Part shown: positions 1 through 64,000 of the stretch, in pieces
Numbering within the stretch: the stretch's first letter is position 1
Layout of the letters: every line of letters starts with the position of its first letter
Assembly: GCA_045106235.1 (NCBI GenBank)
Contig: JBGCEJ010000021.1
Location: 20,893 to 84,892 of the forward strand
Origin: Myxococcota bacterium
GTDB taxonomy: Bacteria; Myxococcota_A; UBA9160; UBA4427
DNA length: 64,000 nt
Reading direction: 5' to 3'
Position numbers and translations under genes: made by a program
The notes under the pieces: generated by a model
Seen by the model: the letters and a program-made list of their open reading frames with translations, nothing else
Databases searched by the model: none
What the model was told of the DNA's origin: nothing

Positions 1-201
1 GCATTCCATCCAAAGGTCGAGGCGTTCTTTGAAATCCTCCTCGCCGAAATCTTCGAGTCCGGTTTTCTCGACGGCTGCGTTCAGCACGCCTTGGGTCGAG
101 AGATCGAGGTTGAGCGTCTCGCCGTAGGCAATCGCAGCCTTTTGGGCGTCGCTCAAGATGGGTTGATGGAGGTCTTCAATTCGGATCTTTTCACCGGCCA
201 C
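1..201 (-). CDS. hypothetical protein, N-terminal fragment (gene runs off the left edge)
   Basis: Not in the ORF track because it has no stop in the window. The reverse frame opens after an in-frame TAG (253-255). The first start is GTG at 199-201, with GGAGA about 6 nt upstream. Translation: VAGEKIRIEDLHQPILSDAQKAAIAYGETLNLDLSTQGVLNAAVEKTGLEDFGEEDFKERLDLWMEC. The '..TGLEDFGEE.F.E.L' N-terminus resembles sulfotransferase-family N-termini as I recall them (memory only). Confidence 0.4.
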   Translation of the reverse strand, partial: MAGEKIRIEDLHQPILSDAQKAAIAYGETLNLDLSTQGVLNAAVEKTGLEDFGEEDFKERLDLWMEC

Positions 202-503
202 CGGGGTCTCCTGAAAGAGGGCGTTCCCGTGCGTTCGCGCACAGCTCCGACGCTAGCTCGTCCCTAGAATCGAAAACGTCCTGCGCGACCAACTGTTGCA
301 AAAAAGCAACGGTGAGTCTTTTTGCCCGCCGGGTGTGGGCCGCAGGAGGCATAGAAATCAGCGAAAGAAGCAATCGCGATGTTCGAAACAGGCTCCCGGA
401 AGAGGAAAAAGCGGGAACCCAGGAAGCGATGGATTTTTTCGCAGTAGATCTGGCCCCGGGTGGACGAATCAAGGGGAAGACTGCCAGCGAGCAATGGACG
501 AGG

Positions 504-1925
504 ATGAACAACGTGTCGACGGACCCCGAACGAAAACTGACTGACGCTGACTTAGCGCGATTTTCGGATCGCATGCGCGAGGAAGGGCTGCCCGATATCG
601 CGGTCCGCGCGTTTGTGCGTGCAGTTGAATTTGTCGCCGAGGGTGGGGAGACGACGATTCCAGAGTCCGCGATCGAGCCGGTGGAATCGCTGCGTGATCT
701 CGAGAGCATGGCCGAGTTTGAATCGGCGGGTCGGGACGCGGTTTCGAAGGTGGCGGTCTTGAAGCTGAACGGTGGCCTCGGGACGAGCATGGGACTATCG
801 AGCGCGAAGAGCCTACTGCCGGTGCGCCCGGGGATCACGTTTCTTGATTTGATCGCGCGCCAGGTTTTGTGGCAGCGCAAGAACTGGAAGGTCGAGCTTC
901 CTCTCGTGATGATGAATAGCTACCGAACGCGAGATGACTCCCTCGAAGCCTTGTTAAGCTATCCCGATTTGATGAAGAAAATTCCGTTGGACTTCGTGCA
1001 GCACAAGGTGCCGCGGATCGACGCAGAGACCTGGCGGCCTGTGGAGTGGGCGGCTGACCCTTCGCTTGAGTGGTGTCCGCCCGGGCATGGCGACCTCTAT
1101 ATCGCACTCGCGAGTTCGGGCATGCTCGATATGCTGCGCGAAGACGGCGTGAAGTATGTCTTTGTGTCGAATGCGGACAATCTCGGTGCCGTTCTGAATC
1201 TGCGCATTCTGGGCTGGTTCGCTGAAAACGAGCTGCCGTTCGCGATGGAAGTGGCGGAGCGGACGGCCTCGGACCGAAAGGGCGGGCATCTCGCCCGGCG
1301 AGATGGTCGTTTGATCCTGCGCGAAATCGCTCAGTGTCCGGAGTGGGATCTCGAAGCCTTTCAAGACATTTCGAAGCATCACTACTTCAACACGAATAAT
1401 CTCTGGCTTGATCTCGATGTGTTGGCGGAGATGATGGAGCGCTCGGAGGACGGAATCGATCTGCCCGTGATGTGCAATAAGAAGCAGGTCTCGCCGACGG
1501 ACGCGACCAGCCCGACTTGCTATCAGCTGGAGACGGCGATGGGGTCCGCGATCGCGAGCTTCCCGGGTGCCGAGGCGGTGGTGGTTCCGAGGACGCGGTT
1601 TGCACCGGTCAAGACGACGAGTGATTTGCTTGCGCTTTGGTCGGACGCCTATCACCTGACCGAGGATAGCCGGATCGTGCCCTGTGATGCGGAAGCGGCG
1701 CGCAAGCGCGTGATCGAGCTCGACCCGCGCTATTTTGGAGCCGTGGCCGATCTCGAAGATCGCTTCGCGGCGGGAGCGCCGTCGCTTGCTGCTTGCGAGC
1801 GGCTCTCGATTGAGGGCGATCATCGATTCGGCGCCGATGTTGTAGTGGAAGGCGACGTGCGCCTTGTGAACGAGTCGGAATCCGCCGTGGAAATCGCCGA
1901 GGGCAGTGTCCTGCGCCCAAGCTGA
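504..1925 (+). CDS. UTP--glucose-1-phosphate uridylyltransferase, UDPGP (eukaryotic-type) family
   Basis: ORF track 312..1925. Carries the UDPGP signature KLNGGLGTSMG and a family-typical layout and length. Start placed at ATG 504 (MNNVSTDPE...); ATG 312 and 429 are in-frame alternatives. Confidence 0.85.
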   Translation: MNNVSTDPERKLTDADLARFSDRMREEGLPDIAVRAFVRAVEFVAEGGETTIPESAIEPVESLRDLESMAEFESAGRDAVSKVAVLKLNGGLGTSMGLSSAKSLLPVRPGITFLDLIARQVLWQRKNWKVELPLVMMNSYRTRDDSLEALLSYPDLMKKIPLDFVQHKVPRIDAETWRPVEWAADPSLEWCPPGHGDLYIALASSGMLDMLREDGVKYVFVSNADNLGAVLNLRILGWFAENELPFAMEVAERTASDRKGGHLARRDGRLILREIAQCPEWDLEAFQDISKHHYFNTNNLWLDLDVLAEMMERSEDGIDLPVMCNKKQVSPTDATSPTCYQLETAMGSAIASFPGAEAVVVPRTRFAPVKTTSDLLALWSDAYHLTEDSRIVPCDAEAARKRVIELDPRYFGAVADLEDRFAAGAPSLAACERLSIEGDHRFGADVVVEGDVRLVNESESAVEIAEGSVLRPS

Positions 1926-1953
1926 TCTCATGGCCCAGGAGTGCTGTGAAATC

Positions 1954-2301
1954 ATGAATGCGCAGGAGCGGGTAACCCGGTTTTTCGATCTCGTCGAGGC
2001 GCGAGATTTCGCGGCTTTTCGTGCGGCCTTCGCGCCGAACGCCCGAATTCATCAAAACGGAACGCCGCTGGGGCTCGATCAGCTTGTTCAGTCCACCGAA
2101 GCGGGCTCTAAGTCGGTTCGCTATTTGCGCCGCCGCTCCTTCGCAGGGGAGGCCGCGGGCGTCGAGCAGCACGATGTTGAAATCGAACTGGTCAGCGGTG
2201 AGACGGTGCTCGTCCGCGATGTTTGTGTTGTGTTTCGCTTTGATTCGAAGGGGCGGATCGCGGAGATCGATGAGTACGTGACACCTCAGAAACCGGGCTG
2301 A
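1954..2301 (+). CDS. SnoaL-like / NTF2-family small protein
   Basis: ORF 1906..2301. The N-terminus 'ERVTRFFDLVEARDFAAFRAAFAPNARIHQNG' has the typical SnoaL/NTF2-like pattern. Start at ATG 1954; ATG 1930 and 1906 are alternatives. Confidence 0.6.
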   Translation: MNAQERVTRFFDLVEARDFAAFRAAFAPNARIHQNGTPLGLDQLVQSTEAGSKSVRYLRRRSFAGEAAGVEQHDVEIELVSGETVLVRDVCVVFRFDSKGRIAEIDEYVTPQKPG

Positions 2302-2966
2302 GACGAAGGAGAAGCCTGTAGTCCTGCGATCAGTAGGTCCGCAATTGCGTTGGCGGGGGACTCGTCTTCGTCTTCGCTGAGGCCTTGGAGCAATGGCGCC
2401 GAGAATTGATGGCCGAGTCGCCCGAGGACGCGAGCCACCGCTGCGGTCTGGTGCGTTTGGATATCACCTGCGGCACGGGCTTCGTCGAGAAGGGCGTGGG
2501 TGATCGCTACGACATAGTCCGCGTGGGCGGCGTTCAATTCTCGTGCGCCGGTAAAGCGGGCGAAATCTCGGGAGAAGGCTGCGGTGGCGGGCTGGACCGC
2601 GAGATTGGTCGCGCGGAGGTAGGCGCGGAGTCGGACCAGGGCCGACTCGTCGCTTTCGAGCGCCTGGATCGCTTCTCGGCCGATCCGGTGGAGTCTGCGG
2701 TCGAGAATGGTGAGGACGAGTTCGTCTTTGCTCGGCGCAATGCCGTAGAGCGTGCGAAGGGAGCAGCCCATGCGCTTCGCAATTTCCGCCATTGTGACGT
2801 CCGCGATGCCGCCGCGGAGCACCCAGTCCTCGAGGGCATCCAAGACTTCGCGTTGGCGGGGCGTGAGCGCTGTCTCGGCCCGCCGTGAAAGTCTGCGTTT
2901 AGGGGCGCGGACGGCGGGAACTCGGGCGGAAGAGGCCCGGTCTCGCACGACCGAGGCTGGATGCAT
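2286..2966 (-). CDS. TetR/AcrR family transcriptional regulator
   Basis: ORF 2286..3020. HTH region 'VTMAEIAKRMGCSLRTLYGIAPSKDELV'. Start at ATG 2966 (MHPASV), 5 nt after the upstream AtuA stop; ATG 3020 is an alternative. Confidence 0.85.
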   Translation of the reverse strand: MHPASVVRDRASSARVPAVRAPKRRLSRRAETALTPRQREVLDALEDWVLRGGIADVTMAEIAKRMGCSLRTLYGIAPSKDELVLTILDRRLHRIGREAIQALESDESALVRLRAYLRATNLAVQPATAAFSRDFARFTGARELNAAHADYVVAITHALLDEARAAGDIQTHQTAAVARVLGRLGHQFSAPLLQGLSEDEDESPANAIADLLIAGLQASPSSQPGF

Positions 2967-2971
2967 CGCGC

Positions 2972-4732
2972 TCAAGGGAGGAGAGCCGCCGGGATATCGG
3001 CATGGCGTGCTCTCAACCATTCACCGAGGCTCTTAGCTTGACCGTCCTGGCGGGTGGCCGCGGCGACGCCTTCTTCGAGAATCCCGTGAATGACAAAGTT
3101 CAGGCTCCGGAGAGCCGGAAAGCGGTAGCGATCAATCTTGAAGGCATCGACTTCCGGAAGCAGTCCGCGGAGTCGCTCCTCGGTGAGGAATGCGTCGAGC
3201 CAGGTCCATGCCGCATCGTCCCGCGTAAAGACGCCGAGGTTGGCGTTGCCGCCTTTATCTCCGGAACGCGCGCCTAATACCATGCCGAGAGGGACACGCA
3301 GGGTCTTGCCCTCGGGCGCCGGCGCATTAGGCCCTGCTGCGGGCTCTACGGAAGCCGGCGCATCGGGAATCACGGAATCAACCTGGTGGGTCTCGCCGCC
3401 GAGTTGGATGACTTCCTGAGGGACGAGGCGGGCGGCGATTTTTGCGGGTTCGTAGACGCCGAAGGGGCGTCCAGGGAAGGGCCCTCCGCCCACGGAGAAG
3501 AAGCCCGGGACGGAAGAAAGGGCGAGCTCCGTGACCGCATTCGAGAACGCGCGGCCGACCTTCTTTTCATCTGCGTCTTTGACTGAAATATGCCAGATGG
3601 CGAGGGCTTCTTCGTTTGAAGCGGGGTCTTCCTTTCCTGTGCGCAGGACCCGGGTGGTGACCTGGTCGTAGTCTTCTGGGCTGTAAGGGCAGGCGCGCCA
3701 GAAGGCCTTCTCCATCACTTCGGCTTTGGCATCGACATTCAGGCCCGCGAGGGCGACGCGCATATCGTTCCGGAAGCCGCCGTCGCGGTTCATGCAGACC
3801 TTGAGTGTGCTGGGCGGCGGTTCGCCTTGGACGCCGAAGACGCGGACGCGCCCGGGCGCCTGCTCTTCGATCTGGATCGTGTCAAAACGCGTCGTCACGT
3901 CGGGGCCGAGATAGGCGGGACCGCCGATTTCGTAGAGGAGTTGGGACGTTACGGTTCCGATCGAGACCTGCCCGCCGGTATGGTCGTCATGCTTGCCGAT
4001 GACGGAAGAGCCGTCCGACGCAATTTCGGCCCAAGGGAAGCCTAGATGCTCCGTCCCCGGAACCTCGTTGAAAAAGGCGTAGTTCCCGCCTGTGACCTGA
4101 CTGCTGCATTCGATGAGATGGCCCGCGGTGACGCCGCCGGCGAGGGCATTCCAATCGGTCCGCTGCCAGCCGTGATGCCACGCTGCGGGGCCGCAGACAA
4201 TTGCCGCGTCTGTTGCCCGGCCCGTAATCACGATATCCGCACCGGCGTTCAAGGCGTCGACGATGCCCCAGCAGCCAAGATAGGCGTTGGCGGTCATGAA
4301 ACGCGCTGCATCTTTGATGGGCGAGTCATTCTCGAAGTTGAGCAGGGCATCCTGAGCGATGAACTCATCGATGTTAGGCATGAGGTCGTCGCCGCGAACG
4401 AAAGCGATCTTCGGATGGAGCCCTAATTTCTGGGCAAGGGCCTGTACGGCTTCGGCGCAGCCTTCGGGATCGAGGCCGCCCGCGTTGGAGACGACTTTGA
4501 TCCCGCGGTCGAGGCAGGTCCCCATCACATCTTCCATTTGCGTGACGAAGGTATGCGCGTAGCCGCCACCGGGTCGTTTGGCTTGGGTCTTGGCGAGGAT
4601 CAACATGGTGAGTTCAGCGAGCCAGTCGCCTGTGAGGACGTCGATCGGTCCCCCTTCGACCATTTCTTTCGCGCCGGTCATGCGGTCGCCGAAAAATCCT
4701 GAGCAGTTCGCGATCCGAATCGGCTCGGTCAT
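2972..4732 (-). CDS. acyclic terpene utilization AtuA-family protein (DUF1446)
   Basis: 586-aa ORF. The N-terminus 'IRIANCSGFFGDRMTGAKEMVEGGPIDVLTGDWLAELTM' is the hallmark of the AtuA/DUF1446 family. Confidence 0.85.
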   Translation of the reverse strand: MTEPIRIANCSGFFGDRMTGAKEMVEGGPIDVLTGDWLAELTMLILAKTQAKRPGGGYAHTFVTQMEDVMGTCLDRGIKVVSNAGGLDPEGCAEAVQALAQKLGLHPKIAFVRGDDLMPNIDEFIAQDALLNFENDSPIKDAARFMTANAYLGCWGIVDALNAGADIVITGRATDAAIVCGPAAWHHGWQRTDWNALAGGVTAGHLIECSSQVTGGNYAFFNEVPGTEHLGFPWAEIASDGSSVIGKHDDHTGGQVSIGTVTSQLLYEIGGPAYLGPDVTTRFDTIQIEEQAPGRVRVFGVQGEPPPSTLKVCMNRDGGFRNDMRVALAGLNVDAKAEVMEKAFWRACPYSPEDYDQVTTRVLRTGKEDPASNEEALAIWHISVKDADEKKVGRAFSNAVTELALSSVPGFFSVGGGPFPGRPFGVYEPAKIAARLVPQEVIQLGGETHQVDSVIPDAPASVEPAAGPNAPAPEGKTLRVPLGMVLGARSGDKGGNANLGVFTRDDAAWTWLDAFLTEERLRGLLPEVDAFKIDRYRFPALRSLNFVIHGILEEGVAAATRQDGQAKSLGEWLRARHADIPAALLP

Positions 4733-4845
4733 TCTGGGTCTCCTCTTTCTCTTCTCTATCTAGATGCTTGCTTGACACCTTCGTAACAGCTCTGGTAACA
4801 AGATTCAATCAATATTACCGACCGGCATTGTCGGAGAGGAGCAGC

Positions 4846-5634
4846 ATGGGGCAGGACAGCGTGGTCAAGATCGACATCGAGCGAGGCGTTCTAACCGCCA
4901 CGCTCGCGGATCACGAAAACCGGAACGCCTTGGGCGCTCAGCTGGTCGGAGAGTTGCGCGCCGCCATTGTACAGGGGAACAACGACGATTCGGTTCGTGC
5001 CATCGTTGTGACGAATGAAGGCTCGACGTTTTGTGCCGGTGCCAACCTAAAAGAACGCTCGAGTGGGGCGGGTCCTAAGAAAGACTCGGGAGGGATTGTC
5101 GAACTCTTCCAAGAAATTCAGGCTTCGCCGACGCCTGTGCTCGGCCGAGTGGACGGTCACGTCGTCGGCGGGGGCAACGGGCTGGTTGCGGTCTTCGATG
5201 TTTCGATTGCTTCGGAAAAGGCCAAGTTCGGATTCACGGAAGTGCGTCTTGGGGTCGCTCCGGCGATGATCTCGGTGGTCTGTCTGCCGAAGATGCGCCA
5301 CGGGGATGCGATGGAGGCTTTCTTGCGGGGGAATCGATTCAGCGCCGAGCGCGCGGCGGAGCTGGGATTGATTAACCGGGCCGTTGCGCACGAAGATTTG
5401 AGCGCAGCGATGGAAGAGGTCCTCGACGACCTTCGTCTTGCGGGACCGAAAGCGCTCGGCGAGGCGAAGCGACTGATCTACGAAGTGAATCGACTGGATC
5501 AAGACGAAGCCTTCAAGTGGACAACGCAGGTTTCCAATGAACTCTTCGCGAGCGAGGAGGCCTCGGAAGGCATGAAGGCGTTTCTCGAGAAGCGCGCTCC
5601 GGCTTGGGCCGAGATCGAAGGAGAATCCGAATGA
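4846..5634 (+). CDS. enoyl-CoA hydratase/isomerase (crotonase) family protein
   Basis: ORF 4768..5634. Crotonase motifs 'FCAGANLKE' and 'GHVVGGGNGL'. Start at ATG 4846, preceded by GGAGAGGAG. Confidence 0.88.
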   Translation: MGQDSVVKIDIERGVLTATLADHENRNALGAQLVGELRAAIVQGNNDDSVRAIVVTNEGSTFCAGANLKERSSGAGPKKDSGGIVELFQEIQASPTPVLGRVDGHVVGGGNGLVAVFDVSIASEKAKFGFTEVRLGVAPAMISVVCLPKMRHGDAMEAFLRGNRFSAERAAELGLINRAVAHEDLSAAMEEVLDDLRLAGPKALGEAKRLIYEVNRLDQDEAFKWTTQVSNELFASEEASEGMKAFLEKRAPAWAEIEGESE

Positions 5635-6644
5635 AGATTGATTCTGGACTGATGGGGACTTCGGACCTCAGCTTGATCCCACAGCAGGTGCGTGACCTTG
5701 AAGCGCAGGGATACGACGGGATGGTCACGGCCGAGATCAGCTCGGATCCCTTCCTGCCTCTCGTTCTCGCGGCCGAGCACAGCGAGCGGATGGAGCTGAT
5801 GACCTCGATCGCGGTGGCCTTTGCGCGGAATCCGATGATCCTGGCGAATTTGGGCAACGACCTTCAGGCCTACTCGAAGGGGCGTTTCATCATGGGGCTG
5901 GGATCTCAGATCAAGCCGCATATCACGAAGCGATTCAGTCAGCCCTGGTCGAAGCCGGCTTCGAGGATGCGTGAGTTCATTCTCGCGATGCGAGCCATCT
6001 GGTCATGTTGGTACGAAGGGGAGCCGCTGAATTTTCGAGGCGAGTTCTATTCGCATACGCTGATGACGCCGATGTTTACCCCGACGAATAACAGCTACGG
6101 CCCTCCGCGGGTTGTGCTTGCGGCGGTCGGGCCGAAGATGACGGAAGTGGCAGGGGAGGTTGCTGACGGGATGCTCGTGCATGCCTTTACGACTTCTAAA
6201 TATCTTCGTGAAGTGACACTGCCTTCTCTCGAGGTCGGGCTCGAAAAATCGGGTCGCGATCGCAGTGCGCTCGAGGTGTGTTATCCGGCGTTCATCGTGA
6301 CGGGGAATGACGAGCGTGAATGGGCTGCGGTTCGGAGTGCGACGGCTAAGCAGATTGCCTTTTACGGTTCGACGCCGGCCTATAAGCCCGTTTTGGATGT
6401 GCATGGTTGGGGTGATCTGCAGGGTGAGCTGAATGCGCTTTCGAAGCGCGGTGAATGGGATGCGATGGCCGAACTGATTTCGGACGATGTTCTGGAAGAG
6501 TTTGCGGTGGTTGCGGAGCCTGCGAAAGTTGCGGGTGCTTTGAAGGCACGGTTCGGTGGGCTTGTGGACCGAATGCTGGTGACGTTCTCGTATGCGAGCG
6601 ACGCCGACCGTGCGGCGTATATGGAAGAGTTGCGCAGCGTCTAA
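5631..6644 (+). CDS. LLM-class (luciferase-like) oxidoreductase, probable F420-dependent subfamily
   Basis: ORF 5604..6644. Start at ATG 5631, forming an ATGA overlap with the crotonase stop. The sequence 'DLEAQGYDGMVTAEISSDPFLPL...FIMGLGSQIKPHITKRF' resembles the TIGR03617-type LLM family (recollection). Confidence 0.8.
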   Translation: MKIDSGLMGTSDLSLIPQQVRDLEAQGYDGMVTAEISSDPFLPLVLAAEHSERMELMTSIAVAFARNPMILANLGNDLQAYSKGRFIMGLGSQIKPHITKRFSQPWSKPASRMREFILAMRAIWSCWYEGEPLNFRGEFYSHTLMTPMFTPTNNSYGPPRVVLAAVGPKMTEVAGEVADGMLVHAFTTSKYLREVTLPSLEVGLEKSGRDRSALEVCYPAFIVTGNDEREWAAVRSATAKQIAFYGSTPAYKPVLDVHGWGDLQGELNALSKRGEWDAMAELISDDVLEEFAVVAEPAKVAGALKARFGGLVDRMLVTFSYASDADRAAYMEELRSV

Positions 6645-6678
6645 TTCAGTGCCGCGCTCGGAGCTGTGAGAGGAGGGG

Positions 6679-7482
6679 ATGATGCTGCAGGTGAGTCTCG
6701 ATTTGATTGCCGAAATGGAGGCCTTCGCCGGGCTGCTTGAGACGCTGAGTGAGAAGGACTGGGAAACGCCGACGCTTTTCATGGACTGGACGCCCTGGGA
6801 CGTCGTCGCCCACCTGCATTATTTCGACAAAGTTTCGATTCGCGCCCTTGATGGGCATGAGAGCTTTGCCCCCTTCGCGAAGGATCTCGTGAAGCGAATG
6901 GGGCAGGGCGAGAGCGCCGCGGTTCAGACCCGTGTCGAACTGGACGGCGTTTCTCCTTCCGATTTGCTCTCGCGCTGGAAGGCGACCTGTATCGATATGG
7001 CGAAGCAGTTGGGCGAGTCTGACCCGAAGCGGCGCCTGCCTTGGTTCGGACCCGATATGGGCGTTCAGATGTTTACGACCGCTCGTTTCATGGAGACGTG
7101 GGCCCATGCGCAGGCCGTCTATGATTTGAAGAACGCGTCGCGGACGCATTCTGATCGGATCAAGAATATCGTGGCCATCGGCGTGCGGACTTTCGGTTGG
7201 ACCTTTGTGAATCGGAAGTTGGAAGCGCCAGGCCCCCCGCCCTACGTACGGCTCACCGCGCCGTCGGGAGCGGTCTGGGAATACGGTGAGCCGAGCGAGA
7301 CCGAGCGCGTCGAAGGGGAAGCCGTCGATTTCTGCATGGCCGTGACCCAGGTGCGCAACTGGAAGGATACGGGCCTTGCGGTTTCGGGTGAGGTTGCGCT
7401 CGCCTGGATGAATATTGCGCAGTGCTTCGCGGGGCCGCCGGTGGATCCGCCGGCGCCGGGCTACCGCAAGGCGGCTCAGTAG
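6679..7482 (+). CDS. DinB / maleylpyruvate-isomerase-N-terminal-like metal-binding protein (TIGR03084-like)
   Basis: 267-aa ORF with GAGGAGGGG just upstream. 'WETPTLFMDWTPWDVVAHLHYFD' matches the mycothiol-dependent-enzyme N-terminal domain pattern. Confidence 0.7.
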   Translation: MMLQVSLDLIAEMEAFAGLLETLSEKDWETPTLFMDWTPWDVVAHLHYFDKVSIRALDGHESFAPFAKDLVKRMGQGESAAVQTRVELDGVSPSDLLSRWKATCIDMAKQLGESDPKRRLPWFGPDMGVQMFTTARFMETWAHAQAVYDLKNASRTHSDRIKNIVAIGVRTFGWTFVNRKLEAPGPPPYVRLTAPSGAVWEYGEPSETERVEGEAVDFCMAVTQVRNWKDTGLAVSGEVALAWMNIAQCFAGPPVDPPAPGYRKAAQ

Positions 7483-7697
7483 ACTGCGAGTGGCTCTTCA
7501 GTCCAGCTCCGCTCAAGATTGTTGACCTTCATGCGAACGCGATTGAGTTCACGCAGCGATGGGCGAAAAATGCAAAGCGCCGCCCAGTTGCAGAGTTTCG
7601 ATGTAGCCTCCTAGACTCTCCGTCTCCCCAGAGAGGTTGGTGCCCCGCCTTCGGAGTCGGTGCGGGATGTCTACCTTTAGATGTGTAGGTTCTATCG

Positions 7698-8615
7698 ATG
7701 TCGCTGAAGTTCTCTTTGCAGTTGCCAACGGATCGCGTCGAAGATCTAGAAGAGTTCGGAACCGCGGCGGCGATTATGGAAATCGCTCAGGCGACGGAAG
7801 CGGCGGGTTTTGACGCGAGCTTCGTGACCGAACATCCTTTCCCGACGGACAAATGGCTCGGCAGCGGCGGTCATCACGCCCTCGACCCTTTTGTATCGCT
7901 GTCTCTTGCCGCGTCGACGACGACGAGTTTGAAGCTCCATACCAATATCCTTGTCCTCGCCTATCGGAATCCGTTCTTGACCGCGAAGGCGATCTCGAGT
8001 CTCGATGTGGTTTCCGGGGGCCGCGTCATCATGGGCGTCGGCGCGGGTTACCTCGAAGGCGAATTCGCTGCGCTGGGTGCACCTTTCTCGGATCGCAACG
8101 ATCGGTCCGATGACGCCCTTGACGCGATGAAGGCGGCTTGGACCGGGGAGTCGGTGAAGCTTTCGCGGATCGGCTTCGACGCCGCGGGCAATACGATGCG
8201 TCCGCCGCCGGTCCAAAAACCGCATCCGCCGATCTGGGTCGGTGGGAATAGTCCGCGGGCGATTCGCCGCGCGGTGGATTTCGCAGATGGCTGGAGCCCC
8301 TTTCCCCTGCCGGCGGGGGGCGCTGGGCGAACTCGAACCGCGGCGATCGAATCCGTGGCCGATCTGGCGGCCGGGATTGATCGGATGCGCGAGTATGCGG
8401 CCAAACAAGGCCGGACAGCGCCCCTGGACGTCAACTTCGTGCCCTTCGGTCTGCATATGAATACGAATGCGGTGCCGGACGACGACGCGCTGCACGAACA
8501 ATTCGCTGCGTTGGAAGAGGCGGGTGTGACTTGGGTGACGCTGGGCTTGCCCACACCCAGCCGGGCCGCCTATCTCGAATCCCTCGCGCGCTTCGCTGAA
8601 ACCTTCCTGCCCTGA
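7698..8615 (+). CDS. LLM-class oxidoreductase, probable F420-dependent (TIGR03619-like)
   Basis: 305-aa ORF. 'GFDASFVTEHPFP...GGHHALDPFVSLS...VIMGVGAGYLEGEF' is typical of luciferase-like monooxygenase-family proteins. Confidence 0.8.
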   Translation: MSLKFSLQLPTDRVEDLEEFGTAAAIMEIAQATEAAGFDASFVTEHPFPTDKWLGSGGHHALDPFVSLSLAASTTTSLKLHTNILVLAYRNPFLTAKAISSLDVVSGGRVIMGVGAGYLEGEFAALGAPFSDRNDRSDDALDAMKAAWTGESVKLSRIGFDAAGNTMRPPPVQKPHPPIWVGGNSPRAIRRAVDFADGWSPFPLPAGGAGRTRTAAIESVADLAAGIDRMREYAAKQGRTAPLDVNFVPFGLHMNTNAVPDDDALHEQFAALEEAGVTWVTLGLPTPSRAAYLESLARFAETFLP

Positions 8616-8941
8616 TCTCCGGGTTGCCGCCTCAACGGGAGTCTGGACGCCGGCCGGGATTATTCCGCGTCGCGTCGAGTAAATCCCTGAGCTCGCGTCA
8701 ACGGTTCTCTGGAAAATACGAGCCGACCCGCTTCCTTTGCGGAGCAGGCATTCAGTGCCCCTGGGCGCTCACCGAATAGCTATCCACAGCGTTCGAGTCG
8801 TGATAACTTTCACGAAGTTCGAATTTTGCTGATCTATGCCAGTCGAAACCAAGGCCGGCCAGGTCGATCTCGCGCAATGGCGTGGGATGGCCCGGGATGT
8901 GGAACCGGCGAGACCAGATGAAAGAGAAGAGCTAGGGCCGA

Positions 8942-9490
8942 ATGAAGCGCGCGCTGATCCTGTTTTTTCATCTAATGATTGTTTGGTTGCTTTTTTCGGG
9001 GCATTACACCGCGACGTTGATCACGTACGGCGCGCTCAGCTGCGCCACCGTAGTGGCGTTGGTCTGGCATCTCGGGATCTTGGATCAGGAGGCGCTTCCT
9101 ACGCATTTCGGAATTAGGCCCTTCCTTTACATTCCCTGGTTGTTGAAGGAAGTCGTCGTTTCGAATCTTTCTGTTGCGAAGGTCATCTTGGATCCGAAGC
9201 TGCCGATTCATCCGCGCATGTTGAGAATCGAGGCGAGTCAGAAAACGGACGTCGGACGCGTGATCTACGCGAACTCGATCACTCTGACGCCCGGTACTGT
9301 GACGCTGGATGTGCGCGGGGAGAAGATGCTTGTGCATGCGCTGACCCGGGATTCTGCGGAGGGCCTACTGAGCGGTGAGATGGACCGACGCGTGACGCAG
9401 CTCGAGGAAAAGGCGGTGGTTCGCGAGGCGGCTATGACGGGGACGGGGACGAGGACGGAGACGGGCGCGAGCGGGGAGGCGACTTCTTGA
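8942..9490 (+). CDS. mrpE: Na+/H+ antiporter subunit E (MrpE/MnhE, MbhA-like)
   Basis: 182-aa ORF with hydrophobic N-terminal helices followed by 'ANSITLTPGTVTLDV', typical of MnhE. It is the first gene of a tightly packed cluster. Confidence 0.8.
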   Translation: MKRALILFFHLMIVWLLFSGHYTATLITYGALSCATVVALVWHLGILDQEALPTHFGIRPFLYIPWLLKEVVVSNLSVAKVILDPKLPIHPRMLRIEASQKTDVGRVIYANSITLTPGTVTLDVRGEKMLVHALTRDSAEGLLSGEMDRRVTQLEEKAVVREAAMTGTGTRTETGASGEATS

Positions 9491-9801
9491 ACGATCTCAT
9501 CGTCGAAGGTGCTTCGAATAACGTAACGGTCTTTGCGGTGGCAACGCTTGGGCTGCTCGTCAGCATGTTCCTTGCGCTGGTTCGCGGATTTCTCGGGCCC
9601 ACTGTTTTTGATCGCGTGCTCGCGGCGAATATGTTCGGGACGAAGACTGTGCTGCTGATCGCCGTAACGGGATTCCTAACCGGGCGCCCGGAATGGTTGG
9701 ACCTCGCACTGCTCTACGGCTTGATGAATTTCACGGGCATGATCGCGCTTCTGCGCTTCAGTAAATTCGCAAATCTCGCGAGCGATGAGCAGCTTAAGTA
9801 A
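9487..9801 (+). CDS. mrpF: monovalent cation/H+ antiporter subunit F
   Basis: 104 aa. The TTG start overlaps the mrpE stop (TTGA). 'GPTVFDRVLAANMFGTK' is an MrpF-type motif. Confidence 0.8.
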   Translation: MNDLIVEGASNNVTVFAVATLGLLVSMFLALVRGFLGPTVFDRVLAANMFGTKTVLLIAVTGFLTGRPEWLDLALLYGLMNFTGMIALLRFSKFANLASDEQLK

Positions 9802-10160
9802 TGGAATTGATTCGCGAAATCGCCGTTTGGGCCTTCCTTGTGGCCGGGAGCGTGTTCTGCGTGATCGGGGCGTTTGGTGTGATCCGGATGCCTGATTTCT
9901 ATACGCGCACGCATGCGGCGAGTATCACGGATACGTTAGGCGCGACGCTGATCCTTCTGGGCCTTGCGATCTACTCGGGGCCGAACCTTGTGACGGTGAA
10001 GCTTCTTGTGGTGCTTCTTTGTATCTACATCACGAGTCCGACGGCGGGGCATGCGCTGGTGAAGGCGGCGTATTCGCGGGGGCTCGACGCTCCGGATGTC
10101 GAAGAGGCGACGGGCGCTGCGCGCGCTCATCGAAACGCTTCGGCTGAGGAGGCGAACTAA
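9801..10160 (+). CDS. mrpG: monovalent cation/H+ antiporter subunit G
   Basis: 119 aa. 'GAFGVIRMPDFYTRTHAASITDTLG' is the MrpG/MnhG hallmark. Confidence 0.85.
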   Translation: MELIREIAVWAFLVAGSVFCVIGAFGVIRMPDFYTRTHAASITDTLGATLILLGLAIYSGPNLVTVKLLVVLLCIYITSPTAGHALVKAAYSRGLDAPDVEEATGAARAHRNASAEEAN

Positions 10161-10759
10161 TGGGCGAGCAGGTGATGGGGAGCATGATCGAGGCGCTCCT
10201 CTTCCTCTTTATGATCATCTTGGCGCTTTACATCGCGCGGCTGCGGAGTCTCTTTGCTGCGGCGATGCTCTTCGGAATTTTCAGCTTGATCTCCGCGGGC
10301 ATGCTGACTCTGATGGACGCTGTGGATGTCGCGTTTACGGAAGCGGCGGTCGGCGCTGGGATCTCGACGGTCCTTTTCTTGGGCGCGCTCGGGCTCACGA
10401 CTTCCGAAGAAACTCGGCCCTTGCATCATGCTTGGTCCGCGAAACTCGTCGTGATCGCGACGGGGTTGATGCTCGCCTACGGCACGCTCGATATGCCCGC
10501 CTACGGCGATCCGAACGCGCCCATTCATACCCACGTGGCGCCGCATTACCTGGTCGATTCGGTGGACGAGATCGGAATTCCGAACGTGGTGACCTCGGTC
10601 CTGGCGAGCTACCGCGGCTACGACACCTTTGGTGAGACGACGGTGGTCTTGACCGCAGCGGTCGGGGCGATTCTTCTGCTCGGCGGCGCGGTCGGCCGCG
10701 ATGATGAGGACGAAGAGGACGAAACGGGCAGAGGGCAGGACCGGGGGGCTTCCTCATGA
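10160..10759 (+). CDS. DUF4040 / MbhD-like membrane protein (equivalent to the MrpA C-terminal part)
   Basis: 199 aa. 'AVDVAFTEAAVGAGISTVLFLGAL' is the MbhD/DUF4040 pattern. It has an acidic tail (DDEDEEDE). Adjacent genes abut or overlap. Confidence 0.75.
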   Translation: MGEQVMGSMIEALLFLFMIILALYIARLRSLFAAAMLFGIFSLISAGMLTLMDAVDVAFTEAAVGAGISTVLFLGALGLTTSEETRPLHHAWSAKLVVIATGLMLAYGTLDMPAYGDPNAPIHTHVAPHYLVDSVDEIGIPNVVTSVLASYRGYDTFGETTVVLTAAVGAILLLGGAVGRDDEDEEDETGRGQDRGASS

Positions 10760-11232
10760 GCGACGCTTCTCAGCGAATGGAGCCGAGTGCGACGCCGATC
10801 AAGATGCGCGTCCGCGAGACGATTATTCTGCGCATCGTCGGCAAGGCCATGCTGCCTTTCATTCTCCTCTTCGCGCTTTACGTGCAGTTCCACGGCGATT
10901 ACGGACCGGGGGGCGGTTTTCAGGCCGGGGTGATTTTCGCGGCGGGTTTGATTTTGCATGCGCTGATCTACGGGCTCGACGAGCTTCGCCGCGCGGTGCC
11001 TCAGTTTGTCGTTGAGATTGGGATTGCGCTCGGCACGCTGATTTACGGGGGCGTTGGGATTTGGTCGATGCTCTCTGGTGGCACCTTTCTCGACTACGGC
11101 GTGTTGGATCATCACGATCCCTCGCATGGTCAGCATCTCGGCATTCTGCTCGTTGAGCTGGGCGTGGGCATCACAGTGACCTTTGTGATGGTCGGTATCT
11201 TTTATGCCTTCGCGGGGCGGTCGCGGCAATGA
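10756..11232 (+). CDS. mrpB: Na+/H+ antiporter subunit B (MnhB domain)
   Basis: 158 aa. 'LYVQFHGDYGPGGGFQAGVI' is the conserved MnhB-domain motif. 4-nt overlaps on both sides. Confidence 0.85.
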   Translation: MSDASQRMEPSATPIKMRVRETIILRIVGKAMLPFILLFALYVQFHGDYGPGGGFQAGVIFAAGLILHALIYGLDELRRAVPQFVVEIGIALGTLIYGGVGIWSMLSGGTFLDYGVLDHHDPSHGQHLGILLVELGVGITVTFVMVGIFYAFAGRSRQ

Positions 11233-11672
11233 ATGATCTGACGACGCAGCTGCTTGCCCATTGGAATTATCTCGCGGTGATCACGCTGATGATGATTGGT
11301 CTCTACATCGCGATTTCGCGGGGGAACCTCGTCAAGAAGGTCATGGGGATGAATGTCTTCCAGGCCTCGGTCATCCTGCTCTATGTCTCGATGGGGAAGG
11401 TGCGCGGCGGGACGGCGCCGATCCTGATCGATGGGGCCGAGGGGGTGGCGTACTCAAACCCGGTCCCTCATGTACTCATGCTGACGGCGATCGTTGTTGG
11501 CGTGGCGAGTACTGCTTTGGGGCTCGCCCTCGTTGTGCGCACGAAAGAGGCGTACGGCACGGTTGAAGAAGATGAGATCGTGGCCCTCGACCGTGAAGAG
11601 GATCTGAAAGAACTCTCGATCGAACGGGCGCAAGCGGGGCAGGGCGCAAAGCCGGCGGGAGGCGCTTCATGA
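11229..11672 (+). CDS. mrpC: cation:proton antiporter subunit C (NuoK-like)
   Basis: 147 aa with three predicted TM helices. 'NVFQASVILLYV' is NuoK/MrpC-like. Confidence 0.8.
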   Translation: MNDLTTQLLAHWNYLAVITLMMIGLYIAISRGNLVKKVMGMNVFQASVILLYVSMGKVRGGTAPILIDGAEGVAYSNPVPHVLMLTAIVVGVASTALGLALVVRTKEAYGTVEEDEIVALDREEDLKELSIERAQAGQGAKPAGGAS

Positions 11673-13174
11673 GCGCTGGCGCCGAGCACGCTCTCCATCT
11701 TCAAGATCATATGCCTGCGCTCCAGGTACTCGTGCCGCTCTTCGCGGCGCCGCTCTGCTTCCTTTTACGCAAGGAATCTCTGGTCAGCGCGCTGACCATT
11801 GCCGTCAGCGTGGCCTGCGTGGGCATCTCGATGAACCTGCTCGGGCAGGTCATGGGCGGCGAGGTCCTCGTTTACGAATTCGGCGGCTGGCCAAGGCCTT
11901 ATGGCATCGAATACCGCGTCGACATCACGAACGCCTTTGTGATGCTCGTGGTCTCTTCGCTCGCGGCTGTGGTCTTCGCTGCGGGGCCGGGACAGGCGCG
12001 CCGAGCGATTCCTGAAGGGCGTGAGTATCTCTTTTATGCCGCGGCTCTGCTTTGTCTGACGGGTCTGTTAGGCGTAACGATCACGGGGGATGTGTTCAAC
12101 GTCTTCGTCTTCATGGAGATCTCGTCGCTGTCCTCGTATATCCTGATCGCTCTGGGGCGAGAGCGCCGCGCGATCATGGCGGCTTTTTCCTACCTGATCA
12201 TGGGCACGATCGGCGCGACCTTCCTGCTGATCGGCATCGGTCTGATGTACCAGATGACCGGCACGCTGAATATGGTCGATATGGCCGAGCGCCTGCAGGC
12301 GGTGAATCAGACGCGGACGATCCTTGTGGCCCTCGCGTTCGTGGTCGTCGGCATCAGCATGAAGCTTGCGGTCTTCCCCCTGCATCAATGGCTGCCGAAT
12401 GCCTACAGCTTCGCGCCGCCCCTCGTCTCGGCCTTCCTCGCTTCGACCGCGACCAAGGTGGCCTACTACCTGCTAATCCGGTTCACGATCAGCATCTTCG
12501 GGCTGGCCTTCGTTTACGAAACCGTGGGCATCGACCAGATCCTGATGCCGCTCTCGGTCCTCGCCATGTTCGTGGGATCGGTCGCGGCGATCTACCAGAC
12601 TGATTTCAAGCGCGTCCTCGCCTATTCGAGTATCGCGCAGATCGGCTACATGACCCTCGGCCTCTCGCTGGCGACCGAAGCGGGCGTCGCCGCGGGCCTC
12701 ATGCATCTCTTCAATCATGCGCTGATGAAGGGCGCGCTCTTCCTCGTCGCGGCCTGCGTGACCTGGCGCATGGGTGGCACGAAGATCGCGGCGATGCGCG
12801 GCCTCGGACAAGTGATGCCCTTCACGATGGCGGCCTTCATCGTTGGCGGCCTCGCCTTGATCGGTGTTCCCGGAACCGTCGGCTTCGTCAGTAAATGGGC
12901 GCTGGTGAGCGCGGCGCTCGACCAGGGTGCGCTTTGGTTGGCGTTCTTGATCATGGCGAGTTCGGTTCTTGCGGTCGTGTATATCTGGCGCCTCGTTGAA
13001 GTCATTTACTTCGCTGAACCAGAGCAGGTCCTCGAGAAGAAAGACGCGCCTTTACGGCTGCTGATTCCGACTTGGATTCTCGCCGGGGCCTCGATCTATT
13101 TCGGCGTGTTCTCGGATTTCGCGGTCATCGTCTCCGAGCTGGCTTCCGCCCAGCTCTTCCAGGCAGGGATGTAG
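11669..13174 (+). CDS. mrpD: MrpD/NuoN-like proton-conducting antiporter subunit (copy 1)
   Basis: 501-aa polytopic protein. 'KLAVFPLHQWLPNAY' and 'AYSSIAQIGYM' are proton-antiporter (PF00361) motifs. ATGA overlap with mrpC. Confidence 0.85.
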   Translation: MSAGAEHALHLQDHMPALQVLVPLFAAPLCFLLRKESLVSALTIAVSVACVGISMNLLGQVMGGEVLVYEFGGWPRPYGIEYRVDITNAFVMLVVSSLAAVVFAAGPGQARRAIPEGREYLFYAAALLCLTGLLGVTITGDVFNVFVFMEISSLSSYILIALGRERRAIMAAFSYLIMGTIGATFLLIGIGLMYQMTGTLNMVDMAERLQAVNQTRTILVALAFVVVGISMKLAVFPLHQWLPNAYSFAPPLVSAFLASTATKVAYYLLIRFTISIFGLAFVYETVGIDQILMPLSVLAMFVGSVAAIYQTDFKRVLAYSSIAQIGYMTLGLSLATEAGVAAGLMHLFNHALMKGALFLVAACVTWRMGGTKIAAMRGLGQVMPFTMAAFIVGGLALIGVPGTVGFVSKWALVSAALDQGALWLAFLIMASSVLAVVYIWRLVEVIYFAEPEQVLEKKDAPLRLLIPTWILAGASIYFGVFSDFAVIVSELASAQLFQAGM

Positions 13175-13183
13175 GGCATCGGC

Positions 13184-14656
13184 ATGATGGAGCTCGACGC
13201 ACAGACGACCCCCATGCTTTGGGCGATGCTCCTGCCGCTGATCGGCGCGATCGGCGTTCAGCTCCTCGGGCGCATCCCGAACGCTCGGGATACCTGGACG
13301 ATCGTGATCGGTCTGCTGACGTTTGGATCGGTCACGCGGCTGATCGGCCCCGTGATGGACGGCGCGCGACCGGCGCTCCGCTTGCCCGAAATGATGCCCG
13401 GGTTAGGCCTCGGCTTCGAACTCGAGCCCTTAGGCCTGCTCTTCGCCCTCGTCGCCTCGGGTCTTTGGATCCTCACCTCGCTCTACGCCTTTGGCTACAT
13501 GCGCGGGCATGACGAGCCGAACCAGACGCGCTTCTTTACGTGTTTCGCCCTCGCGATCGCAGCCGCCCTCGGCATCGCCTTCGCAGGCGATCTCGTCACG
13601 CTCTTCCTCTTCTACGAGATCCTGACCTTCTCGACCTTCCCCCTCGTGACCCACGCGGGAACGGAAGCGGCCGTGAAAGCCGGGCGCCTCTATCTCGGCA
13701 TCCTCGTCACGACCTCGGTGTTATTCCTTCTACTTGCGATTCTCTGGACCGCGAGCCTTTCGGATTCGCTGCGCTTCACACCGGGCGGGATTCTCGACGG
13801 CAAGATCGACGGCCATGCCGCGATCCTGCTGCTCATGCTCTTCTCCTACGGTGTCGGCAAGGCCGCCCTGATGCCTTTCCATCGCTGGCTCCCCGCTGCG
13901 ATGGTCGCGCCCACGCCGGTCTCGGCGCTCCTCCACGCCGTCGCCGTCGTGAAGGCCGGCGTCTTCACCGTCCTGAAAATCGCGATCTACGTCTTCGGCA
14001 TCGATTTTCTCGCCCGAGACGGCATGTCCGAAATCTTGATGTGGGTCGCCGCGATCACGATCATCGCCGCCTCCATCCGCGCGCTGACCCTCGATAACCT
14101 GAAAGCGCGACTCGCCTACTCAACGATCAGTCAGCTCTCCTATATCGTGCTCGGCGCAGCGCTCGCGACTTCGGCCTCAGTCATGGGCGGCGGCATGCAT
14201 ATCCTGATGCATGCCCTCGGCAAGATCACACTCTTCTTCGTCGCCGGCGCGGTGTACGTAGTCGCCCACAAAACCGAAATCAGCCAGCTGAACGGCATGG
14301 GCCGCCGCATGCCGCTCACCTTCGGCGCCTTCTGCATCGCCTCTTTCAGCATTATCGGCCTTCCGCCCCTCGGCGGCGCCTGGAGTAAATGGTTCCTCGT
14401 GACGGGCGCCTTTGATGCGGGACAGTTCTGGATGGGCGCTGTGTTCATGGCGAGCTCCCTCTTTTCGATCGGCTACCTCATGCCCGTCGTGATTCGCGCA
14501 TTCTTCCGGCCTTTGCCGCCGGGCGAGGAAGAGGGCATCCGCGAGATCCCCCTTCTTATGTTGATTCCGATCTGCGCCACGGCGCTCGGATGTTTCGTGG
14601 TCTTCTTCTACGCCGATGCGGTCTACCGATTGCTCGCGCCCGCGATGGGACTATGA
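13184..14656 (+). CDS. mrpD: MrpD/NuoM-like proton-conducting antiporter subunit (copy 2)
   Basis: 490 aa. 'KAALMPFHRWLPAAMVAPTPVSALLHA' and 'AYSTISQLSYI' are PF00361 motifs. Confidence 0.85.
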   Translation: MMELDAQTTPMLWAMLLPLIGAIGVQLLGRIPNARDTWTIVIGLLTFGSVTRLIGPVMDGARPALRLPEMMPGLGLGFELEPLGLLFALVASGLWILTSLYAFGYMRGHDEPNQTRFFTCFALAIAAALGIAFAGDLVTLFLFYEILTFSTFPLVTHAGTEAAVKAGRLYLGILVTTSVLFLLLAILWTASLSDSLRFTPGGILDGKIDGHAAILLLMLFSYGVGKAALMPFHRWLPAAMVAPTPVSALLHAVAVVKAGVFTVLKIAIYVFGIDFLARDGMSEILMWVAAITIIAASIRALTLDNLKARLAYSTISQLSYIVLGAALATSASVMGGGMHILMHALGKITLFFVAGAVYVVAHKTEISQLNGMGRRMPLTFGAFCIASFSIIGLPPLGGAWSKWFLVTGAFDAGQFWMGAVFMASSLFSIGYLMPVVIRAFFRPLPPGEEEGIREIPLLMLIPICATALGCFVVFFYADAVYRLLAPAMGL

Positions 14657-14675
14657 AGCCCTTGAGGTCAATATC

Positions 14676-15029
14676 ATGAGCGCGCATAACACAGAGAACG
14701 AGAGCTCGGAGAGCGAGTACTGGCTCGACCAGCCTGAGAACGTGAATAAGCTGATCTACGCGCTGATTGCCGCGGCGGCCGCCGCCGTGTTCGCGGATCT
14801 CTTCTATCACAAGCACGCCTATTTTCACTTCATGGAGTACTTCGCCTTCGACGCCGCATTCGGCTTCGCGGCTTACGTCGGCCTTGTGACGACAGCGAAG
14901 GGCCTCCGCAAGCTCATCATGCGCGACGAAGATTATTACGGCGACCTCACGGCCCAGGCCGAAGCGGACGCTGCCGCTGCGGCCGCACCTTCGGGTGGCC
15001 ACGGAGACGAGGAGGGGCATCATGCCTGA
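14676..15029 (+). CDS. small two-TM protein of unknown function embedded in the mrp cluster
   Basis: ORF 14616..15029. Start at ATG 14676, with GAGG 8 nt upstream. Acidic N-terminus, two hydrophobic helices (LIYALIAAAAAAVFADLFY and FGFAAYVGLVTTA), His/acidic tail. Its 3' end overlaps the next gene by 8 nt. Confidence 0.6.
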   Translation: MSAHNTENESSESEYWLDQPENVNKLIYALIAAAAAAVFADLFYHKHAYFHFMEYFAFDAAFGFAAYVGLVTTAKGLRKLIMRDEDYYGDLTAQAEADAAAAAAPSGGHGDEEGHHA

Positions 15030-16734
15030 GTCCTTCCTGGATCTCCTGATCATGGGCGCGCCGCCCGGGCTTCTGCTCATGGTCGCGGTCGTCCCGATCG
15101 TCTTCCTGCCCCATCGCATCTCTCAGGGCCTGATGCTTTCGCTGCCCGTGATCGGGCTCTATCAGCTCCTCCAGATGCCGATCGATTTCAGCTACTCCGT
15201 CGAGATCTTCGATTTCAGCCTCGAAATCGTGCGCATCGACCGCCTCGCTCGGGTCTGGGGCGTCGTCTTTCATATCGCTGCCTTCTTAGGCGTTCTCTAC
15301 GCTGCGCATCAAAAGGACCGACTCCAAGCGGCTTCGTCCTTGATTTACGCAGGCGCCGCGATCGCCGCTGTTTTTGCGGGTGACCTCATCACGCTCTTTA
15401 TTTGGTGGGAGCTGACCGCGGTCTCCTCGGTCTTCCTCATCTGGGCAAGTCGAACGGAATCCGCCCTCCGCGCGGGTCAGCGCTACCTCATCATCCAGGT
15501 GCTCTCGGGCCTGCTTCTTCTCGCCGGCACGATCATGCTCTACCGCGAGTCGGGCTCGCTCACCTTCGAGCATATCGGCCTCGAATCCGTAGGCGGCTAT
15601 TTCGTCTTCATCGCCTTCGGCATCAAAGCGTGTTTCCCCCTTCTTCATGGCTGGATGAAGGACGCCTATCCCGAAGCCACTGTGACCGGCACGGTTTTCC
15701 TCTCCGGCTTCACCACCAAGCTCGCCATCTACGCCCTCGCGCGCGGCTACGCCGGAACCGATATCCTGATCCCGATCGGCGCGACCATGACCGCGTTCCC
15801 GATCTTCTTCGCCGTGATCGAAAACGATCTCCGACGCGTTCTGTCCTACAGCCTGAACAACCAGCTCGGCTTCATGGTCGTGGGCATCGGCATCGGCACG
15901 GAAATGGCCCTCAACGGCGCGGCCGCCCATGTCTTCGCCCACGTGATCTACAAGGCGCTCCTCTTCATGGCCATGGGCGCCGTCCTCTTCCGCGCCGGCA
16001 CGATCAAGGCCTCGGAACTCGGCGGCCTCTACAAGTCCATGCCCTGGACCGCCGCCTTCTGCATCATCGGCTCCCTCTCGATCTCGGGCTTCCCCCTCAC
16101 CAGCGGCTTCATCAGCAAGTCCATGGTGATCTCCGCCGCGGGCCACGAGCATCTGCTCCTCATCTCCATGGTCCTGCTCTTCGCCTCCGCCGGCGTCCTC
16201 GACCATTCGGGCATCAAGATTCCCTTCTTCTCCTTCTTCGCCCACGACTCGGGCAAGCGCGTCGAAGAAGCGCCGATCAATATGCGGATCGCGATGGGAC
16301 TCGCTGCCGCCCTTTGTATCGGCCTCGGCGTCTTTCCGGAATATCTCTATGCGATCCTGCCCTACCCGGTGGACTACGCGCCCTACACAACCGCGCATGT
16401 CGTGACGATGCTCCAGCTGCTCCTCTTCGCAGCGCTTGGCTTCGTCTTCATGTGGAAGATGGGCTGGTACCCGCCGGAACTGCGCAGCGTCGTGCTCGAC
16501 GTGGACTGGGTCTGGCGGCGGATGCTCCCGAAGACGGTCGGCGCGGTCGCCGCGGTTTGGATGACGGGACAGCGCGCCTTTCTCGGGGCCTGCGATGGCG
16601 CACGCGTTGCCGGCCTGGGCTTCGTCCGCTCGCATCTGAGCCCCTGGAGCCGGCTCGGCGAGCCGTGGCCGACCGGAGCGACGACGATTTGGGCGGCGGT
16701 CTTGCTGATGGCTTATTTGCTGATTGCGTACTGA
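15022..16734 (+). CDS. MrpA(N-terminal)/MrpD/NuoL-like proton-conducting antiporter subunit (copy 3)
   Basis: ORF 14995..16734. Start at ATG 15022, after GGAGGGG. 'KACFPLLHGWMKDAYPEATVTGTVFLS' and 'SYSLNNQLGFMV' are PF00361 motifs. Confidence 0.85.
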   Translation: MPESFLDLLIMGAPPGLLLMVAVVPIVFLPHRISQGLMLSLPVIGLYQLLQMPIDFSYSVEIFDFSLEIVRIDRLARVWGVVFHIAAFLGVLYAAHQKDRLQAASSLIYAGAAIAAVFAGDLITLFIWWELTAVSSVFLIWASRTESALRAGQRYLIIQVLSGLLLLAGTIMLYRESGSLTFEHIGLESVGGYFVFIAFGIKACFPLLHGWMKDAYPEATVTGTVFLSGFTTKLAIYALARGYAGTDILIPIGATMTAFPIFFAVIENDLRRVLSYSLNNQLGFMVVGIGIGTEMALNGAAAHVFAHVIYKALLFMAMGAVLFRAGTIKASELGGLYKSMPWTAAFCIIGSLSISGFPLTSGFISKSMVISAAGHEHLLLISMVLLFASAGVLDHSGIKIPFFSFFAHDSGKRVEEAPINMRIAMGLAAALCIGLGVFPEYLYAILPYPVDYAPYTTAHVVTMLQLLLFAALGFVFMWKMGWYPPELRSVVLDVDWVWRRMLPKTVGAVAAVWMTGQRAFLGACDGARVAGLGFVRSHLSPWSRLGEPWPTGATTIWAAVLLMAYLLIAY

Positions 16735-16840
16735 GCCTCGCCGGGGAACGGCCCGCGCGCACTAGCGCTTCGCCCCGCAATTCGGTCTCATACCAGCGGC
16801 GGCCGCGATCCACGCGCTCGCGCTGGAGAAGCCGAAGACC

Positions 16841-17650
16841 ATGCCCGATCTGCTCTATGAAAAACGCGATGGCGTCGCCATCCTGACCCTGAACCGACCC
16901 GAACGCCGAAACGCATTCAGTCCCGAACTTATGTGTCGGCTTGCGGAAGCCTGGGTGGATTTTCGCGACGATGATTCGCTCCGCGTGGCGATTCTGACCG
17001 GGACGGGGGATGTCTCGTTCTGCGCCGGGGGGGACCTCGGGCGTTTGCTTCCGCTCTTTACCGGCGCGCGCAAAGCCGAAGACGAGTGGGACCATAAGCT
17101 GATGGGCGATGTCGCGAATATTATGTCGACGGCGCTGCTCCGTCCCTTCGAGCTCTACAAGCCGATCGTCGCCGCGGTGAACGGCTACGCGCTTGCGGGT
17201 GGTTCGGAGATCCTGCAGTCGACGGATATCCGGGTCGCTTCGACGAACGCGAGCTTCGGTTTGTCCGAGGCGCAGCGTGGGCTCGTGCCCGGCGGCGGCT
17301 CTATGGTCCGGCTGCCTCGGCAGATTCCGTACTGCAAGGCGATGGAGATCCTGATGTTAGGGGACCGCATCTCCGCGGATGAGGCGCACCGGATTGGGTT
17401 CGTGAACGAAGTGGTCGAGCCTGATCAGCTTTTGCCGCGGGCGCTTGAGATTGCGGACCGACTTGTGAAGAACGCACCGCTTGCTTTGCAGGCGATCAAG
17501 GAGGCGGTGATCCGGACGAGTGGGGTCGAGCTCGACGAGGCGTACCGGATCGAGCATGAACTCTCGGCGCGTGTCACGAGTTCCGCCGACGCCCGGGAGG
17601 GGCCGCGCGCGTTTATGGAAAAGCGCGAGCCGGTTTGGACGGGGAAGTAG
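16841..17650 (+). CDS. enoyl-CoA hydratase/isomerase (crotonase) family protein
   Basis: 269 aa. 'VAILTLNRPERRNAF', 'FCAGGDL' and 'NGYALAGGSE' are crotonase motifs. Confidence 0.88.
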   Translation: MPDLLYEKRDGVAILTLNRPERRNAFSPELMCRLAEAWVDFRDDDSLRVAILTGTGDVSFCAGGDLGRLLPLFTGARKAEDEWDHKLMGDVANIMSTALLRPFELYKPIVAAVNGYALAGGSEILQSTDIRVASTNASFGLSEAQRGLVPGGGSMVRLPRQIPYCKAMEILMLGDRISADEAHRIGFVNEVVEPDQLLPRALEIADRLVKNAPLALQAIKEAVIRTSGVELDEAYRIEHELSARVTSSADAREGPRAFMEKREPVWTGK

Positions 17651-17703
17651 GGGCGCCTCTGGCGGGAGGGAGATGACGGGGCAGAGAGCGAGAGCGCTGG
17701 GCG

Positions 17704-18372
17704 CTACTCGGCCTGGCGACGGGTCGCGGAGAGCCCCGCGAGGCCGAGCCCGAGAAGGAGGGCCGTGCCAGGCTCGGGCATCGGGATCGGGGAAATGAAA
17801 TACTCTAGGCCGATAGCCTGGGTTTCGACTCCGCCTTCGAGGATGACTGCGTCGCCCTCGTAGCTCGTTCCGATTTTCAGATGAATGCCCTCGCGGCTGA
17901 TTCTTCTGTACGTGACTCGGAACTGGGCATCGTGACCGCCGACGACCCCGTCGAGGCCTGGGTCGAGGGCCTGAGCGGTGGAAGGGAGGAGCCCGAAACC
18001 CGCAAGGATTTGGACGCGGGGGACGTTCGTTCCGATCGAACTCTCGACGAGCGTCCCGCCGACGATGTTGGTTAAGCCACTAAAGGCGCCAACACCAGGG
18101 ATGGCGACCCCGTGAAAAAGAGACGAAACGGCCTCACCCGATACGAATTCCAGAACCCCCTCATTCTGTGCGAAGACGGAAGCTCCGATTCCCCAAACCT
18201 CCTCGTCGTCCGCGGAGACGCGGATATCGATTGTGATCTCGTCGCCGAGACCGAAGGTTCCCAGCCTTGAGCCGTTGGTTGTGATTATGGACGCGCTGAA
18301 ACTGACCGCGCTGGCAGCAGGGGCCAGGAATAGGATTGCCGTCGCGAAGAGAAAGAGAATCTGGAAGCGCAT
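17704..18372 (-). CDS. PEP-CTERM sorting-domain secreted protein
   Basis: 222 aa with an N-terminal signal peptide (..LAPAASA). The C-terminus 'PMPEPGTALLLGLGLAGLSATRRQAE' is a PEP motif plus TM helix plus basic tail. Confidence 0.85.
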   Translation of the reverse strand: MRFQILFLFATAILFLAPAASAVSFSASIITTNGSRLGTFGLGDEITIDIRVSADDEEVWGIGASVFAQNEGVLEFVSGEAVSSLFHGVAIPGVGAFSGLTNIVGGTLVESSIGTNVPRVQILAGFGLLPSTAQALDPGLDGVVGGHDAQFRVTYRRISREGIHLKIGTSYEGDAVILEGGVETQAIGLEYFISPIPMPEPGTALLLGLGLAGLSATRRQAE

Positions 18373-18376
18373 GGAG

Positions 18377-18991
18377 TTAATCCTTCCGGCCCGTCGCGGA
18401 GAGCCCCGCGAGGCCTAAGCCGATCAGGATTGCCGAGTTGGGTTCTGGAATGGGGTCGTAGAAGAGGTCGTCGAAAAAGACGCCCGACATCGTGCCTTCG
18501 GTTTCGAGAACGGCGTAGCTGATGCCGGGCGCGAGTCCGGTTTCGATGATCAGGAAGCTTCCCGGATTATTGAAGGAATAGGGGCCAATCGAGCGCGTCG
18601 CGAGAAGCTGACCGCTCGCGTCAAAACCACGCAGCGTCACGGTTTCCTCGTCACCGCCGCCGTCGAAGGCGCGAATTCCGACCCGCTGTGCGGGGGCGAG
18701 GAAGTCGATCCGAATATCTGAGGTGTCACCGTAGCCGTTCGTGAAGCCGGCTCCGATCACGTAGGGGTAGTTGATCGTGTGGCCTTGTCCGTTCCAGACG
18801 ACGCCGTTCGGCGAGTCGGATGAGAACGTCACCCCGTAGGAAATCAGTTGATCTGTCAGGACGGTGGTTCTCGCTGGGGCCCCGAACGAAGGGCCAAAAT
18901 CGATCGAGAGCGCCGCGGCGGAAGTTGCGCATAGCAGGGCGGAGAGAAGAGCGGTGGTGAGGGCTAGGGCAAGAGACTCGGCGCTTCGCAT
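18377..18991 (-). CDS. PEP-CTERM sorting-domain secreted protein
   Basis: 204 aa with a signal peptide. The C-terminus is 'PIPEPNSAILIGLGLAGLSATGRKD'. Confidence 0.85.
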   Translation of the reverse strand: MRSAESLALALTTALLSALLCATSAAALSIDFGPSFGAPARTTVLTDQLISYGVTFSSDSPNGVVWNGQGHTINYPYVIGAGFTNGYGDTSDIRIDFLAPAQRVGIRAFDGGGDEETVTLRGFDASGQLLATRSIGPYSFNNPGSFLIIETGLAPGISYAVLETEGTMSGVFFDDLFYDPIPEPNSAILIGLGLAGLSATGRKD

Positions 18992-19262
18992 GGACTGTCC
19001 TTAGGCTCAGGGGACGTGGCTGCCCTTACTAAGGAAGTGACGATTTGTCGCTCGGCGTGTCAGTCTTTGAGGGGGATTAGGCCTGATTAAACCGCAGGAG
19101 CCCTGGAATTTCCGATCAGCACGATTCCCGGACGATAGAGGGCGGAATCGGGATTGCAGCCGGTCTTGCTTTGGATGAGTGCGCTCGCGCTGCTGGGCGC
19201 GCGGGGAGGCTCTAAGCGGGACCTTGCAGGGGACGGGGTCGGGAGCGAGCCGGTCGGCTCGC

Positions 19263-21761
19263 CTAACTCAGCGCCCCGGCCGCGGCGATCTCCGAGATTT
19301 CATCGTCGCTGTAGCCGAGAATTTCCTTCATGACTTCGAAGGTATGCTCGCCAATCAGCGGTCCAGCTCGTCGAGGTTTCGAAGGTGTCGCGGAGAACGT
19401 TGTGACAGGGCCATCGAACGTCGACTTGCCAAAGCCGCCATGTTCGAGTTCGATGAAGAAGCCGCGATCCTTGAGCTGCGGATTGTCGTGGTAATCCGTC
19501 GCGCGAAGCGGCGGGTAGGCGGGCACGCCGGCCCGGCAGAGCCGGTCCGCGCCGTCGAAACAATCCTGGTCAGCAACCCAGGCCTTGATCACGGCGTCGA
19601 TCTCGTCTCGCCGCGAGAGGCGAACGTCCACCGACTCCATCTCGTCGCCCCCGAGTTTGCCGAGCTCAGGAATCACGCCGCAGAGCGCCCGCCATTGTTC
19701 GGCGGTACGCGCCTCGATGGCGATATACCGCTCCTTGCCGTTCGCGGGATAGACGCCGTGGGGGCAGCCCCATTCGGAATCATGCCCCGGCTGTTGAAGT
19801 ACGCGGCCGTTCAGCTGGTAGTCGAGGATCGCGGGCGCGAGGTAGTGAATCCCGGTCTCAATTTGGGAGACATCGATCAGCTGACCTTCCCCGGTTTTGT
19901 CGCGATGATGCAGGGCGGCGCAGAGTGCGGCCTGGGCATAGCGCGGGGAGATGAAGTCCGTGTAGGCGCCCCAAGGTGAGGTCGGCTTGCGGTCGGGCCA
20001 GCCCGTGATGCCGGTAAAGCCGCCGAGAGCGGAGCCATGGATGCCGAAGCCCGTATGCTTTCGTTCGGGCCCCGTTTGGCCGCGCATGCAGCTGTAGAGC
20101 ATGACGATCTTCGGATTGATCGCGCGCAGCTGTTCGTAGCCGAGTCCGAGGCGCTCGGCGGTGCCGGGCGTAAAATTCTCGATCACGACATCAGCCCATT
20201 CGACCATCTTGTGGGCGACCGCGAGACCTTCAGGCTTCGTGAAGTCGATGGCGATGCCGAGCTTTGACTGATTCATGTTGGCAGCGGAATGGCCCGTCGT
20301 CGTGCCCGGGTCGCCGATCCACGGCGGGATGAAGCGAAGGGTATCGACGCGGCTTTCGGTCTCGACGCGGAGGACGGTGGCGCCGAGGTTCGCAAGGTCC
20401 TTGCTAATCAGCGGGCCGGCGGCGATCCAGGAGAAGTCGGCGACTTTCAGGCCTTCGAAGATCTCCTTGCGTGGGGCGGGTTGGGCGACCGTCGGCGGGG
20501 AAGGGCGTTTCGCGAGAGATTCCGCAGAGTCGATGAGGGCCTGATCCTCGCCGAGCCTGGGTGCGCCGCCTTCGTAGACGATGGGCGTCTCGGAAAGGCC
20601 AGCGAAGGGGCCGGGGAGTTTCTGCCCGTCGATATCGACCCAGAAATCACGCGCTTTCAGCTGAACGTCTTCGAGGAGGTCAGAGGCGAGATAGACCGGC
20701 GAGATCAGCCATTTCTGGCGGACGGCCTCGGCCTGGACTTCCGCTTTGGTCATGGTCTTGAGATGCGCTTTGAACTGCTCGACGCCGCGGAGTGCGGTCT
20801 CGAGTTCCATCTTGCCTTCTTGGAGTTGCTGGATCCAGGTCATCCAGTCGACTTCCATCAGGTCTGCATCGAGCCCACCTTGTTCGCCGATCCAGTTCAT
20901 CGCGGCGTTAAAGCCGAAGGCGCCCTGGGCACCTAACACGAGAACGATGGCGAGGTAGCCGTCTTTGCATTCTTCGATGACCGGGAGATCGAGGCCCGGG
21001 AATACGGGCATGCTGCCCGTTCGATTCGCGCGGTCTTCGCCGGATTGCGGCGCGTTCTGGCCTATGGCGGCAAAGCCCGTGACGTACATCAGGCTCCAGA
21101 GCACAGCGGCCTGAATGGATGAGTCGAGATGCTGTCCCTCGCCAGACCGGTTGCGCGAGTAGAGCGCCATCAGCACATCCGCCGCAGCCTGGGTTCCGCC
21201 GAGATGTGCGGTTTCCGGGAGGCCGACGGGGAGAGGCGGTCGATTGCCGTCGCCGTTCATGTTCAGGAAGCCACCGGCGGCGCAGACCGTGAGATCCGTC
21301 GCGGGGTACTGCGCGTGGGGGCCCGTCTGGCCATAAGCGGAGACGGAGACGTAGAGGAGCATCGGATTCAGCGCTCGAAGCGCATCGGCACCGAGTCCGC
21401 GTGCTTCCATTTCCCCGGGCATCGCGGACTCGATCAAGATGTCCGCGGTCTCGACCAAGGCTAGGAAACGGGCGCGATCCGTCTCGTCTTCGAGATCGAG
21501 GACGACGCTCTTCTTGCCCCGCCCCCAGGATCGCCAGAACAAGGACTGTTCGGGATCTCCGTCGGGCGCTTCGGGCCTGGGCTTCACCGCCGTCGGCGGC
21601 GAAGCAAAAGGCGGGGCGAAGCGCGCATCACAGCCGCCCGGAGGCTCGATCTTAATCACTTCGGCGCCTAGGTCCGCGAGGACGCGACCTGTGGCTTCAC
21701 CGAGAGCGGTGGAAAGATCAAGAACCCGGATGTCTTCGAGCGCGCTCACCCTCTCGCTCAT
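19263..21761 (-). CDS. tandem-fused family III CoA-transferase (two CaiB/BaiF-like halves)
   Basis: 832 aa. Both halves start with the family III signature: 'IRVLDLSTALGEATGRVLADLGAEVIKIEPPGG' and 'LKVADFSWIAAGPLISKDLANLGATVLRVE'. Confidence 0.85.
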   Translation of the reverse strand: MSERVSALEDIRVLDLSTALGEATGRVLADLGAEVIKIEPPGGCDARFAPPFASPPTAVKPRPEAPDGDPEQSLFWRSWGRGKKSVVLDLEDETDRARFLALVETADILIESAMPGEMEARGLGADALRALNPMLLYVSVSAYGQTGPHAQYPATDLTVCAAGGFLNMNGDGNRPPLPVGLPETAHLGGTQAAADVLMALYSRNRSGEGQHLDSSIQAAVLWSLMYVTGFAAIGQNAPQSGEDRANRTGSMPVFPGLDLPVIEECKDGYLAIVLVLGAQGAFGFNAAMNWIGEQGGLDADLMEVDWMTWIQQLQEGKMELETALRGVEQFKAHLKTMTKAEVQAEAVRQKWLISPVYLASDLLEDVQLKARDFWVDIDGQKLPGPFAGLSETPIVYEGGAPRLGEDQALIDSAESLAKRPSPPTVAQPAPRKEIFEGLKVADFSWIAAGPLISKDLANLGATVLRVETESRVDTLRFIPPWIGDPGTTTGHSAANMNQSKLGIAIDFTKPEGLAVAHKMVEWADVVIENFTPGTAERLGLGYEQLRAINPKIVMLYSCMRGQTGPERKHTGFGIHGSALGGFTGITGWPDRKPTSPWGAYTDFISPRYAQAALCAALHHRDKTGEGQLIDVSQIETGIHYLAPAILDYQLNGRVLQQPGHDSEWGCPHGVYPANGKERYIAIEARTAEQWRALCGVIPELGKLGGDEMESVDVRLSRRDEIDAVIKAWVADQDCFDGADRLCRAGVPAYPPLRATDYHDNPQLKDRGFFIELEHGGFGKSTFDGPVTTFSATPSKPRRAGPLIGEHTFEVMKEILGYSDDEISEIAAAGALS

Positions 21762-22951
21762 GCCGGCTTCAGCTCGTTCAGCTCGCGGGTATTATCGCGA
21801 AGGATTCGGAGCTTTTTGGCATCATCGAATTTATGCAGCTCGTCGACGTAGTCGAGCGGGGTCGGCATGCCTTCGATATGCGGCCAATCGGATCCGAAGA
21901 TCACGCGGTCGGCGCCCATGAAATGCTCCACTTCATAGACATCGTCTTCCCAGAAGGGGTTGATCCAGACATGCTCCTTGAAGAGCAGGCCCGGGTCTTC
22001 CTTGTAGTAGTTGGTGATGGCGAGGCGATCCCGCGACTGCTTCAGCTTGCGGAAGAGGTCCGCGAGGAACTCCGCGCCGTTTTCAACCGAGGCGATACGC
22101 ACGCCTGGGTGTCGCTCGAAAAGCCGTTCGAACGCGCATGTGATCAGGAAGTCGTAGGCGGCGCGCTCGATATTGAAATGCTTCACGTTGGGGGAAATCG
22201 CGGCTTCGGCGGCGTCTGCCGTAAAGCCGTCCTGGACGTAGCCGTGCGTGGTGTAGCCCGAGTCCGACGCATGAATCACGACGGTGATGCCCGCTTCGCT
22301 GACGCGTGCCCAGAAAGGGTCAAACTTGGGATGTGCAGGGGAGAAAACGCCGTCCGCTGTATGGATCGCCGAGGGGCGCATGCAAACGACGCGGGCCCCT
22401 TCCGCGAGAGCCCATTCGAGTTCGGAACATGCGAAGTCGACGTCGGTGAGGGTGATATAGGGCGCGCCAAAAATACGGTTCTTGTATGCGACGCCCCAGT
22501 CTTCATTCAGCCAGCGGTTGAAGGCATGGAACTGAACCTTGACCGCTTCGATATCGTTCTTCAGCAGCTCTTCGTAGAGCACGCCTAACGTCGGGAAGAG
22601 CCACATCGCCTCGATGCCCTGCTGGTCCATCTTCTGGATCCGGGCTTCGTTATGCATGTAGTAGTCGGGCAGAGGTTCGCGCTCCTTGAGCGCGTTCATC
22701 ATGTTCGTGCCGTTCGGGTTGCCGCGGAGGAAATCCGAGATGGCACCGGGCATCGCGATCGGATCCCAGGTCGGGTTCTTGACTGCGTGTGCGAGTTTGC
22801 CGCCGACGACGTGATGCTGTCGCCCGTTGATCTCGGCCCACTGGACGCAGCGCGCCTGCATGTTCTTCGGGACGTGGCGAGTAAAGGCGTCGAGCGCCTC
22901 GTAGTAGTGGTTGTCGGCGTCAAAAGGTGCGTAGCCCAGGTCGTGACTCAT
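21758..22951 (-). CDS. amidohydrolase-2 (ACMSD-like) family metal-dependent hydrolase
   Basis: 397 aa. 'PFDADNHYYE' near the N-terminus and 'VIFGSDWPHIEG' near the C-terminus are typical of amidohydrolase_2 proteins. 4-nt overlap with the CoA-transferase start. Confidence 0.8.
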   Translation of the reverse strand: MSHDLGYAPFDADNHYYEALDAFTRHVPKNMQARCVQWAEINGRQHHVVGGKLAHAVKNPTWDPIAMPGAISDFLRGNPNGTNMMNALKEREPLPDYYMHNEARIQKMDQQGIEAMWLFPTLGVLYEELLKNDIEAVKVQFHAFNRWLNEDWGVAYKNRIFGAPYITLTDVDFACSELEWALAEGARVVCMRPSAIHTADGVFSPAHPKFDPFWARVSEAGITVVIHASDSGYTTHGYVQDGFTADAAEAAISPNVKHFNIERAAYDFLITCAFERLFERHPGVRIASVENGAEFLADLFRKLKQSRDRLAITNYYKEDPGLLFKEHVWINPFWEDDVYEVEHFMGADRVIFGSDWPHIEGMPTPLDYVDELHKFDDAKKLRILRDNTRELNELKPA

Positions 22952-23038
22952 GGTGGTTCTCCTCTGAATTTCGAACCGGGAGTTTAGCGAGTTTTGGGGG
23001 TCGGTGGTGCGTCGCTTTGGCGTCGTCCGTTGGGGAGA

Positions 23039-23290
23039 TCAGCCCGCAGGCGAGGAGAGGTTCGTGGGCAGGGCAGGCGCAATTTCGGAGAAGGCGCGGC
23101 CGACGAGTTCCTGGGCTGAATCCAGGCTCAGCTGCCGGAGGATTTCCCCGATCGCGGGGCCGTCCAGGGGGAGTTGGGATTCCGCGCCGTTCGGAAATCG
23201 CAGGCCGAGGACGACGAGGCCGTCGGAATCGTGGGCCACGTCGAGGCGGACACTCTCAACCCAGGTTTCGGGGCGGCCTTGCGATTTCAT
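23039..23290 (-). CDS. hypothetical small protein (83 aa)
   Basis: This is the 3' 252 nt of track ORF 23039..23968. The ATG at 23290 lies 5 nt after the stop of the preceding small ORF. Third-position GC is high. Translation: MKSQGRPETWVESVRLDVAHDSDGLVVLGLRFPNGAESQLPLDGPAIGEILRQL... No family recognised. Confidence 0.5.
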   Translation of the reverse strand: MKSQGRPETWVESVRLDVAHDSDGLVVLGLRFPNGAESQLPLDGPAIGEILRQLSLDSAQELVGRAFSEIAPALPTNLSSPAG

Positions 23291-23295
23291 CGGGC

Positions 23296-23523
23296 TTAGC
23301 TGGCGAGGTCCGGCATGGGCGGATCGACGAAGACAATATCCGTCGGCGTGAGCGTGATCGACGGCGGCCGCATGGCGAGGTGGAGATTCCAACTCTGCAG
23401 AGTGGGGATATCGATGGCCTGAGTCGTTTGCTCGCTCGCTCGCTGGGCAAGGGATTCCCAGCTTTCGTTGGCGTCGGGCATGAAGTAGCGGCGAATCGGC
23501 GGGGGTGCGTCTGGCTGGCTCAT
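23296..23523 (-). CDS. hypothetical small protein (75 aa), weak LysM/gpX-like pattern
   Basis: Track ORF 23296..23523. ATGA overlap with the D-aminoacylase stop and high GC3. 'RRYFMPDANESWESLAQRA...IPTLQSWN...LTPTDIVFVDPP' loosely follows a LysM-like pattern (weak, by eye). Confidence 0.55.
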   Translation of the reverse strand: MSQPDAPPPIRRYFMPDANESWESLAQRASEQTTQAIDIPTLQSWNLHLAMRPPSITLTPTDIVFVDPPMPDLAS

Positions 23524-25235
23524 GCTTTTCCTCCTTCGGCGATCTGTCCGCGTCGCGCGTTGCTATATCCGTCCGCTTCGGAGTAGGCCGACGCGCCGCC
23601 GACAAAGACGTGTTGAATGCCCTGGGCGCGTCGAATGAACCGAAAACTCTCGCCGTTATCGGGGAGGTCGAACGCGAGTTCCTCAGGGCCTCGATCAATC
23701 GTATCGGGATCGAAGACGACGAGGTCTGCGTCGTAGCCCGAGGCGATCTGCCCCTTGTCTCGAAGGCCCCATGCATTCGCGATATCCGAGGTGAGGCGCT
23801 GGACGGCGCGTTCCAAGGGCAGCGCGCCGTGTTCCCGAACGAAGCGAGAGAAGAGGTGGCCTGTGTCGCCATAAGTCGCAAACCGCGCAACATGGGCGCC
23901 GCCGTCTCCTGAACCGATTTGGATCTGGGGGTGGTCGAGGGTGGGGCCGATCTTCTTCTCGTCCGCATGACCGAGGTTCGTTGCGGTAAATCGGGCGCTG
24001 AGATTCTCCTGTAGAGAAATGTCCATCAGGACTTCAGCGGGATGCTGGCCACGCTCCGCGGCGATTTCGCGCAAGGTTCGTCCGACATCGTCTCGGGATT
24101 CCCCTGTGGCTGCGGATAGCCGGGTGTCCGCGAGATGAAAAGAAAGGGCGAGGGGCATCTGGTCGGTTTCGGTTTCCGCCGCCAGGACCGCTCGGGTCGC
24201 GCTGTCTGAAAATGCCTTTCGGATCGCGTCCGGGCCCTGCATCAGGGTTCCCACCCAGGTGGGCATCGCCGTGAACACCGCACTTGGGATGCTCAAGTCG
24301 AAGGTCATATCGACGGGACGCGTTTGCATCTGCGCGGTCAGCCGTGCACCGCGGGCGGCATGGAGCTCCAGCCGCTCGATCACACGTTCGACGAGATGCG
24401 GGGTTGAGGCGCTTTCGAAGAGCGGCGAGAAGGTGACGGGAATTTGATGCCGGAGTGAGAGGTCCGCGAGCAGATCGATCCGAGTGCAAAGCAGGTCGGC
24501 ATCCCAGAATTCGGGCAGCACCTGAAGGGGGCGATCGCGTTCGCCGAGGACCGCCGCGAGCGCGTGCAGCTCTTCGAGTGTGCCGAGGCGGCAAGGCACG
24601 GGGCGGAACTCGTGATCGATATCCGAGAAGCTCGTGCTCATCCCAAGCGCGCCGCCATCGAGGGACTCGCGAAGCAGGTCGCATAGGCTCCGAACTTCTT
24701 CGGCCGTGGAAGGCCGTTCGCGACTCTCGTAGCCCAGGACCCAAAGGCGGAGCAGGCTATGCCCCACAAGCGGCGCGACGTTCAGCCCGAGCTCAGGCTG
24801 AATCGTTTCAACGTACTCGCCGAAGCTCTCCCAGGTCCAGCGCAGGCCAGCGTCAAAGGCACTCTTGGGCATCTCTTCGATCTGCCGGAAGACCGCGCCG
24901 AGGAACTCGCGATGCTCACGCTTGAGGGGCGCGAGGGAGAGCGAGCAGTTTCCCGGGATGATCGTCGTGACGCCGTGTTCGAGAGAGGGTTTGGCCATGC
25001 CGTCCCAGGTGAGCTGGGCGTCGAAATGGGTGTGGGGGTCGATGAATCCGGGGGCGATCGCTGCGCCGCCGACGTCAATCGTTTCTCGGGCTTCGCCGAG
25101 GGGCGTCGACTGCACCGCATCGGTTTGAGGCGCGACGGCCTTGATCTTTCCCTTATCGATCGCGACGGACCCATGCATGGGGGGCGATCCGGTTCCATCG
25201 CAGATCAGGCCGTTCGTCAGAATAAGATCGTGCAT
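23520..25235 (-). CDS. N-acyl-D-amino-acid deacylase (D-aminoacylase) family amidohydrolase
   Basis: ORF 23520..25304. Start at ATG 25235 (MHDLILTNGLICDGTG). 'PGFIDPHTHFD' and 'GVTTIIPGNCSLS' are family motifs. Confidence 0.85.
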   Translation of the reverse strand: MHDLILTNGLICDGTGSPPMHGSVAIDKGKIKAVAPQTDAVQSTPLGEARETIDVGGAAIAPGFIDPHTHFDAQLTWDGMAKPSLEHGVTTIIPGNCSLSLAPLKREHREFLGAVFRQIEEMPKSAFDAGLRWTWESFGEYVETIQPELGLNVAPLVGHSLLRLWVLGYESRERPSTAEEVRSLCDLLRESLDGGALGMSTSFSDIDHEFRPVPCRLGTLEELHALAAVLGERDRPLQVLPEFWDADLLCTRIDLLADLSLRHQIPVTFSPLFESASTPHLVERVIERLELHAARGARLTAQMQTRPVDMTFDLSIPSAVFTAMPTWVGTLMQGPDAIRKAFSDSATRAVLAAETETDQMPLALSFHLADTRLSAATGESRDDVGRTLREIAAERGQHPAEVLMDISLQENLSARFTATNLGHADEKKIGPTLDHPQIQIGSGDGGAHVARFATYGDTGHLFSRFVREHGALPLERAVQRLTSDIANAWGLRDKGQIASGYDADLVVFDPDTIDRGPEELAFDLPDNGESFRFIRRAQGIQHVFVGGASAYSEADGYSNARRGQIAEGGKA

Positions 25236-25440
25236 CGCAAGCGTCCTCCGTTTCGAAAGTATGCCCCATCTAGAAGGGGGCGGTATGGGGGGAACGGGAG
25301 CCAAGAGGCGGGCTCAGTGCCCACTCTCCGCGCCGCGTCCCGGAGAGATCGCGTTTTGCGCGGTGGGAGAGGGCGCGCGATCATCTGGCCCGGCCCGGCC
25401 CGGCTCGGCTCGGGATGGGCCTAAAGCTAAGGAGACCTCT

Positions 25441-26337
25441 TTGCAAAAGCTGATCATCGATGCGCGACTGAACGAGTACACGATGCGGGATCCGAACCCG
25501 AATGTGCCTTTTTCAGCCGGGGAGATTGCCCAGGATGCGGCGGCCTGTCGCGAAGCGGGTGCTTCGATCGTTCACTATCACGCGCGGGAGCCAGAGTCTG
25601 GTGTGCCTTCGACCTCCGCGGAGGATTATGCGGCGGTGGCCAAAGCGATTCGTGCCGCGTGCGATGCGATCATCATGCCGACCCTCGGCGCGAATACCGT
25701 GCCGGATTTGGATGAGCGCTTCTCGCATATCGAATCGATGGCGAAGGATGAAGCGACCCGCGCGGATATGGTGCCGCTGGATATGGCGAGCCTTTCGCTG
25801 GCCATTTGGCGCCCTGGGCAGGGCGCGGTGGCGGGCGATGACCTCGTTTACCACAACTCGGTCGGCGCTCTAAAGACGTTGGCGGCTCGGGCTCGGGCAG
25901 TGGATGCGCTCGTCATGGCGGCGATTTGGAATGTGGGGTCGCTCCGTCTGCTCGAAGCGTTTGTGGAGACGGGGGTTTTTCCGAAAACCGTTTTCGCAGA
26001 GCTCTTCACAACGGAAGGGGGTCTGATTGCAGGGCATCCGGGCACGCTTGCGGGATTGCAGGCGCTGATCGATTTCGTGCCGAAGGGAATGAACTGCGTT
26101 TGGGCCGCGGCTTGCTACGGCGATAATGCGCTGCCGCTGGCCGAGTCCGCGATCGTGCAGGGTGGTCATGTCGCCATCGGTCTCGGGGATTATGCCTATC
26201 CAGAGCTTCGCTCAGGTGCCGCGTCGGATTGGCCGACGAATGCCGAGGTGATCGCCGCCGTGGTCGAGATAGCCCGGAAACATGGCCGTGAGATCGCGAC
26301 GCCCGATGAAGCGCGTGCGATGCTCATGCAGGACTGA
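25441..26337 (+). CDS. 3-keto-5-aminohexanoate cleavage enzyme family (BKACE, DUF849)
   Basis: Track ORF 25141..26337, whose N-terminal 100 aa are low-complexity. Start set at TTG 25441, 5 nt after GGAGA. 'VPFSAGEIAQDAAACREAGASIVHYHAREPESG' is the BKACE pattern. Confidence 0.75.
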   Translation: MQKLIIDARLNEYTMRDPNPNVPFSAGEIAQDAAACREAGASIVHYHAREPESGVPSTSAEDYAAVAKAIRAACDAIIMPTLGANTVPDLDERFSHIESMAKDEATRADMVPLDMASLSLAIWRPGQGAVAGDDLVYHNSVGALKTLAARARAVDALVMAAIWNVGSLRLLEAFVETGVFPKTVFAELFTTEGGLIAGHPGTLAGLQALIDFVPKGMNCVWAAACYGDNALPLAESAIVQGGHVAIGLGDYAYPELRSGAASDWPTNAEVIAAVVEIARKHGREIATPDEARAMLMQD

Positions 26338-26352
26338 GGACCAGGATTCTGA

Positions 26353-27183
26353 ATGCCGATTGCGAAGCTCGACGGAATTGATCTCTACTATGAACAGGGC
26401 GGGGCCGGGGCGCGGCTGCTTTTCCTGAATGGGACGGGCGGGGATCTCCGCCAGAAGCCGAGCCTAATCGAGGGGCCTTTGGCCGCGGAATTCGAGATTC
26501 TGGCCCATGATCAGCGAGGCCTTGGTCAAAGTGGGAAGCCGGATCGGCCCTACTCGATGGCCAACTATGCCGACGATGCCGCGGCGCTATTGGATCACGT
26601 GGGTTGGGATCGCTGCCATGTCTTCGGCGTTTCCTTCGGCGGGATGGTGGGACAGGAGCTCGCTCTCCGTCATCCGGACCGAATCGAGCGGTTGGTTCTT
26701 TGCTGCACTTCAAGCGGCGGCGCGGGAGGCGCTTCCTATCCGCTGCATGAACTGCAGGGGCTCCCGCCAAAGGAACATGCGCGGCGTGTACTGGAGCTTG
26801 GGGATCAGCGCTGGGCGGAGGGGGCCGCGGGGCGAACGCCCGCGCGCTTCGAGAAGATGGTCGAGTTCATGATGAGTCGGTTTACGGAAGAGGCGCCGGC
26901 GGAAGAGCGCGCGGCGACTGAGGTTGGCGCCCGGCGGCAGCTCGAGGCAAGGCTCGGTCATGATACTTGGGACCGACTCGCTGAGATCGGTACGCCGACG
27001 CTGTTATGCGGCGGTCGATATGACGGAATCTCGCCGCCCGCCAATATGGAGAACCTTCATAGTCGCCTGCCTCAGTCGGAACTCGAGTTCTTCGACGGTG
27101 GGCATATGTTCTTGCTGGAAGATCGCGCGGCGTTTCGGCGGGTGATTGCGTTTTTAAACGGCGATTCGGGCGGCCGCGATTGA
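26353..27183 (+). CDS. alpha/beta-fold hydrolase
   Basis: 276 aa. Nucleophile elbow 'GVSFGG', the 'HDQRGLGQS' pattern and a C-terminal 'GGHMF' His. Confidence 0.85.
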   Translation: MPIAKLDGIDLYYEQGGAGARLLFLNGTGGDLRQKPSLIEGPLAAEFEILAHDQRGLGQSGKPDRPYSMANYADDAAALLDHVGWDRCHVFGVSFGGMVGQELALRHPDRIERLVLCCTSSGGAGGASYPLHELQGLPPKEHARRVLELGDQRWAEGAAGRTPARFEKMVEFMMSRFTEEAPAEERAATEVGARRQLEARLGHDTWDRLAEIGTPTLLCGGRYDGISPPANMENLHSRLPQSELEFFDGGHMFLLEDRAAFRRVIAFLNGDSGGRD

Positions 27184-27193
27184 GCCACGGGTA

Positions 27194-28036
27194 TTAGGCT
27201 TGCTTCGGCGCGCGGTTGGTTGGATTTCGCTCTGAGGCGTATGCGGTTTCGGCGAGTTCGTCCACGCCGAGCACGCTCGCCGGGCTCTGCCCGTCTACAT
27301 GGCCTGAGATGCCCTTGTAGAGGGTGTAGCCGCAGAGCTCGAGCAGGCGCTCGGAGAAGCCTCGCTTGATTTCGTCGGGTACGCCGACGTATTGATTCTG
27401 CTGGGTTCGGATGAATCCCGCGCAGTACTGCACGTTGACGCCGACACGCCAGCTGTCTTGGCTGCGGTTTTCGCCAGAGCCATGCCAGAGGCCGCCGTGA
27501 AAGACGAGCACGCTGCCACGCGGCATCACGGCGGGGATGGAATCGTAGCTTCGGCTGTAGTCGGGGATATGGTCAAGCTTATGCGATCCGGGAACGAGTC
27601 GAGTGCCGCCGTTTTCTTCCGTGAAGTCCGTCAGCGCCCAGATGGTCGTGCAGACGAGGGGTGGATGAGGGCGCGGGATATTAATGACGAAATCGTCCGG
27701 ATGAAGCGGCTGAGGAACTTCGCCGGGCCCAAGGTCCATAGACGTCATCCCCGAGAGCAGGCAGTCGGGCTCGAGGACGCGCTCGACGAGAGGGAGGACC
27801 GCGTCGTGGACGGGCATCTTCTGAAATGCCGCACCCTTCGCGAGGAGATTGTAGGTGCGCAGCGTCTTGTAGCCTTCGAGGGTATTGCCCTTGGGCTTGG
27901 TGTCGACGCTGCCCTCGACGCGCTTGATCTCGCTGAGGAGCTCGTCCACGAGGTCGAGGTCGATCACGTTTTCGAGGATGGTGTATCCCTCAAGATCGAT
28001 TCGCTTGAGGTGGGCTTCGATTTCGGCTTCCAGCAT
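27194..28036 (-). CDS. phytanoyl-CoA dioxygenase (PhyH) family Fe(II)/2OG oxygenase
   Basis: ORF 27194..28063. Start at ATG 28036, 5 nt after GGGAGA. 'LHPDD', 'ALTDFTEENGGTRLVPGSH' and 'LWHGSGEN' are PhyH motifs. Confidence 0.85.
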   Translation of the reverse strand: MLEAEIEAHLKRIDLEGYTILENVIDLDLVDELLSEIKRVEGSVDTKPKGNTLEGYKTLRTYNLLAKGAAFQKMPVHDAVLPLVERVLEPDCLLSGMTSMDLGPGEVPQPLHPDDFVINIPRPHPPLVCTTIWALTDFTEENGGTRLVPGSHKLDHIPDYSRSYDSIPAVMPRGSVLVFHGGLWHGSGENRSQDSWRVGVNVQYCAGFIRTQQNQYVGVPDEIKRGFSERLLELCGYTLYKGISGHVDGQSPASVLGVDELAETAYASERNPTNRAPKQA

Positions 28037-28107
28037 GGCGATCTCCCGGCGAAGAGAAAGCATAGGGAATTGGGGCGCCGCGGCGAGCGTCCGGAGTAAG
28101 CCCCTTT

Positions 28108-29229
28108 CTAGGCCGTTTGGATCGCAGATTCCGGACGGATGTATTCGTAGCCATGCGCCTCGGCGACGGAGGGCTCTGTGACTTGCCCGCGCGCGATATT
28201 GAGCCCAGCCAGCAGGTGGGGATTCTTGGCCATCGCCGTCGGCGCCCCGTTTTCCGCGATTTCGAGAACGAAGGGGAGGGTTGCGTGGTTCAGCGCGTAG
28301 GTCGAAGTCTTCGGGACGGCGCCGGGCATATTGGCGACGCAGTAGTGGACGATGCCTTCGACTTGATAGGTCGGGTCTTCGTGGGTGGTGGCTCGCGAGG
28401 TCTCGAAGCAGCCGCCCTGATCGATGGCGACGTCGACGAGGACGGAACCTCGGCGCATCGCGTTGACATGGCCACGCGTGACCAACTTCGGCGCCGCAGC
28501 GCCGGGGACCAGAACCGCTCCGATCACGAGGTCGGCCCGAATGACCGCTTCATTCAAAGCGGAAGCGGTGGAATAGAGCGTTCGCAGTCCCGTTCCAAAG
28601 CGCTGGGAGAGGGCTTCGAGCACTTTCGGATTTCGGTCGAGGACGCTGACGTCCGCGCCCAGTCCAAGCGCCATCTGAACCGCATTGGCGCCGACAACGC
28701 CACCCCCTAACACGACGACCTTGGCCGGGGCGACACCCGGGACGCCGCCGAGGAGAAGGCCCGCTCCGCCTCTTGAGGACTCAAGACTCGCGGCGCCGGC
28801 CTGGATGGACATGCGTCCTGCGACTTGAGACATTGGAGCGAGGAGGGGGAGGGCGCCTGCGGCATCGGTGACGCTCTCATAGGCGATGCAGGTCGCGCCG
28901 CTCGCGACGAGGTCCTTGGTCTGCTCGGCGTCAGGCGCCAGATGGAGATAGGTGAAGAGGGTGTGGTCGGGGCGGAGTCGCGCGCGCTCAACGGCCTGAG
29001 GCTCTTTGACCTTAACGATCAGTTCGCTGGCTTCGAAGACATCTTCCGCGCGGGGCGCAATATGGGCGCCGGCCTGGCGATAATCGTCGTCACTTGCGCC
29101 GACGCCTATGCCGGCCTGCTTCTCGACGAGAATCTCATGTCCGGCCCGGCTTAGCTCATTCACGCTGTCGGGCGTGAGGCCGACGCGGAATTCCGCGTTC
29201 TTGATCTCTTTCGGAACTCCGATGCGCAT
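28108..29229 (-). CDS. ald: alanine dehydrogenase
   Basis: 373 aa. '[20 protein letters not shown]' and the 'VVLGGGVVG' NAD-binding site. Full-length Ald-like. Confidence 0.92.
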
Positions 29230-29425
29230 GGCTCTCTCCTCGTCGTCGGCTGCGGTCGACTCACGGCGTTATCGACGCCGCAGGGAGAGGGCTGTACCGA
29301 TTGTCACGGGAGATTTCGAAACAGCTCCGCATTCAGAGTCTGCGCCGAGGCCGGAAGGCAGAAGATGCGCATTCCATGTGCAGCACGTGTCATAGTCGAC
29401 ACAGGGAGTGCCGTCCGGATCGATG

Positions 29426-30157
29426 TTATTCGACGACGCTTACGTCAGGGATATGCCGCCGCAGGAGCGAGTTGAAATAGTGCCGCGCGCTGCCGGTCTT
29501 TGTGAGGTCGGCCTTCGCGTAGCGCGCGGCTTCGTCTGAGATCGGTTTGGCTTCCCGCGCTTTCATGTGGGCTTCGCAGACCCGCTCCAACAAGAAGAAG
29601 GAAGCCACGGTTTCGCTGACCTCAGCGCCGACGGTGAGGATGCCGTGGTTGCGCAGGATTGCCGCTCGGTTCTGGCCGAGCGCGTCTGCGATCCGCTGTC
29701 CCCCGGCGCAGTCTTGAATCTGCACTTCTTCGTCGTCAAAGACCGCGTGGTCCTCGAAAAAAATGCAGGACTCCTGGGTGATGGCTTTGAGCGGGCGAAC
29801 TTCCGTGGCGAAAGGGGTGCCCCATCCGGTGTGGACATGAGCAGCGCTGTTGATATCGGGTCGAGCCGCGAGGACCGGCTGATGAATATAGTAGGCGGCG
29901 ACGTTGATATGACCGTCGCCCTCGACGAGGCTGCCGTCGGGGCCGACCAGGACGAGGTCTTTGATGGTCGCGGCGTGGTAGGACACACCCCAGCGCAGCA
30001 CCCAGAAACAATCCCGGCGTTCGGGGTCGCGGCCGCTGATATGTCCGTCGCCGAGATCGCCCCAGCGGGCTGCGGCAAAAAGGCGATAGCCGAGGGCGAC
30101 ATCGCGCTTGATTCGGTGACGCTGCTCACGGGGGCTGAGGTCGCTGAGTTTCGGCAT
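29426..30157 (-). CDS. class II aldolase/adducin-family protein
   Basis: 243 aa. 'GHISGRDPE', 'AAHVHT' and 'LRNHGILTVG' are typical class II aldolase motifs. Confidence 0.85.
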   Translation of the reverse strand: MPKLSDLSPREQRHRIKRDVALGYRLFAAARWGDLGDGHISGRDPERRDCFWVLRWGVSYHAATIKDLVLVGPDGSLVEGDGHINVAAYYIHQPVLAARPDINSAAHVHTGWGTPFATEVRPLKAITQESCIFFEDHAVFDDEEVQIQDCAGGQRIADALGQNRAAILRNHGILTVGAEVSETVASFFLLERVCEAHMKAREAKPISDEAARYAKADLTKTGSARHYFNSLLRRHIPDVSVVE

Positions 30158-30443
30158 CGTTTTTCCCCTTTTTCTTGTGACGAATATGCTTTTCGCGAAC
30201 TTCAGCAGGGCATATCCCGGCGTGAGAAGAAGCGCGAGAACAAGCCCAAAATAAGCGTGGACTGAGCGACTTGTCGCGCAGGGAGTGGGACAACAGCCAC
30301 GGTAATGCGCCGGGGTTGGCGTCCAGAGAGCCCCTGAGTTCGCCCGCCCTCTAATAAAGAGGGACGGAATGCAAAAGCGTAGCTAGTCTTTCGGCCGCTG
30401 ACCGGGGGGTCAGCGAGCCAAGACCCTGAGGAGAGTGAGAATT

Positions 30444-31610
30444 ATGAAGTTTGAGCATCTATTGCTGACCGTCGCAGTTGCGGCGAGCGGCGCATGTGCG
30501 ACCCACACCCCGATTCCGTACCAGGCGCCCGTGAGCGCGACGCCGCCGACCGGGAACGTCGCCATCAGCCAGGCCGTCAACCTGTTCGACGCCTCTGGCT
30601 CGCAGGAGCTGACCTTTGCTACAGGCAAAGCGGCACTGGAATCGATCGTCGGCGTCATGCCGAACGGCAGCTACCAGGCCGGCAACATCAATTTTGGTGG
30701 CTTCGACCGCGAAGCGACCGGTATCTCGACCTTCAACCGCTCCTCTTTGGCAGCGGCCGCGAAGGGTGCGACCCACCTCGGTGGTTCGACCCCGCTCTTC
30801 GCCGTACTGGAACGCGATCTCGCTTCGGCGCTCGGTTCGGGCAAGGCCGCCGTCGTTCTGATCTCGGACGGTCTGGCGACGAACTTCGCAGGCAGCGGTG
30901 GCATGGACGCGCGCACGGTGGCCGCGGCTTCGGCCGTCGCCGCGGGACGCTCCGGCGCAACCTGCTTCCACACGGTTCAGACGGGCAACGACGCGTCGGG
31001 TGCGGCTCTGCTTCAGAGCATCGCCAACGTTTCGAGCTGCGGTTCTTTCCGCAACGCTTCGGCGCTGAGCTCGGCTTCGGCCCTGCAGCAGTTCTCCCGC
31101 GACGTCTACCTCGGTGGTGCCGCTCCGGCTCCGCCGCCGCGCCCGGCACCGGCTCCGACGCGAGCGCCGATCTCTCGGCCCGTCGACGGCGACTCGGATA
31201 GCGATGGCGTCCGCGACAGCGCAGACCGCTGCCCGAACACGCTCCGCAACGCAAACGTCGACAACCGCGGTTGCTGGCGACTGCGCGACCTTCGCTTCTC
31301 GGTGAACGGTGCTGCGATTGAGTCGGGTTACACGAACGGCCTCCAAGAGGCGATCGAGGTCCTGCAGGCCAACCCGGGTGTTCGTATCCGCGTCGATGGC
31401 CATACGGATTCCGATGGTTCTGAGAACTACAACCAGGGCCTCTCGGTGCGCCGCGCCGCCAGCGTTCGCGATTATCTCGTGAGCAACGGTGGACTCTCGG
31501 CGGGTCGCTTCGAGGTCCGCGGCTTCGGTGAAAGTCGCCCGGCAGTGCCGAATGATTCGCGCGAGAACAAGCGAATCAACCGACGCGTCGAGCTCACGAT
31601 CATCGACTAG
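30444..31610 (+). CDS. envelope protein: signal peptide + vWA-like domain + thrombospondin-type-3 repeat + OmpA C-terminal domain
   Basis: ORF 30435..31610, with ATG at 30444 after GAGGAGAG. Signal peptide 'LLLTVAVAASGAC'. MIDAS-like 'DASGS'. Pro-rich linker. 'DSDSDGVRDSADRCPNT' is a TSP3-type repeat. The OmpA_C region is 'GHTDSDGSENYNQGLSVRRAASV...NRRVEL'. Confidence 0.85.
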   Translation: MKFEHLLLTVAVAASGACATHTPIPYQAPVSATPPTGNVAISQAVNLFDASGSQELTFATGKAALESIVGVMPNGSYQAGNINFGGFDREATGISTFNRSSLAAAAKGATHLGGSTPLFAVLERDLASALGSGKAAVVLISDGLATNFAGSGGMDARTVAAASAVAAGRSGATCFHTVQTGNDASGAALLQSIANVSSCGSFRNASALSSASALQQFSRDVYLGGAAPAPPPRPAPAPTRAPISRPVDGDSDSDGVRDSADRCPNTLRNANVDNRGCWRLRDLRFSVNGAAIESGYTNGLQEAIEVLQANPGVRIRVDGHTDSDGSENYNQGLSVRRAASVRDYLVSNGGLSAGRFEVRGFGESRPAVPNDSRENKRINRRVELTIID

Positions 31611-31670
31611 CTCGGACGAATCCGACCCGTGTGGGCATAGCCCGCGCGAGACCGATTCGGCATGATCAAG

Positions 31671-31708
31671 GGCCCGGAGACATAGTCTCCGGGCCTTTCT
31701 CTTTCTTG
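31671..31708 (+). terminator. rho-independent terminator after the OmpA-family gene
   Basis: GGCCCGGAGAC-ATA-GTCTCCGGGCC is a perfect 11-bp stem. It is followed by TTTCTCTTTCTT. Confidence 0.8.
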
Positions 31709-31734
31709 CGATCCTTTTTTTAACAGGGGGCCGA

Positions 31735-34005
31735 ATGCGGCTCGCTTCGAACAGACGAGCCGCCGCTTTCCGAGTCGTGGCGCGCGCGGCCTTCCTGGCC
31801 CTCCTTCTCGGTGCGGTTGCGTCCTCGCCTTTGCCGGCCGGGGCTGAGGGGCAGGTTCCCGCCAGCGCTTCCGTGGACGAAGGGGCATTGGCGAAGATGG
31901 AGCGGCCGGAGGTTCAGATTGGCTGGACCGAGACACCTCCGGAACTGAACGGGCGGATCGATCCGGCAGAATGGGCAGACGCGGCGTACGTCGACGAGTT
32001 TGGCCAGGCGCGCCCGGATGAGGGCAAGGCCCCGACCCAGCGCACCGAAGTCTGGATCATGACCGACGAGGAGCATCTCTATATCGCCGCGCGGCTCTGG
32101 GATACGCACCCCGAGGAGATTGTGGCGTCGCAGATGGCGCGGGACGCGAACACCGCACAAGACGACCGCTTCGGCTTTACGATCGATCCCTTCCTTGATC
32201 GACAGAACGGCTATTTCTTTCAGGTCAACGCCAATGGGGTGCGACGCGACTTCTTGATTGAAGGCAGTAAGGCTGAGTCGAGTTGGGATGGGCGCTGGTA
32301 TGCGAAGGCCCGTGTCGATGCGGAGGGGTGGAGCGTCGAGATCGCTTTGCCTTACGCCACGATCAATTTCGACGCTGAAGCGGATGTCTGGGGCTTCAAT
32401 ATGGCGCGTGGAATTCGGCGACGCGACGAGATTGATCGCTGGTCGGATCCTGTCCGCGATCGTTTTCTGATCGCGATGGGACGAGCGGGAAACCTCGTGG
32501 GGATGCGCGGGGTCAAGCAGGGACTTGGGCTTCAGATCGTGCCTGCGCTCACCGCGCGGCGGGTCGACGATTTTGATGATCTTCCGAGTGAGGACCAGCG
32601 TCGCAATTACACCCGCTTCGACCCGAGTCTGGATGCCTTTTATAAAATCACCCCTTCGGTGACGACCTCGCTCACGGTCAATACGGATTTCGGAGAGACC
32701 GAGGCCGACGATCGGCAGGTCAATCTGGATCGCTTTGCGCTCTTTTTCCCAGAGAAGCGCGATTTCTTTTTGCAGGATGCGCTGATCTTCGATTTCGGGG
32801 AAGTCGAAGAAAACGGTCGTCCCTTCTTTTCGCGGCGAATCGGGTTGAGCTCGTCGGGCGAACCGGAAGGGATTCTCGCGGGTGCGAAAGTCACGGGCCG
32901 AATCGGACCCGTGAAGCTCGGCATTCTGGACGTCGTACTCGACGAGCACGATCAGGTCGATCAACAGAACCTGTTAGTCGCGCGCGGGGCACTCAATCTG
33001 GGGGAATCGACGCTCGGGCTGATCATGACGCACGGCGACCCGAGCGGGACCAGCGAGAATGGTGTCGTCGGCGCGGATTTCATCTACCGCAACTCGAATT
33101 TCGGGGAGAGCCGGACGCTGCGCGGGAGTGCGTGGTTCCAGTCGAGCTTCAGCAACCCGGATACCGGTCCGAACGCCGAAAGCGATCCGGTGAACGGGAC
33201 CGGCTTCGCCTATGGCGGGTCGCTCACCTACCCGAACGATAAGCATGACGCGGAAGCGCAGATCCAGATTCTGGACGAGGATTTCAATCCGGCCCTTGGC
33301 TTCGCGAATCGGACGGGGATCCGCCGCTACTCCGCGCGCTATCGCCGAAGATGGCGCCCCGATTCGGACACGGTTCAGCTTGTCGATAGCGAGCTTGATG
33401 CCCGACTCATTACGGGGTTCTCGCCGGATGTTCAGACCGCAGAGCTGACCTGGTCTGCCCTCGAACTCACGAGTCCGATCGGCGACGCGATTCGCTTTCA
33501 GTACAACCATCGCTACGAGTTCGTCGAATCCGAGTTCTCGAATTTCGTTGTACCGCGCGGGCGATACCATTTTGATGAGGGGCGGATCCGGTTGCAGGCG
33601 AGCCTGAATCGCCCGGTCGGAGGAGAGGTCACGTTCACCTACGGTGATTTCTTCGATGGGACGCGTGCGCGCGTGGAGGCGGACGCGACGATCCGCTTTT
33701 CGAAACATATCCAGACCGGGTTGATCTATGAGCTGAACGATATTCGTCTGCCCGGCGGCAATGAACGCATTCAACTTCTTCGCGGTCGCCTGAGCCTGTT
33801 CTTCACTCCGGACATCTCCTGGGTCACTCTGGTTCAATTCGATACGATCAGCGATTCGATCTCGATTAACAGCCGCTTCCGCTGGATCATCGAAGACGGG
33901 CGAGAGCTTTTCCTCGTGCTCAATCAAGGTTTTGATGCCCGGGACGACGTGCGGGCGACACGAACGGCGCCGCTTGCGAAACTACAATGGACCGTGCGCT
34001 TCTAG
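31735..34005 (+). CDS. CBM9-like / DUF5916 outer-membrane-associated protein
   Basis: 756 aa with a signal peptide. 'RTEVWIMTDEEHLYIAARLWD...DDRFGFTIDPFLDRQNGYFFQVNANG...WDGRWYAKARVDAEGWSVEIALP' matches the carbohydrate-binding family 9 / DUF5916 layout. Confidence 0.75.
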   Translation: MRLASNRRAAAFRVVARAAFLALLLGAVASSPLPAGAEGQVPASASVDEGALAKMERPEVQIGWTETPPELNGRIDPAEWADAAYVDEFGQARPDEGKAPTQRTEVWIMTDEEHLYIAARLWDTHPEEIVASQMARDANTAQDDRFGFTIDPFLDRQNGYFFQVNANGVRRDFLIEGSKAESSWDGRWYAKARVDAEGWSVEIALPYATINFDAEADVWGFNMARGIRRRDEIDRWSDPVRDRFLIAMGRAGNLVGMRGVKQGLGLQIVPALTARRVDDFDDLPSEDQRRNYTRFDPSLDAFYKITPSVTTSLTVNTDFGETEADDRQVNLDRFALFFPEKRDFFLQDALIFDFGEVEENGRPFFSRRIGLSSSGEPEGILAGAKVTGRIGPVKLGILDVVLDEHDQVDQQNLLVARGALNLGESTLGLIMTHGDPSGTSENGVVGADFIYRNSNFGESRTLRGSAWFQSSFSNPDTGPNAESDPVNGTGFAYGGSLTYPNDKHDAEAQIQILDEDFNPALGFANRTGIRRYSARYRRRWRPDSDTVQLVDSELDARLITGFSPDVQTAELTWSALELTSPIGDAIRFQYNHRYEFVESEFSNFVVPRGRYHFDEGRIRLQASLNRPVGGEVTFTYGDFFDGTRARVEADATIRFSKHIQTGLIYELNDIRLPGGNERIQLLRGRLSLFFTPDISWVTLVQFDTISDSISINSRFRWIIEDGRELFLVLNQGFDARDDVRATRTAPLAKLQWTVRF

Positions 34006-34031
34006 GCCTCGGTCCGAGGAGAGGGCGAAGG

Positions 34032-35534
34032 ATGAGAAAGCAATTGGGGTTTGGATGGGCCGTGCTTGGGCTCTGCCTCTGCCTGTTTGGGGTGACTCCT
34101 TCCTTTGCCGAGCCGGACGCTGTGGCAGCGGTCTCCGGCACCTCCTCCACCGCTCCGCCCTCGGCCGCCTCGCGCGAAATTGCGGAAAGGCTGGCTGGAG
34201 CGATTCGCTTCGAGAGCGTGAGCTACGAGGCGGCGGAAGATTTCGATGCAGCGCCCTTCGAGGCTTTGGCGGCTTTCCTGGCTGAGCATTACCCGCGGAC
34301 CCATGCGGAGCTTGCGCTTACGAAAGTGAACGCGCATTCGATGCTCTTTGAATGGAAGGGGTCGGCCCCCGATCTCGCGCCGGGTCTCTTTATGTCCCAT
34401 CTCGATGTCGTGCCCGTTTCGGAGACAGCACTCGAGGGCTGGGATCAGCCCCCTTTCGAAGGCGTGATCGATGACGGCTTTGTGTGGGGGCGTGGGGCGA
34501 TCGATGTGAAGTCCGGGGTGATCCTTTGGCTGGAGGCGGCGGAGGCACTTCTTGCGGAGGGGTTTCAGCCGAAGCGGACGCTGTACCTCGCCTTTGGTCA
34601 TGATGAGGAAATCGGAGGGCATAACGGCGCGGGCGCGATCGCGGCGCGGCTTGAGTCCGAGGGCGTTCGGCTGGCCTTCTTGTTCGATGAAGGGGGTTTT
34701 CTTTTCGATGGACATCCGCTCGTGCCTGATCGGACCGTGGCGCAGATCGTCACGGCGGAGAAGGCCTACTACACGGTTGTGCTGACGGCGCGAGGGGTGA
34801 GTGGGCATTCGTCTTTGCCTCCGCGGACAACGGCGATCGGGAAGTTATCGCGTGCGATCGCGGCGGTGGAAGCGAATCCCATGCCCACGCGTTTGATTGA
34901 GCCGGTCCGGGAGATGCTTGCGGCGGCGCAGCCGCATGTGTCGGGCCTCGACGGTTTTGCGCTTGGTAACCTTTGGTTGACCAAGGGGATGGTGATCAAG
35001 AACTTGCTGAAAGATGATGTGAGCGCGGCGATGGTGCGTACGACCTTTGCGGCGACGCTGGTTTCCGGGGGCGTCAAAGAGAACGTCATCCCGGAAAGCG
35101 CGCAGGCGACGATCAACGTGCGGATCCTGCCCGGGGATACGCCCGAGGATGTCTTGGCGCATCTCCGAAAAGTGATTGATGATCCCGAGATTGAGATCGA
35201 AGGGACGCCCTGGGGACCGATCTCGAAACCCGGTTCCTCGAGTGGCCCGGCTTTCCAAATGGCGGCGGATGCAGTTCGCGGGGTTCTGCCGGAGGCGGTT
35301 GTGATGCCCGGCTTGGTTCCCGGCGCGACGGATACCGTGCACTATATGGGGATCACGGACGAAGTTCTCCGCTTCGTTCCGCTTCGTGTCGGGATCGCGC
35401 AGGTGGGGGGCGCTCACGGTCGAAATGAGCGGATTGCGGTGGCGCCCCTTGAACAGTCGCGCCGCATTGCGACGGATTTGATGCGCCGCGCGGGAGCAGG
35501 GCTCGAGGGTGCGGCTGGGACGGCGTCGGAATAG
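34032..35534 (+). CDS. M20/M25/M40 family metallopeptidase (secreted)
   Basis: ORF 33987..35534. Start at ATG 34032 after GGAGAGGG, with a signal peptide. 'SHLDVVP' and 'GHDEEIGG' are M20 motifs. Confidence 0.85.
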   Translation: MRKQLGFGWAVLGLCLCLFGVTPSFAEPDAVAAVSGTSSTAPPSAASREIAERLAGAIRFESVSYEAAEDFDAAPFEALAAFLAEHYPRTHAELALTKVNAHSMLFEWKGSAPDLAPGLFMSHLDVVPVSETALEGWDQPPFEGVIDDGFVWGRGAIDVKSGVILWLEAAEALLAEGFQPKRTLYLAFGHDEEIGGHNGAGAIAARLESEGVRLAFLFDEGGFLFDGHPLVPDRTVAQIVTAEKAYYTVVLTARGVSGHSSLPPRTTAIGKLSRAIAAVEANPMPTRLIEPVREMLAAAQPHVSGLDGFALGNLWLTKGMVIKNLLKDDVSAAMVRTTFAATLVSGGVKENVIPESAQATINVRILPGDTPEDVLAHLRKVIDDPEIEIEGTPWGPISKPGSSSGPAFQMAADAVRGVLPEAVVMPGLVPGATDTVHYMGITDEVLRFVPLRVGIAQVGGAHGRNERIAVAPLEQSRRIATDLMRRAGAGLEGAAGTASE

Positions 35535-35561
35535 GGGCTCAGCGTCTTCTTGGCCTGAGCG

Positions 35562-36767
35562 TTAGGCGGATAGGTCGCCCTCGATCGACTTTCTGAGGAC
35601 GCGTTCGAGTTCGGCGTGGCTGCAGGGCTTGGGATTCGTTGCGAGGGAGGGATCCGCCGCGGCCATCGGGACGAGGGCGGCGATTTGGTCCTCGCTGACG
35701 ATGCCTTCAAGTGTATTGGGGAGTCCGAGCCGGCTTCGGAGTCCGAGAACCCATTCAAGAACGTCTTCAAAGCGCTCGCCTTCGAGGCCGATGGCCTGGG
35801 CGAGGCGGGGCATCCTTGCCTCGATCACTTCACGATTATGCACCATGACGTAGGGATGGAATATCGCGTTGGCTGTGCCGTGGTGGAGGCCGGTCATGCC
35901 GCCGACGGGATGGGACAGGGCGTGAATGAGGCCGAGGCCTTTCTGGAAGGCCGTCGCGCCCATGGCCGCCGCCATGATCAGGTGTGTTCGGGCTTCGAGA
36001 TCTGCGCCGTCGTCAAAGGCGCGGACGAGGTTTTCGCGGATCAGCCGCATGCCTTCGAGGGCGATGCCGTCCGCCATGGGGTGGTATCCCGGGGCGCACC
36101 AAGCCTCGAAGCAGTGGGCGAGGGCGTCCATGCCGGTGGCGGCGGTGAGCCCGGGCGGAAGTCCCAAGGTGAGTTCAGGGTCGGCAAGGACCGCATCGGG
36201 CTGCATGGCGGGATGGAAGATGATCTTCTTGTTCTGTTCCGCAGGGTCGAGGATGACCGCCGCCCGGCCGACCTCTGAGCCGGTGCCGGCGGTTGTCGGG
36301 ATCGCGATGGTGGGCAGGATCAGGTCCGCGTCGGCGCGCCTCCAGTTGTCGCCGACGTCTTCGTAGTCGAGGACGGATCCCGGATTCTTCGCGAGCAGCG
36401 CGATGCATTTCCCCGCATCCATCGCCGAGCCTCCGCCGATCAGGATGCAGCCATCTGCACGATGGGCGTTTGCGGCCGAGCGGCCCGCGTCGATCTGCGG
36501 GGCAGCGGGGTTCGCCTCGATTTCAGAAAAGACCGCGGGTTCGAGGCCGGCTGCGCTGAGCGCGGCTTCGATTGGAGCAAACCACGGGAGGCCGAGGATG
36601 CCCGGGTCGGTCACGATCAAGGGCCGTCTCATGTTCAGCTCCTCGCATAGGCTTGCGAGCTCCGTGATCCGGCCCGCGCCGATCCGGTAGCTGTTCGGGT
36701 AGTTCGAGTTGCCGAAGGGCGGGGCATGGGGGGAGCCGGAATCTCGGCTGCTGTTCGGATCGCTCAA
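35562..36767 (-). CDS. iron-containing alcohol dehydrogenase
   Basis: 401 aa. 'GGGSAMDAGK', 'IAIPTTAGTGSE' and 'HALSHPVGG...HGTANA' are Fe-ADH motifs. Confidence 0.88.
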   Translation of the reverse strand: MSDPNSSRDSGSPHAPPFGNSNYPNSYRIGAGRITELASLCEELNMRRPLIVTDPGILGLPWFAPIEAALSAAGLEPAVFSEIEANPAAPQIDAGRSAANAHRADGCILIGGGSAMDAGKCIALLAKNPGSVLDYEDVGDNWRRADADLILPTIAIPTTAGTGSEVGRAAVILDPAEQNKKIIFHPAMQPDAVLADPELTLGLPPGLTAATGMDALAHCFEAWCAPGYHPMADGIALEGMRLIRENLVRAFDDGADLEARTHLIMAAAMGATAFQKGLGLIHALSHPVGGMTGLHHGTANAIFHPYVMVHNREVIEARMPRLAQAIGLEGERFEDVLEWVLGLRSRLGLPNTLEGIVSEDQIAALVPMAAADPSLATNPKPCSHAELERVLRKSIEGDLSA

Positions 36768-36781
36768 GGGATTCTCCCCGC

Positions 36782-38206
36782 TCAGATGATTTCGAAATAG
36801 CGCGCAAGGTCGATGTCGCTGACCTGGCGTCTGAATTCGCGGACTTCCCAGTCCCGCGTACTGCTGTAGTGATCGACGAAGGCGTCGCCAAAGGCGCTTC
36901 GCGCGAAGGCTGAGTCGCGGAGCTTTTGGCTGGCCTCTTCGAGGGTCGCGGGGAGCATCGCCGCCAGGGCTTGGGGATCTTCGTAGGCGTTGCCTGCGAT
37001 GGGGTCGCCGAGTTCCAGCCCTTCCTCAATCCCGCGGAGACCCGAGGCGAGCGCGGCCGAAGCCGCGAGGTAGGGATTCGCGTCGGCGGGAGCGACGCGG
37101 TACTCGCTGCGCTGTGCCTTGGGGCCGCCGGGAATGACGCGGATCGATGTGCTTCGGTTTTCGATGCCCCAATTGGCGGCGGTCGGAGCCCACATGCCCG
37201 GGACGAGTCGGCGGTAGGCATTCACCGTCGAGCACACCATCGCGAGCACTTCGGGCATGTACCGAACCTGTCCCGCGACGAATTGCCGCATCAGCGCGCT
37301 CATTCCGTGCGTCTCTCCCTCGGCGTAAAAAACGTTCGTCTCCGTTTTGAGGTCCGCGAGCGAGAGGTGGAGATGGCCGCTCTGTCCGGGGTATTCGCTG
37401 CTCCATTTTGCCATGAAGGTGGCCATGAGACCGTTTTGCTGCGCGAAGACCTTCGTGAAGGTTTTGAAGAGCGCGGCTTTGTCTGCGGCATCGAGCCCGC
37501 GCGCATAACGGATCGCGGCTTCGATCACGCCCGGTCCTGTTTCGGTATGCAGTCCTTCGATCGCGCAGCCGAAATCCTCCATCGTCTCCAGCAGGTCATG
37601 GTAGAAATCCGCATGGACTGAGTTGCGCAGGACCGAGTAGCCGAACATGCCCGGGGTGACGGGCTTGAGGTCGCGGTAGCCTTTTTCGCGGATGCTATGG
37701 GGCGTCTCGTCGAAGAGGAAGAACTCATATTCGAACGCGGCGTCGACGCCAAAGCCCATGGCTGCCGCCTTTTCGAGGCTACGCGTGAAGAGCGTTCTCG
37801 GGCAGAACCTTGAGTAGTCTGCGGAAGCGCCTGCTGCGGAGTCTGCGCCAGAGTCCTCGGCGAAACTTCCGATCAAGAGAAGGGTGTCCTCTTCGAAGGG
37901 AATTCGGCGGAGGGAAGCCAGGTCAAGACGGACCGAAGCGTCGCGGTAACCCGTATGCCATCCCGAGGCGGCTTCCGAGCCTACGCCTTCGTAGAGTTCG
38001 TCATGCATGTCCCAACCCAGGACGACATCGCAGAAGCCAAAGCCTTTGTCGACGGCGGAGCTGAGTTTTTCGCGGTTCACGTATTTACCGCGCATCACGC
38101 CGTCGATATCAAAAATCCCGATCTTGAAAAAGCGAATGCCCTCTCGGTCGATCCAGGCGTCCAGTTCCGCGCCGTTCGTGACGCCTTCCGTTCCTTCGGG
38201 TTTCAT
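36782..38206 (-). CDS. glutamine synthetase family protein (gamma-glutamyl-amine synthetase-like)
   Basis: 474 aa. GS catalytic-domain motifs 'EGLHTETGPGVIE', 'GQSGHLHLSL' and 'NRSTSIRV'. Confidence 0.85.
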   Translation of the reverse strand: MKPEGTEGVTNGAELDAWIDREGIRFFKIGIFDIDGVMRGKYVNREKLSSAVDKGFGFCDVVLGWDMHDELYEGVGSEAASGWHTGYRDASVRLDLASLRRIPFEEDTLLLIGSFAEDSGADSAAGASADYSRFCPRTLFTRSLEKAAAMGFGVDAAFEYEFFLFDETPHSIREKGYRDLKPVTPGMFGYSVLRNSVHADFYHDLLETMEDFGCAIEGLHTETGPGVIEAAIRYARGLDAADKAALFKTFTKVFAQQNGLMATFMAKWSSEYPGQSGHLHLSLADLKTETNVFYAEGETHGMSALMRQFVAGQVRYMPEVLAMVCSTVNAYRRLVPGMWAPTAANWGIENRSTSIRVIPGGPKAQRSEYRVAPADANPYLAASAALASGLRGIEEGLELGDPIAGNAYEDPQALAAMLPATLEEASQKLRDSAFARSAFGDAFVDHYSSTRDWEVREFRRQVSDIDLARYFEII

Positions 38207-38260
38207 ATTCGCCTCTTCTTACGCTTAAGCTGTTTTTGGGCGGCGCGTCGACCCCTAGGC

Positions 38261-39652
38261 CTAACGCGGTTGCTGCCGGAGATGATAGCTCTTGGGCCGC
38301 GTGACCGAGCCGAACCCGAGCTTCGAGAGCGAGCATCCGAACCCCGAATCCTTCACGCCGGTCCAGGCGAGGGCGGGGTCGAGATAGTCGCAGCGATTCA
38401 TGAAGACCGTGCCCGCTTCGACGTCTTCGGCGAGCGCTGCGCCGCGTTCATCGTCCGCGGTCCAGATCGAAGCGGTCAGCCCGAACTCGGAATCGTTCAT
38501 GAGCGCGAGTCCTTCCGCGTCGTTGGCGACCGGCATGATGCCGATTGCGGGGCCGAAGGTCTCTTCATGCATGAGGGGCATGGAATGGTCGACATTGACC
38601 AGAACCTGCGGCGCCAAATAACAACCCGACGCGTCGGGGACCGCGAAGTCGCCGTCGCCGAGGAGCTGCTTCGCTCCGTTTGCGACCGCGGCGGCGACTT
38701 GATCGCGCACAAAATTGGCTGATTTCGCATCGACCAGCGGCCCGAGCGTGGTCGCGGCCTCGAGAGGATTGCCCACAACGTAGTTGCGCGTCTGTGCGAC
38801 GTAGGCTTCCACGAAATCGTCGTACACGGCTTCAGCGACGTAGATCCGCTCGATCCCGCAGCAGCTCTGTCCCGCGTTGTAGAACGCACCGTCGACGAGA
38901 TTCTCCGCCGCGAAAGCGAGATCCGCGTCCTCGAGGACGAGCGCAGGATCCTTTCCGCCGAGTTCCATCCCGGCTTGAATGAAATTGTCCTGGGCAAGGG
39001 CGCGGTAGATTTCATGCCCGCCGCGGACGGAACCTGTAAAAGAGACGTAGCCAAGGGCGCGCGAGCCGATCAGCTTGGCTGTCGTGGCGTGATCCATGGG
39101 CATGGCTTGAACGAGGCCTTCCGGGGCGCCCGCTTCCGAGAAGGCACGCGCGAATTGATCGGCCACGAGCGCCGTTTGCGACGCGTGCTTCACGAGCACC
39201 GAATTGCCTGCGAGGACGGCGGGGACGATCACGTTGACCGCGATCGCGAGGGGATAGTTCCAGGCCGCGATGTCGAGCACCACGCCGACCGGGTCATGCC
39301 GAATGAAACGTTGGAAGCCTTCTTTCGCAGGCAGTGTCTCGTCGGCGAGTGCTTCAGGAGCAATCTCGCAGAGATGCTCAACGCGCTCGACCATGGTGCC
39401 TTCAAATTCGCCGCGGGCCTGAGCGAGCGGCTTCCCCATCATGCGCGTGATTTCTTCCGCATTCTGGTCCAGGCGAGCTCCGTAAGCGGCGAGCATTCCT
39501 CGACAGAGCGCGATGCGGTCCTCGACCGAAACGTCGCGCCATGCCCGGCTGGTTGCGGAGGCAAGTTCAAGACGCTGGCCGACGGTGGCGTCATCAAGAA
39601 GGTCGAAGCGGTAGGCAGGTTTCCCGTCGATGGGGCTGATGATTTCAGGCAT
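38261..39652 (-). CDS. NAD(P)-dependent aldehyde dehydrogenase
   Basis: ORF 38261..39805. Start at ATG 39652 (MPEIISPIDG). Catalytic 'MELGGKDPALV' and 'GQSCCGIERIYV'. Confidence 0.88.
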   Translation of the reverse strand: MPEIISPIDGKPAYRFDLLDDATVGQRLELASATSRAWRDVSVEDRIALCRGMLAAYGARLDQNAEEITRMMGKPLAQARGEFEGTMVERVEHLCEIAPEALADETLPAKEGFQRFIRHDPVGVVLDIAAWNYPLAIAVNVIVPAVLAGNSVLVKHASQTALVADQFARAFSEAGAPEGLVQAMPMDHATTAKLIGSRALGYVSFTGSVRGGHEIYRALAQDNFIQAGMELGGKDPALVLEDADLAFAAENLVDGAFYNAGQSCCGIERIYVAEAVYDDFVEAYVAQTRNYVVGNPLEAATTLGPLVDAKSANFVRDQVAAAVANGAKQLLGDGDFAVPDASGCYLAPQVLVNVDHSMPLMHEETFGPAIGIMPVANDAEGLALMNDSEFGLTASIWTADDERGAALAEDVEAGTVFMNRCDYLDPALAWTGVKDSGFGCSLSKLGFGSVTRPKSYHLRQQPR

Positions 39653-39723
39653 TCCGAGAGAGTATGCGGCCCTGCGCCAAAGGAAAGACCCCGAGCTGCG
39701 GAAGCGGCGCGGCGAGGGGCCGC

Positions 39724-40227
39724 TTACAGGGCATTGGCCCGGAGTCCCGGCACCTCTGATTCGGGAACCGGAGCTCCGGTTCGGTAGTTTTCTGCAAGGC
39801 AGCACGCCGTGTCGATCACGTTGCGCGCGAAAATCCGGGACAGGAAGGCTTTGTCGAGCGCTCGTCCGAGCAGGCCGAAGGGCAGGGTGTAATGAAGCGC
39901 GGTGTGGATCTCCGTTTCTCCCTCACTCACGCGACGAAAGGAATATTCGAAGGAGGCTTCCTTGAACGGCTTGGGCGGCGCATCGCCTTTATGAAGGCGG
40001 ATGATCATGCCGACCCCTTCGTTCCAGGTTGTCACGGTTTCATGCATGTCGCCGAACTGGCGATGGCTGACGATGCGGCTCGCGCCGACGCCCTCTTTGA
40101 TGTCCGAGACGATGACGCAGTCCGTCAGCCCAGGGACGTAGTCCTTGGCCCGGGTGAGGTCCCGGAAATAGGTCCAGCAGGTTTCGATCGGGAGCGGGAT
40201 CGGGGCAGCGGCGCGGACGGTGGTCAT
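39724..40227 (-). CDS. SRPBCC (START/polyketide cyclase-like) family protein
   Basis: 167 aa. The 'W.YFRDLTRAKDYVPG' N-terminus and overall length are typical of SRPBCC proteins. Confidence 0.65.
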   Translation of the reverse strand: MTTVRAAAPIPLPIETCWTYFRDLTRAKDYVPGLTDCVIVSDIKEGVGASRIVSHRQFGDMHETVTTWNEGVGMIIRLHKGDAPPKPFKEASFEYSFRRVSEGETEIHTALHYTLPFGLLGRALDKAFLSRIFARNVIDTACCLAENYRTGAPVPESEVPGLRANAL

Positions 40228-40395
40228 GACGGTGAGTCCTCTTTTCGGGGATAGGCGGCGTGAGTATGCCGCCCTTTGGCCCGCGCGTCTCGCGTCCGAA
40301 TCGCTACTGTCTCAAGCGTTGTGAAGTAGAGAGGCCAGGCCGTCTACGCCACAACGCGATCTTGATCCGCAAGCCGAAGCCAAGGAGTCAGCGCT

Positions 40396-41376
40396 GTGAA
40401 AGCCGTCGTCTGTAAAGAATTTGGACCGCCCGAGAACCTCGTGATCGAAGAGGTTCCGGATCCCAGCGCTGGCCCGGGGGAGATCGTGATCGAGTCTCGC
40501 GCCTCGACGGTGACTTTTCCCGATGCGCTGATGATCGAGGATAAATATCAGTTCAAGGCGCCGCTTCCCTTTATCCCGGGCGGCGAGGCTGCGGGCGTTG
40601 TGGCGGAAGTGGGCGAGGGCGTCGAAGGGTTCAAGGTGGGCGACCGTGTGGTGGGGAGCACGATGCTCGTCGGCGGCTTCTGCGAGCGCGTTCTCGTGAA
40701 AGCGAATGCGGCTCGGAAGCTGCCCGATAACCTTGGCTTCGCGGAGTCGACGGGAATTCTGTACGCCTACGGGACGGGCTACTACGGTCTTAAATACCGC
40801 GGTGGGCTGAAGGCGGGGGAGACGCTGCTTGTGTTAGGCGCAGCGGGAAACGTCGGGCTGGCGGCAGTAGAACTCGGCAAGCTGATGGGCGCGAAAGTGA
40901 TCGCAGCGGCCTCGAGCGCCGAGAAGCTCTCGGTCTGCCGCGACCGCGGCGCCGATGAGGTCATCGACTACTCGAAGGAGGATCTCAAGACCCGCGCGAA
41001 GGAATTGACGGACGGCAAGGGTGTCGACGTGATCTACGACTGTATTGGCGGCGACTATGCCGAATCGGCTCTGCGCGCTATCGCCTGGGAAGGTCGCTTC
41101 CTGGTGATCGGATTTACGGCGGGGATTCCGCAGCTGCCGCTGAACCTTACGCTGCTTAAGAGTTGTCAGGTCGTGGGTGTTTTCTACGGCGCGATGGTTC
41201 AGCGTCAGCCCGATCTTCGCGACGAAATCGCGGCGGATCTGGACCGGATGGCGTCCGAGGGCCAGCTGCATCCCTATGTGTCCGCGCGCTATTCCCTCGA
41301 GGAGGGGCCGCAGGCGCTGCGGGCGCTGCTCGACCGGAAGGTGACGGGGAAGGTCGTCGTCGAGGCCAACCGCTAG
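40396..41376 (+). CDS. NADPH:quinone oxidoreductase / zinc-type MDR family
   Basis: 326 aa with a GTG start. 'ETLLVLGAAGNVGLAAVELGK' is the Rossmann motif. The C-terminus 'GKVVV' is typical. Confidence 0.88.
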   Translation: MKAVVCKEFGPPENLVIEEVPDPSAGPGEIVIESRASTVTFPDALMIEDKYQFKAPLPFIPGGEAAGVVAEVGEGVEGFKVGDRVVGSTMLVGGFCERVLVKANAARKLPDNLGFAESTGILYAYGTGYYGLKYRGGLKAGETLLVLGAAGNVGLAAVELGKLMGAKVIAAASSAEKLSVCRDRGADEVIDYSKEDLKTRAKELTDGKGVDVIYDCIGGDYAESALRAIAWEGRFLVIGFTAGIPQLPLNLTLLKSCQVVGVFYGAMVQRQPDLRDEIAADLDRMASEGQLHPYVSARYSLEEGPQALRALLDRKVTGKVVVEANR

Positions 41377-41384
41377 GTGCGAGC

Positions 41385-42134
41385 CTAACGTCCTTGCTCG
41401 CGCAGGACGGGCTCGAGGGTGGTCCAGAGTCGTTCGGCGATGAGCTGGTGGCCTTCCGCGGTCGGGTGAATTCCGTCGGCTTGATTGAGATTTCGGCGAG
41501 CGGCGACGTCTTCGAGGAGGAAGGGGACGAGTGCCGCTTTGTAGCGCTCTGCCAGGGCGGGGTAGACCCCATCGAAGGCATCGCCGTATTCGCGACCGAG
41601 GTTAGGCGCAGCGCGCATGCCGGCGATCACGAACTTGACGCCGGGATGTCGGGCGGCGGTTTGGTCGAGGATGGCTTCGAGGTTGGTCTTGAGCTGATCT
41701 GCACGCTGTCCCCGCAGCATATCGTTTGCTCCGAGTTCGAGGACCAGGACGGCGACGGGCATGCGGAGGAGCCAGTCGATTCGTCGGAGCCCGCCCGCGG
41801 AGGTGTCTCCACTCACGCCCGCGTTCACTGCGCGGAAATCGAGGCCGGCTTCCACCATGCGCTCCTGGATTAGCGCGGGGAAAGCCTCATCCTCGGGCAA
41901 CCCGTATCCAGCGGTGATGCTCGTACCCAGAAAAAGAACGACGGGCGCATCTTCTCGCGGTTCGGCGGTTTTGCCGGCCGAGGACGCCTGCTGGGGCGCA
42001 GGTGCTTCTCGGGGGTCGGCACCACCGGCCGCAGGGGAATCTGGGGATTCGGCGCTGCAATGAAGCAGGGCGATCGCAGCGATCGATGCACAAGCAAGTC
42101 TCAGACAGTAAGGTACGGAGCGCAGCGCCTTTAT
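41385..42134 (-). CDS. SGNH/GDSL hydrolase, TesA-like arylesterase/thioesterase with signal peptide; non-canonical start
   Basis: Track ORF 41385..41900 starts at an internal TTG and lacks SGNH block I. The same frame is open upstream to a TGA and encodes (I)KALRSVPYCLRLACASIAAIALLHCSAESP...VVLFLGTSITAGYGL (block I). Blocks II (NAGVSGDTS), III (GAND) and V (DGIHP) follow. There is no ATG/GTG/TTG in the open stretch. Candidate starts are ATA 42134 (which gives MKALRS..., with AGGAAAG 6 nt upstream) and CTG 42125. Confidence 0.7.
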   Translation of the reverse strand: MKALRSVPYCLRLACASIAAIALLHCSAESPDSPAAGGADPREAPAPQQASSAGKTAEPREDAPVVLFLGTSITAGYGLPEDEAFPALIQERMVEAGLDFRAVNAGVSGDTSAGGLRRIDWLLRMPVAVLVLELGANDMLRGQRADQLKTNLEAILDQTAARHPGVKFVIAGMRAAPNLGREYGDAFDGVYPALAERYKAALVPFLLEDVAARRNLNQADGIHPTAEGHQLIAERLWTTLEPVLREQGR

Positions 42135-42172
42135 CTCCCACTTTCCTGATGGAATGGATGGCCTTTTCGCGC

Positions 42173-42940
42173 ATGATCCTCGCTCGCAATCTGACTCAGC
42201 GCTACTCCCGTGGCGGGGCCCGGGAGGGCGAATCCCTCACGGTTCTCGACGGGGTCGACCTTGAAATCCAGCAGGGCGAGGTCGTCGTGATTCTCGGCCC
42301 GTCTGGGAGCGGCAAGACGACGCTTCTTGGGCTGCTCGCGGGTCTCGACCGGCCGAGTGAGGGCGATGTGGAGCTGGCGGGGGCTTTGCTTTCGAGTCTC
42401 GACGAGGACGCGCGGGCGGCGCTTCGGGCGGAGCGGATTGGCTTCATCTTTCAGAGCTTCCATCTGATTCCGACGCTCTCCGCACTCGAGAACGTGTTGG
42501 TCCCCCTGGAGCTGCTTCCCGCTTCGCGTGCGCCGCGTCCTGCGGAGGCGGAAAAGGCGGCGCGGGCGCTGCTCGAGCGCGTCGGGCTCTCCGGGCGCCT
42601 CGATCATTACCCGGCTCAACTTTCCGGCGGTGAGCAGCAGCGGGTCGGGATCGCGCGCGCGTTTGCGAATCAACCTGCGGTGCTTTTCGCGGATGAGCCG
42701 ACGGGAAATCTCGACCGGGAGACCGGAGACGAGATCACGCGGCTGCTCTTCGAGCTGAACCGCCAGCACGATACGACCCTCGTGATCGTGACTCATGATC
42801 TCGAACTCAGCCGAAAGGCCGACCGCATCATCCATATCGCCGGGGGACGCGTCGACCGGATCGAAGTGGGCGAGGGGCAGCGCGCAGCGAGCCCCACCGA
42901 GACTTCGTCGCCGTCCGCGCGCGCGGAAAAAGGCGCATGA
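42173..42940 (+). CDS. ABC transporter ATP-binding protein (YbbA/LolD-like)
   Basis: ORF 42002..42940. Start at ATG 42173 (MILARNLTQRY). Walker A 'GPSGSGKTT', signature 'LSGGEQQR' and Walker B 'LFADEPTGNLD'. Confidence 0.88.
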   Translation: MILARNLTQRYSRGGAREGESLTVLDGVDLEIQQGEVVVILGPSGSGKTTLLGLLAGLDRPSEGDVELAGALLSSLDEDARAALRAERIGFIFQSFHLIPTLSALENVLVPLELLPASRAPRPAEAEKAARALLERVGLSGRLDHYPAQLSGGEQQRVGIARAFANQPAVLFADEPTGNLDRETGDEITRLLFELNRQHDTTLVIVTHDLELSRKADRIIHIAGGRVDRIEVGEGQRAASPTETSSPSARAEKGA

Positions 42941-45531
42941 AGTCGCGGTTTGTCTTGGGGATGGTCCGCCGGGAGATGCGTGCGGCGGCGCGGCGCTTCG
43001 GCTTCTACGGTGGCTGTATGGCGATCGGCATTGCGGTGGTGGTTTGCCTGTATTCGCTGCGTTCGGCGGTGAACGAGGCGGTGGACCTGCGTTCGAAGGA
43101 ACTCTTGGGGGCGGATCTTCGGCTGGAGAGTCGAGATGCCTTTAGCGCGTTGGGCGCCCCCGACCTCGGTGGTCCGGAGCTTGCGAAAGCGATCGAGGCC
43201 CTCGAAGAGCGCGCCGGGGTGGCGCCTTCACGCGTCACTCGGCTCGGCTCGATGGCGCTGGCGGAGAAGTCGGGGCGGAGCCGCTTGGTCGATTTGCTCG
43301 CGATCGAAGGCGAGTATCCGCTCTACGGAGAAGTCTGGACGAAGCCCTTCGGACGCTGGTCTGAATTCGGCAAGCAGGCGGGGAAGGTCTTTGTCGATTC
43401 AACCTTGTTAGTCCAGATTGATATCGCGGTCGGCGATTCGCTGCGGATCGGCAGCCAGCAATTCGAGGTCGCGGGGGCCGTGACGAAGGCGCCCGGGAGT
43501 TTCGGGATGCAGGCGGAGGTGGCGCCCCGGGTTTTTCTGATGAAGAGCGACCTTGACCGGACGGGCCTCTTGCAAGAGGGCAGCATGGTCTCGCATCTGC
43601 GGTACTACCCCTTGCCGAGCGATTTCGTAGATGGATGGGTGAGCCGGAACGAGACGCTGCTGGCCGAAGCGCGGGTTCGGACGCAGACGGTGAGCGGCTA
43701 TCAAGAGGATATGTCCGAGGCATTCGGGAGTCTGACGCGGTATCTCGGCTTGGTGGGCCTCGCGGCTTTGGTGCTGGGGAGCATCGGCGTTGCGGCGGGT
43801 GTGCGCGTCTTCATTCGCGAGAAGATGCAGAGCGTCGCATTGTTGCGATCCATCGGGGCATCGCCGGGCGATGTCGTGGCGATCTATACGGGCCTCGCGA
43901 TTGCGCTGGGCCTTGCGGCGGGGGCACTCGGGATTTTGCTCTGCATTCCGCTGCTCTGGGTTGTGCCGGGGTTGTTCGCGGGGTTGCTGCCCGTTGAGGT
44001 GGAGCTCGGGGTGGGGCCCGGCGCGATCGCGACGGGACTCGGTTTGAGCGTTTGGGCCACGCTGCTCTGCGCGATGGGGCCTGTTTTTGATTTGGCGGCC
44101 GTTCCGCCGCTTCGGGCGCTGCGACAGGATTTTTCGCCGGCGGGCGGCGCCGGCGCGAATCGGGCGCGGCGGGGGCGCTGGCTTTCAATCGCGGCCGTCG
44201 TGATCAGTCTCTTGTTGGCTTCGGTTTGGCAGGCGGGCGATCTGCGGGTGGGGCTTTTCTTCGCCGGGGGATTGGTTCTGACCGTGGGCGTCCTAGCGGT
44301 TTCGGCGCTCGGGTTGATTCGGTTGCTGCGGTCGGCGCCGCCGCGGCGGTTCAGTTATGCCGCGCGCCAGGGCATCGCGAACCTTTTTCGCCCGCGCAAT
44401 CACACTCTGCCCACCACGATTGCGATTGGTTTCGCGCTCTTCGTCGTGGCGACGATTCAGATCGTTCAGAAGAACGTGATCGAGCAGATGGCGGTGGATA
44501 ATCGTCCGGACCGGCCGAATTTTGTGCTCTTCGATGTCCAGCGAGACCAGGTCGACGGCGTCGAATCCTTGCTCGATGAGTACGACGCGGCGGTGACGGA
44601 CCGGGCCCCCCTGATCTCGGCGCGGCTTTCGGGGATCAAGGGCACGTCGCGGAGTGATTATCTCGCGGATGGCGAGCTGGCCGAGGGGTTGCGCTGGGCG
44701 TTGCAGCGGGAATATCGCCTCACCTATCACGATACGCTCCGGGATACAGAAGAGTTAGTCGAAGGGGAATGGTGGCCGCCCGGGGCAACGTTCGCGGCAG
44801 GCGAGCCCTTTCCCGTCTCGCTCGAACGAGATCTCGCGGAGTCCCTGGGTGTGGGGGTCGGAGATGCTCTTCGCTGGCGGATTCAGGGCGTCGAGGTCGA
44901 CACGAAGGTGACCAGTCTGCGGCAGGTGGATTGGGGACGGATGGCCACGAATTTCTTCGTGGTTTTCCCGCCCGCGGCGCTCTCGCAGGCGCCCCAGAGC
45001 ACGGTGCTCCTTGCGTACTTAGGCGAGGAGGAGGCGCGGGCTTCTATGCAGCGTGATCTCGTCGGGCAATTCCCGAACGTCTCTGCGCTCGATGCGACGC
45101 TGATCTTGCGCTCGATGGATTCGATGTTCGAGCAAATCGGCGTGGCGATTCGGATTCTGGCGCTCTTTACGATGGGGACTGGGATCGCGATTCTGATCGC
45201 GGCTTCGATGGCAGCCCGGAGTGAGCGCGCGCGGGAAGCCGTCCTGCTTCGGGTTCTTGGCGCATCGCGCTCCGTCCTGCAGCGCATCGTCGCGACCGAG
45301 GCCGTTGTGCTTGCGGCGCTGGCGGCGGGGGTGGGTGGTTTGCTTTCGCTGGTGGCGGGCTGGGCTGTGGTGGTTTTCGTCTTCGACCTGCCTTTTGCGC
45401 CGCCGCTTTTGGACGTGGCTGCTTTGGCCCTCGCCACATTCGGAGTGACCGCGCTCTTTGGCGGACTCGGGGGGGCGAGCGGGGCTTCGGGGTCGCCTCA
45501 GGAGGCGCTTCGCGGGCATCTTGCGGGCTGA
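42937..45531 (+). CDS. FtsX-like ABC transporter permease, duplicated (YbbP-like)
   Basis: 864 aa, with a 4-nt overlap with the ATPase gene. Two FtsX-type 4-TM modules are separated by large loops, as in E. coli YbbP. Confidence 0.8.
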   Translation: MKSRFVLGMVRREMRAAARRFGFYGGCMAIGIAVVVCLYSLRSAVNEAVDLRSKELLGADLRLESRDAFSALGAPDLGGPELAKAIEALEERAGVAPSRVTRLGSMALAEKSGRSRLVDLLAIEGEYPLYGEVWTKPFGRWSEFGKQAGKVFVDSTLLVQIDIAVGDSLRIGSQQFEVAGAVTKAPGSFGMQAEVAPRVFLMKSDLDRTGLLQEGSMVSHLRYYPLPSDFVDGWVSRNETLLAEARVRTQTVSGYQEDMSEAFGSLTRYLGLVGLAALVLGSIGVAAGVRVFIREKMQSVALLRSIGASPGDVVAIYTGLAIALGLAAGALGILLCIPLLWVVPGLFAGLLPVEVELGVGPGAIATGLGLSVWATLLCAMGPVFDLAAVPPLRALRQDFSPAGGAGANRARRGRWLSIAAVVISLLLASVWQAGDLRVGLFFAGGLVLTVGVLAVSALGLIRLLRSAPPRRFSYAARQGIANLFRPRNHTLPTTIAIGFALFVVATIQIVQKNVIEQMAVDNRPDRPNFVLFDVQRDQVDGVESLLDEYDAAVTDRAPLISARLSGIKGTSRSDYLADGELAEGLRWALQREYRLTYHDTLRDTEELVEGEWWPPGATFAAGEPFPVSLERDLAESLGVGVGDALRWRIQGVEVDTKVTSLRQVDWGRMATNFFVVFPPAALSQAPQSTVLLAYLGEEEARASMQRDLVGQFPNVSALDATLILRSMDSMFEQIGVAIRILALFTMGTGIAILIAASMAARSERAREAVLLRVLGASRSVLQRIVATEAVVLAALAAGVGGLLSLVAGWAVVVFVFDLPFAPPLLDVAALALATFGVTALFGGLGGASGASGSPQEALRGHLAG

Positions 45532-45533
45532 TT

Positions 45534-45559
45534 CCCGCCCCCGCCCCATCCCCGCCCCC
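45534..45559 (-). repeat. G-quadruplex-capable G-tract cluster (C-rich on the + strand)
   Basis: The + strand reads CCCgCCCCCgCCCCatCCCCgCCCCC. That is five runs of 3-5 C (G on the - strand) with 1-2 nt loops, starting 3 nt after the ybbP-like stop. Confidence 0.6.
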
Positions 45560-45643
45560 GCATCCTTGGCCGCGGCGGTCCCCGTCGGGCCGAGGGCTTG
45601 GTAGACTTCCGCTGTCGCGTAAAACGAGGCGACGGAGATCGAA

Positions 45644-46381
45644 TTGGCCAAAGGGCTCTCAGGCATCATCGCGGAAGCAAAGCGACGTCGCGTTTTTCGA
45701 ACGGCGGGCGTCTATCTCGTCGCGGTTTGGGGGATCTCTCAGGGGGCGGTCGAGCTGGCACCGCTCTTCGGCGCGCCCGACTGGGCTCTGCGCTGGGGGC
45801 TGATCGGCGCGGTTGGATTTCTGCCCTTCGTTGTGATCCTGGCCTGGATGTTTGATATCGGTCGCAGCGGGATCGTCCGAGATCCCCAGGATCTGTTGGC
45901 CCAAGAAGCGGCCGAAGCCGAGCTCGCGGAAATGCCCACGATCTTGGGCGGCGAAGAGGCGGTGGGCTCGGTCATTGTGCGCTGGTCCGATTCGAGTGGC
46001 GAGAACGCTTCGCTCTTTCTGGATGAGTTCTTCATCGGGCGCGGGAACGATTGCCGTGTGCGGGTCTACGATCCTTTGGTTTCGCGGAAGCATGCGCGGG
46101 TTTATCACGAGCAGGGCGGTTGGCTGATCGAGGATTTGGGTAGTCGGAACGGCACGCTTGTGGATGATGCACGGGTGGAGACGACCGCGGTCGACGGCAA
46201 GCATGAAGTCCGCGTCAACGAGGCGGGGCCCGTCTTAGTTTTCGAGCATGTGCCTGCGGGTGCGCCGACGCGCGATGCCATTTCTACTTTTCCAATGGGG
46301 CAGCCCGTTGCCCATGTTCGACCGGCTTCGCTCGCCCAGGATCAGACTCGAGGCATGGGCGTACGCGGCACAAAGCCCTAG
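45644..46381 (+). CDS. membrane-anchored FHA-domain protein
   Basis: 245 aa. TTG start 5 nt after GGAGA. N-terminal 'KRRRVFRTAGVYLVAVWGISQ' plus two TM helices. FHA core 'FFIGRGNDCRVRVYDPLVSRKHARVYHEQGGWLIEDLGSRNGTLV'. Confidence 0.8.
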   Translation: MAKGLSGIIAEAKRRRVFRTAGVYLVAVWGISQGAVELAPLFGAPDWALRWGLIGAVGFLPFVVILAWMFDIGRSGIVRDPQDLLAQEAAEAELAEMPTILGGEEAVGSVIVRWSDSSGENASLFLDEFFIGRGNDCRVRVYDPLVSRKHARVYHEQGGWLIEDLGSRNGTLVDDARVETTAVDGKHEVRVNEAGPVLVFEHVPAGAPTRDAISTFPMGQPVAHVRPASLAQDQTRGMGVRGTKP

Positions 46382-46432
46382 TCTGGGCTGAAGCAAATTG
46401 GGCGCGATCATCCGCGCATTGCAGGGGGAAAC

Positions 46433-47566
46433 GTGAATCGCATCTTCATCACCGGGACCGGGCTCTATACGCCCTCCGACTCCGTGACGAACGCCGAGCT
46501 GGTCGAGTCGCTGACGGCGGCGAACACCGTCTGGAATGCTGAACACAAAGCCGAAATTGATCGCGGCGACGTCGAAGAGCGGGATATGCCCTCCGAGAAA
46601 TTCATCACCCGCGCTTCGGGTGTTGGACATCGCTATGTCCTCGACAAGAAGGGGCTGCTCGATCCCCAGCGGCTGCGCCCCCGGCTCCCGCTCCGAGGCG
46701 AAGATGAACTGTCGATTCAGGCAGAGATCTGCATCTCCGCCGCGCAGGAAGCGCTCGCCCAAGCAGGTCGGAAGGCTTCGGACATCGATGCGATTGTCTT
46801 AGGCGCTTCCAATCTTCAGCGTGCGTATCCCGCCGTCGCGATCGAAGTGCAAGAGGCACTCGGCGCGAGCGGCTTTGCCTACGATATGAACGTGGCGTGT
46901 TCCTCTGCGACCTTTGCGCTTCAGAACGCAGTGGATGCGCTGAAGGCGGGGAATGCGCGCTGTGCGCTGGTTCTGAATCCGGAGATCACATCGGGACATA
47001 ACAACTTCGAATTGCGCGAGTTTCATTTCATTTTCGGAGATGCGTGTACGGCGCTGATTCTGGAGACGGAAGACGCGGCGACCGAAGGGGCTGGGGACGG
47101 CGAACGCTGGGAAGTGTTGGGGACGCAGCTGGCGACAAAGTTCTCGAATAATATTCGAAACGATGCGGGCTTTTTGAACCGTGCCGAAGACGGCGAGCGT
47201 CATCCACATGAGCTGCTTTTTCGGCAGAACGGTCGCCAGGTCTTTCACGATGTCTGCCCGATGGTGGCGGATCATCTCCGGACGCATCTCGAACAAACTG
47301 ACGTGCCGATTGAGAGTGTGAAGCGGTTTTGGCTGCATCAGGCCAATCTGGGCATGAATAAAACCATCGCCAAAGAACTGCTGGGGCGGGACCCGGAACC
47401 CGAAGAGGCCCCGGTCATTTTGGACGAGTATGCGAATACGAGTTCGGCGGGCTCGGTGATCGCTTTCCATAAGCATCGAGGCGGGATCGCAAGCGGGGAA
47501 CATGCTGTGCTTTGTTCCTTTGGTGCGGGCTACTCCGTGGGCAGCGTGATTCTGCGCCGCGACTGA
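46433..47566 (+). CDS. beta-ketoacyl-ACP synthase III family condensing enzyme, long (~375 aa) form
   Basis: 377 aa with a GTG start. Catalytic Cys 'MNVACSSATFAL', His 'WLHQANLGMN' and Asn 'ANTSSAGSV'. It carries an N-terminal insertion relative to the canonical FabH encoded at 55474..56406. Confidence 0.8.
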   Translation: MNRIFITGTGLYTPSDSVTNAELVESLTAANTVWNAEHKAEIDRGDVEERDMPSEKFITRASGVGHRYVLDKKGLLDPQRLRPRLPLRGEDELSIQAEICISAAQEALAQAGRKASDIDAIVLGASNLQRAYPAVAIEVQEALGASGFAYDMNVACSSATFALQNAVDALKAGNARCALVLNPEITSGHNNFELREFHFIFGDACTALILETEDAATEGAGDGERWEVLGTQLATKFSNNIRNDAGFLNRAEDGERHPHELLFRQNGRQVFHDVCPMVADHLRTHLEQTDVPIESVKRFWLHQANLGMNKTIAKELLGRDPEPEEAPVILDEYANTSSAGSVIAFHKHRGGIASGEHAVLCSFGAGYSVGSVILRRD

Positions 47567-47728
47567 GCCGGGGCGCGTCTCTCGCTTTGGGGCTCTGCGG
47601 CTCTCGTCTCTGGGCTTTCGTTGTCGGTCTCTCGTTTGCGCTCAGCGCAACTGCGCATGAGCTGCGCAACCTTGTCACTCGCGCCTGTTTCTCATGACAT
47701 GCCCATGATTCGGTATGCTCTGGCCTTC

Positions 47729-48703
47729 ATGGAACGTCTCAGGTCCCTCTCTATCCACAGTCTGGCGATCGCAGCCTTTTCGATTCTCGCGGTTGCGAGC
47801 ATGAGCGGCTGCTCGGTTTTCTCGCAGGCGGAGGGGGCCGCGTCGGGCGAGCGGGCCGATTTGGGCAAGATGGGCGCGCGGCCAGCGGCGAGACTTCATT
47901 TCGCTCCGCGGGTCGGTCCCGAGGTCGAACTCTCTCTGGCGATGCTCGCGGAGCGCTGCGCGCCCGAGCGCATCGAAGTGGACGATCCCTATCATGAGAA
48001 GCGCATGCGTTATGCGGCGATTCCTCTGCGCTGCGTTCTCGATTTCGGATTCGCAAGCCAGGGTGGGGCGGAAGGCTTGCGCGAGGAGAGTCTTCTCTTA
48101 CGCGCGCTGGATGGCTACACCCGTCCGGTCTCCGGCCAGCAGCTTCTCGAGGAAGGGGCCTACCTTGCGTACGGAGAGCCCCTTCGGCTAGCGGCGATCC
48201 AGTCGGGCGCGGGAGAAACGTCGGCGTCCCCGCCCTCCGCATTCTCGCCGATCGATCGGCGGCAGGTTGATCCGGCACCTTTCTACATGGTCTGGGTCGG
48301 TGTTCAGCAAAACGATCCGCATGCTCACCCGTGGCCTTACCAGCTCTCCCGAATCGAAATTGCGCCTTTTGCCGCGGCCTTTCCAAGGACGGAGCCCAAA
48401 GGCCTCGCCGAGGAAGATGCGGGTTGGGCGGGCTACGCATTGTTTCAGAACGCCTGTGCTGCATGCCACTCCATCAACGGCGAAGGGGGCAAGATTGGGC
48501 CTGATCTGAATGTGCCCAGGAGCATCGTCGAGTACCGCCCCGTTCCGCAGATTCGCGCCTATATCCGCAATCCGCAGGCGACGCGCTATACGAGCATGCC
48601 CGCCCACCCGGAGCTTGCGGAATCGGATTTGGATGCGCTGATCGCGTATTTCCGGGCGATGAGCGTTCGCAAGGACGATCCCCGAAAGCGGAGTGGGTCA
48701 TGA
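47729..48703 (+). CDS. secreted (possibly lipid-anchored) mono-haem c-type cytochrome with a large N-terminal domain of unknown function
   Basis: ORF 47621..48703. Start at ATG 47729 (MERLRSLSIHSLAIAAFSILAVASMSGCS), with earlier ATGs possible. Single haem site 'CAACHSINGEGGKIGPDL' and a distal 'YTSMPA'. Confidence 0.75.
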   Translation: MERLRSLSIHSLAIAAFSILAVASMSGCSVFSQAEGAASGERADLGKMGARPAARLHFAPRVGPEVELSLAMLAERCAPERIEVDDPYHEKRMRYAAIPLRCVLDFGFASQGGAEGLREESLLLRALDGYTRPVSGQQLLEEGAYLAYGEPLRLAAIQSGAGETSASPPSAFSPIDRRQVDPAPFYMVWVGVQQNDPHAHPWPYQLSRIEIAPFAAAFPRTEPKGLAEEDAGWAGYALFQNACAACHSINGEGGKIGPDLNVPRSIVEYRPVPQIRAYIRNPQATRYTSMPAHPELAESDLDALIAYFRAMSVRKDDPRKRSGS

Positions 48704-49845
48704 GCCGCGGCGGCGGTCGCTCGCGTCGCCCTGAAAAGAGCGCGGGACTTCAGCAGGCGACGCTCCATTTGGGCCAGCGGACCTTGCAGACCGGATGGGG
48801 TGATTTCGAGGTTCATTTCTTTCGCGACCTCGCGGAGGACCGAACTGCGATGGCCATCGTTCGCGGCGACGTTGAGGGCGAGCTTCAAGGCGATGCACCG
48901 CTTTTGGTCCGGGTGCATTCGTCGTGTCTGACGAGCGAATGCTTATTGGGATGCGATTGCGACTGCGTGGAGCAGCTCGCCGGGGCGATGGCTCGAATCG
49001 CGGAAGCGGGGCGCGGCATCGTTTTCTATTTGATGCAGGAAGGCCGAGGGGCCGGACTTTCTGCAAAAGCGCGCGATCGCATGATCGTGCAGGCGAGCGA
49101 AAACCGGGTGACGACCTTCGAGGCGTACGCCGCCATGGGGTTGGCTTCGGACCTGCGGCGCTACGATGCGGTCGCTTCGATGGCGAAGCTGCTTGGGGTG
49201 CGCGGGCCGATTCAGCTGCTCACGAATAATCCCGAGAAGGCTCGGGCTGTAGAAGCCGCGCTCGTGGCTGAAAAAGTGGAAGTCTGCGGTACAGAACCGA
49301 TCTACGGGGCAGCATCGTCATTCAATCGCGATTACCTCCGGGCCAAGCAGGCGACGGGGCATATGCTGACCGGGCTGGAAGCCGATCGAGGCGTGCTTGC
49401 ACCCGAGCGCGTTCGCGTTTTCGAGCCCGTCGCGCTTCGGGGGGATCCCGGTCGCGTTGTGACCGCCTCGTATTTTTTGCCCGTGGTCTTTCCGGCTCCC
49501 GCTCCGGCTCTGACTCCGGCCCCGAACCCGCCCGATCCCGCAGAAGCGATTTGGTTTCGGATGAGTGTGATCTTCGAGCGGGCGACAGCGCGCGAATTGA
49601 TCTGGCTCTCTCGCGACGGCCTCGAAGATCCGGCCGCGCTCGTATTGCCCTCGGAGCCGGCTTCGGTTCTCCGGCTCGGTCTCTTTGACCGGATGCCAAG
49701 GAGCCCGCGACCACAGCGCGAGACGCTGGTGCGCGCGCTCATGCGGATTCGTGATGGGGAAGAGAGCGGCGTGCTCTTGCACTGCGATGAGAGGTGGGCG
49801 GCCGAGGGAAGCGACGGCCGCGCGGATGACGATGCCAGCGAATAA
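48700..49845 (+). CDS. GTP cyclohydrolase II (RibA)-like protein, Tyr105-less variant with a ~157-aa C-terminal extension
   Basis: 381 aa, with an ATGA overlap with the cytochrome c stop. 'WGDFEVHFF', the zinc site 'VRVHSSCLTSECLLGCDCDC', 'YLMQEGRGAGL' and 'LLTNNPEK' align without gaps to E. coli RibA. The position of RibA Tyr105 is Arg127-Met128 here. Confidence 0.8.
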   Translation: MSRGGGRSRRPEKSAGLQQATLHLGQRTLQTGWGDFEVHFFRDLAEDRTAMAIVRGDVEGELQGDAPLLVRVHSSCLTSECLLGCDCDCVEQLAGAMARIAEAGRGIVFYLMQEGRGAGLSAKARDRMIVQASENRVTTFEAYAAMGLASDLRRYDAVASMAKLLGVRGPIQLLTNNPEKARAVEAALVAEKVEVCGTEPIYGAASSFNRDYLRAKQATGHMLTGLEADRGVLAPERVRVFEPVALRGDPGRVVTASYFLPVVFPAPAPALTPAPNPPDPAEAIWFRMSVIFERATARELIWLSRDGLEDPAALVLPSEPASVLRLGLFDRMPRSPRPQRETLVRALMRIRDGEESGVLLHCDERWAAEGSDGRADDDASE

Positions 49846-51838
49846 CGATACGGCGGCCAGCGGTCGCGCGCTGATTGCATCTCGGGCGGCAGAAGCGGCT
49901 GCGGCGGTCGCCGCGGTGCCCGCGATTTTTCCGGAGTTGCTGGATCGGCCTGCGGCTTTGCCGCGTTCGCTGGTTGCGACGGGGATCGGGACTTCCGAAG
50001 GGCATGCGCGGCATTTGGCGGAAGTGGCTTCACGACTCACGGACCAACCTGCACGATTCGCATCGACGGGTTCCCTTCGTGCAGGTGCGCCCCAGGGTTC
50101 GGAAGAAGACTGGTTGGTCGTCTTCTCTCAAGGGCTCAGCGCGAACGCGCGGTATGCCCTCCAGGACGTGGAGTCCTGGGGTGGTGTGATCTTGGTGACG
50201 GGGCTTTCTTTGACCGCGACGGTGGAAGAGGGGCTTTCTGCGGAGAAACGGGCTTGGCTTGAGGATCTCGAAGCGCGCGGGGTCGTGTTTGTCGAGATGG
50301 GGTGCGGTTGTGAATACGGTGCCTTGATTCGTGTGATAGGTGCGCGCGTTGGCTACGCCATCGGCTGGAGTCTTCTGCGAACCCTCGCGGCCCGGCAGCT
50401 AAAAGAGGATGCGCTGGGTGCGCTTCTCGAAGATGAGGATTCGGGGATTCGGCTCGATGCACTTCAAGAAGAGGCGTCCGCGGGAGCGAGCCATGCGGTC
50501 TTCCAAAACGGAACGGGCTTGCCGGCGTCGAACGGGGATTTCGCGACCGATCTCGCCGCGTTCTTTGCACCCGATCGCAGCCTTGTCCTTGTGAGCGAAG
50601 GGGGAGAGACGAGCTTCGGGGAGCATCTTTCGCTGAAAATCTCTGAAGGGATGCTGCGTCCTCAGCCGCGTTGCGTGGATGTGCTCGAGTTCGCTCATGG
50701 TCCGGTGCAGAGTCTGGCGGGTCGGCCTGCTTCGTTCATTTATTTGCTTCCGGCCCCCGCGAAAGGCGTGTCGGAGCTCGAGTCCGAAGCGTGGCTGGCT
50801 CGGTTCCGCGCGACCCTTGACCCCAAATGGCATTCCGTCTGTGTGTTGCGCGCGAAGGCGCCGGCGCCTTTTTCCATTTTGGAGTTCGAGGCGATCTTTG
50901 ACGCCTGGATCGTCATGGTCTTGGAATGCACCGGGGGCGATATCGTGGCGTGGCCTGGCCAAGAGCGCGAAGTCTCGCTCTACGCCCAGGGACCATCGCT
51001 TGCGTCGGTTGCCGCAGAGTCGCCGCCGCAACCGCGCGCAGATCGGGCGGGCGAAGCGCCGTCCCGATGGGTGCTCGAAGAGGCGGTTTCGCCGGAGGTC
51101 GAGGCCTGGGTCGCGGCCGGTCGGCGGACAGCGCTGATTGCACTTGGGTCGGTGGAGCAGCATGGTCCGCATCTGCCGCTCGGGACGGATCGTTGGATTG
51201 CAGATGCGCTTGCGGAGGGTTTGGCTTCGCGACTTCCGGACGCGGTGGCGCTGCCGGCGATCCCGCTCGGTTGTGCGAGCGAGCATTTGGATTTTGCGGG
51301 GACGCTCCACGTTGAGCCCGAGACATTGGAAGCTGTGCTGATGGATCAGCTTCGAAGTCTGCGCGCCCATGGCTTCGAGCGCGCTTTTCTTTTTACGGCG
51401 CATGGCGGGAACCTCGACGCGCTTGAGGCGATGCGGACGCGTTTGGTTGCGGCGGCCGCGCCGCTCACGCTTCGGATTGAGACCGATTTACGCGTGGGCC
51501 TCATGCAATCTGAAGTGGTGGAGGCGGAGTCGCTGCCCGGTCGATCCGCGGGGCCGCATGCGGGCGAGTACGAGACCAGCTTGGTGGCTTGGCTTCGGCC
51601 CGGAAGTATTCGGCGCGACGGGCTGGTTCCTGGCCGACTCGTGGAGCCCGGAGAGGGGCAGGGGCTTTTCTATCCGAGCCTCCGACCAAACGCCGAGAGT
51701 GGTGTGCTCGGGGATCCATCGGCTGCGCGCGCTTCTCGGGGAGAGCGGTATCTGAGCGCCTGGCTCGACCTGCTTGAGGAGGCCTACCGCGCCGCCTTTT
51801 CGGTCGAGGCGCTCGCTGCGGAAAAGAATCGCCAGTAG
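49826..51838 (+). CDS. fusion protein: double SIS (phosphosugar-binding/isomerase) domain + creatininase-family metal hydrolase
   Basis: ORF 49685..51838. Start at ATG 49826 or 49832, inside the 3' end of the previous gene. SIS motifs: 'GIGTSEGHARHLA', 'WLVVFSQGLSANA', 'LVLVSEGGET' and 'EFAHGP'. Creatininase motifs: 'LGSVEQHGPHLPLGTD', 'FTAHGGN' and 'GPHAGEYETS'. Confidence 0.8.
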   Translation: MTMPANNDTAASGRALIASRAAEAAAAVAAVPAIFPELLDRPAALPRSLVATGIGTSEGHARHLAEVASRLTDQPARFASTGSLRAGAPQGSEEDWLVVFSQGLSANARYALQDVESWGGVILVTGLSLTATVEEGLSAEKRAWLEDLEARGVVFVEMGCGCEYGALIRVIGARVGYAIGWSLLRTLAARQLKEDALGALLEDEDSGIRLDALQEEASAGASHAVFQNGTGLPASNGDFATDLAAFFAPDRSLVLVSEGGETSFGEHLSLKISEGMLRPQPRCVDVLEFAHGPVQSLAGRPASFIYLLPAPAKGVSELESEAWLARFRATLDPKWHSVCVLRAKAPAPFSILEFEAIFDAWIVMVLECTGGDIVAWPGQEREVSLYAQGPSLASVAAESPPQPRADRAGEAPSRWVLEEAVSPEVEAWVAAGRRTALIALGSVEQHGPHLPLGTDRWIADALAEGLASRLPDAVALPAIPLGCASEHLDFAGTLHVEPETLEAVLMDQLRSLRAHGFERAFLFTAHGGNLDALEAMRTRLVAAAAPLTLRIETDLRVGLMQSEVVEAESLPGRSAGPHAGEYETSLVAWLRPGSIRRDGLVPGRLVEPGEGQGLFYPSLRPNAESGVLGDPSAARASRGERYLSAWLDLLEEAYRAAFSVEALAAEKNRQ

Positions 51839-52536
51839 GCGAAGGGGATCCAGAAGGCGTAGTAGAGCTGGTTGGGGACGATGCGAATGGCCCAGCCGAG
51901 GTCGAGGTCCGCGACGACGATGAAGACGTCGGCGATGAACCAGAGCGCGTAGTAGGCGGCGCTATAGCCGAAGATTGCGCGCAGGTACCGCGTCGTCTCC
52001 GCGGCCCACGCGCCCTTTGCGTTTTCGGGGAGCCAGACCCGAGAGAGGTAGACGCAGAGGCAGAGAAAGCCGAACTCGTAGATCATCCACATTACTTGGC
52101 CGTGGATGTCCGGGACGAGGAAGCGGAGACCGCCGTAGAGCACGCCCGTGGCGATGGGGACGATGAGCGTCATGGCGCCCGCCCAGCGGAGGAGCTCGCC
52201 CGTGCTCCGCTCGGGTTTCGCGACACCGATCGCGAGGAGCAGCACGCGGAGATCCCCGAGGAGCACGAAGAGAAAGGGGATCAGCGTCGCGAAGATCGTT
52301 CCGTCGATTGCGGCGGAGCGCTTGAGGGGGCCCGTGGCAACGGGGTCAAGCATGGTCTCGAAAGCGAAAACGAGCGTCAGCATCGCGACGAACCGCGCGG
52401 CGGGCGGGACTTCTGCGGTCTTCAGATCGGGCGGAGAGGCGAGCCGCCAAGCGAGGAAGGCGAGGGGGACGACGAGGAGGGCGTAGAGGCTCTGGAGGTC
52501 GCTGTAGTAGGCGGCGTTCCAGGTGAAATCGCTCAT
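51784..52536 (-). CDS. polytopic membrane protein of unknown function (~7 TM)
   Basis: ORF 51784..52635. Start at ATG 52536, forming an ATGA overlap with the upstream desaturase stop. It is hydrophobic throughout and I recognise no family. Its 3' end overlaps the convergent gene by 55 nt. Confidence 0.65.
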   Translation of the reverse strand: MSDFTWNAAYYSDLQSLYALLVVPLAFLAWRLASPPDLKTAEVPPAARFVAMLTLVFAFETMLDPVATGPLKRSAAIDGTIFATLIPFLFVLLGDLRVLLLAIGVAKPERSTGELLRWAGAMTLIVPIATGVLYGGLRFLVPDIHGQVMWMIYEFGFLCLCVYLSRVWLPENAKGAWAAETTRYLRAIFGYSAAYYALWFIADVFIVVADLDLGWAIRIVPNQLYYAFWIPFAYWRFFSAASASTEKAAR

Positions 52537-53297
52537 GAGCGTTTGGCTTTCTGTGCCGCAGCGAGGAGATGCTCGATGCGCGGGAAGAGTCGGGCGCGAT
52601 CGAGGAGGGGATTGAGCCAGCCCGAAGTCACGCAATAGGCGCGGTCATGGCCGCGGCGATGATGGACGGCGTGGCCGCGGGGCGTCAGGATCAAGCCCCA
52701 AGCGTGGAGGCGTTTCGCAAGCGGCGGCGGGCTCGGGGTATGGGCCCAGCGATGGAATTGGTTCGTCGCGACGAGCGCAAGGCTAAGGCTGAAGAGATGG
52801 GCGATCAGGAAGAACGCCGCGAAGGTTGTCGGCTCGGGAATCAAGAAGATCAGCCCCACGAGCGGAATTGTGATGAGGGCGTTATTCCCCGAGACCTCGA
52901 AAAAATCGTGCCGCGTGATGCCCAGCGCATCCACGTGATGCTCCCGAAAAGGCGCGATCAGCATGGGCCCGAGGAGCGGCGTCTCCGGATCGAAGAAACG
53001 GTCCGCGATCCAGTGGACCATGCCCGCGATCAAGTCGGCGAGGAGGTAGCCCGTGATGCCGCCAAGTCCCATGGCGAGGGCGACGCCGAGGCGAAGGTGC
53101 GGGCCGAAGGTCTCGACGAGCAGTCGTCCCGCTCCGGCGCCCGCGCCCGATTCGGCGAGTTCGGGCCCGAGAAAGAATGCGGAGAGGAAGAACGGAGCGA
53201 AGCGTGTGGCAGCGATGATCCAGACAAGCGAAAAGAGGCCGACCGAGATTCGGTCGACCCACGCTTTTTGCCGGGTGCTCATCGCGAGTGTGCTCAC
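52533..53297 (-). CDS. CarF / TMEM189 (PEDS1)-type membrane fatty-acid desaturase (Kua/Lipid_desat domain)
   Basis: 254 aa. The His clusters 'VHWIADRF', 'FREHHVD', 'FHRWAHT' and 'GHAVHHRRGHDRAYC' match the plasmanylethanolamine-desaturase family pattern (human 'HKWSHT'-type motifs, as recalled). Confidence 0.8.
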   Translation of the reverse strand: MSTLAMSTRQKAWVDRISVGLFSLVWIIAATRFAPFFLSAFFLGPELAESGAGAGAGRLLVETFGPHLRLGVALAMGLGGITGYLLADLIAGMVHWIADRFFDPETPLLGPMLIAPFREHHVDALGITRHDFFEVSGNNALITIPLVGLIFLIPEPTTFAAFFLIAHLFSLSLALVATNQFHRWAHTPSPPPLAKRLHAWGLILTPRGHAVHHRRGHDRAYCVTSGWLNPLLDRARLFPRIEHLLAAAQKAKRS

Positions 53298-53334
53298 AAT
53301 CGGGACTCCTAGAAGACCTCAGAAGTGTAACTCG

Positions 53335-53369
53335 AAAAAAAGCCGGGGGGCTTTATCCGCCCCCCGGCT
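53335..53369 (-). terminator. rho-independent terminator of the His/Arg-rich protein gene
   Basis: On the - strand: GCCGGGGGGC-GGATAAA-GCCCCCCGGC followed by TTTTTTT. It lies about 80 nt downstream of the stop at 53451. Confidence 0.85.
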
Positions 53370-53450
53370 CATTCTCGCTGGACGCGCGTTCCGCGTCCTT
53401 GCACGCTCAGACCGGGCCTCGGCTGGTCGGCCGAAAAGCCTGGCCGCTCG

Positions 53451-54107
53451 CTAGTTATCCCAGCGCTCGCCGCCCCGGTTGCGGCGATCGTTCCGGTCAC
53501 GGCTCTCTCGAGCGCGATCGCTGAGCCAGTCCTTGTGATCTCCTCGACGATTGATGCGGTCGCCTCTGCGATCCTGGCGCTGGTTATTGTTCTTGGCGAA
53601 CCGCTTCCCACCCCGGTGACCATGTCGCGCATGGTGCTTCAGGTTGTGCCGCTTCTGATGCCGCCGGTTGACCCGGTTGTCATGATGGCCGCAATTCCGC
53701 GAATGCCGATGCTGTCGCAGATTCTGGCGCGCCTGTCGGAGGCGCCGGTCGCCCTTGCGATCGAGGCGCCGCTCGATGCGGTCCCCCGTGCGATCGAGGG
53801 CATGAGCCAGGCGCCGGTCCCCGTTGGCGGAGGCCAGGATGGCGAGGCCATCAAGATGCAGATCGATGATTGCGCCCTGCTGGTCGAGCCGACGGTTGTC
53901 TCGGCGCGCCTTTCGAACCTGCTGTCGTTGGTTGCCGCGATCGACGTGATGTCGGGCGTGGTGGCCATTGCGGACATTATGGTCGTGGTTATGACCGCGA
54001 TGTCCATGGCGGTCTCCTGCCTGGGCACTTCCGGCGAAGACAAGCCCGCCGGCGAGCAAGGCGCCGATCGTCCAATTCATCCAATGATTGTTTTTAGTTG
54101 CCATCAT
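53451..54107 (-). CDS. secreted His/Arg/Asp/Asn-rich low-complexity protein
   Basis: ORF 53451..54146. Start at ATGATG 54107 after GGAGGAAGAGG. Signal peptide 'WTIGALLAGGLVFAGSAQA'. The mature part is dominated by H, R, D and N (e.g. GDRHGHRGHNHDHNVRNGHHARHH), with a short ordered-looking core (IIDLHLDGLAILASANG). Confidence 0.75.
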   Translation of the reverse strand: MMATKNNHWMNWTIGALLAGGLVFAGSAQAGDRHGHRGHNHDHNVRNGHHARHHVDRGNQRQQVRKARRDNRRLDQQGAIIDLHLDGLAILASANGDRRLAHALDRTGDRIERRLDRKGDRRLRQARQNLRQHRHSRNCGHHDNRVNRRHQKRHNLKHHARHGHRGGKRFAKNNNQRQDRRGDRINRRGDHKDWLSDRARESRDRNDRRNRGGERWDN

Positions 54108-54248
54108 TTCCTCTTCCTCCGTGGGCTCATTTACTGAGCGGTTCACAGGGAGTGAGACGAAACGAGGCCCTCCGAGTTCCTTCCCTCGGGGATTTTAGGG
54201 CCTTTGGGCCGGCCCTTTCAGTCACGCAACTTTTTGGGAGATGACCTT

Positions 54249-55424
54249 TTAGGCAGGGCCGATTACGAGCGTGCCGTTATGTCCGCCGAAGCCAAAGGAA
54301 TTGGAAAGCGAAGGTCCTGGTTCCCAGGCTCGGGCTTCCTTCTGGACCACGTCGATGGCCGGGAGTTCCGGATCGAAGTTCTCGAGGCCGTCCGTCGGCG
54401 GGATCAGGCGATGCTGCATGCTCAGAACAACGGCCGCAGCTTCCATTGCGCCCGCGGCGCCCAGCGAATGCCCCGTGACGCCCTTGATTGACGTCACGAT
54501 GGGCCCGGGCGTCCCGAAGAGCGCCGCGATGCCGAGCGCTTCGGCGGCGTCGTTGAGGGGCGTGCTCGTACCGTGCGCGTTCACGTGGGCCACGTCGCTG
54601 GCCGCGATGCCCGCATCTTCCAGGGCGCGGGCCATGCAGCGCACCGCACCCGTTCCGCCCGGCGCGGGGGCCGTGATGTGGTGGGCATCGGCAACGCTCG
54701 CTGACCCGAGCAGCTCGCCGAGGATGGTGGCGCCGCGGGCCTCGGCCAGGCTCCATTCCTCGAGCACGAGGGTGCCCGCACCTTCCGAGATGACGAAACC
54801 GTCGCGGGCTGCGTCGAAGGGGCGGGAGCGCCCGGCGGGCGACATCGCCTTCATGTTTCCGAAGGCGCTAACGGCGATCGGGCTCATGCCCGCTTCGGCG
54901 CCACCGGCGAGGGCTGCGTCGCAGATTCCCCACTGAATCCAGCGGGCGGCTTGACCGATCGCATGGGTGCCCGTCGCGCAAGCCGTGGACACGGTTTCAC
55001 AGGGCCCTTGGAATCCATGCTCGATCGAAACTGCGGCCGCCCCGGCATTCGCCATCATCATGGGAATCGTGAAGGGCGAGACGCGTCGGCTGCCCTTTTC
55101 GTTGAGGATCAAGGTTTGATCTTCGTGGGTGATTACGCCGCCGATGCCCGTGCCGATCATGACGCCGATGCGCTCGGGATCCGCGCTGAGCGCGCCCGAC
55201 TGAGCGAGGGCTTCTTGAGACGCCGCCACGGCGAACTGCTCAAAGCGGTCGGCACGCCGGATGGCCTTCGGTTCCTTGTAGAAATCCTTCGGATCAAAAT
55301 CGTGAGCGCGGCGTTCGCCTTCTGGTTGGGGCGCATTCAGGCCTTTCCAGAAAGCGTCGCGGCCCGTTCCGACCGGTGAAACGACTCCGACTCCTGTGAT
55401 TGCGACGCGACGTTTTTCACTCAT
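54249..55424 (-). CDS. fabF: beta-ketoacyl-ACP synthase II
   Basis: 391 aa. 'RVAITGVGVVSPVG', active-site Cys 'VSTACATGTHAIG', and His motifs 'NAHGTSTPLND' and 'KGVTGHSLGAAG'. Confidence 0.88.
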   Translation of the reverse strand: MSEKRRVAITGVGVVSPVGTGRDAFWKGLNAPQPEGERRAHDFDPKDFYKEPKAIRRADRFEQFAVAASQEALAQSGALSADPERIGVMIGTGIGGVITHEDQTLILNEKGSRRVSPFTIPMMMANAGAAAVSIEHGFQGPCETVSTACATGTHAIGQAARWIQWGICDAALAGGAEAGMSPIAVSAFGNMKAMSPAGRSRPFDAARDGFVISEGAGTLVLEEWSLAEARGATILGELLGSASVADAHHITAPAPGGTGAVRCMARALEDAGIAASDVAHVNAHGTSTPLNDAAEALGIAALFGTPGPIVTSIKGVTGHSLGAAGAMEAAAVVLSMQHRLIPPTDGLENFDPELPAIDVVQKEARAWEPGPSLSNSFGFGGHNGTLVIGPA

Positions 55425-55473
55425 CTCTGTTCGGTGCCCTTGTTCGAAATGATGTTAGGTCTCTTTGCGTAGC

Positions 55474-56406
55474 TCATCGGACCTTCTTCCCCCAGCGCAG
55501 CAGGGCGCTCGACCACGTCATACCCGCGCCGAAGCCCACGAGGAGAACGAGGTCGCCCTGTTGGACTCGACCCTGGTCGAGCGCATCGACGAGAGCGAGG
55601 GGGATCGACGCCGAAGAGGTATTGCCCGTGCGATGGAGCACGGTGGCAGCGCGCTCGCGCTCGATCCCGAGACGATCGCAGGCGGCCTGGATAATCCGGA
55701 TATTCGCCTGGTGAGGCACGATGAGTTTGATCTCGTCCGGTCGGACCTTGGCGCGGTCGAGTGTTCGTGTGGCTGAGTCGACCATGACCCGAACGGCGCG
55801 CTTGAACACCTCGCGACCGTCCATCTCAATTGCTCCACCGACCTCCGCCTTCAAGATCGTCGCTGCCGAGCCGTCGAGGCCCAAATCCCAGGCGAGGAGT
55901 TCGCCTTCGTCGGGCACCGCTTCTAGGACCAAGGCGCCGCCGCCATCCCCAAAGAGCACCGCCGTATTGCGATCCTCCCAATTCGTAATCCGGCTGAGCG
56001 TCTCCGCCCCAATCAAGAGTGCACGCTTCGCGCCCGTTGAGAGCAGGCTATGTGCGGTCACGATGCCGTAGGTGTAGCCGGCGCATGCCGCGTTGAGGTC
56101 GAATGCCCCACCCGATAGCCCGAGAGCATGGTGCACGCTCGATGAGGTCGCGGGCACGGTTTGGTCGGGTGTCGTTGTGGCCAGGACGAGCAGGTTGATG
56201 GTTGCGGGGTCGACGCCTGCGTGCTCGATCGCGGCTCGACCGGCGGCGATCGCAAGTGCGCCCGTTGAATCGCCGATGCGCCGTTCGCGAATTCCGCTGC
56301 GTTCCTGGATCCACTGGTCGCTGGTATCGAGGGTTTTCTCAAGGTCAGCGTTGGTCACGACCTTGTCCGGCAATGCCGTGCCCCAACCGATGATTCTTGT
56401 GCCCAT
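55474..56406 (-). CDS. fabH: beta-ketoacyl-ACP synthase III
   Basis: ORF 55474..56427. Start at ATG 56406 (MGTRIIGWGTALP). 'NAACAGYTYG', 'VPHQANIRII' and 'GNTSSASIPLAL'. Confidence 0.9.
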   Translation of the reverse strand: MGTRIIGWGTALPDKVVTNADLEKTLDTSDQWIQERSGIRERRIGDSTGALAIAAGRAAIEHAGVDPATINLLVLATTTPDQTVPATSSSVHHALGLSGGAFDLNAACAGYTYGIVTAHSLLSTGAKRALLIGAETLSRITNWEDRNTAVLFGDGGGALVLEAVPDEGELLAWDLGLDGSAATILKAEVGGAIEMDGREVFKRAVRVMVDSATRTLDRAKVRPDEIKLIVPHQANIRIIQAACDRLGIERERAATVLHRTGNTSSASIPLALVDALDQGRVQQGDLVLLVGFGAGMTWSSALLRWGKKVR

Positions 56407-56723
56407 TCTGCTCCCCGCTCCGTGCACGCAGCCTCGCCGCGGATCTCCGCGTGCGGCGCTCAGCGCTGCGATCTAGACGATGGCTTCCGGGTGAATCGGG
56501 GGGATCGGAAGCGGCCATCGACAACTGCTGCAGAAGCGCCAGCGAACGCCACAGCGTCGCATCACCCCGCCCCGCAGTTGTACCATACGCCCACAGCTGG
56601 AGCAGGCGAATCGTCCGACGCCCACCCACATCGCGTCCACCGTCCACCGCCGCCCGCAGCGAAAAACGCATCACACCCGCGGCAGCTAGCGCGGAGCGCT
56701 ACCACAAGGAAAGCGCCCGCGGC

Positions 56724-56748
56724 GTCTGGTAGAGCTCTGCTCTACCAG
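56724..56748 (-). other. perfect 11-bp stem / 3-nt loop hairpin spanning the DUF1232 gene stop codon
   Basis: The - strand reads TCTGGTAGAGC-AGA-GCTCTACCAGA. The TAG stop (56742-56744) sits inside the 5' arm. No U-tract follows. Confidence 0.6.
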
Positions 56749-57290
56749 AGTGAAATAGGCGACCTGCCCTTGCTGCGTGCATGGCGCTCGCGGTCGCCGC
56801 GTCGCCGTCGTCGCATGCGTCCCTGGAGCGAGTCTCGTCGCTTCTCAAGCACGTCTTCCGAGGATTGCTTGGCCTTCTTCTTGTCCTTTCGGAACTCAAC
56901 GAAGGCATCGAAGGCTTCGATTTCATGCTTCAGGTCTCGAACGACCAGTTCGACCATGATCGCATCATCGAGGTAACCGAGGCCGGGCACGCGATCGGGG
57001 ATCAGGTCATCGGGATCGGCGAAGTAGGCGAGCGCATTGAGGACGCGCTTTCGGTCAGCACCTTCGAGTCGCCAATCGTCATCTTCGAGCATTTGGATCA
57101 GCTTCGTGAGCTGGGCGATTCGCTCCTGTACGAATTGCGGCGCATTGGTCTTCTTGACCTCGTCCAGCAGGCCAAGGGATTCGCGCAGAATCACGTCTTC
57201 TTTTTGCGCGCTGCGTCCCTTGCGGACCTTCTGGAGGACTTGGCGGAAGTACCGGAGATCTTTGTCGCTGAGCTCGAATGAAATCTTCAT
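56742..57290 (-). CDS. DUF1232 (YkvA-like) domain protein
   Basis: ORF 56742..57392. Start at ATG 57290 (MKISFELSDKDL). 'ALAYFADPDDLIPDRVPGLGYLDDAIMVELV' is the DUF1232 signature. Confidence 0.75.
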   Translation of the reverse strand: MKISFELSDKDLRYFRQVLQKVRKGRSAQKEDVILRESLGLLDEVKKTNAPQFVQERIAQLTKLIQMLEDDDWRLEGADRKRVLNALAYFADPDDLIPDRVPGLGYLDDAIMVELVVRDLKHEIEAFDAFVEFRKDKKKAKQSSEDVLEKRRDSLQGRMRRRRRGDRERHARSKGRSPISLW

Positions 57291-57458
57291 AGGCCTTAGT
57301 CTAACCGAAAAACGGCAGTGCGTGCGCGCAAAAAAAGCCGGGCGAGCCGCCTCCGCGGGTGCGGCAGCGCGGGTTCCGAGCCCCGAAACCATGGGTTGAG
57401 GCCCGAATTCGAGGCCTGCTCGAGACCGGGAGGCGGGGCGCGGTCGGACGCGGCCGGG

Positions 57459-57482
57459 CGGGGATGTGCGGGGATGTGCGGG
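57459..57482 (+). repeat. tandem 10-mer GGGGATGTGC (2.4 copies), G-tract cluster
   Basis: GGGGATGTGC GGGGATGTGC GGGG, preceded by GGGc. It lies 19 nt outside the stop of the 1001-aa gene. Confidence 0.7.
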
Positions 57483-57500
57483 GCTGAGCCCGCTGCAGAA

Positions 57501-60500
57501 CTAGCGCTGCGCCCGCGCCTGTTGAACGAGTCTCGGAATCACCTGGCCGGCTCCCGGCGGCGGTGGGCCCAGAGACCGGGCGAGGGCCAGGGATCGAGTG
57601 ATGAGCTGGGGCCGGATCCGTCGGCGCTGGGCGACTTGGTCGAGCGCCGCCCAGGCAATCTTGAGCTCGCCCGCGCGTGCCCCCGCCTTTGCGCGCATGA
57701 AATAGTGATCGGGGGTGCGCTGGCGGGTCAGTAGGCGATCGATGAGGACGAGGGCTTCTCGTCCCTGCTCAGCGTCGCCTATCTCGATTCGCCAGGCCGT
57801 TCTAGCGCGGTACACACCATCAAAGAGGAGGTCTCCGGGCTGGATCTGGGCCAGTTCTCCGTCGATTGCGCGAAGTCCCGCCCAATCGGACTCGGCCATG
57901 CGTTCACTTGCTTTGAGGGCGGCCTGTTCTCGGGGAGAGAGGGAGGCAGGGTCGAGCTCGCCTCCGGCGTAGCTCGCGATCAGGCCCGCTCGAGCGCTCG
58001 GCTGCGCGGGATCGATTGCGAGGGCTTCTCTGAATTGGGCTTGGGCACGCTTCACTCGGCCGCCGTCCATCAAGAACCAGCCCTGGGTCGCCAAGCGGGC
58101 CGCTGGGCTCAGTCTTTGGAGCAGCGACTGCGCGCGCTGTCGCTCGCCGTTCCAGGTCATGCGGCGCAGCACGGCGGCTGCTTCGACCGCCGCGAGACGC
58201 TCCGGACTGAAGACCTCCACCGCGGCGAGGCTCGTGTCGAATGCTTGGCGATTGGTCTGTGCTTCAGAAGGAGGGAGGCGCGTGGTGGCGAGCCGGTTGT
58301 GATCGTCTGTGTTGAGCGGACTGTTTTCGGAAAGCTGGCCCACGCCAACGCTGTCGAGAGACCAGCTGGCGAGGAAATCCTCGACGCGGTGGATGCCGTA
58401 GATGCTGAATGAGTCGGGTGCTGCCGCGAGAGCGCGGGGAGCGGATTCAAGGAGGTCGATGGGTTCATCCGAGGCCATGAAAACGAGGGCGGCGGGGACC
58501 GGCCGGTAGACATGGACGTAGGGGAAGACCTCGGTCATCGAAGCCATCAGGCTGCCGAAGAGATTCACGTCGACGAAGCCCGCACCAATCCACTGGATGA
58601 AGATGCCACCCTTGTTCAGCTTGGAATGCGTCAGTTCGAAAAACTCACGCGTATAAAGGTGGGACGCGCCGGAGGTCCAAGGATGCGACGGCTGTGAAAC
58701 GATCGCGTCGTAGGTTTTCTTCGAAAGGTTCATCGCGCCGCGGGCATCGCCGAGTCGCAGCGTGACCCGGGGATCGTCGAGGGGCTTGGTCGGGCGAGGG
58801 ATGAGCCGATTCGCGGTGACGACTTCCTCTTCGAGCTCGATGACGTCGATGGATTCAACGCTCGAGGCGGTCGCCTCAAGGGTCTTTGCCCCGCCGAGGC
58901 CGATGATCAGCATCTCTTTGGTTTCGGGACGAGCGGCGGTCGGGAGCAGCGAGAGCCATGCGGTCTCGTTGAAGCGGAGATCCGGGACTTCAGCGCGCTC
59001 GACGCCGGATTCGGGAAGGCCGTTCGTGAGCAGTCGCCAGCCGGTCGCGTGCTCGACGACGGTGACCGTGGCGGAGCGTCCAACCCCGAGATAGTAGAGC
59101 TCGCCGTTGATGCGGGTGCCTGAAATCGCCGAATGCATGAGCAGACCGATCGGGCGAGGCAGGCCGACGACGAGGGCGAGGGCCAAGGCGGCGACGGCGA
59201 TGCCGGCGAGGACGGCGCGCCGGGGTGCGGCGAACCAGGCCGCGGCGGCGGCGAGGAGCAGGCTGGTCACGACGCCGACGGTCGCTGTGTTCTCGAGGCC
59301 AATCAGGGGGAGGAGGAAGAAGCCGGCGAGGATCGCGCCGATGATCGAGCCAACGGTGTTCCAGGCGTAGACGCGTCCACTGACCGCGGCGGCTTCATCG
59401 GCGTCCTGGGCTAGGAGGCGGACAGCGAAAGGAAAGGTGGCGCCGATGCAGAGCGTGACCGGGAGGAGCACGATGCCTGCGGCGGCGGCGCCGGGGGCAG
59501 GGGCCGCGGGAGACGCGCCGACGGCCTGGGCGAGTGTGGGAAGGAGGTCGCTTGCTCGGAAGGCGATCCAAGCGAGGACGCCGATGCCGAGTTGGACGAG
59601 CGCGAAGCCGCGGGCGGCGGCTTCGCGGGTGGTGGCGAAGCGAGAGGCGAGGGCGCTGCCGAGTGCGATGCCGAGGAGGAAGCTCGAGAGCATCGAAGCG
59701 AAGGCTGCGGTGCTGCCGCCAAGGACCTGGCCGAGGAGCCGCGTCCAGAGCACTTCGTAAAGGAAGGAGACCGCACCCGAAGCCGTCATGGCGGGGAGGA
59801 TCCAGTGGAAGCCGCCGCTGGTTTGGGGCTTGGCTTCGTCTTCGGGCGGCATGCCTGCGAGACCGCGTGCGAGCGCGGCCGCGGCGAGGAAGACGACGGC
59901 GTTCCCTGCGATGCCGATGTACACGGTTTGGCGGAGTCCGAACTCCGGCAGGAAGACAAAGGCGGCGACGAGCGTGCCGGCAATGGCGCCGAACGTGTTC
60001 ACGGCGTAGAGGATTCCGATCCGCGGACCGACCTGGGCATCTTCAGAGACGGCATAACGAGCGAGCAGAGGGAGGGTCGCTCCCATCAGCGCTGTGCAGG
60101 GGACCAGGACAAGGAACGAGCCGGCGAGGTGGAAGAGCGCAGTGGTGAGCGCCATGGATTCCGGCGGCGCATCGAGACCGCCCGCGAGGCTGAGATAAAC
60201 GCCCTGCACGATCGAAATAAAGAGCGGGACGCAGAGCGCACCAATGGCAATGCCCAGCTCGAGCACGCCGTAGGCGAGAACGGGCCGGGTCAGGCGGCCA
60301 ACGAAGCGGGAGGCGGCTGCGGCGCCGAGTGCGAGGCCGCCCATGTAGGCGGCGAGGACGGCGACGACAGCGAGCTCCGAAGTGCCGAAGAGGAAGGCGA
60401 ATTCCCGGGTCCAGGCCGTCTGGTAGAGGAGCGCTGCGAACCCCGAGACGAAGAAGCAGACCAGTAGTAGAAGGAAGCGGAGATCCATGGGTCTGCTGAG

Positions 60501-60506
60501 ATCCAA
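57501..60506 (-). CDS. fused polytopic (MFS-like) membrane domain / spermidine-synthase-like domain / C-terminal TPR-like region
   Basis: 1001 aa. The N-terminus 'FFVSGFAALLYQTAWTREFAFLFGTSELAVVAVLAAYMGGLALGAA' is the hallmark of the fused MFS/spermidine synthase family. The SpeE-like part is 'MLIIGLGGAKTLEA...IDVIELEEEV...RLGDARGAM...YDAIVSQPSHPW'. The C-terminal ~300 aa are helical-repeat-like. Confidence 0.8.
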   Translation of the reverse strand: MDLSRPMDLRFLLLLVCFFVSGFAALLYQTAWTREFAFLFGTSELAVVAVLAAYMGGLALGAAAASRFVGRLTRPVLAYGVLELGIAIGALCVPLFISIVQGVYLSLAGGLDAPPESMALTTALFHLAGSFLVLVPCTALMGATLPLLARYAVSEDAQVGPRIGILYAVNTFGAIAGTLVAAFVFLPEFGLRQTVYIGIAGNAVVFLAAAALARGLAGMPPEDEAKPQTSGGFHWILPAMTASGAVSFLYEVLWTRLLGQVLGGSTAAFASMLSSFLLGIALGSALASRFATTREAAARGFALVQLGIGVLAWIAFRASDLLPTLAQAVGASPAAPAPGAAAAGIVLLPVTLCIGATFPFAVRLLAQDADEAAAVSGRVYAWNTVGSIIGAILAGFFLLPLIGLENTATVGVVTSLLLAAAAAWFAAPRRAVLAGIAVAALALALVVGLPRPIGLLMHSAISGTRINGELYYLGVGRSATVTVVEHATGWRLLTNGLPESGVERAEVPDLRFNETAWLSLLPTAARPETKEMLIIGLGGAKTLEATASSVESIDVIELEEEVVTANRLIPRPTKPLDDPRVTLRLGDARGAMNLSKKTYDAIVSQPSHPWTSGASHLYTREFFELTHSKLNKGGIFIQWIGAGFVDVNLFGSLMASMTEVFPYVHVYRPVPAALVFMASDEPIDLLESAPRALAAAPDSFSIYGIHRVEDFLASWSLDSVGVGQLSENSPLNTDDHNRLATTRLPPSEAQTNRQAFDTSLAAVEVFSPERLAAVEAAAVLRRMTWNGERQRAQSLLQRLSPAARLATQGWFLMDGGRVKRAQAQFREALAIDPAQPSARAGLIASYAGGELDPASLSPREQAALKASERMAESDWAGLRAIDGELAQIQPGDLLFDGVYRARTAWRIEIGDAEQGREALVLIDRLLTRQRTPDHYFMRAKAGARAGELKIAWAALDQVAQRRRIRPQLITRSLALARSLGPPPPGAGQVIPRLVQQARAQR

Positions 60507-60694
60507 TCAAGCGGCGGAGAGCCGGAAGGTTGCAGGGCGAGCCTGTTTTTTCGTCTTCTCGAATCTGTTGGTTTAGCGCGTCGCTCTCGGGATTGCCGAT
60601 TCAGCCGGTCCAAATGCCGCCGCACTGCGTGTGTTTGACCTATGGCGGAAGAGAGGGGCGAGTGAGGACGCTCTGGCGCGCTGTTGCTGAATGC

Positions 60695-61912
60695 CTACTG
60701 ATTCGTTTTCGGGGGCGCCGCATCGCGCCTGGGCTCAGCGCGCAGGTCACGCGGCAGTCCAAGGCCCCGCTCGCCGATCACGTTGCGCTGAATGTTGGAG
60801 CTGCCCGCGGCGATGCCCGAGGCCAATTCGAAAAGGTATTGGTCGACCCAGTCGGTGTCCGCGGCCGAGGAGGAAACGGAGTCCCAGGTCGAACGGGTGG
60901 GAGCCAGGAGGCCGTCGCTGCCGATCAAATCGAAGCCGAGCTGCGCGATGCGCTCACCGATCTCGGTCCCAAAGAGTTTGTTGACGAGGAGCGGCAGCAT
61001 CACGAGCGCGTCCTCGTCCCGAGCTGCGGCGCTCAGTTGGCGCATCGTCATGGTCTCGGCGCATCGGACTTCCCCTTCCAGCGCCGCGAGCTGCTGACGG
61101 ATCACGGGATCTTCGGTCGCGGGGCGGCCATTTCTCTGCGTCTCCTTTGCGAGCGCGAGCAGCGCGCTGAAGCGCTGCCGCAGTCGCGGTCCGCCGCCGA
61201 GGCTGCGCTCGTATTTCAGGTTCGCCCGCGCGACGCGCCAGCCTTCTCCACGCCCGCCGACGATCCAGTCGGCGGGCGTGCGCACATTGTCAAAGAAGAC
61301 TTCGAAGAAATGCGTCGCGCCCGTGATTTGCCGCAGGGGCCGGACGTCAATGCCGGGCTGATCCATCTCAAGCAGGAGATAAGAGATGCCCGCGTGCTTA
61401 TCCGCCTCGGGCTCCGTGCGGAACATGCCGAACATGAAACCGGCATGATCGGCATCGCTGGTCCAGATTTTCTGTCCGTTGATGACCCACTCGTCTCCGT
61501 CGAGATGAGCGGTGCTTCGCAGTGAAGCGAGGTCGCTTCCTGCGCCGGGTTCGCTGTACGCCTGACACCATACAGCGTCACCTAGGAGCGTGGGCGGAAT
61601 GAAACGTTCGCGCTGGGCGTCACTGCCTGCTTCGAGCAGAGTTGGGACTAGCATTCCCACATTCTGCGGCCCGAGCCGCCAGCCCCAAGGGAAGGGATGG
61701 GCGTCGAAGCATTCAGAGACGATGGTGTCGAGGATGGGGTCGAAGGGTTGCTCAGAGCCGCCGAATCGTTTCGGGATATGGCGATAGATATACCCCTGCC
61801 CGGTGGCTTCTTGAAGGAAGGTCTTTCGCGGAAGATCCTTGGGAAGGCCCTCGAGAAAGCGCAGAATATCAGCGCGGAGATCTTCGTATTGCGGTCCGTA
61901 ATCAAGTTCCAT
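60695..61912 (-). CDS. acyl-CoA dehydrogenase family protein
   Basis: 405 aa. 'QAYSEPGAGSDLASL', 'INGQKIWTS' and the C-terminal 'AAGSSNIQRNVIGERGLGLPR' are typical FadE-type motifs. Confidence 0.88.
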   Translation of the reverse strand: MELDYGPQYEDLRADILRFLEGLPKDLPRKTFLQEATGQGYIYRHIPKRFGGSEQPFDPILDTIVSECFDAHPFPWGWRLGPQNVGMLVPTLLEAGSDAQRERFIPPTLLGDAVWCQAYSEPGAGSDLASLRSTAHLDGDEWVINGQKIWTSDADHAGFMFGMFRTEPEADKHAGISYLLLEMDQPGIDVRPLRQITGATHFFEVFFDNVRTPADWIVGGRGEGWRVARANLKYERSLGGGPRLRQRFSALLALAKETQRNGRPATEDPVIRQQLAALEGEVRCAETMTMRQLSAAARDEDALVMLPLLVNKLFGTEIGERIAQLGFDLIGSDGLLAPTRSTWDSVSSSAADTDWVDQYLFELASGIAAGSSNIQRNVIGERGLGLPRDLRAEPRRDAAPPKTNQ

Positions 61913-61925
61913 GGATCGTCTCTCC

Positions 61926-63035
61926 TTACCAATGCTCGAGGGCGGCGACGCGCTCGCGATGGGCTTCTGGCGAACCCAGCCAGACTCGGTCGAACATCGT
62001 GCGCTTCAGGAAAAACTGAACATCGCATTCCCAGGTGAAACCGATGCCGCCATGCAGAGCGACCGCGCTGCGGGCGATCTTCACCGCGGCGTCCGTGGCG
62101 TGCGCCTTGGTGGTGGCGGCTTCGCGTTCGCGTTCGTGGGGTAGATGGTCAAGGGCGTAGGCGGCGTACCAAATGAGGCCGCGCATGGATTCCGCCGCCA
62201 TCGCCATATTGGCAAGCTCATGCTTCACGGCTTGGAATTGCGCGATCTTCGTTCCGAATTGCTCGCGGGCTTGCGCGTATTCTGCGGTGACACGAATGAG
62301 TCGCCCGGCCGCGCCGAGGGCATCCGCGGCGAGCAGGACTCGTGCGGTGTCGAGGACGCGGTCGACTGCGCGCTCTGCTGGACCTGCCGAGACCGGGGGG
62401 ACGACCGGGGCGACGAGTTCCTCGATGGCGACGTCGTCGAAGTAAAGGTCTGCGAGGGGGCGCGTTCGATCGATCCCGTTGACGGGCTTTCGTGTTAGAC
62501 CGGATCCTTGGGGGTCGACAAGGCCAAGACCGCCGCCCGCGAGTCCGACAACAATGAGCCCGGTTTCGGGGCCGACCTCGGCAAAGGTTTTCGTTCCTGA
62601 AACGCGATTTGCTTTCGAGGCGGTTTTCCACTCGGTTGAGGTCCAGCGCTCTCCGGTTTCCGCGAAGGCGAAGCCGGCGACACAGTCGCCCGAGGCGAGG
62701 CGAGGGAGCCATTTCTCTTTCTGAGAATCGCTCCCGGCCAGAAGGATGGCTTGGGTGGCCAGGGTGTGGCCGAGGAAGGGGCCGGGGACGGCGGCTTCCC
62801 CGAGGATTTCGAAGGCGAGTGCGAGGTCGAGGAGATCTAGACCGGCGCCTCCGTAGGCTTCCGGTACGATGAGGCCGCAGAGACCGATTTCAGAGGCGGC
62901 TTTCCAGATCGAAGGGTCGAAGCCTCGCCCTTCGTCGAAGATTTCTCGAAGCCGGGGTGCAGAGACTTCGTCCGCGGTGAAGCGCCGAAGCGTGTTCTGG
63001 AGCAAATTCTGCTCGTCGGTCAATCCGAAATGCAT
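61926..63035 (-). CDS. acyl-CoA dehydrogenase family protein (partner/beta-type)
   Basis: ORF 61926..63125. Start at ATG 63035 (MHFGLTDEQ). The C-terminal 'ALHGGIGFTWECDVQFFLKR' is typical of the second subunit of paired FadE dehydrogenases. Confidence 0.85.
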   Translation of the reverse strand: MHFGLTDEQNLLQNTLRRFTADEVSAPRLREIFDEGRGFDPSIWKAASEIGLCGLIVPEAYGGAGLDLLDLALAFEILGEAAVPGPFLGHTLATQAILLAGSDSQKEKWLPRLASGDCVAGFAFAETGERWTSTEWKTASKANRVSGTKTFAEVGPETGLIVVGLAGGGLGLVDPQGSGLTRKPVNGIDRTRPLADLYFDDVAIEELVAPVVPPVSAGPAERAVDRVLDTARVLLAADALGAAGRLIRVTAEYAQAREQFGTKIAQFQAVKHELANMAMAAESMRGLIWYAAYALDHLPHEREREAATTKAHATDAAVKIARSAVALHGGIGFTWECDVQFFLKRTMFDRVWLGSPEAHRERVAALEHW

Positions 63036-63156
63036 GGTCGGTTGCCTTCTCTGACGTGGATCTAGACGTGGAAGCCTCGGCAGGGATGCCGTTGCGGCTG
63101 TCCCGATCAGCGTGGAGTCTCGCAAGTTGACGAAGGCTCGGCACCTGGGAGAACGA

Positions 63157-64000
63157 ATGTCGTTGTTGGGAAAGAAGCAGGCGCGAATGCGCTTCGGTCG
63201 GATTTCGGCGGGGCTCGGGCTGGTGCTCTGCGCGCCGCTCTTGGCGGCGGTGGCGGTGGCGCAGGAGGCGCCTGCGGTGGAAGATGCCGCGGCGGAGAAT
63301 GCACAGGCCGTGGATCTCGATGCGTACGAGGAGATGCTCGTGAGCGCGAATCGGGCGCCGACGCGGCGGGCGACGGTGGCGGGCTACACGACGGTGATTA
63401 CGGCGGAAGATCTCGAGTCTTCGGTCAGTACATCACTTGCGGATGCGCTCCGCTTCGTTCCGGGGCTCCAGGTCTCGGGCCAGGGCAGCCGGGGCGGCCT
63501 CACGCAGCTCTTCCTGCGTGGCTTGGACTCGAACCATGTCCTGGTTCTGATCGACGGCATTCGCTTGAACGATCAAACGAATTCTCGGGGTGGTTCCTTC
63601 GATCCAACGACGCTTTCTCTGGCGGATATCGAGCGCGTTGAAGTCATTCGCGGCCCCCGTTCTTCTGTTTACGGATCCGATGCCCTGGCAGGGGTTATCA
63701 ATATCATCAGCAAGCAAGTCGCGGGGGACGCCGAGCCACGCGCTCGCCTGACCGCGCGCGGTGGTCGCTTTCATACGGGGCAGGTGCTTGCGGAAATGAG
63801 TGCTGGTTTGGGAGGCAATGTGGGCCTCGCTCTCGGTGGGGCCTTCGATACATCCCGGGATCCGAACTCAAGCGGGGGCTTCGACGGCGGGAGCTTTAAG
63901 GCCAAGCTGGATGTTGATCTTCCGAGCGCTTGGACTTTTCAGGCGACGACCCGCTTTCATCGAAGCAACGCGCGGAGTTTTCCTGATTCGAGTGGTGGTC
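63157..64000 (+). CDS. TonB-dependent receptor, N-terminal part (runs off the right edge)
   Basis: Not in the ORF track because it has no stop in the window. From ATG 63157 the frame is open to the end of the window. Signal peptide 'LVLCAPLLAAVAVAQ'. Plug-domain motifs 'ADALRFVPGLQVS', 'LFLRGLDSNHVLVLIDGIRLN' and 'IERVEVIRGPRSSVYGSDALAGVINIIS'. Confidence 0.88.
   Translation, partial: MSLLGKKQARMRFGRISAGLGLVLCAPLLAAVAVAQEAPAVEDAAAENAQAVDLDAYEEMLVSANRAPTRRATVAGYTTVITAEDLESSVSTSLADALRFVPGLQVSGQGSRGGLTQLFLRGLDSNHVLVLIDGIRLNDQTNSRGGSFDPTTLSLADIERVEVIRGPRSSVYGSDALAGVINIISKQVAGDAEPRARLTARGGRFHTGQVLAEMSAGLGGNVGLALGGAFDTSRDPNSSGGFDGGSFKAKLDVDLPSAWTFQATTRFHRSNARSFPDSSGG

What the first reader, a model, noticed from the sequence alone, without database searches (positions are those of the whole stretch)
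48700..49845. RibA-like protein carries an unexplained ~157-aa C-terminal extension
E. coli RibA is 196 aa and ends just after '..MGHLLNK'. Here the equivalent 'ATGHMLTG' falls at about residue 224 of 381. The remaining ~157 aa (VLAPERVRVFEPVALRGDPGRVVTASYFLPV...WFRMSVIFERATARELIWLSRDG...LVRALMRIRDGEESGVLLHCDERW...) match no domain I recognise. They contain a Pro/Ala linker (PAPAPALTPAPNPPDP). This could be a degenerate second beta-rich domain, or a docking or regulatory module for the downstream fusion protein.
Basis: seen in the sequence. Interest (0 to 1): 0.55.

Follow-up and report, generated by a model that had tools for sequence, protein, structure and literature searches.

The report
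Vestigial second GTP cyclohydrolase II domain
The unexplained 157-residue tail on this RibA-like enzyme is real and conserved, and it is a truncated, catalytically dead copy of the enzyme's own fold, left over from an internal duplication that survives almost whole in related bacteria.

Summary
ORF 48700-49845 encodes 381 aa. A GTP cyclohydrolase II (GCH II) domain ends near residue 223 and is followed by about 157 aa with no Pfam or NCBIfam match. The tail is coding and is conserved in more than 120 homologues.

The tail is not a new fold. It is a degenerate partial duplicate of GCH II. Its predicted secondary structure repeats that of the first half of GCH II. E. coli GCH II is the best PDB fold match for a tail-only model. 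Relatives in Verrucomicrobiota and Bdellovibrionota carry a near-complete second GCH II copy at this position, without the zinc cysteines. That copy links the tail to the catalytic domain (hhalign 96.8% and 98.9%).

The Pro/Ala stretch is a variable loop inside this domain, not an interdomain linker.

The tail lacks the zinc ligands and the whole C-terminal half, so it cannot catalyse. It most likely acts as a structural pseudo-subunit or docking platform. Three Rosetta-stone fusions place the tail or second copy directly before the domain of the downstream protein. That function is inferred, not shown.

The catalytic domain lacks the ring-opening Tyr. It sits in a conserved, translationally coupled module with a cytochrome c protein and a SIS-like/creatininase fusion.

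Verdict: a new variant of a known kind (pseudo-GCH II domains, as in RibBX), of moderate interest.

The parts
48700..49845 (+). Whole gene: Tyr-less GCH II plus vestigial second GCH II half-domain (381 aa plus stop).
   Evidence: It is identical to NCBI MAG Myxococcota protein AB8G23_14890 (P0001).
48757..49368 (+). Catalytic GCH II domain (residues 20-223).
   Evidence: Pfam PF00925 at 2.4e-39. PDB 2bz0 at 8.8e-43. Foldseek TM 0.92 to 2bz0.
48925..48966 (+). Zinc-binding cysteine triad C76, C87 and C89 in 'HSSCLTSECLLGCDCDC'. These residues are invariant in the family.
   Evidence: Invariant columns in A1 and A2. They align with the three cysteines of the E. coli motif 'HSECLTGDALFSLRCDC'. 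Their identity as the Zn ligands Cys54/65/67 is from memory of Ren et al. 2005.
49078..49083 (+). R127-M128 ('KARDRM'), the position of E. coli catalytic Tyr105. There is no Tyr here, and both residues are invariant.
   Evidence: The HMMER alignment to 2bz0 and 4i14 puts Tyr opposite R127. Shifting the gap by one residue would put it opposite M128.
49369..49443 (+). Ordered extended linker (residues 224-248) with conserved P234, P235, V238 and P243.
   Evidence: pLDDT 83-97 in the full-length model.
49444..49785 (+). Pseudo-GCH II half-domain (residues 249-362). It has the equivalents of strands b1-b5 and two helices, with the Zn site and C-terminal half lost.
   Evidence: Secondary-structure order mirrors residues 21-111. 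Tail-only model has pLDDT 83.6. Best PDB fold match is 2bz0, probability 0.90. hhalign to the full second copies of relatives gives 96.8%, E=2.7e-10.
49486..49548 (+). Pro/Ala-rich variable loop (residues 263-283) between b1' and b2' of the pseudo-domain.
   Evidence: 12% mean identity and length 6-32 in homologues. Lowest pLDDT inside the domain, 61-78.
49612..49665 (+). Second variable loop (residues 305-322) between b3' and b4'.
   Evidence: 18% identity and length 10-54 in homologues.
49786..49842 (+). Acidic C-terminal end (residues 363-381), disordered from about residue 370. It overlaps the start of the next gene.
   Evidence: pLDDT blocks 80, 49 and 37; segment 373-381 is below 50. Variable in alignment A1.
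49832..51838 (+). Downstream partner gene (668 aa). It has an uncharacterised SIS-like 'X' domain (49832-51079) fused to a creatininase-family amidohydrolase (51080-51835). Its ATG overlaps the GCH II stop by 14 nt.
   Evidence: Sequence. Pfam PF02633 at 2.9e-56. X profile hits SIS protein 3fxa at E=9e-4. Synteny. Fusions.
47621..48703 (+). Upstream partner gene: protein with a C-terminal cytochrome c domain. Its stop overlaps the GCH II start (ATGA). The true start codon is uncertain.
   Evidence: Pfam PF00034 and PF13442. Sequence. Conserved upstream in short-tail loci.

Best explanation
The C-terminal ~157 aa are the remnant of a second GTP cyclohydrolase II domain created by an internal tandem duplication.

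In one branch of the family (Verrucomicrobiota/Opitutae, Bdellovibrionota) the second copy is still nearly full length. It has lost the three zinc-binding cysteines, so it is a pseudo-enzyme. In the branch that includes this window (Myxococcota, Binatia, Thermodesulfobacteriota) the copy has been cut back to the first half of the fold: strands b1-b5 and two helices, residues about 249-362. It has diverged beyond what Pfam detects. Two variable loops are inserted in it, one of which is the Pro/Ala stretch.

The remnant has no zinc site and none of the C-terminal half of the fold, so it cannot catalyse.

The rest is inferred. The remnant packs rigidly on the active N-terminal domain. It probably serves as a built-in pseudo-subunit, standing in for the partner of the ancestral GCH II homodimer. 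It may also be the surface that docks the obligate downstream SIS-like partner protein.

The active domain itself keeps the zinc site but lacks the ring-opening Tyr. By analogy with Streptomyces coelicolor SCO6655, it may release the formylated pyrimidine intermediate. The adjacent creatininase-family domain could then deformylate that intermediate.

Confidence is about 0.9 for the origin and identity of the tail and about 0.35 for the pseudo-subunit/docking role.
For: Shown:
- The tail is coding and conserved. Structured elements are 54-71% identical to the query and loops 12-18%.
- The full-length AF2 model has pLDDT 89 and pTM 0.89. The tail elements E249-262, E284-293, E298-304, E323-326, H328-331, H338-351 and E357-362 repeat the order of E21-31, E34-43, E48-55, E68-74, H77-80, H89-103 and E106-111.
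- For a tail-only model (pLDDT 83.6), the two best hits among 350,542 PDB chains are E. coli GCH II 2bz0_A/B. Probability is 0.90 over 118 columns, and the next hit has probability 0.14.
- In 22 loci the family's N-domain HMM hits the same protein a second time, at i-E 4e-7 to 1e-18 (all but one at or below 2e-12), over HMM positions 22-187. The tail HMM hits the same residues at about 1e-4 to 1e-17.
- hhalign: tail vs second copies 96.8%, E=2.7e-10. Second copies vs catalytic domain 98.9%, E=1.5e-17. Tail vs catalytic domain directly is only E=0.004-0.007, but in the same register.
- Intermediates exist. In P0138 the tail HMM (2e-20) overlaps N-HMM[28-190] (5e-17). In P0136 the N-HMM hits a short tail at 7e-8.
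- In the second copies the first Zn cysteine is replaced by Glu and the 'CDC' pair by 'NRD'. The second-copy motif 'SLFNRFP' matches the tail motif 'SLLDRLP'.
- A tail profile finds only 78 proteins among 1.84 billion cluster representatives. Wherever enough N-terminal sequence is present, the tail directly follows a GCH II domain.

Bearing on the docking idea:
- Stop and start codons overlap with both neighbouring genes.
- Synteny holds in 49 of 62 short-tail loci and 17 of 22 full-copy loci. The exceptions include contig ends.
- Natural fusions: P0153 is GCH II + tail + X + creatininase. P0192 and P0193 are GCH II + second copy + X.
Against: - Direct tail-to-catalytic-domain similarity is weak: hhalign probability 6-8%, Foldseek E=0.13 and TM 0.39. 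hmmalign could not place the window's tail on the N-domain HMM. The homology case therefore rests on transitivity through intermediates plus fold and register agreement.
- The window's own tail scores only 12.8 bits against the second-copy HMM (i-E 0.031).
- No tool gave coordinates, so the claimed packing and any resemblance to the RibA dimer interface are untested.
- Invariant polar residues (Y258, W285, D330, R331; nearly invariant R287, E299, R340) could mark a ligand site rather than a protein interface.
- The difference in partners between short-tail and full-copy loci is confounded with phylogeny.
- The product of the active domain is unknown. The SCO6655 analogy is from memory of Spoonamore et al. 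2006, which was not retrievable.
Confidence: 0.8

Rival explanations
1. The tail is an allosteric or ligand-sensing pseudo-enzyme domain. It would bind a nucleotide or pathway metabolite and tune the active domain, as reported for the X domain of RibBX. This is not exclusive with the best explanation.
For: The full second copies keep several motifs shared with the catalytic domain (DGRGAG, SSDEAY, YDSRDY, MNxP) while losing only the zinc site. The tail has invariant or nearly invariant polar residues Y258, W285, R287, E299, D330, R331 and R340. There is a precedent: the S. oneidensis RibBX X domain regulates RibB by an unknown mechanism (PMC10012899).
Against: The short tail lacks the entire C-terminal half of the fold and the GRGAG loop. 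A GTP-like site as in GCH II therefore cannot exist in this window's protein. No ligand evidence is available.
Confidence: 0.2
2. The tail is primarily a dedicated docking module for the downstream SIS-like/creatininase protein, giving substrate channelling of a labile ribosylaminopyrimidine phosphate. Its GCH II ancestry would be incidental.
For: Translational coupling. X lies downstream in almost every locus of both tail forms. In fusions X follows the tail or second copy directly. Tail form covaries with partner architecture: short tail with X-creatininase plus cytochrome c, full copy with stand-alone X.
Against: No interaction data or complex model exists. Covariation is confounded by phylogeny. 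Gene adjacency and fusion show a functional link, not which surface docks.
Confidence: 0.3
3. The tail is an unrelated, lineage-specific domain that happens to share a b-b-b-b-a-a-b topology with GCH II (convergence).
For: Direct profile-profile probability is only 6-8%. Foldseek E is 0.13. There is no Pfam hit.
Against: Significant transitive links run through full second copies and intermediates. The register is the same in every comparison. Motifs are shared (WF..V..D; SL[LF][DN]R[LF]P). GCH II is the top fold hit out of 350,542 chains.
Confidence: 0.04
4. The extension is an artefact: read-through, a frameshift, or a fusion of two genes by assembly error.
For: None was found beyond the absence of a family match.
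Against: The codon-position GC signature is in frame, and the other frames contain stops. More than 120 homologues from independent assemblies have the same architecture. There are 142 genome loci, including cultured Pyxidicoccus fallax, Archangium minus and Nibricoccus. The AF2 model is high-confidence.
Confidence: 0.01

Closest known systems
RibBX (DHBP synthase fused to a degenerate GCH II-like 'X' domain; Shewanella, Acinetobacter PDB 6mnz, Aeromonas, Bradyrhizobium)
   Same: A GCH II-derived domain that has lost the zinc-binding and ring-opening residues is kept as a non-catalytic appendage of a riboflavin-type enzyme. In S. oneidensis it modulates the attached enzyme (PMC10012899). 6mnz appears among the fold hits of the full model.
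   Different: Here the pseudo-domain is attached to an active GCH II domain, not to RibB. It lies C-terminal, arises from self-duplication, and in this window is truncated to half a domain. The gene context is not a riboflavin operon.
Canonical GTP cyclohydrolase II, RibA (E. coli, PDB 2bz0; PF00925)
   Same: The N-terminal domain has the fold (TM 0.92), the zinc cysteine triad and most conserved motifs. The tail has the topology of the first half of the fold.
   Different: Tyr105 is replaced by R127/M128. NCBIfam RibA models score below their cutoffs (141 vs 148; 123 vs 206). RibA is a single-domain homodimer of 196 aa without a tail.
Streptomyces coelicolor SCO6655 (GCH II paralogue with Met in place of the catalytic Tyr, which releases the formylamino-pyrimidine FAPy; Spoonamore et al. 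2006, recalled from memory; a review, PMC13151069, notes only that the third paralogue has a new function)
   Same: A GCH II with an intact zinc site but no Tyr at the switch position. An invariant Met lies at or next to that position.
   Different: The product was not tested here. As far as I recall, SCO6655 has no C-terminal pseudo-domain. Whether Met128 or Arg127 is the structural equivalent of the switch residue is ambiguous by one residue.
ArfB / BrbF: creatininase-family formamidases that deformylate AFRPP to DARoPP (archaea; Sinorhizobium and Brucella, PMC9478397)
   Same: The downstream partner carries a creatininase-family domain next to a Tyr-less GCH II. This suggests a two-step route from GTP through the formyl intermediate to the diaminopyrimidine.
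   Different: The NCBIfam ArfB match is only 6e-5 (22.9 bits vs cutoff 180), and MftE is the best-scoring model, also below cutoff. The domain is fused to a SIS-like domain. Full-second-copy relatives lack it altogether. Activity is untested.
UTP cyclohydrolase (URC1-type GCH II homologues, PDB 7eev and 7ej3)
   Same: A GCH II-fold enzyme of about 420 aa with extra domains, recruited outside riboflavin synthesis.
   Different: Similarity is distant (E about 4e-3 by sequence). The extra parts are not a self-duplicate.

Membership tests
GTP cyclohydrolase II (PF00925 / RibA): N-terminal domain | Significant match to the family model and fold. | tested here: met
   PF00925 at 135 bits vs cutoff 23.3. 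2bz0 at E=8.8e-43. Foldseek TM 0.92.
GTP cyclohydrolase II (PF00925 / RibA): N-terminal domain | Three zinc-binding cysteines. | tested here: met
   C76, C87 and C89 are invariant and align with the three cysteines of the E. coli RibA motif. Their role as Zn ligands (Cys54/65/67) is from memory of Ren et al. 2005.
GTP cyclohydrolase II (PF00925 / RibA): N-terminal domain | Catalytic Tyr (E. coli Tyr105), needed for ring opening and formate release. | tested here: not met
   The column holds the invariant R127/M128. There is no Tyr in 'KARDRMIVQ'.
GTP cyclohydrolase II (PF00925 / RibA): N-terminal domain | Equivalog-level score for RibA, implying the riboflavin-pathway function. | tested here: not met
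   NF001591 scores 141.1 vs 148. TIGR00505 scores 123.3 vs 205.85. No rib genes are adjacent.
GCH II fold: C-terminal tail (residues 249-362) | Homology to GCH II. | tested here: met
   The link is transitive. Tail to full second copy: 96.8%, E=2.7e-10. Second copy to catalytic domain: 98.9%, E=1.5e-17. Intermediates P0138 and P0136. Top fold hit 2bz0. The direct comparison alone is weak.
GCH II fold: C-terminal tail (residues 249-362) | Zinc site and complete alpha/beta domain, as required for activity. | tested here: not met
   No cysteines at the equivalent positions. The tail ends after the b5 equivalent, and no part matches HMM positions beyond about 115.
FAPy-forming GCH II (SCO6655 type) | Tyr replaced at the switch position, with the zinc site intact. 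| tested here: met
   Equivalence to Met120 of SCO6655 was not checked against that sequence.
FAPy-forming GCH II (SCO6655 type) | Product is 2-amino-5-formylamino-6-ribosylamino-4(3H)-pyrimidinone 5'-phosphate. | not testable with these tools
   Needs an enzyme assay.
RibBX-type pseudo-GCH II domain | GCH II-like domain lacking zinc and ring-opening residues, fused to DHBP synthase. | tested here: not met
   The loss of catalytic residues is shared. The fusion partner, however, is GCH II itself, and there is no RibB domain.
ArfB/BrbF formamidase (downstream creatininase domain) | Family-level match to the AFRPP deformylase. | tested here: inconclusive
   PF02633 hit is strong at 191 bits. NCBIfam ArfB scores only 22.9 vs 180, and MftE 125 vs 172. 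No BrbF model was available.

The most novel reading that the evidence does not exclude
The cytochrome c protein, the Tyr-less GCH II with its pseudo-GCH II tail, and the SIS-like/creatininase fusion may together form an undescribed GTP-consuming pathway. It is found in Myxococcota and Binatia, with a simpler GCH II-pseudoGCH II plus SIS-like pair in Verrucomicrobiota and Bdellovibrionota.

In this reading the pseudo-domain docks the SIS-like partner. The labile ribosylamino-pyrimidine phosphate would then be handed on for deformylation and Amadori-type isomerisation or deglycation. The end point could be a new pterin- or flavin-like cofactor, or guanine-nucleotide catabolism. A purine nucleoside permease lies next to the module in one full-copy locus.
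Probability: 0.25. Interest if true: 0.7.

Novelty: new variant of a known kind. Interest (0 to 1): 0.45.

Why it matters
It resolves an unannotated 150-residue region present in a whole clade of proteins currently labelled 'GTP cyclohydrolase II' or 'hypothetical'. That clade covers 142 loci among the genomes of about 186,000 species.

The family preserves stages of domain decay: an active enzyme, a tandem copy with a dead zinc site, and a truncated half-domain.

It also warns against annotating these genes as riboflavin RibA. The catalytic Tyr is missing, the RibA equivalog scores fail, and the conserved partners point to a different GTP-derived pathway that has not been described. Those partners are an uncharacterised SIS-like domain, a creatininase-family amidohydrolase and a cytochrome c protein.

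Cultured carriers (Archangium minus, Pyxidicoccus fallax, Nibricoccus, Ereboglobus) make the pathway experimentally accessible.

Tried and rejected
- Read-through or frameshift artefact: rejected on codon-position GC and conservation.
- Pro/Ala stretch as an interdomain linker: rejected. It is an internal variable loop.
- Direct sequence detection of the tail gave nothing. Pfam returned no hit at E<=10. A PDB profile search gave only chance hits to an immunoreceptor at E about 2. hmmalign could not place the tail on the N-domain HMM.
- Direct hhalign of tail against catalytic domain was only suggestive (E=0.004-0.007). The case needed the intermediates.
- The search for related loci with the tail-only alignment failed because no stretch was conserved enough. 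The full-length alignment was used instead.
- My first creatininase query was out of frame, so the 'creat' rows are void. It was corrected.
- Spoonamore et al. 2006 (PMC3227873) was not held, so the Met-switch analogy rests on memory.
- Literature searches for SCO6655, RibBX and RibA dimer details gave no description of this architecture.
- The X domain gave no Pfam or NCBIfam family, even using stand-alone orthologues. Only a weak SIS match appeared with a profile.
- No model coordinates were accessible, so the tail could not be superposed on the RibA dimer partner.
Full report
**Observation**

The ORF at 48700-49845 (+) encodes 381 aa. Pfam GTP_cyclohydro2 covers residues 26-186. NCBIfam RibA-type models cover 26-223, but all score below their curated cutoffs. 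A profile of the family aligns with E. coli RibA (PDB 2bz0) up to residue 195 of 196, which corresponds to '...ATGHMLT' near residue 223. This stretch has no Pfam hit even at E<=10.

The codon-position GC pattern in the tail (0.75/0.53/0.70) matches the rest of the gene and its neighbours, and the other two frames contain 4-5 stops. The tail is also conserved. A search of 5.8 billion proteins gave 473 hits. The 120 listed are 334-442 aa long and cover 76-100% of the query at 46-71% identity. The exact protein is a hypothetical protein from a Myxococcota MAG.

**Anatomy of the tail**

Alignments show invariant or nearly invariant tail residues in blocks:
- P234 P235 .. V238 .. P243
- T255 A256 . 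Y258 F259 L260 P261
- W285 F286 R287 .. V290 ... E299 ... L303
- L328 . D330 R331 L332 P333
- G339 R340 .. L343 ... L347
- G356 . V358 ... D363

Two regions between these blocks vary in sequence and length. The Pro/Ala stretch (263-283) has 12% identity and spans 6-32 residues in homologues. Residues 305-322 have 18% identity and span 10-54 residues. The structured blocks are 54-71% identical. The Pro/Ala segment is therefore a loop inside a domain, not an interdomain linker.

**The fold**

AlphaFold2 with the 120-sequence alignment gives a confident model (pLDDT 89.1, pTM 0.89). The tail elements are E249-262, E284-293, E298-304, E323-326, H328-331, H338-351 and E357-362. They repeat the order of the first half of the catalytic domain: E21-31, E34-43, E48-55, E68-74, H77-80, H89-103 and E106-111.

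A tail-only model (pLDDT 83.6) was searched with Foldseek against 350,542 PDB chains. The two best hits are both E. coli GTP cyclohydrolase II (2bz0_A/B), with probability 0.90 and 0.84, 118 columns, 18% identity and TM 0.39. The next hit has probability 0.14. The E-value (0.13) is weak on its own.

**Sequence proof through intermediates**

A scan of one genome per species (185,579 species) with the family motifs found 142 loci, of which 80 were fetched. They come from:
- Myxococcota, including cultured Pyxidicoccus fallax and Archangium minus
- Binatia
- Thermodesulfobacteriota
- Verrucomicrobiota (Nibricoccus, Ereboglobus, Limisphaerales)
- Bdellovibrionota

I built HMMs of the family's catalytic domain and of the tail and searched all ORFs of these loci. 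In 22 loci, all labelled Verrucomicrobiota or Bdellovibrionota, the catalytic-domain HMM hits the same protein twice. The second hit has an independent E-value of 4e-7 to 1e-18 (all but one at or below 2e-12) and covers HMM positions 22-187. The tail HMM hits the same residues at about 1e-4 to 1e-17. Those proteins are tandem GCH II-GCH II.

Their second copy keeps motifs such as WFxVHVYYD, VVRxHSESLFNRFP, DGRGAGFGA, SSDEAY, YDSRDY and IQMVMNxP. It has lost the zinc ligands: the first cysteine is Glu, and 'CDC' has become 'NRD'.

Profile-profile comparison gives the following:
- Tail vs second copies: probability 96.8%, E=2.7e-10.
- Second copies vs catalytic domain: probability 98.9%, E=1.5e-17.
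- Tail vs catalytic domain directly: E=0.004-0.007, in the same register.

The second-copy HMM hits all 27 sampled short tails at 8-31 bits; the window's tail scores 12.8 bits. In a search of all ORFs of the window it hits this protein twice: the catalytic domain at 1e-16 and residues about 283-370 at 0.031.

An exhaustive search of 1.84 billion cluster representatives with the tail profile found only 78 proteins. Wherever enough N-terminus is present, the tail directly follows a GCH II domain. Intermediates exist. In P0138 (481 aa), a tail hit at 2e-20 overlaps a catalytic-domain hit at 5e-17 over HMM positions 28-190. In P0136, the catalytic-domain HMM hits a short tail at 7e-8.

I conclude that the tail is the truncated, degenerate remnant of a duplicated GCH II domain, equivalent to strands b1-b5.

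**What it can and cannot do**

The tail has none of the three zinc cysteines. It ends after the b5 equivalent, so the whole C-terminal half of the fold is missing. It cannot be a second active site.

The high pTM and the well-ordered linker (pLDDT 83-97) suggest that it is packed rigidly against the catalytic domain. This is an inference, because no coordinates were available. GCH II is a dimer (PMC13151069). A fused dead copy is therefore a plausible built-in pseudo-subunit.

A precedent for retained dead GCH II domains is RibBX. Its X domain lacks the zinc and ring-opening residues, yet it modulates the attached RibB domain (PMC10012899; PDB 6mnz appears).

**Context and the docking idea**

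The gene is translationally coupled on both sides. The upstream cytochrome c-domain gene ends in ATGA at 48700-48703. The downstream gene starts at ATG 49832, 14 nt before the stop.

The downstream protein is an uncharacterised ~416-aa 'X' domain fused to a creatininase-family domain (PF02633, 2.9e-56).

Among 84 loci analysed, which include the window and a few near-duplicates:
- 62 have the short tail. Of these, 49 show the full set: cytochrome c gene upstream, X-creatininase downstream and a convergent membrane protein. The exceptions include contig ends.
- 22 have the full second copy. Of these, 17 have a stand-alone X gene downstream. None has the creatininase, cytochrome c or membrane gene.

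Natural fusions exist. P0153 (930 aa) is GCH II + tail + X + creatininase. P0192 and P0193 are GCH II + second copy + X. X is therefore the universal partner, and in fusions it follows the tail or second copy directly. This is consistent with a docking role but does not prove it.

X has no Pfam or NCBIfam family. A 12-sequence profile of X does hit a SIS-domain protein (3fxa, E=9e-4), followed weakly by a phosphosugar isomerase and GlmS.

**The active domain**

The zinc triad C76/C87/C89 and most GCH II motifs are invariant. E. coli Tyr105 aligns with the invariant R127-M128.

From memory of Spoonamore et al. 2006 (not retrievable), replacing this Tyr with Met in S. coelicolor SCO6655 makes the enzyme release the formylated intermediate. 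Creatininase-family enzymes (ArfB, BrbF) deformylate exactly that compound (PMC9478397). A two-step route from GTP through the formyl-pyrimidine to the diaminopyrimidine, with a phosphosugar-binding SIS-like partner, is therefore a reasonable hypothesis. It is untested. The creatininase domain matches ArfB only weakly.

**Verdict**

The docking or regulatory function remains an inference.

This is a new variant of a known kind (pseudo-GCH II domains). It is of moderate interest in itself. Interest would be higher if the conserved three-gene module proves to be a new GTP-derived pathway.

Noticed in passing
window 49832-51079 (+); L070:7436-8509; alignment A5: The ~416-aa N-terminal 'X' domain of the downstream protein has no Pfam or NCBIfam family. 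It is the universal neighbour of this GCH II clade. A 12-sequence profile hits a SIS-domain protein (3fxa, E=9e-4), then a phosphosugar isomerase and GlmS weakly. Invariant motifs TGxGxSxxHA, VFSQGxxxNA, KxxEG, AHGxxQ and DxxxWPG resemble, from memory, a divergent GlmS/FrlB-type double SIS domain.
   Followed up: partly
P0153 (930 aa), P0192 (795 aa), P0193 (783 aa): These are natural Rosetta-stone fusions. P0153 has GCH II + tail + X + creatininase in one chain. P0192 and P0193 have GCH II + second copy + X.
   Followed up: partly
L070 2131-5798 (-): In a Limisphaerales locus with a full second copy, a purine nucleoside permease (PF06516) and a TonB-dependent receptor lie divergently upstream of the tandem GCH II gene. 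This hints at purine salvage or catabolism rather than riboflavin synthesis.
   Followed up: no
window 47621-48703 (+): The upstream gene encodes a C-terminal cytochrome c domain preceded by about 270 aa with no family match. Its stop overlaps the GCH II start (ATGA). It is conserved upstream in nearly all short-tail loci but absent from full-copy loci.
   Followed up: partly
window 51784-52635 (-) and 52533-53297 (-): A 283-aa protein with no family match, apparently membrane-embedded from its sequence, and a CarF-like lipid desaturase (PF10520; NCBIfam plasmanylethanolamine desaturase, below cutoff) lie convergent to the module. The 283-aa gene is syntenic in most short-tail loci, and the desaturase is also present in many of them. 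FabH-like and FabF-like ketosynthases flank the region.
   Followed up: partly
window 53451-54146 (-): This 231-aa ORF is extremely rich in His, Arg and Asp (HRGHNHDHN..., repeated RRxDR motifs) and has a signal-like N-terminus. It could be a metal-binding periplasmic protein, or it may not be a real gene.
   Followed up: no
window residues 234, 332, 339, 356 of the 381-aa protein (nt 49399-49401, 49693-49695, 49714-49716, 49765-49767): The window's own tail departs from the family consensus at four positions that are 92-98% conserved: A for P234, M for L332, Q for G339 and S for G356. This suggests a somewhat relaxed or divergent member.
   Followed up: no
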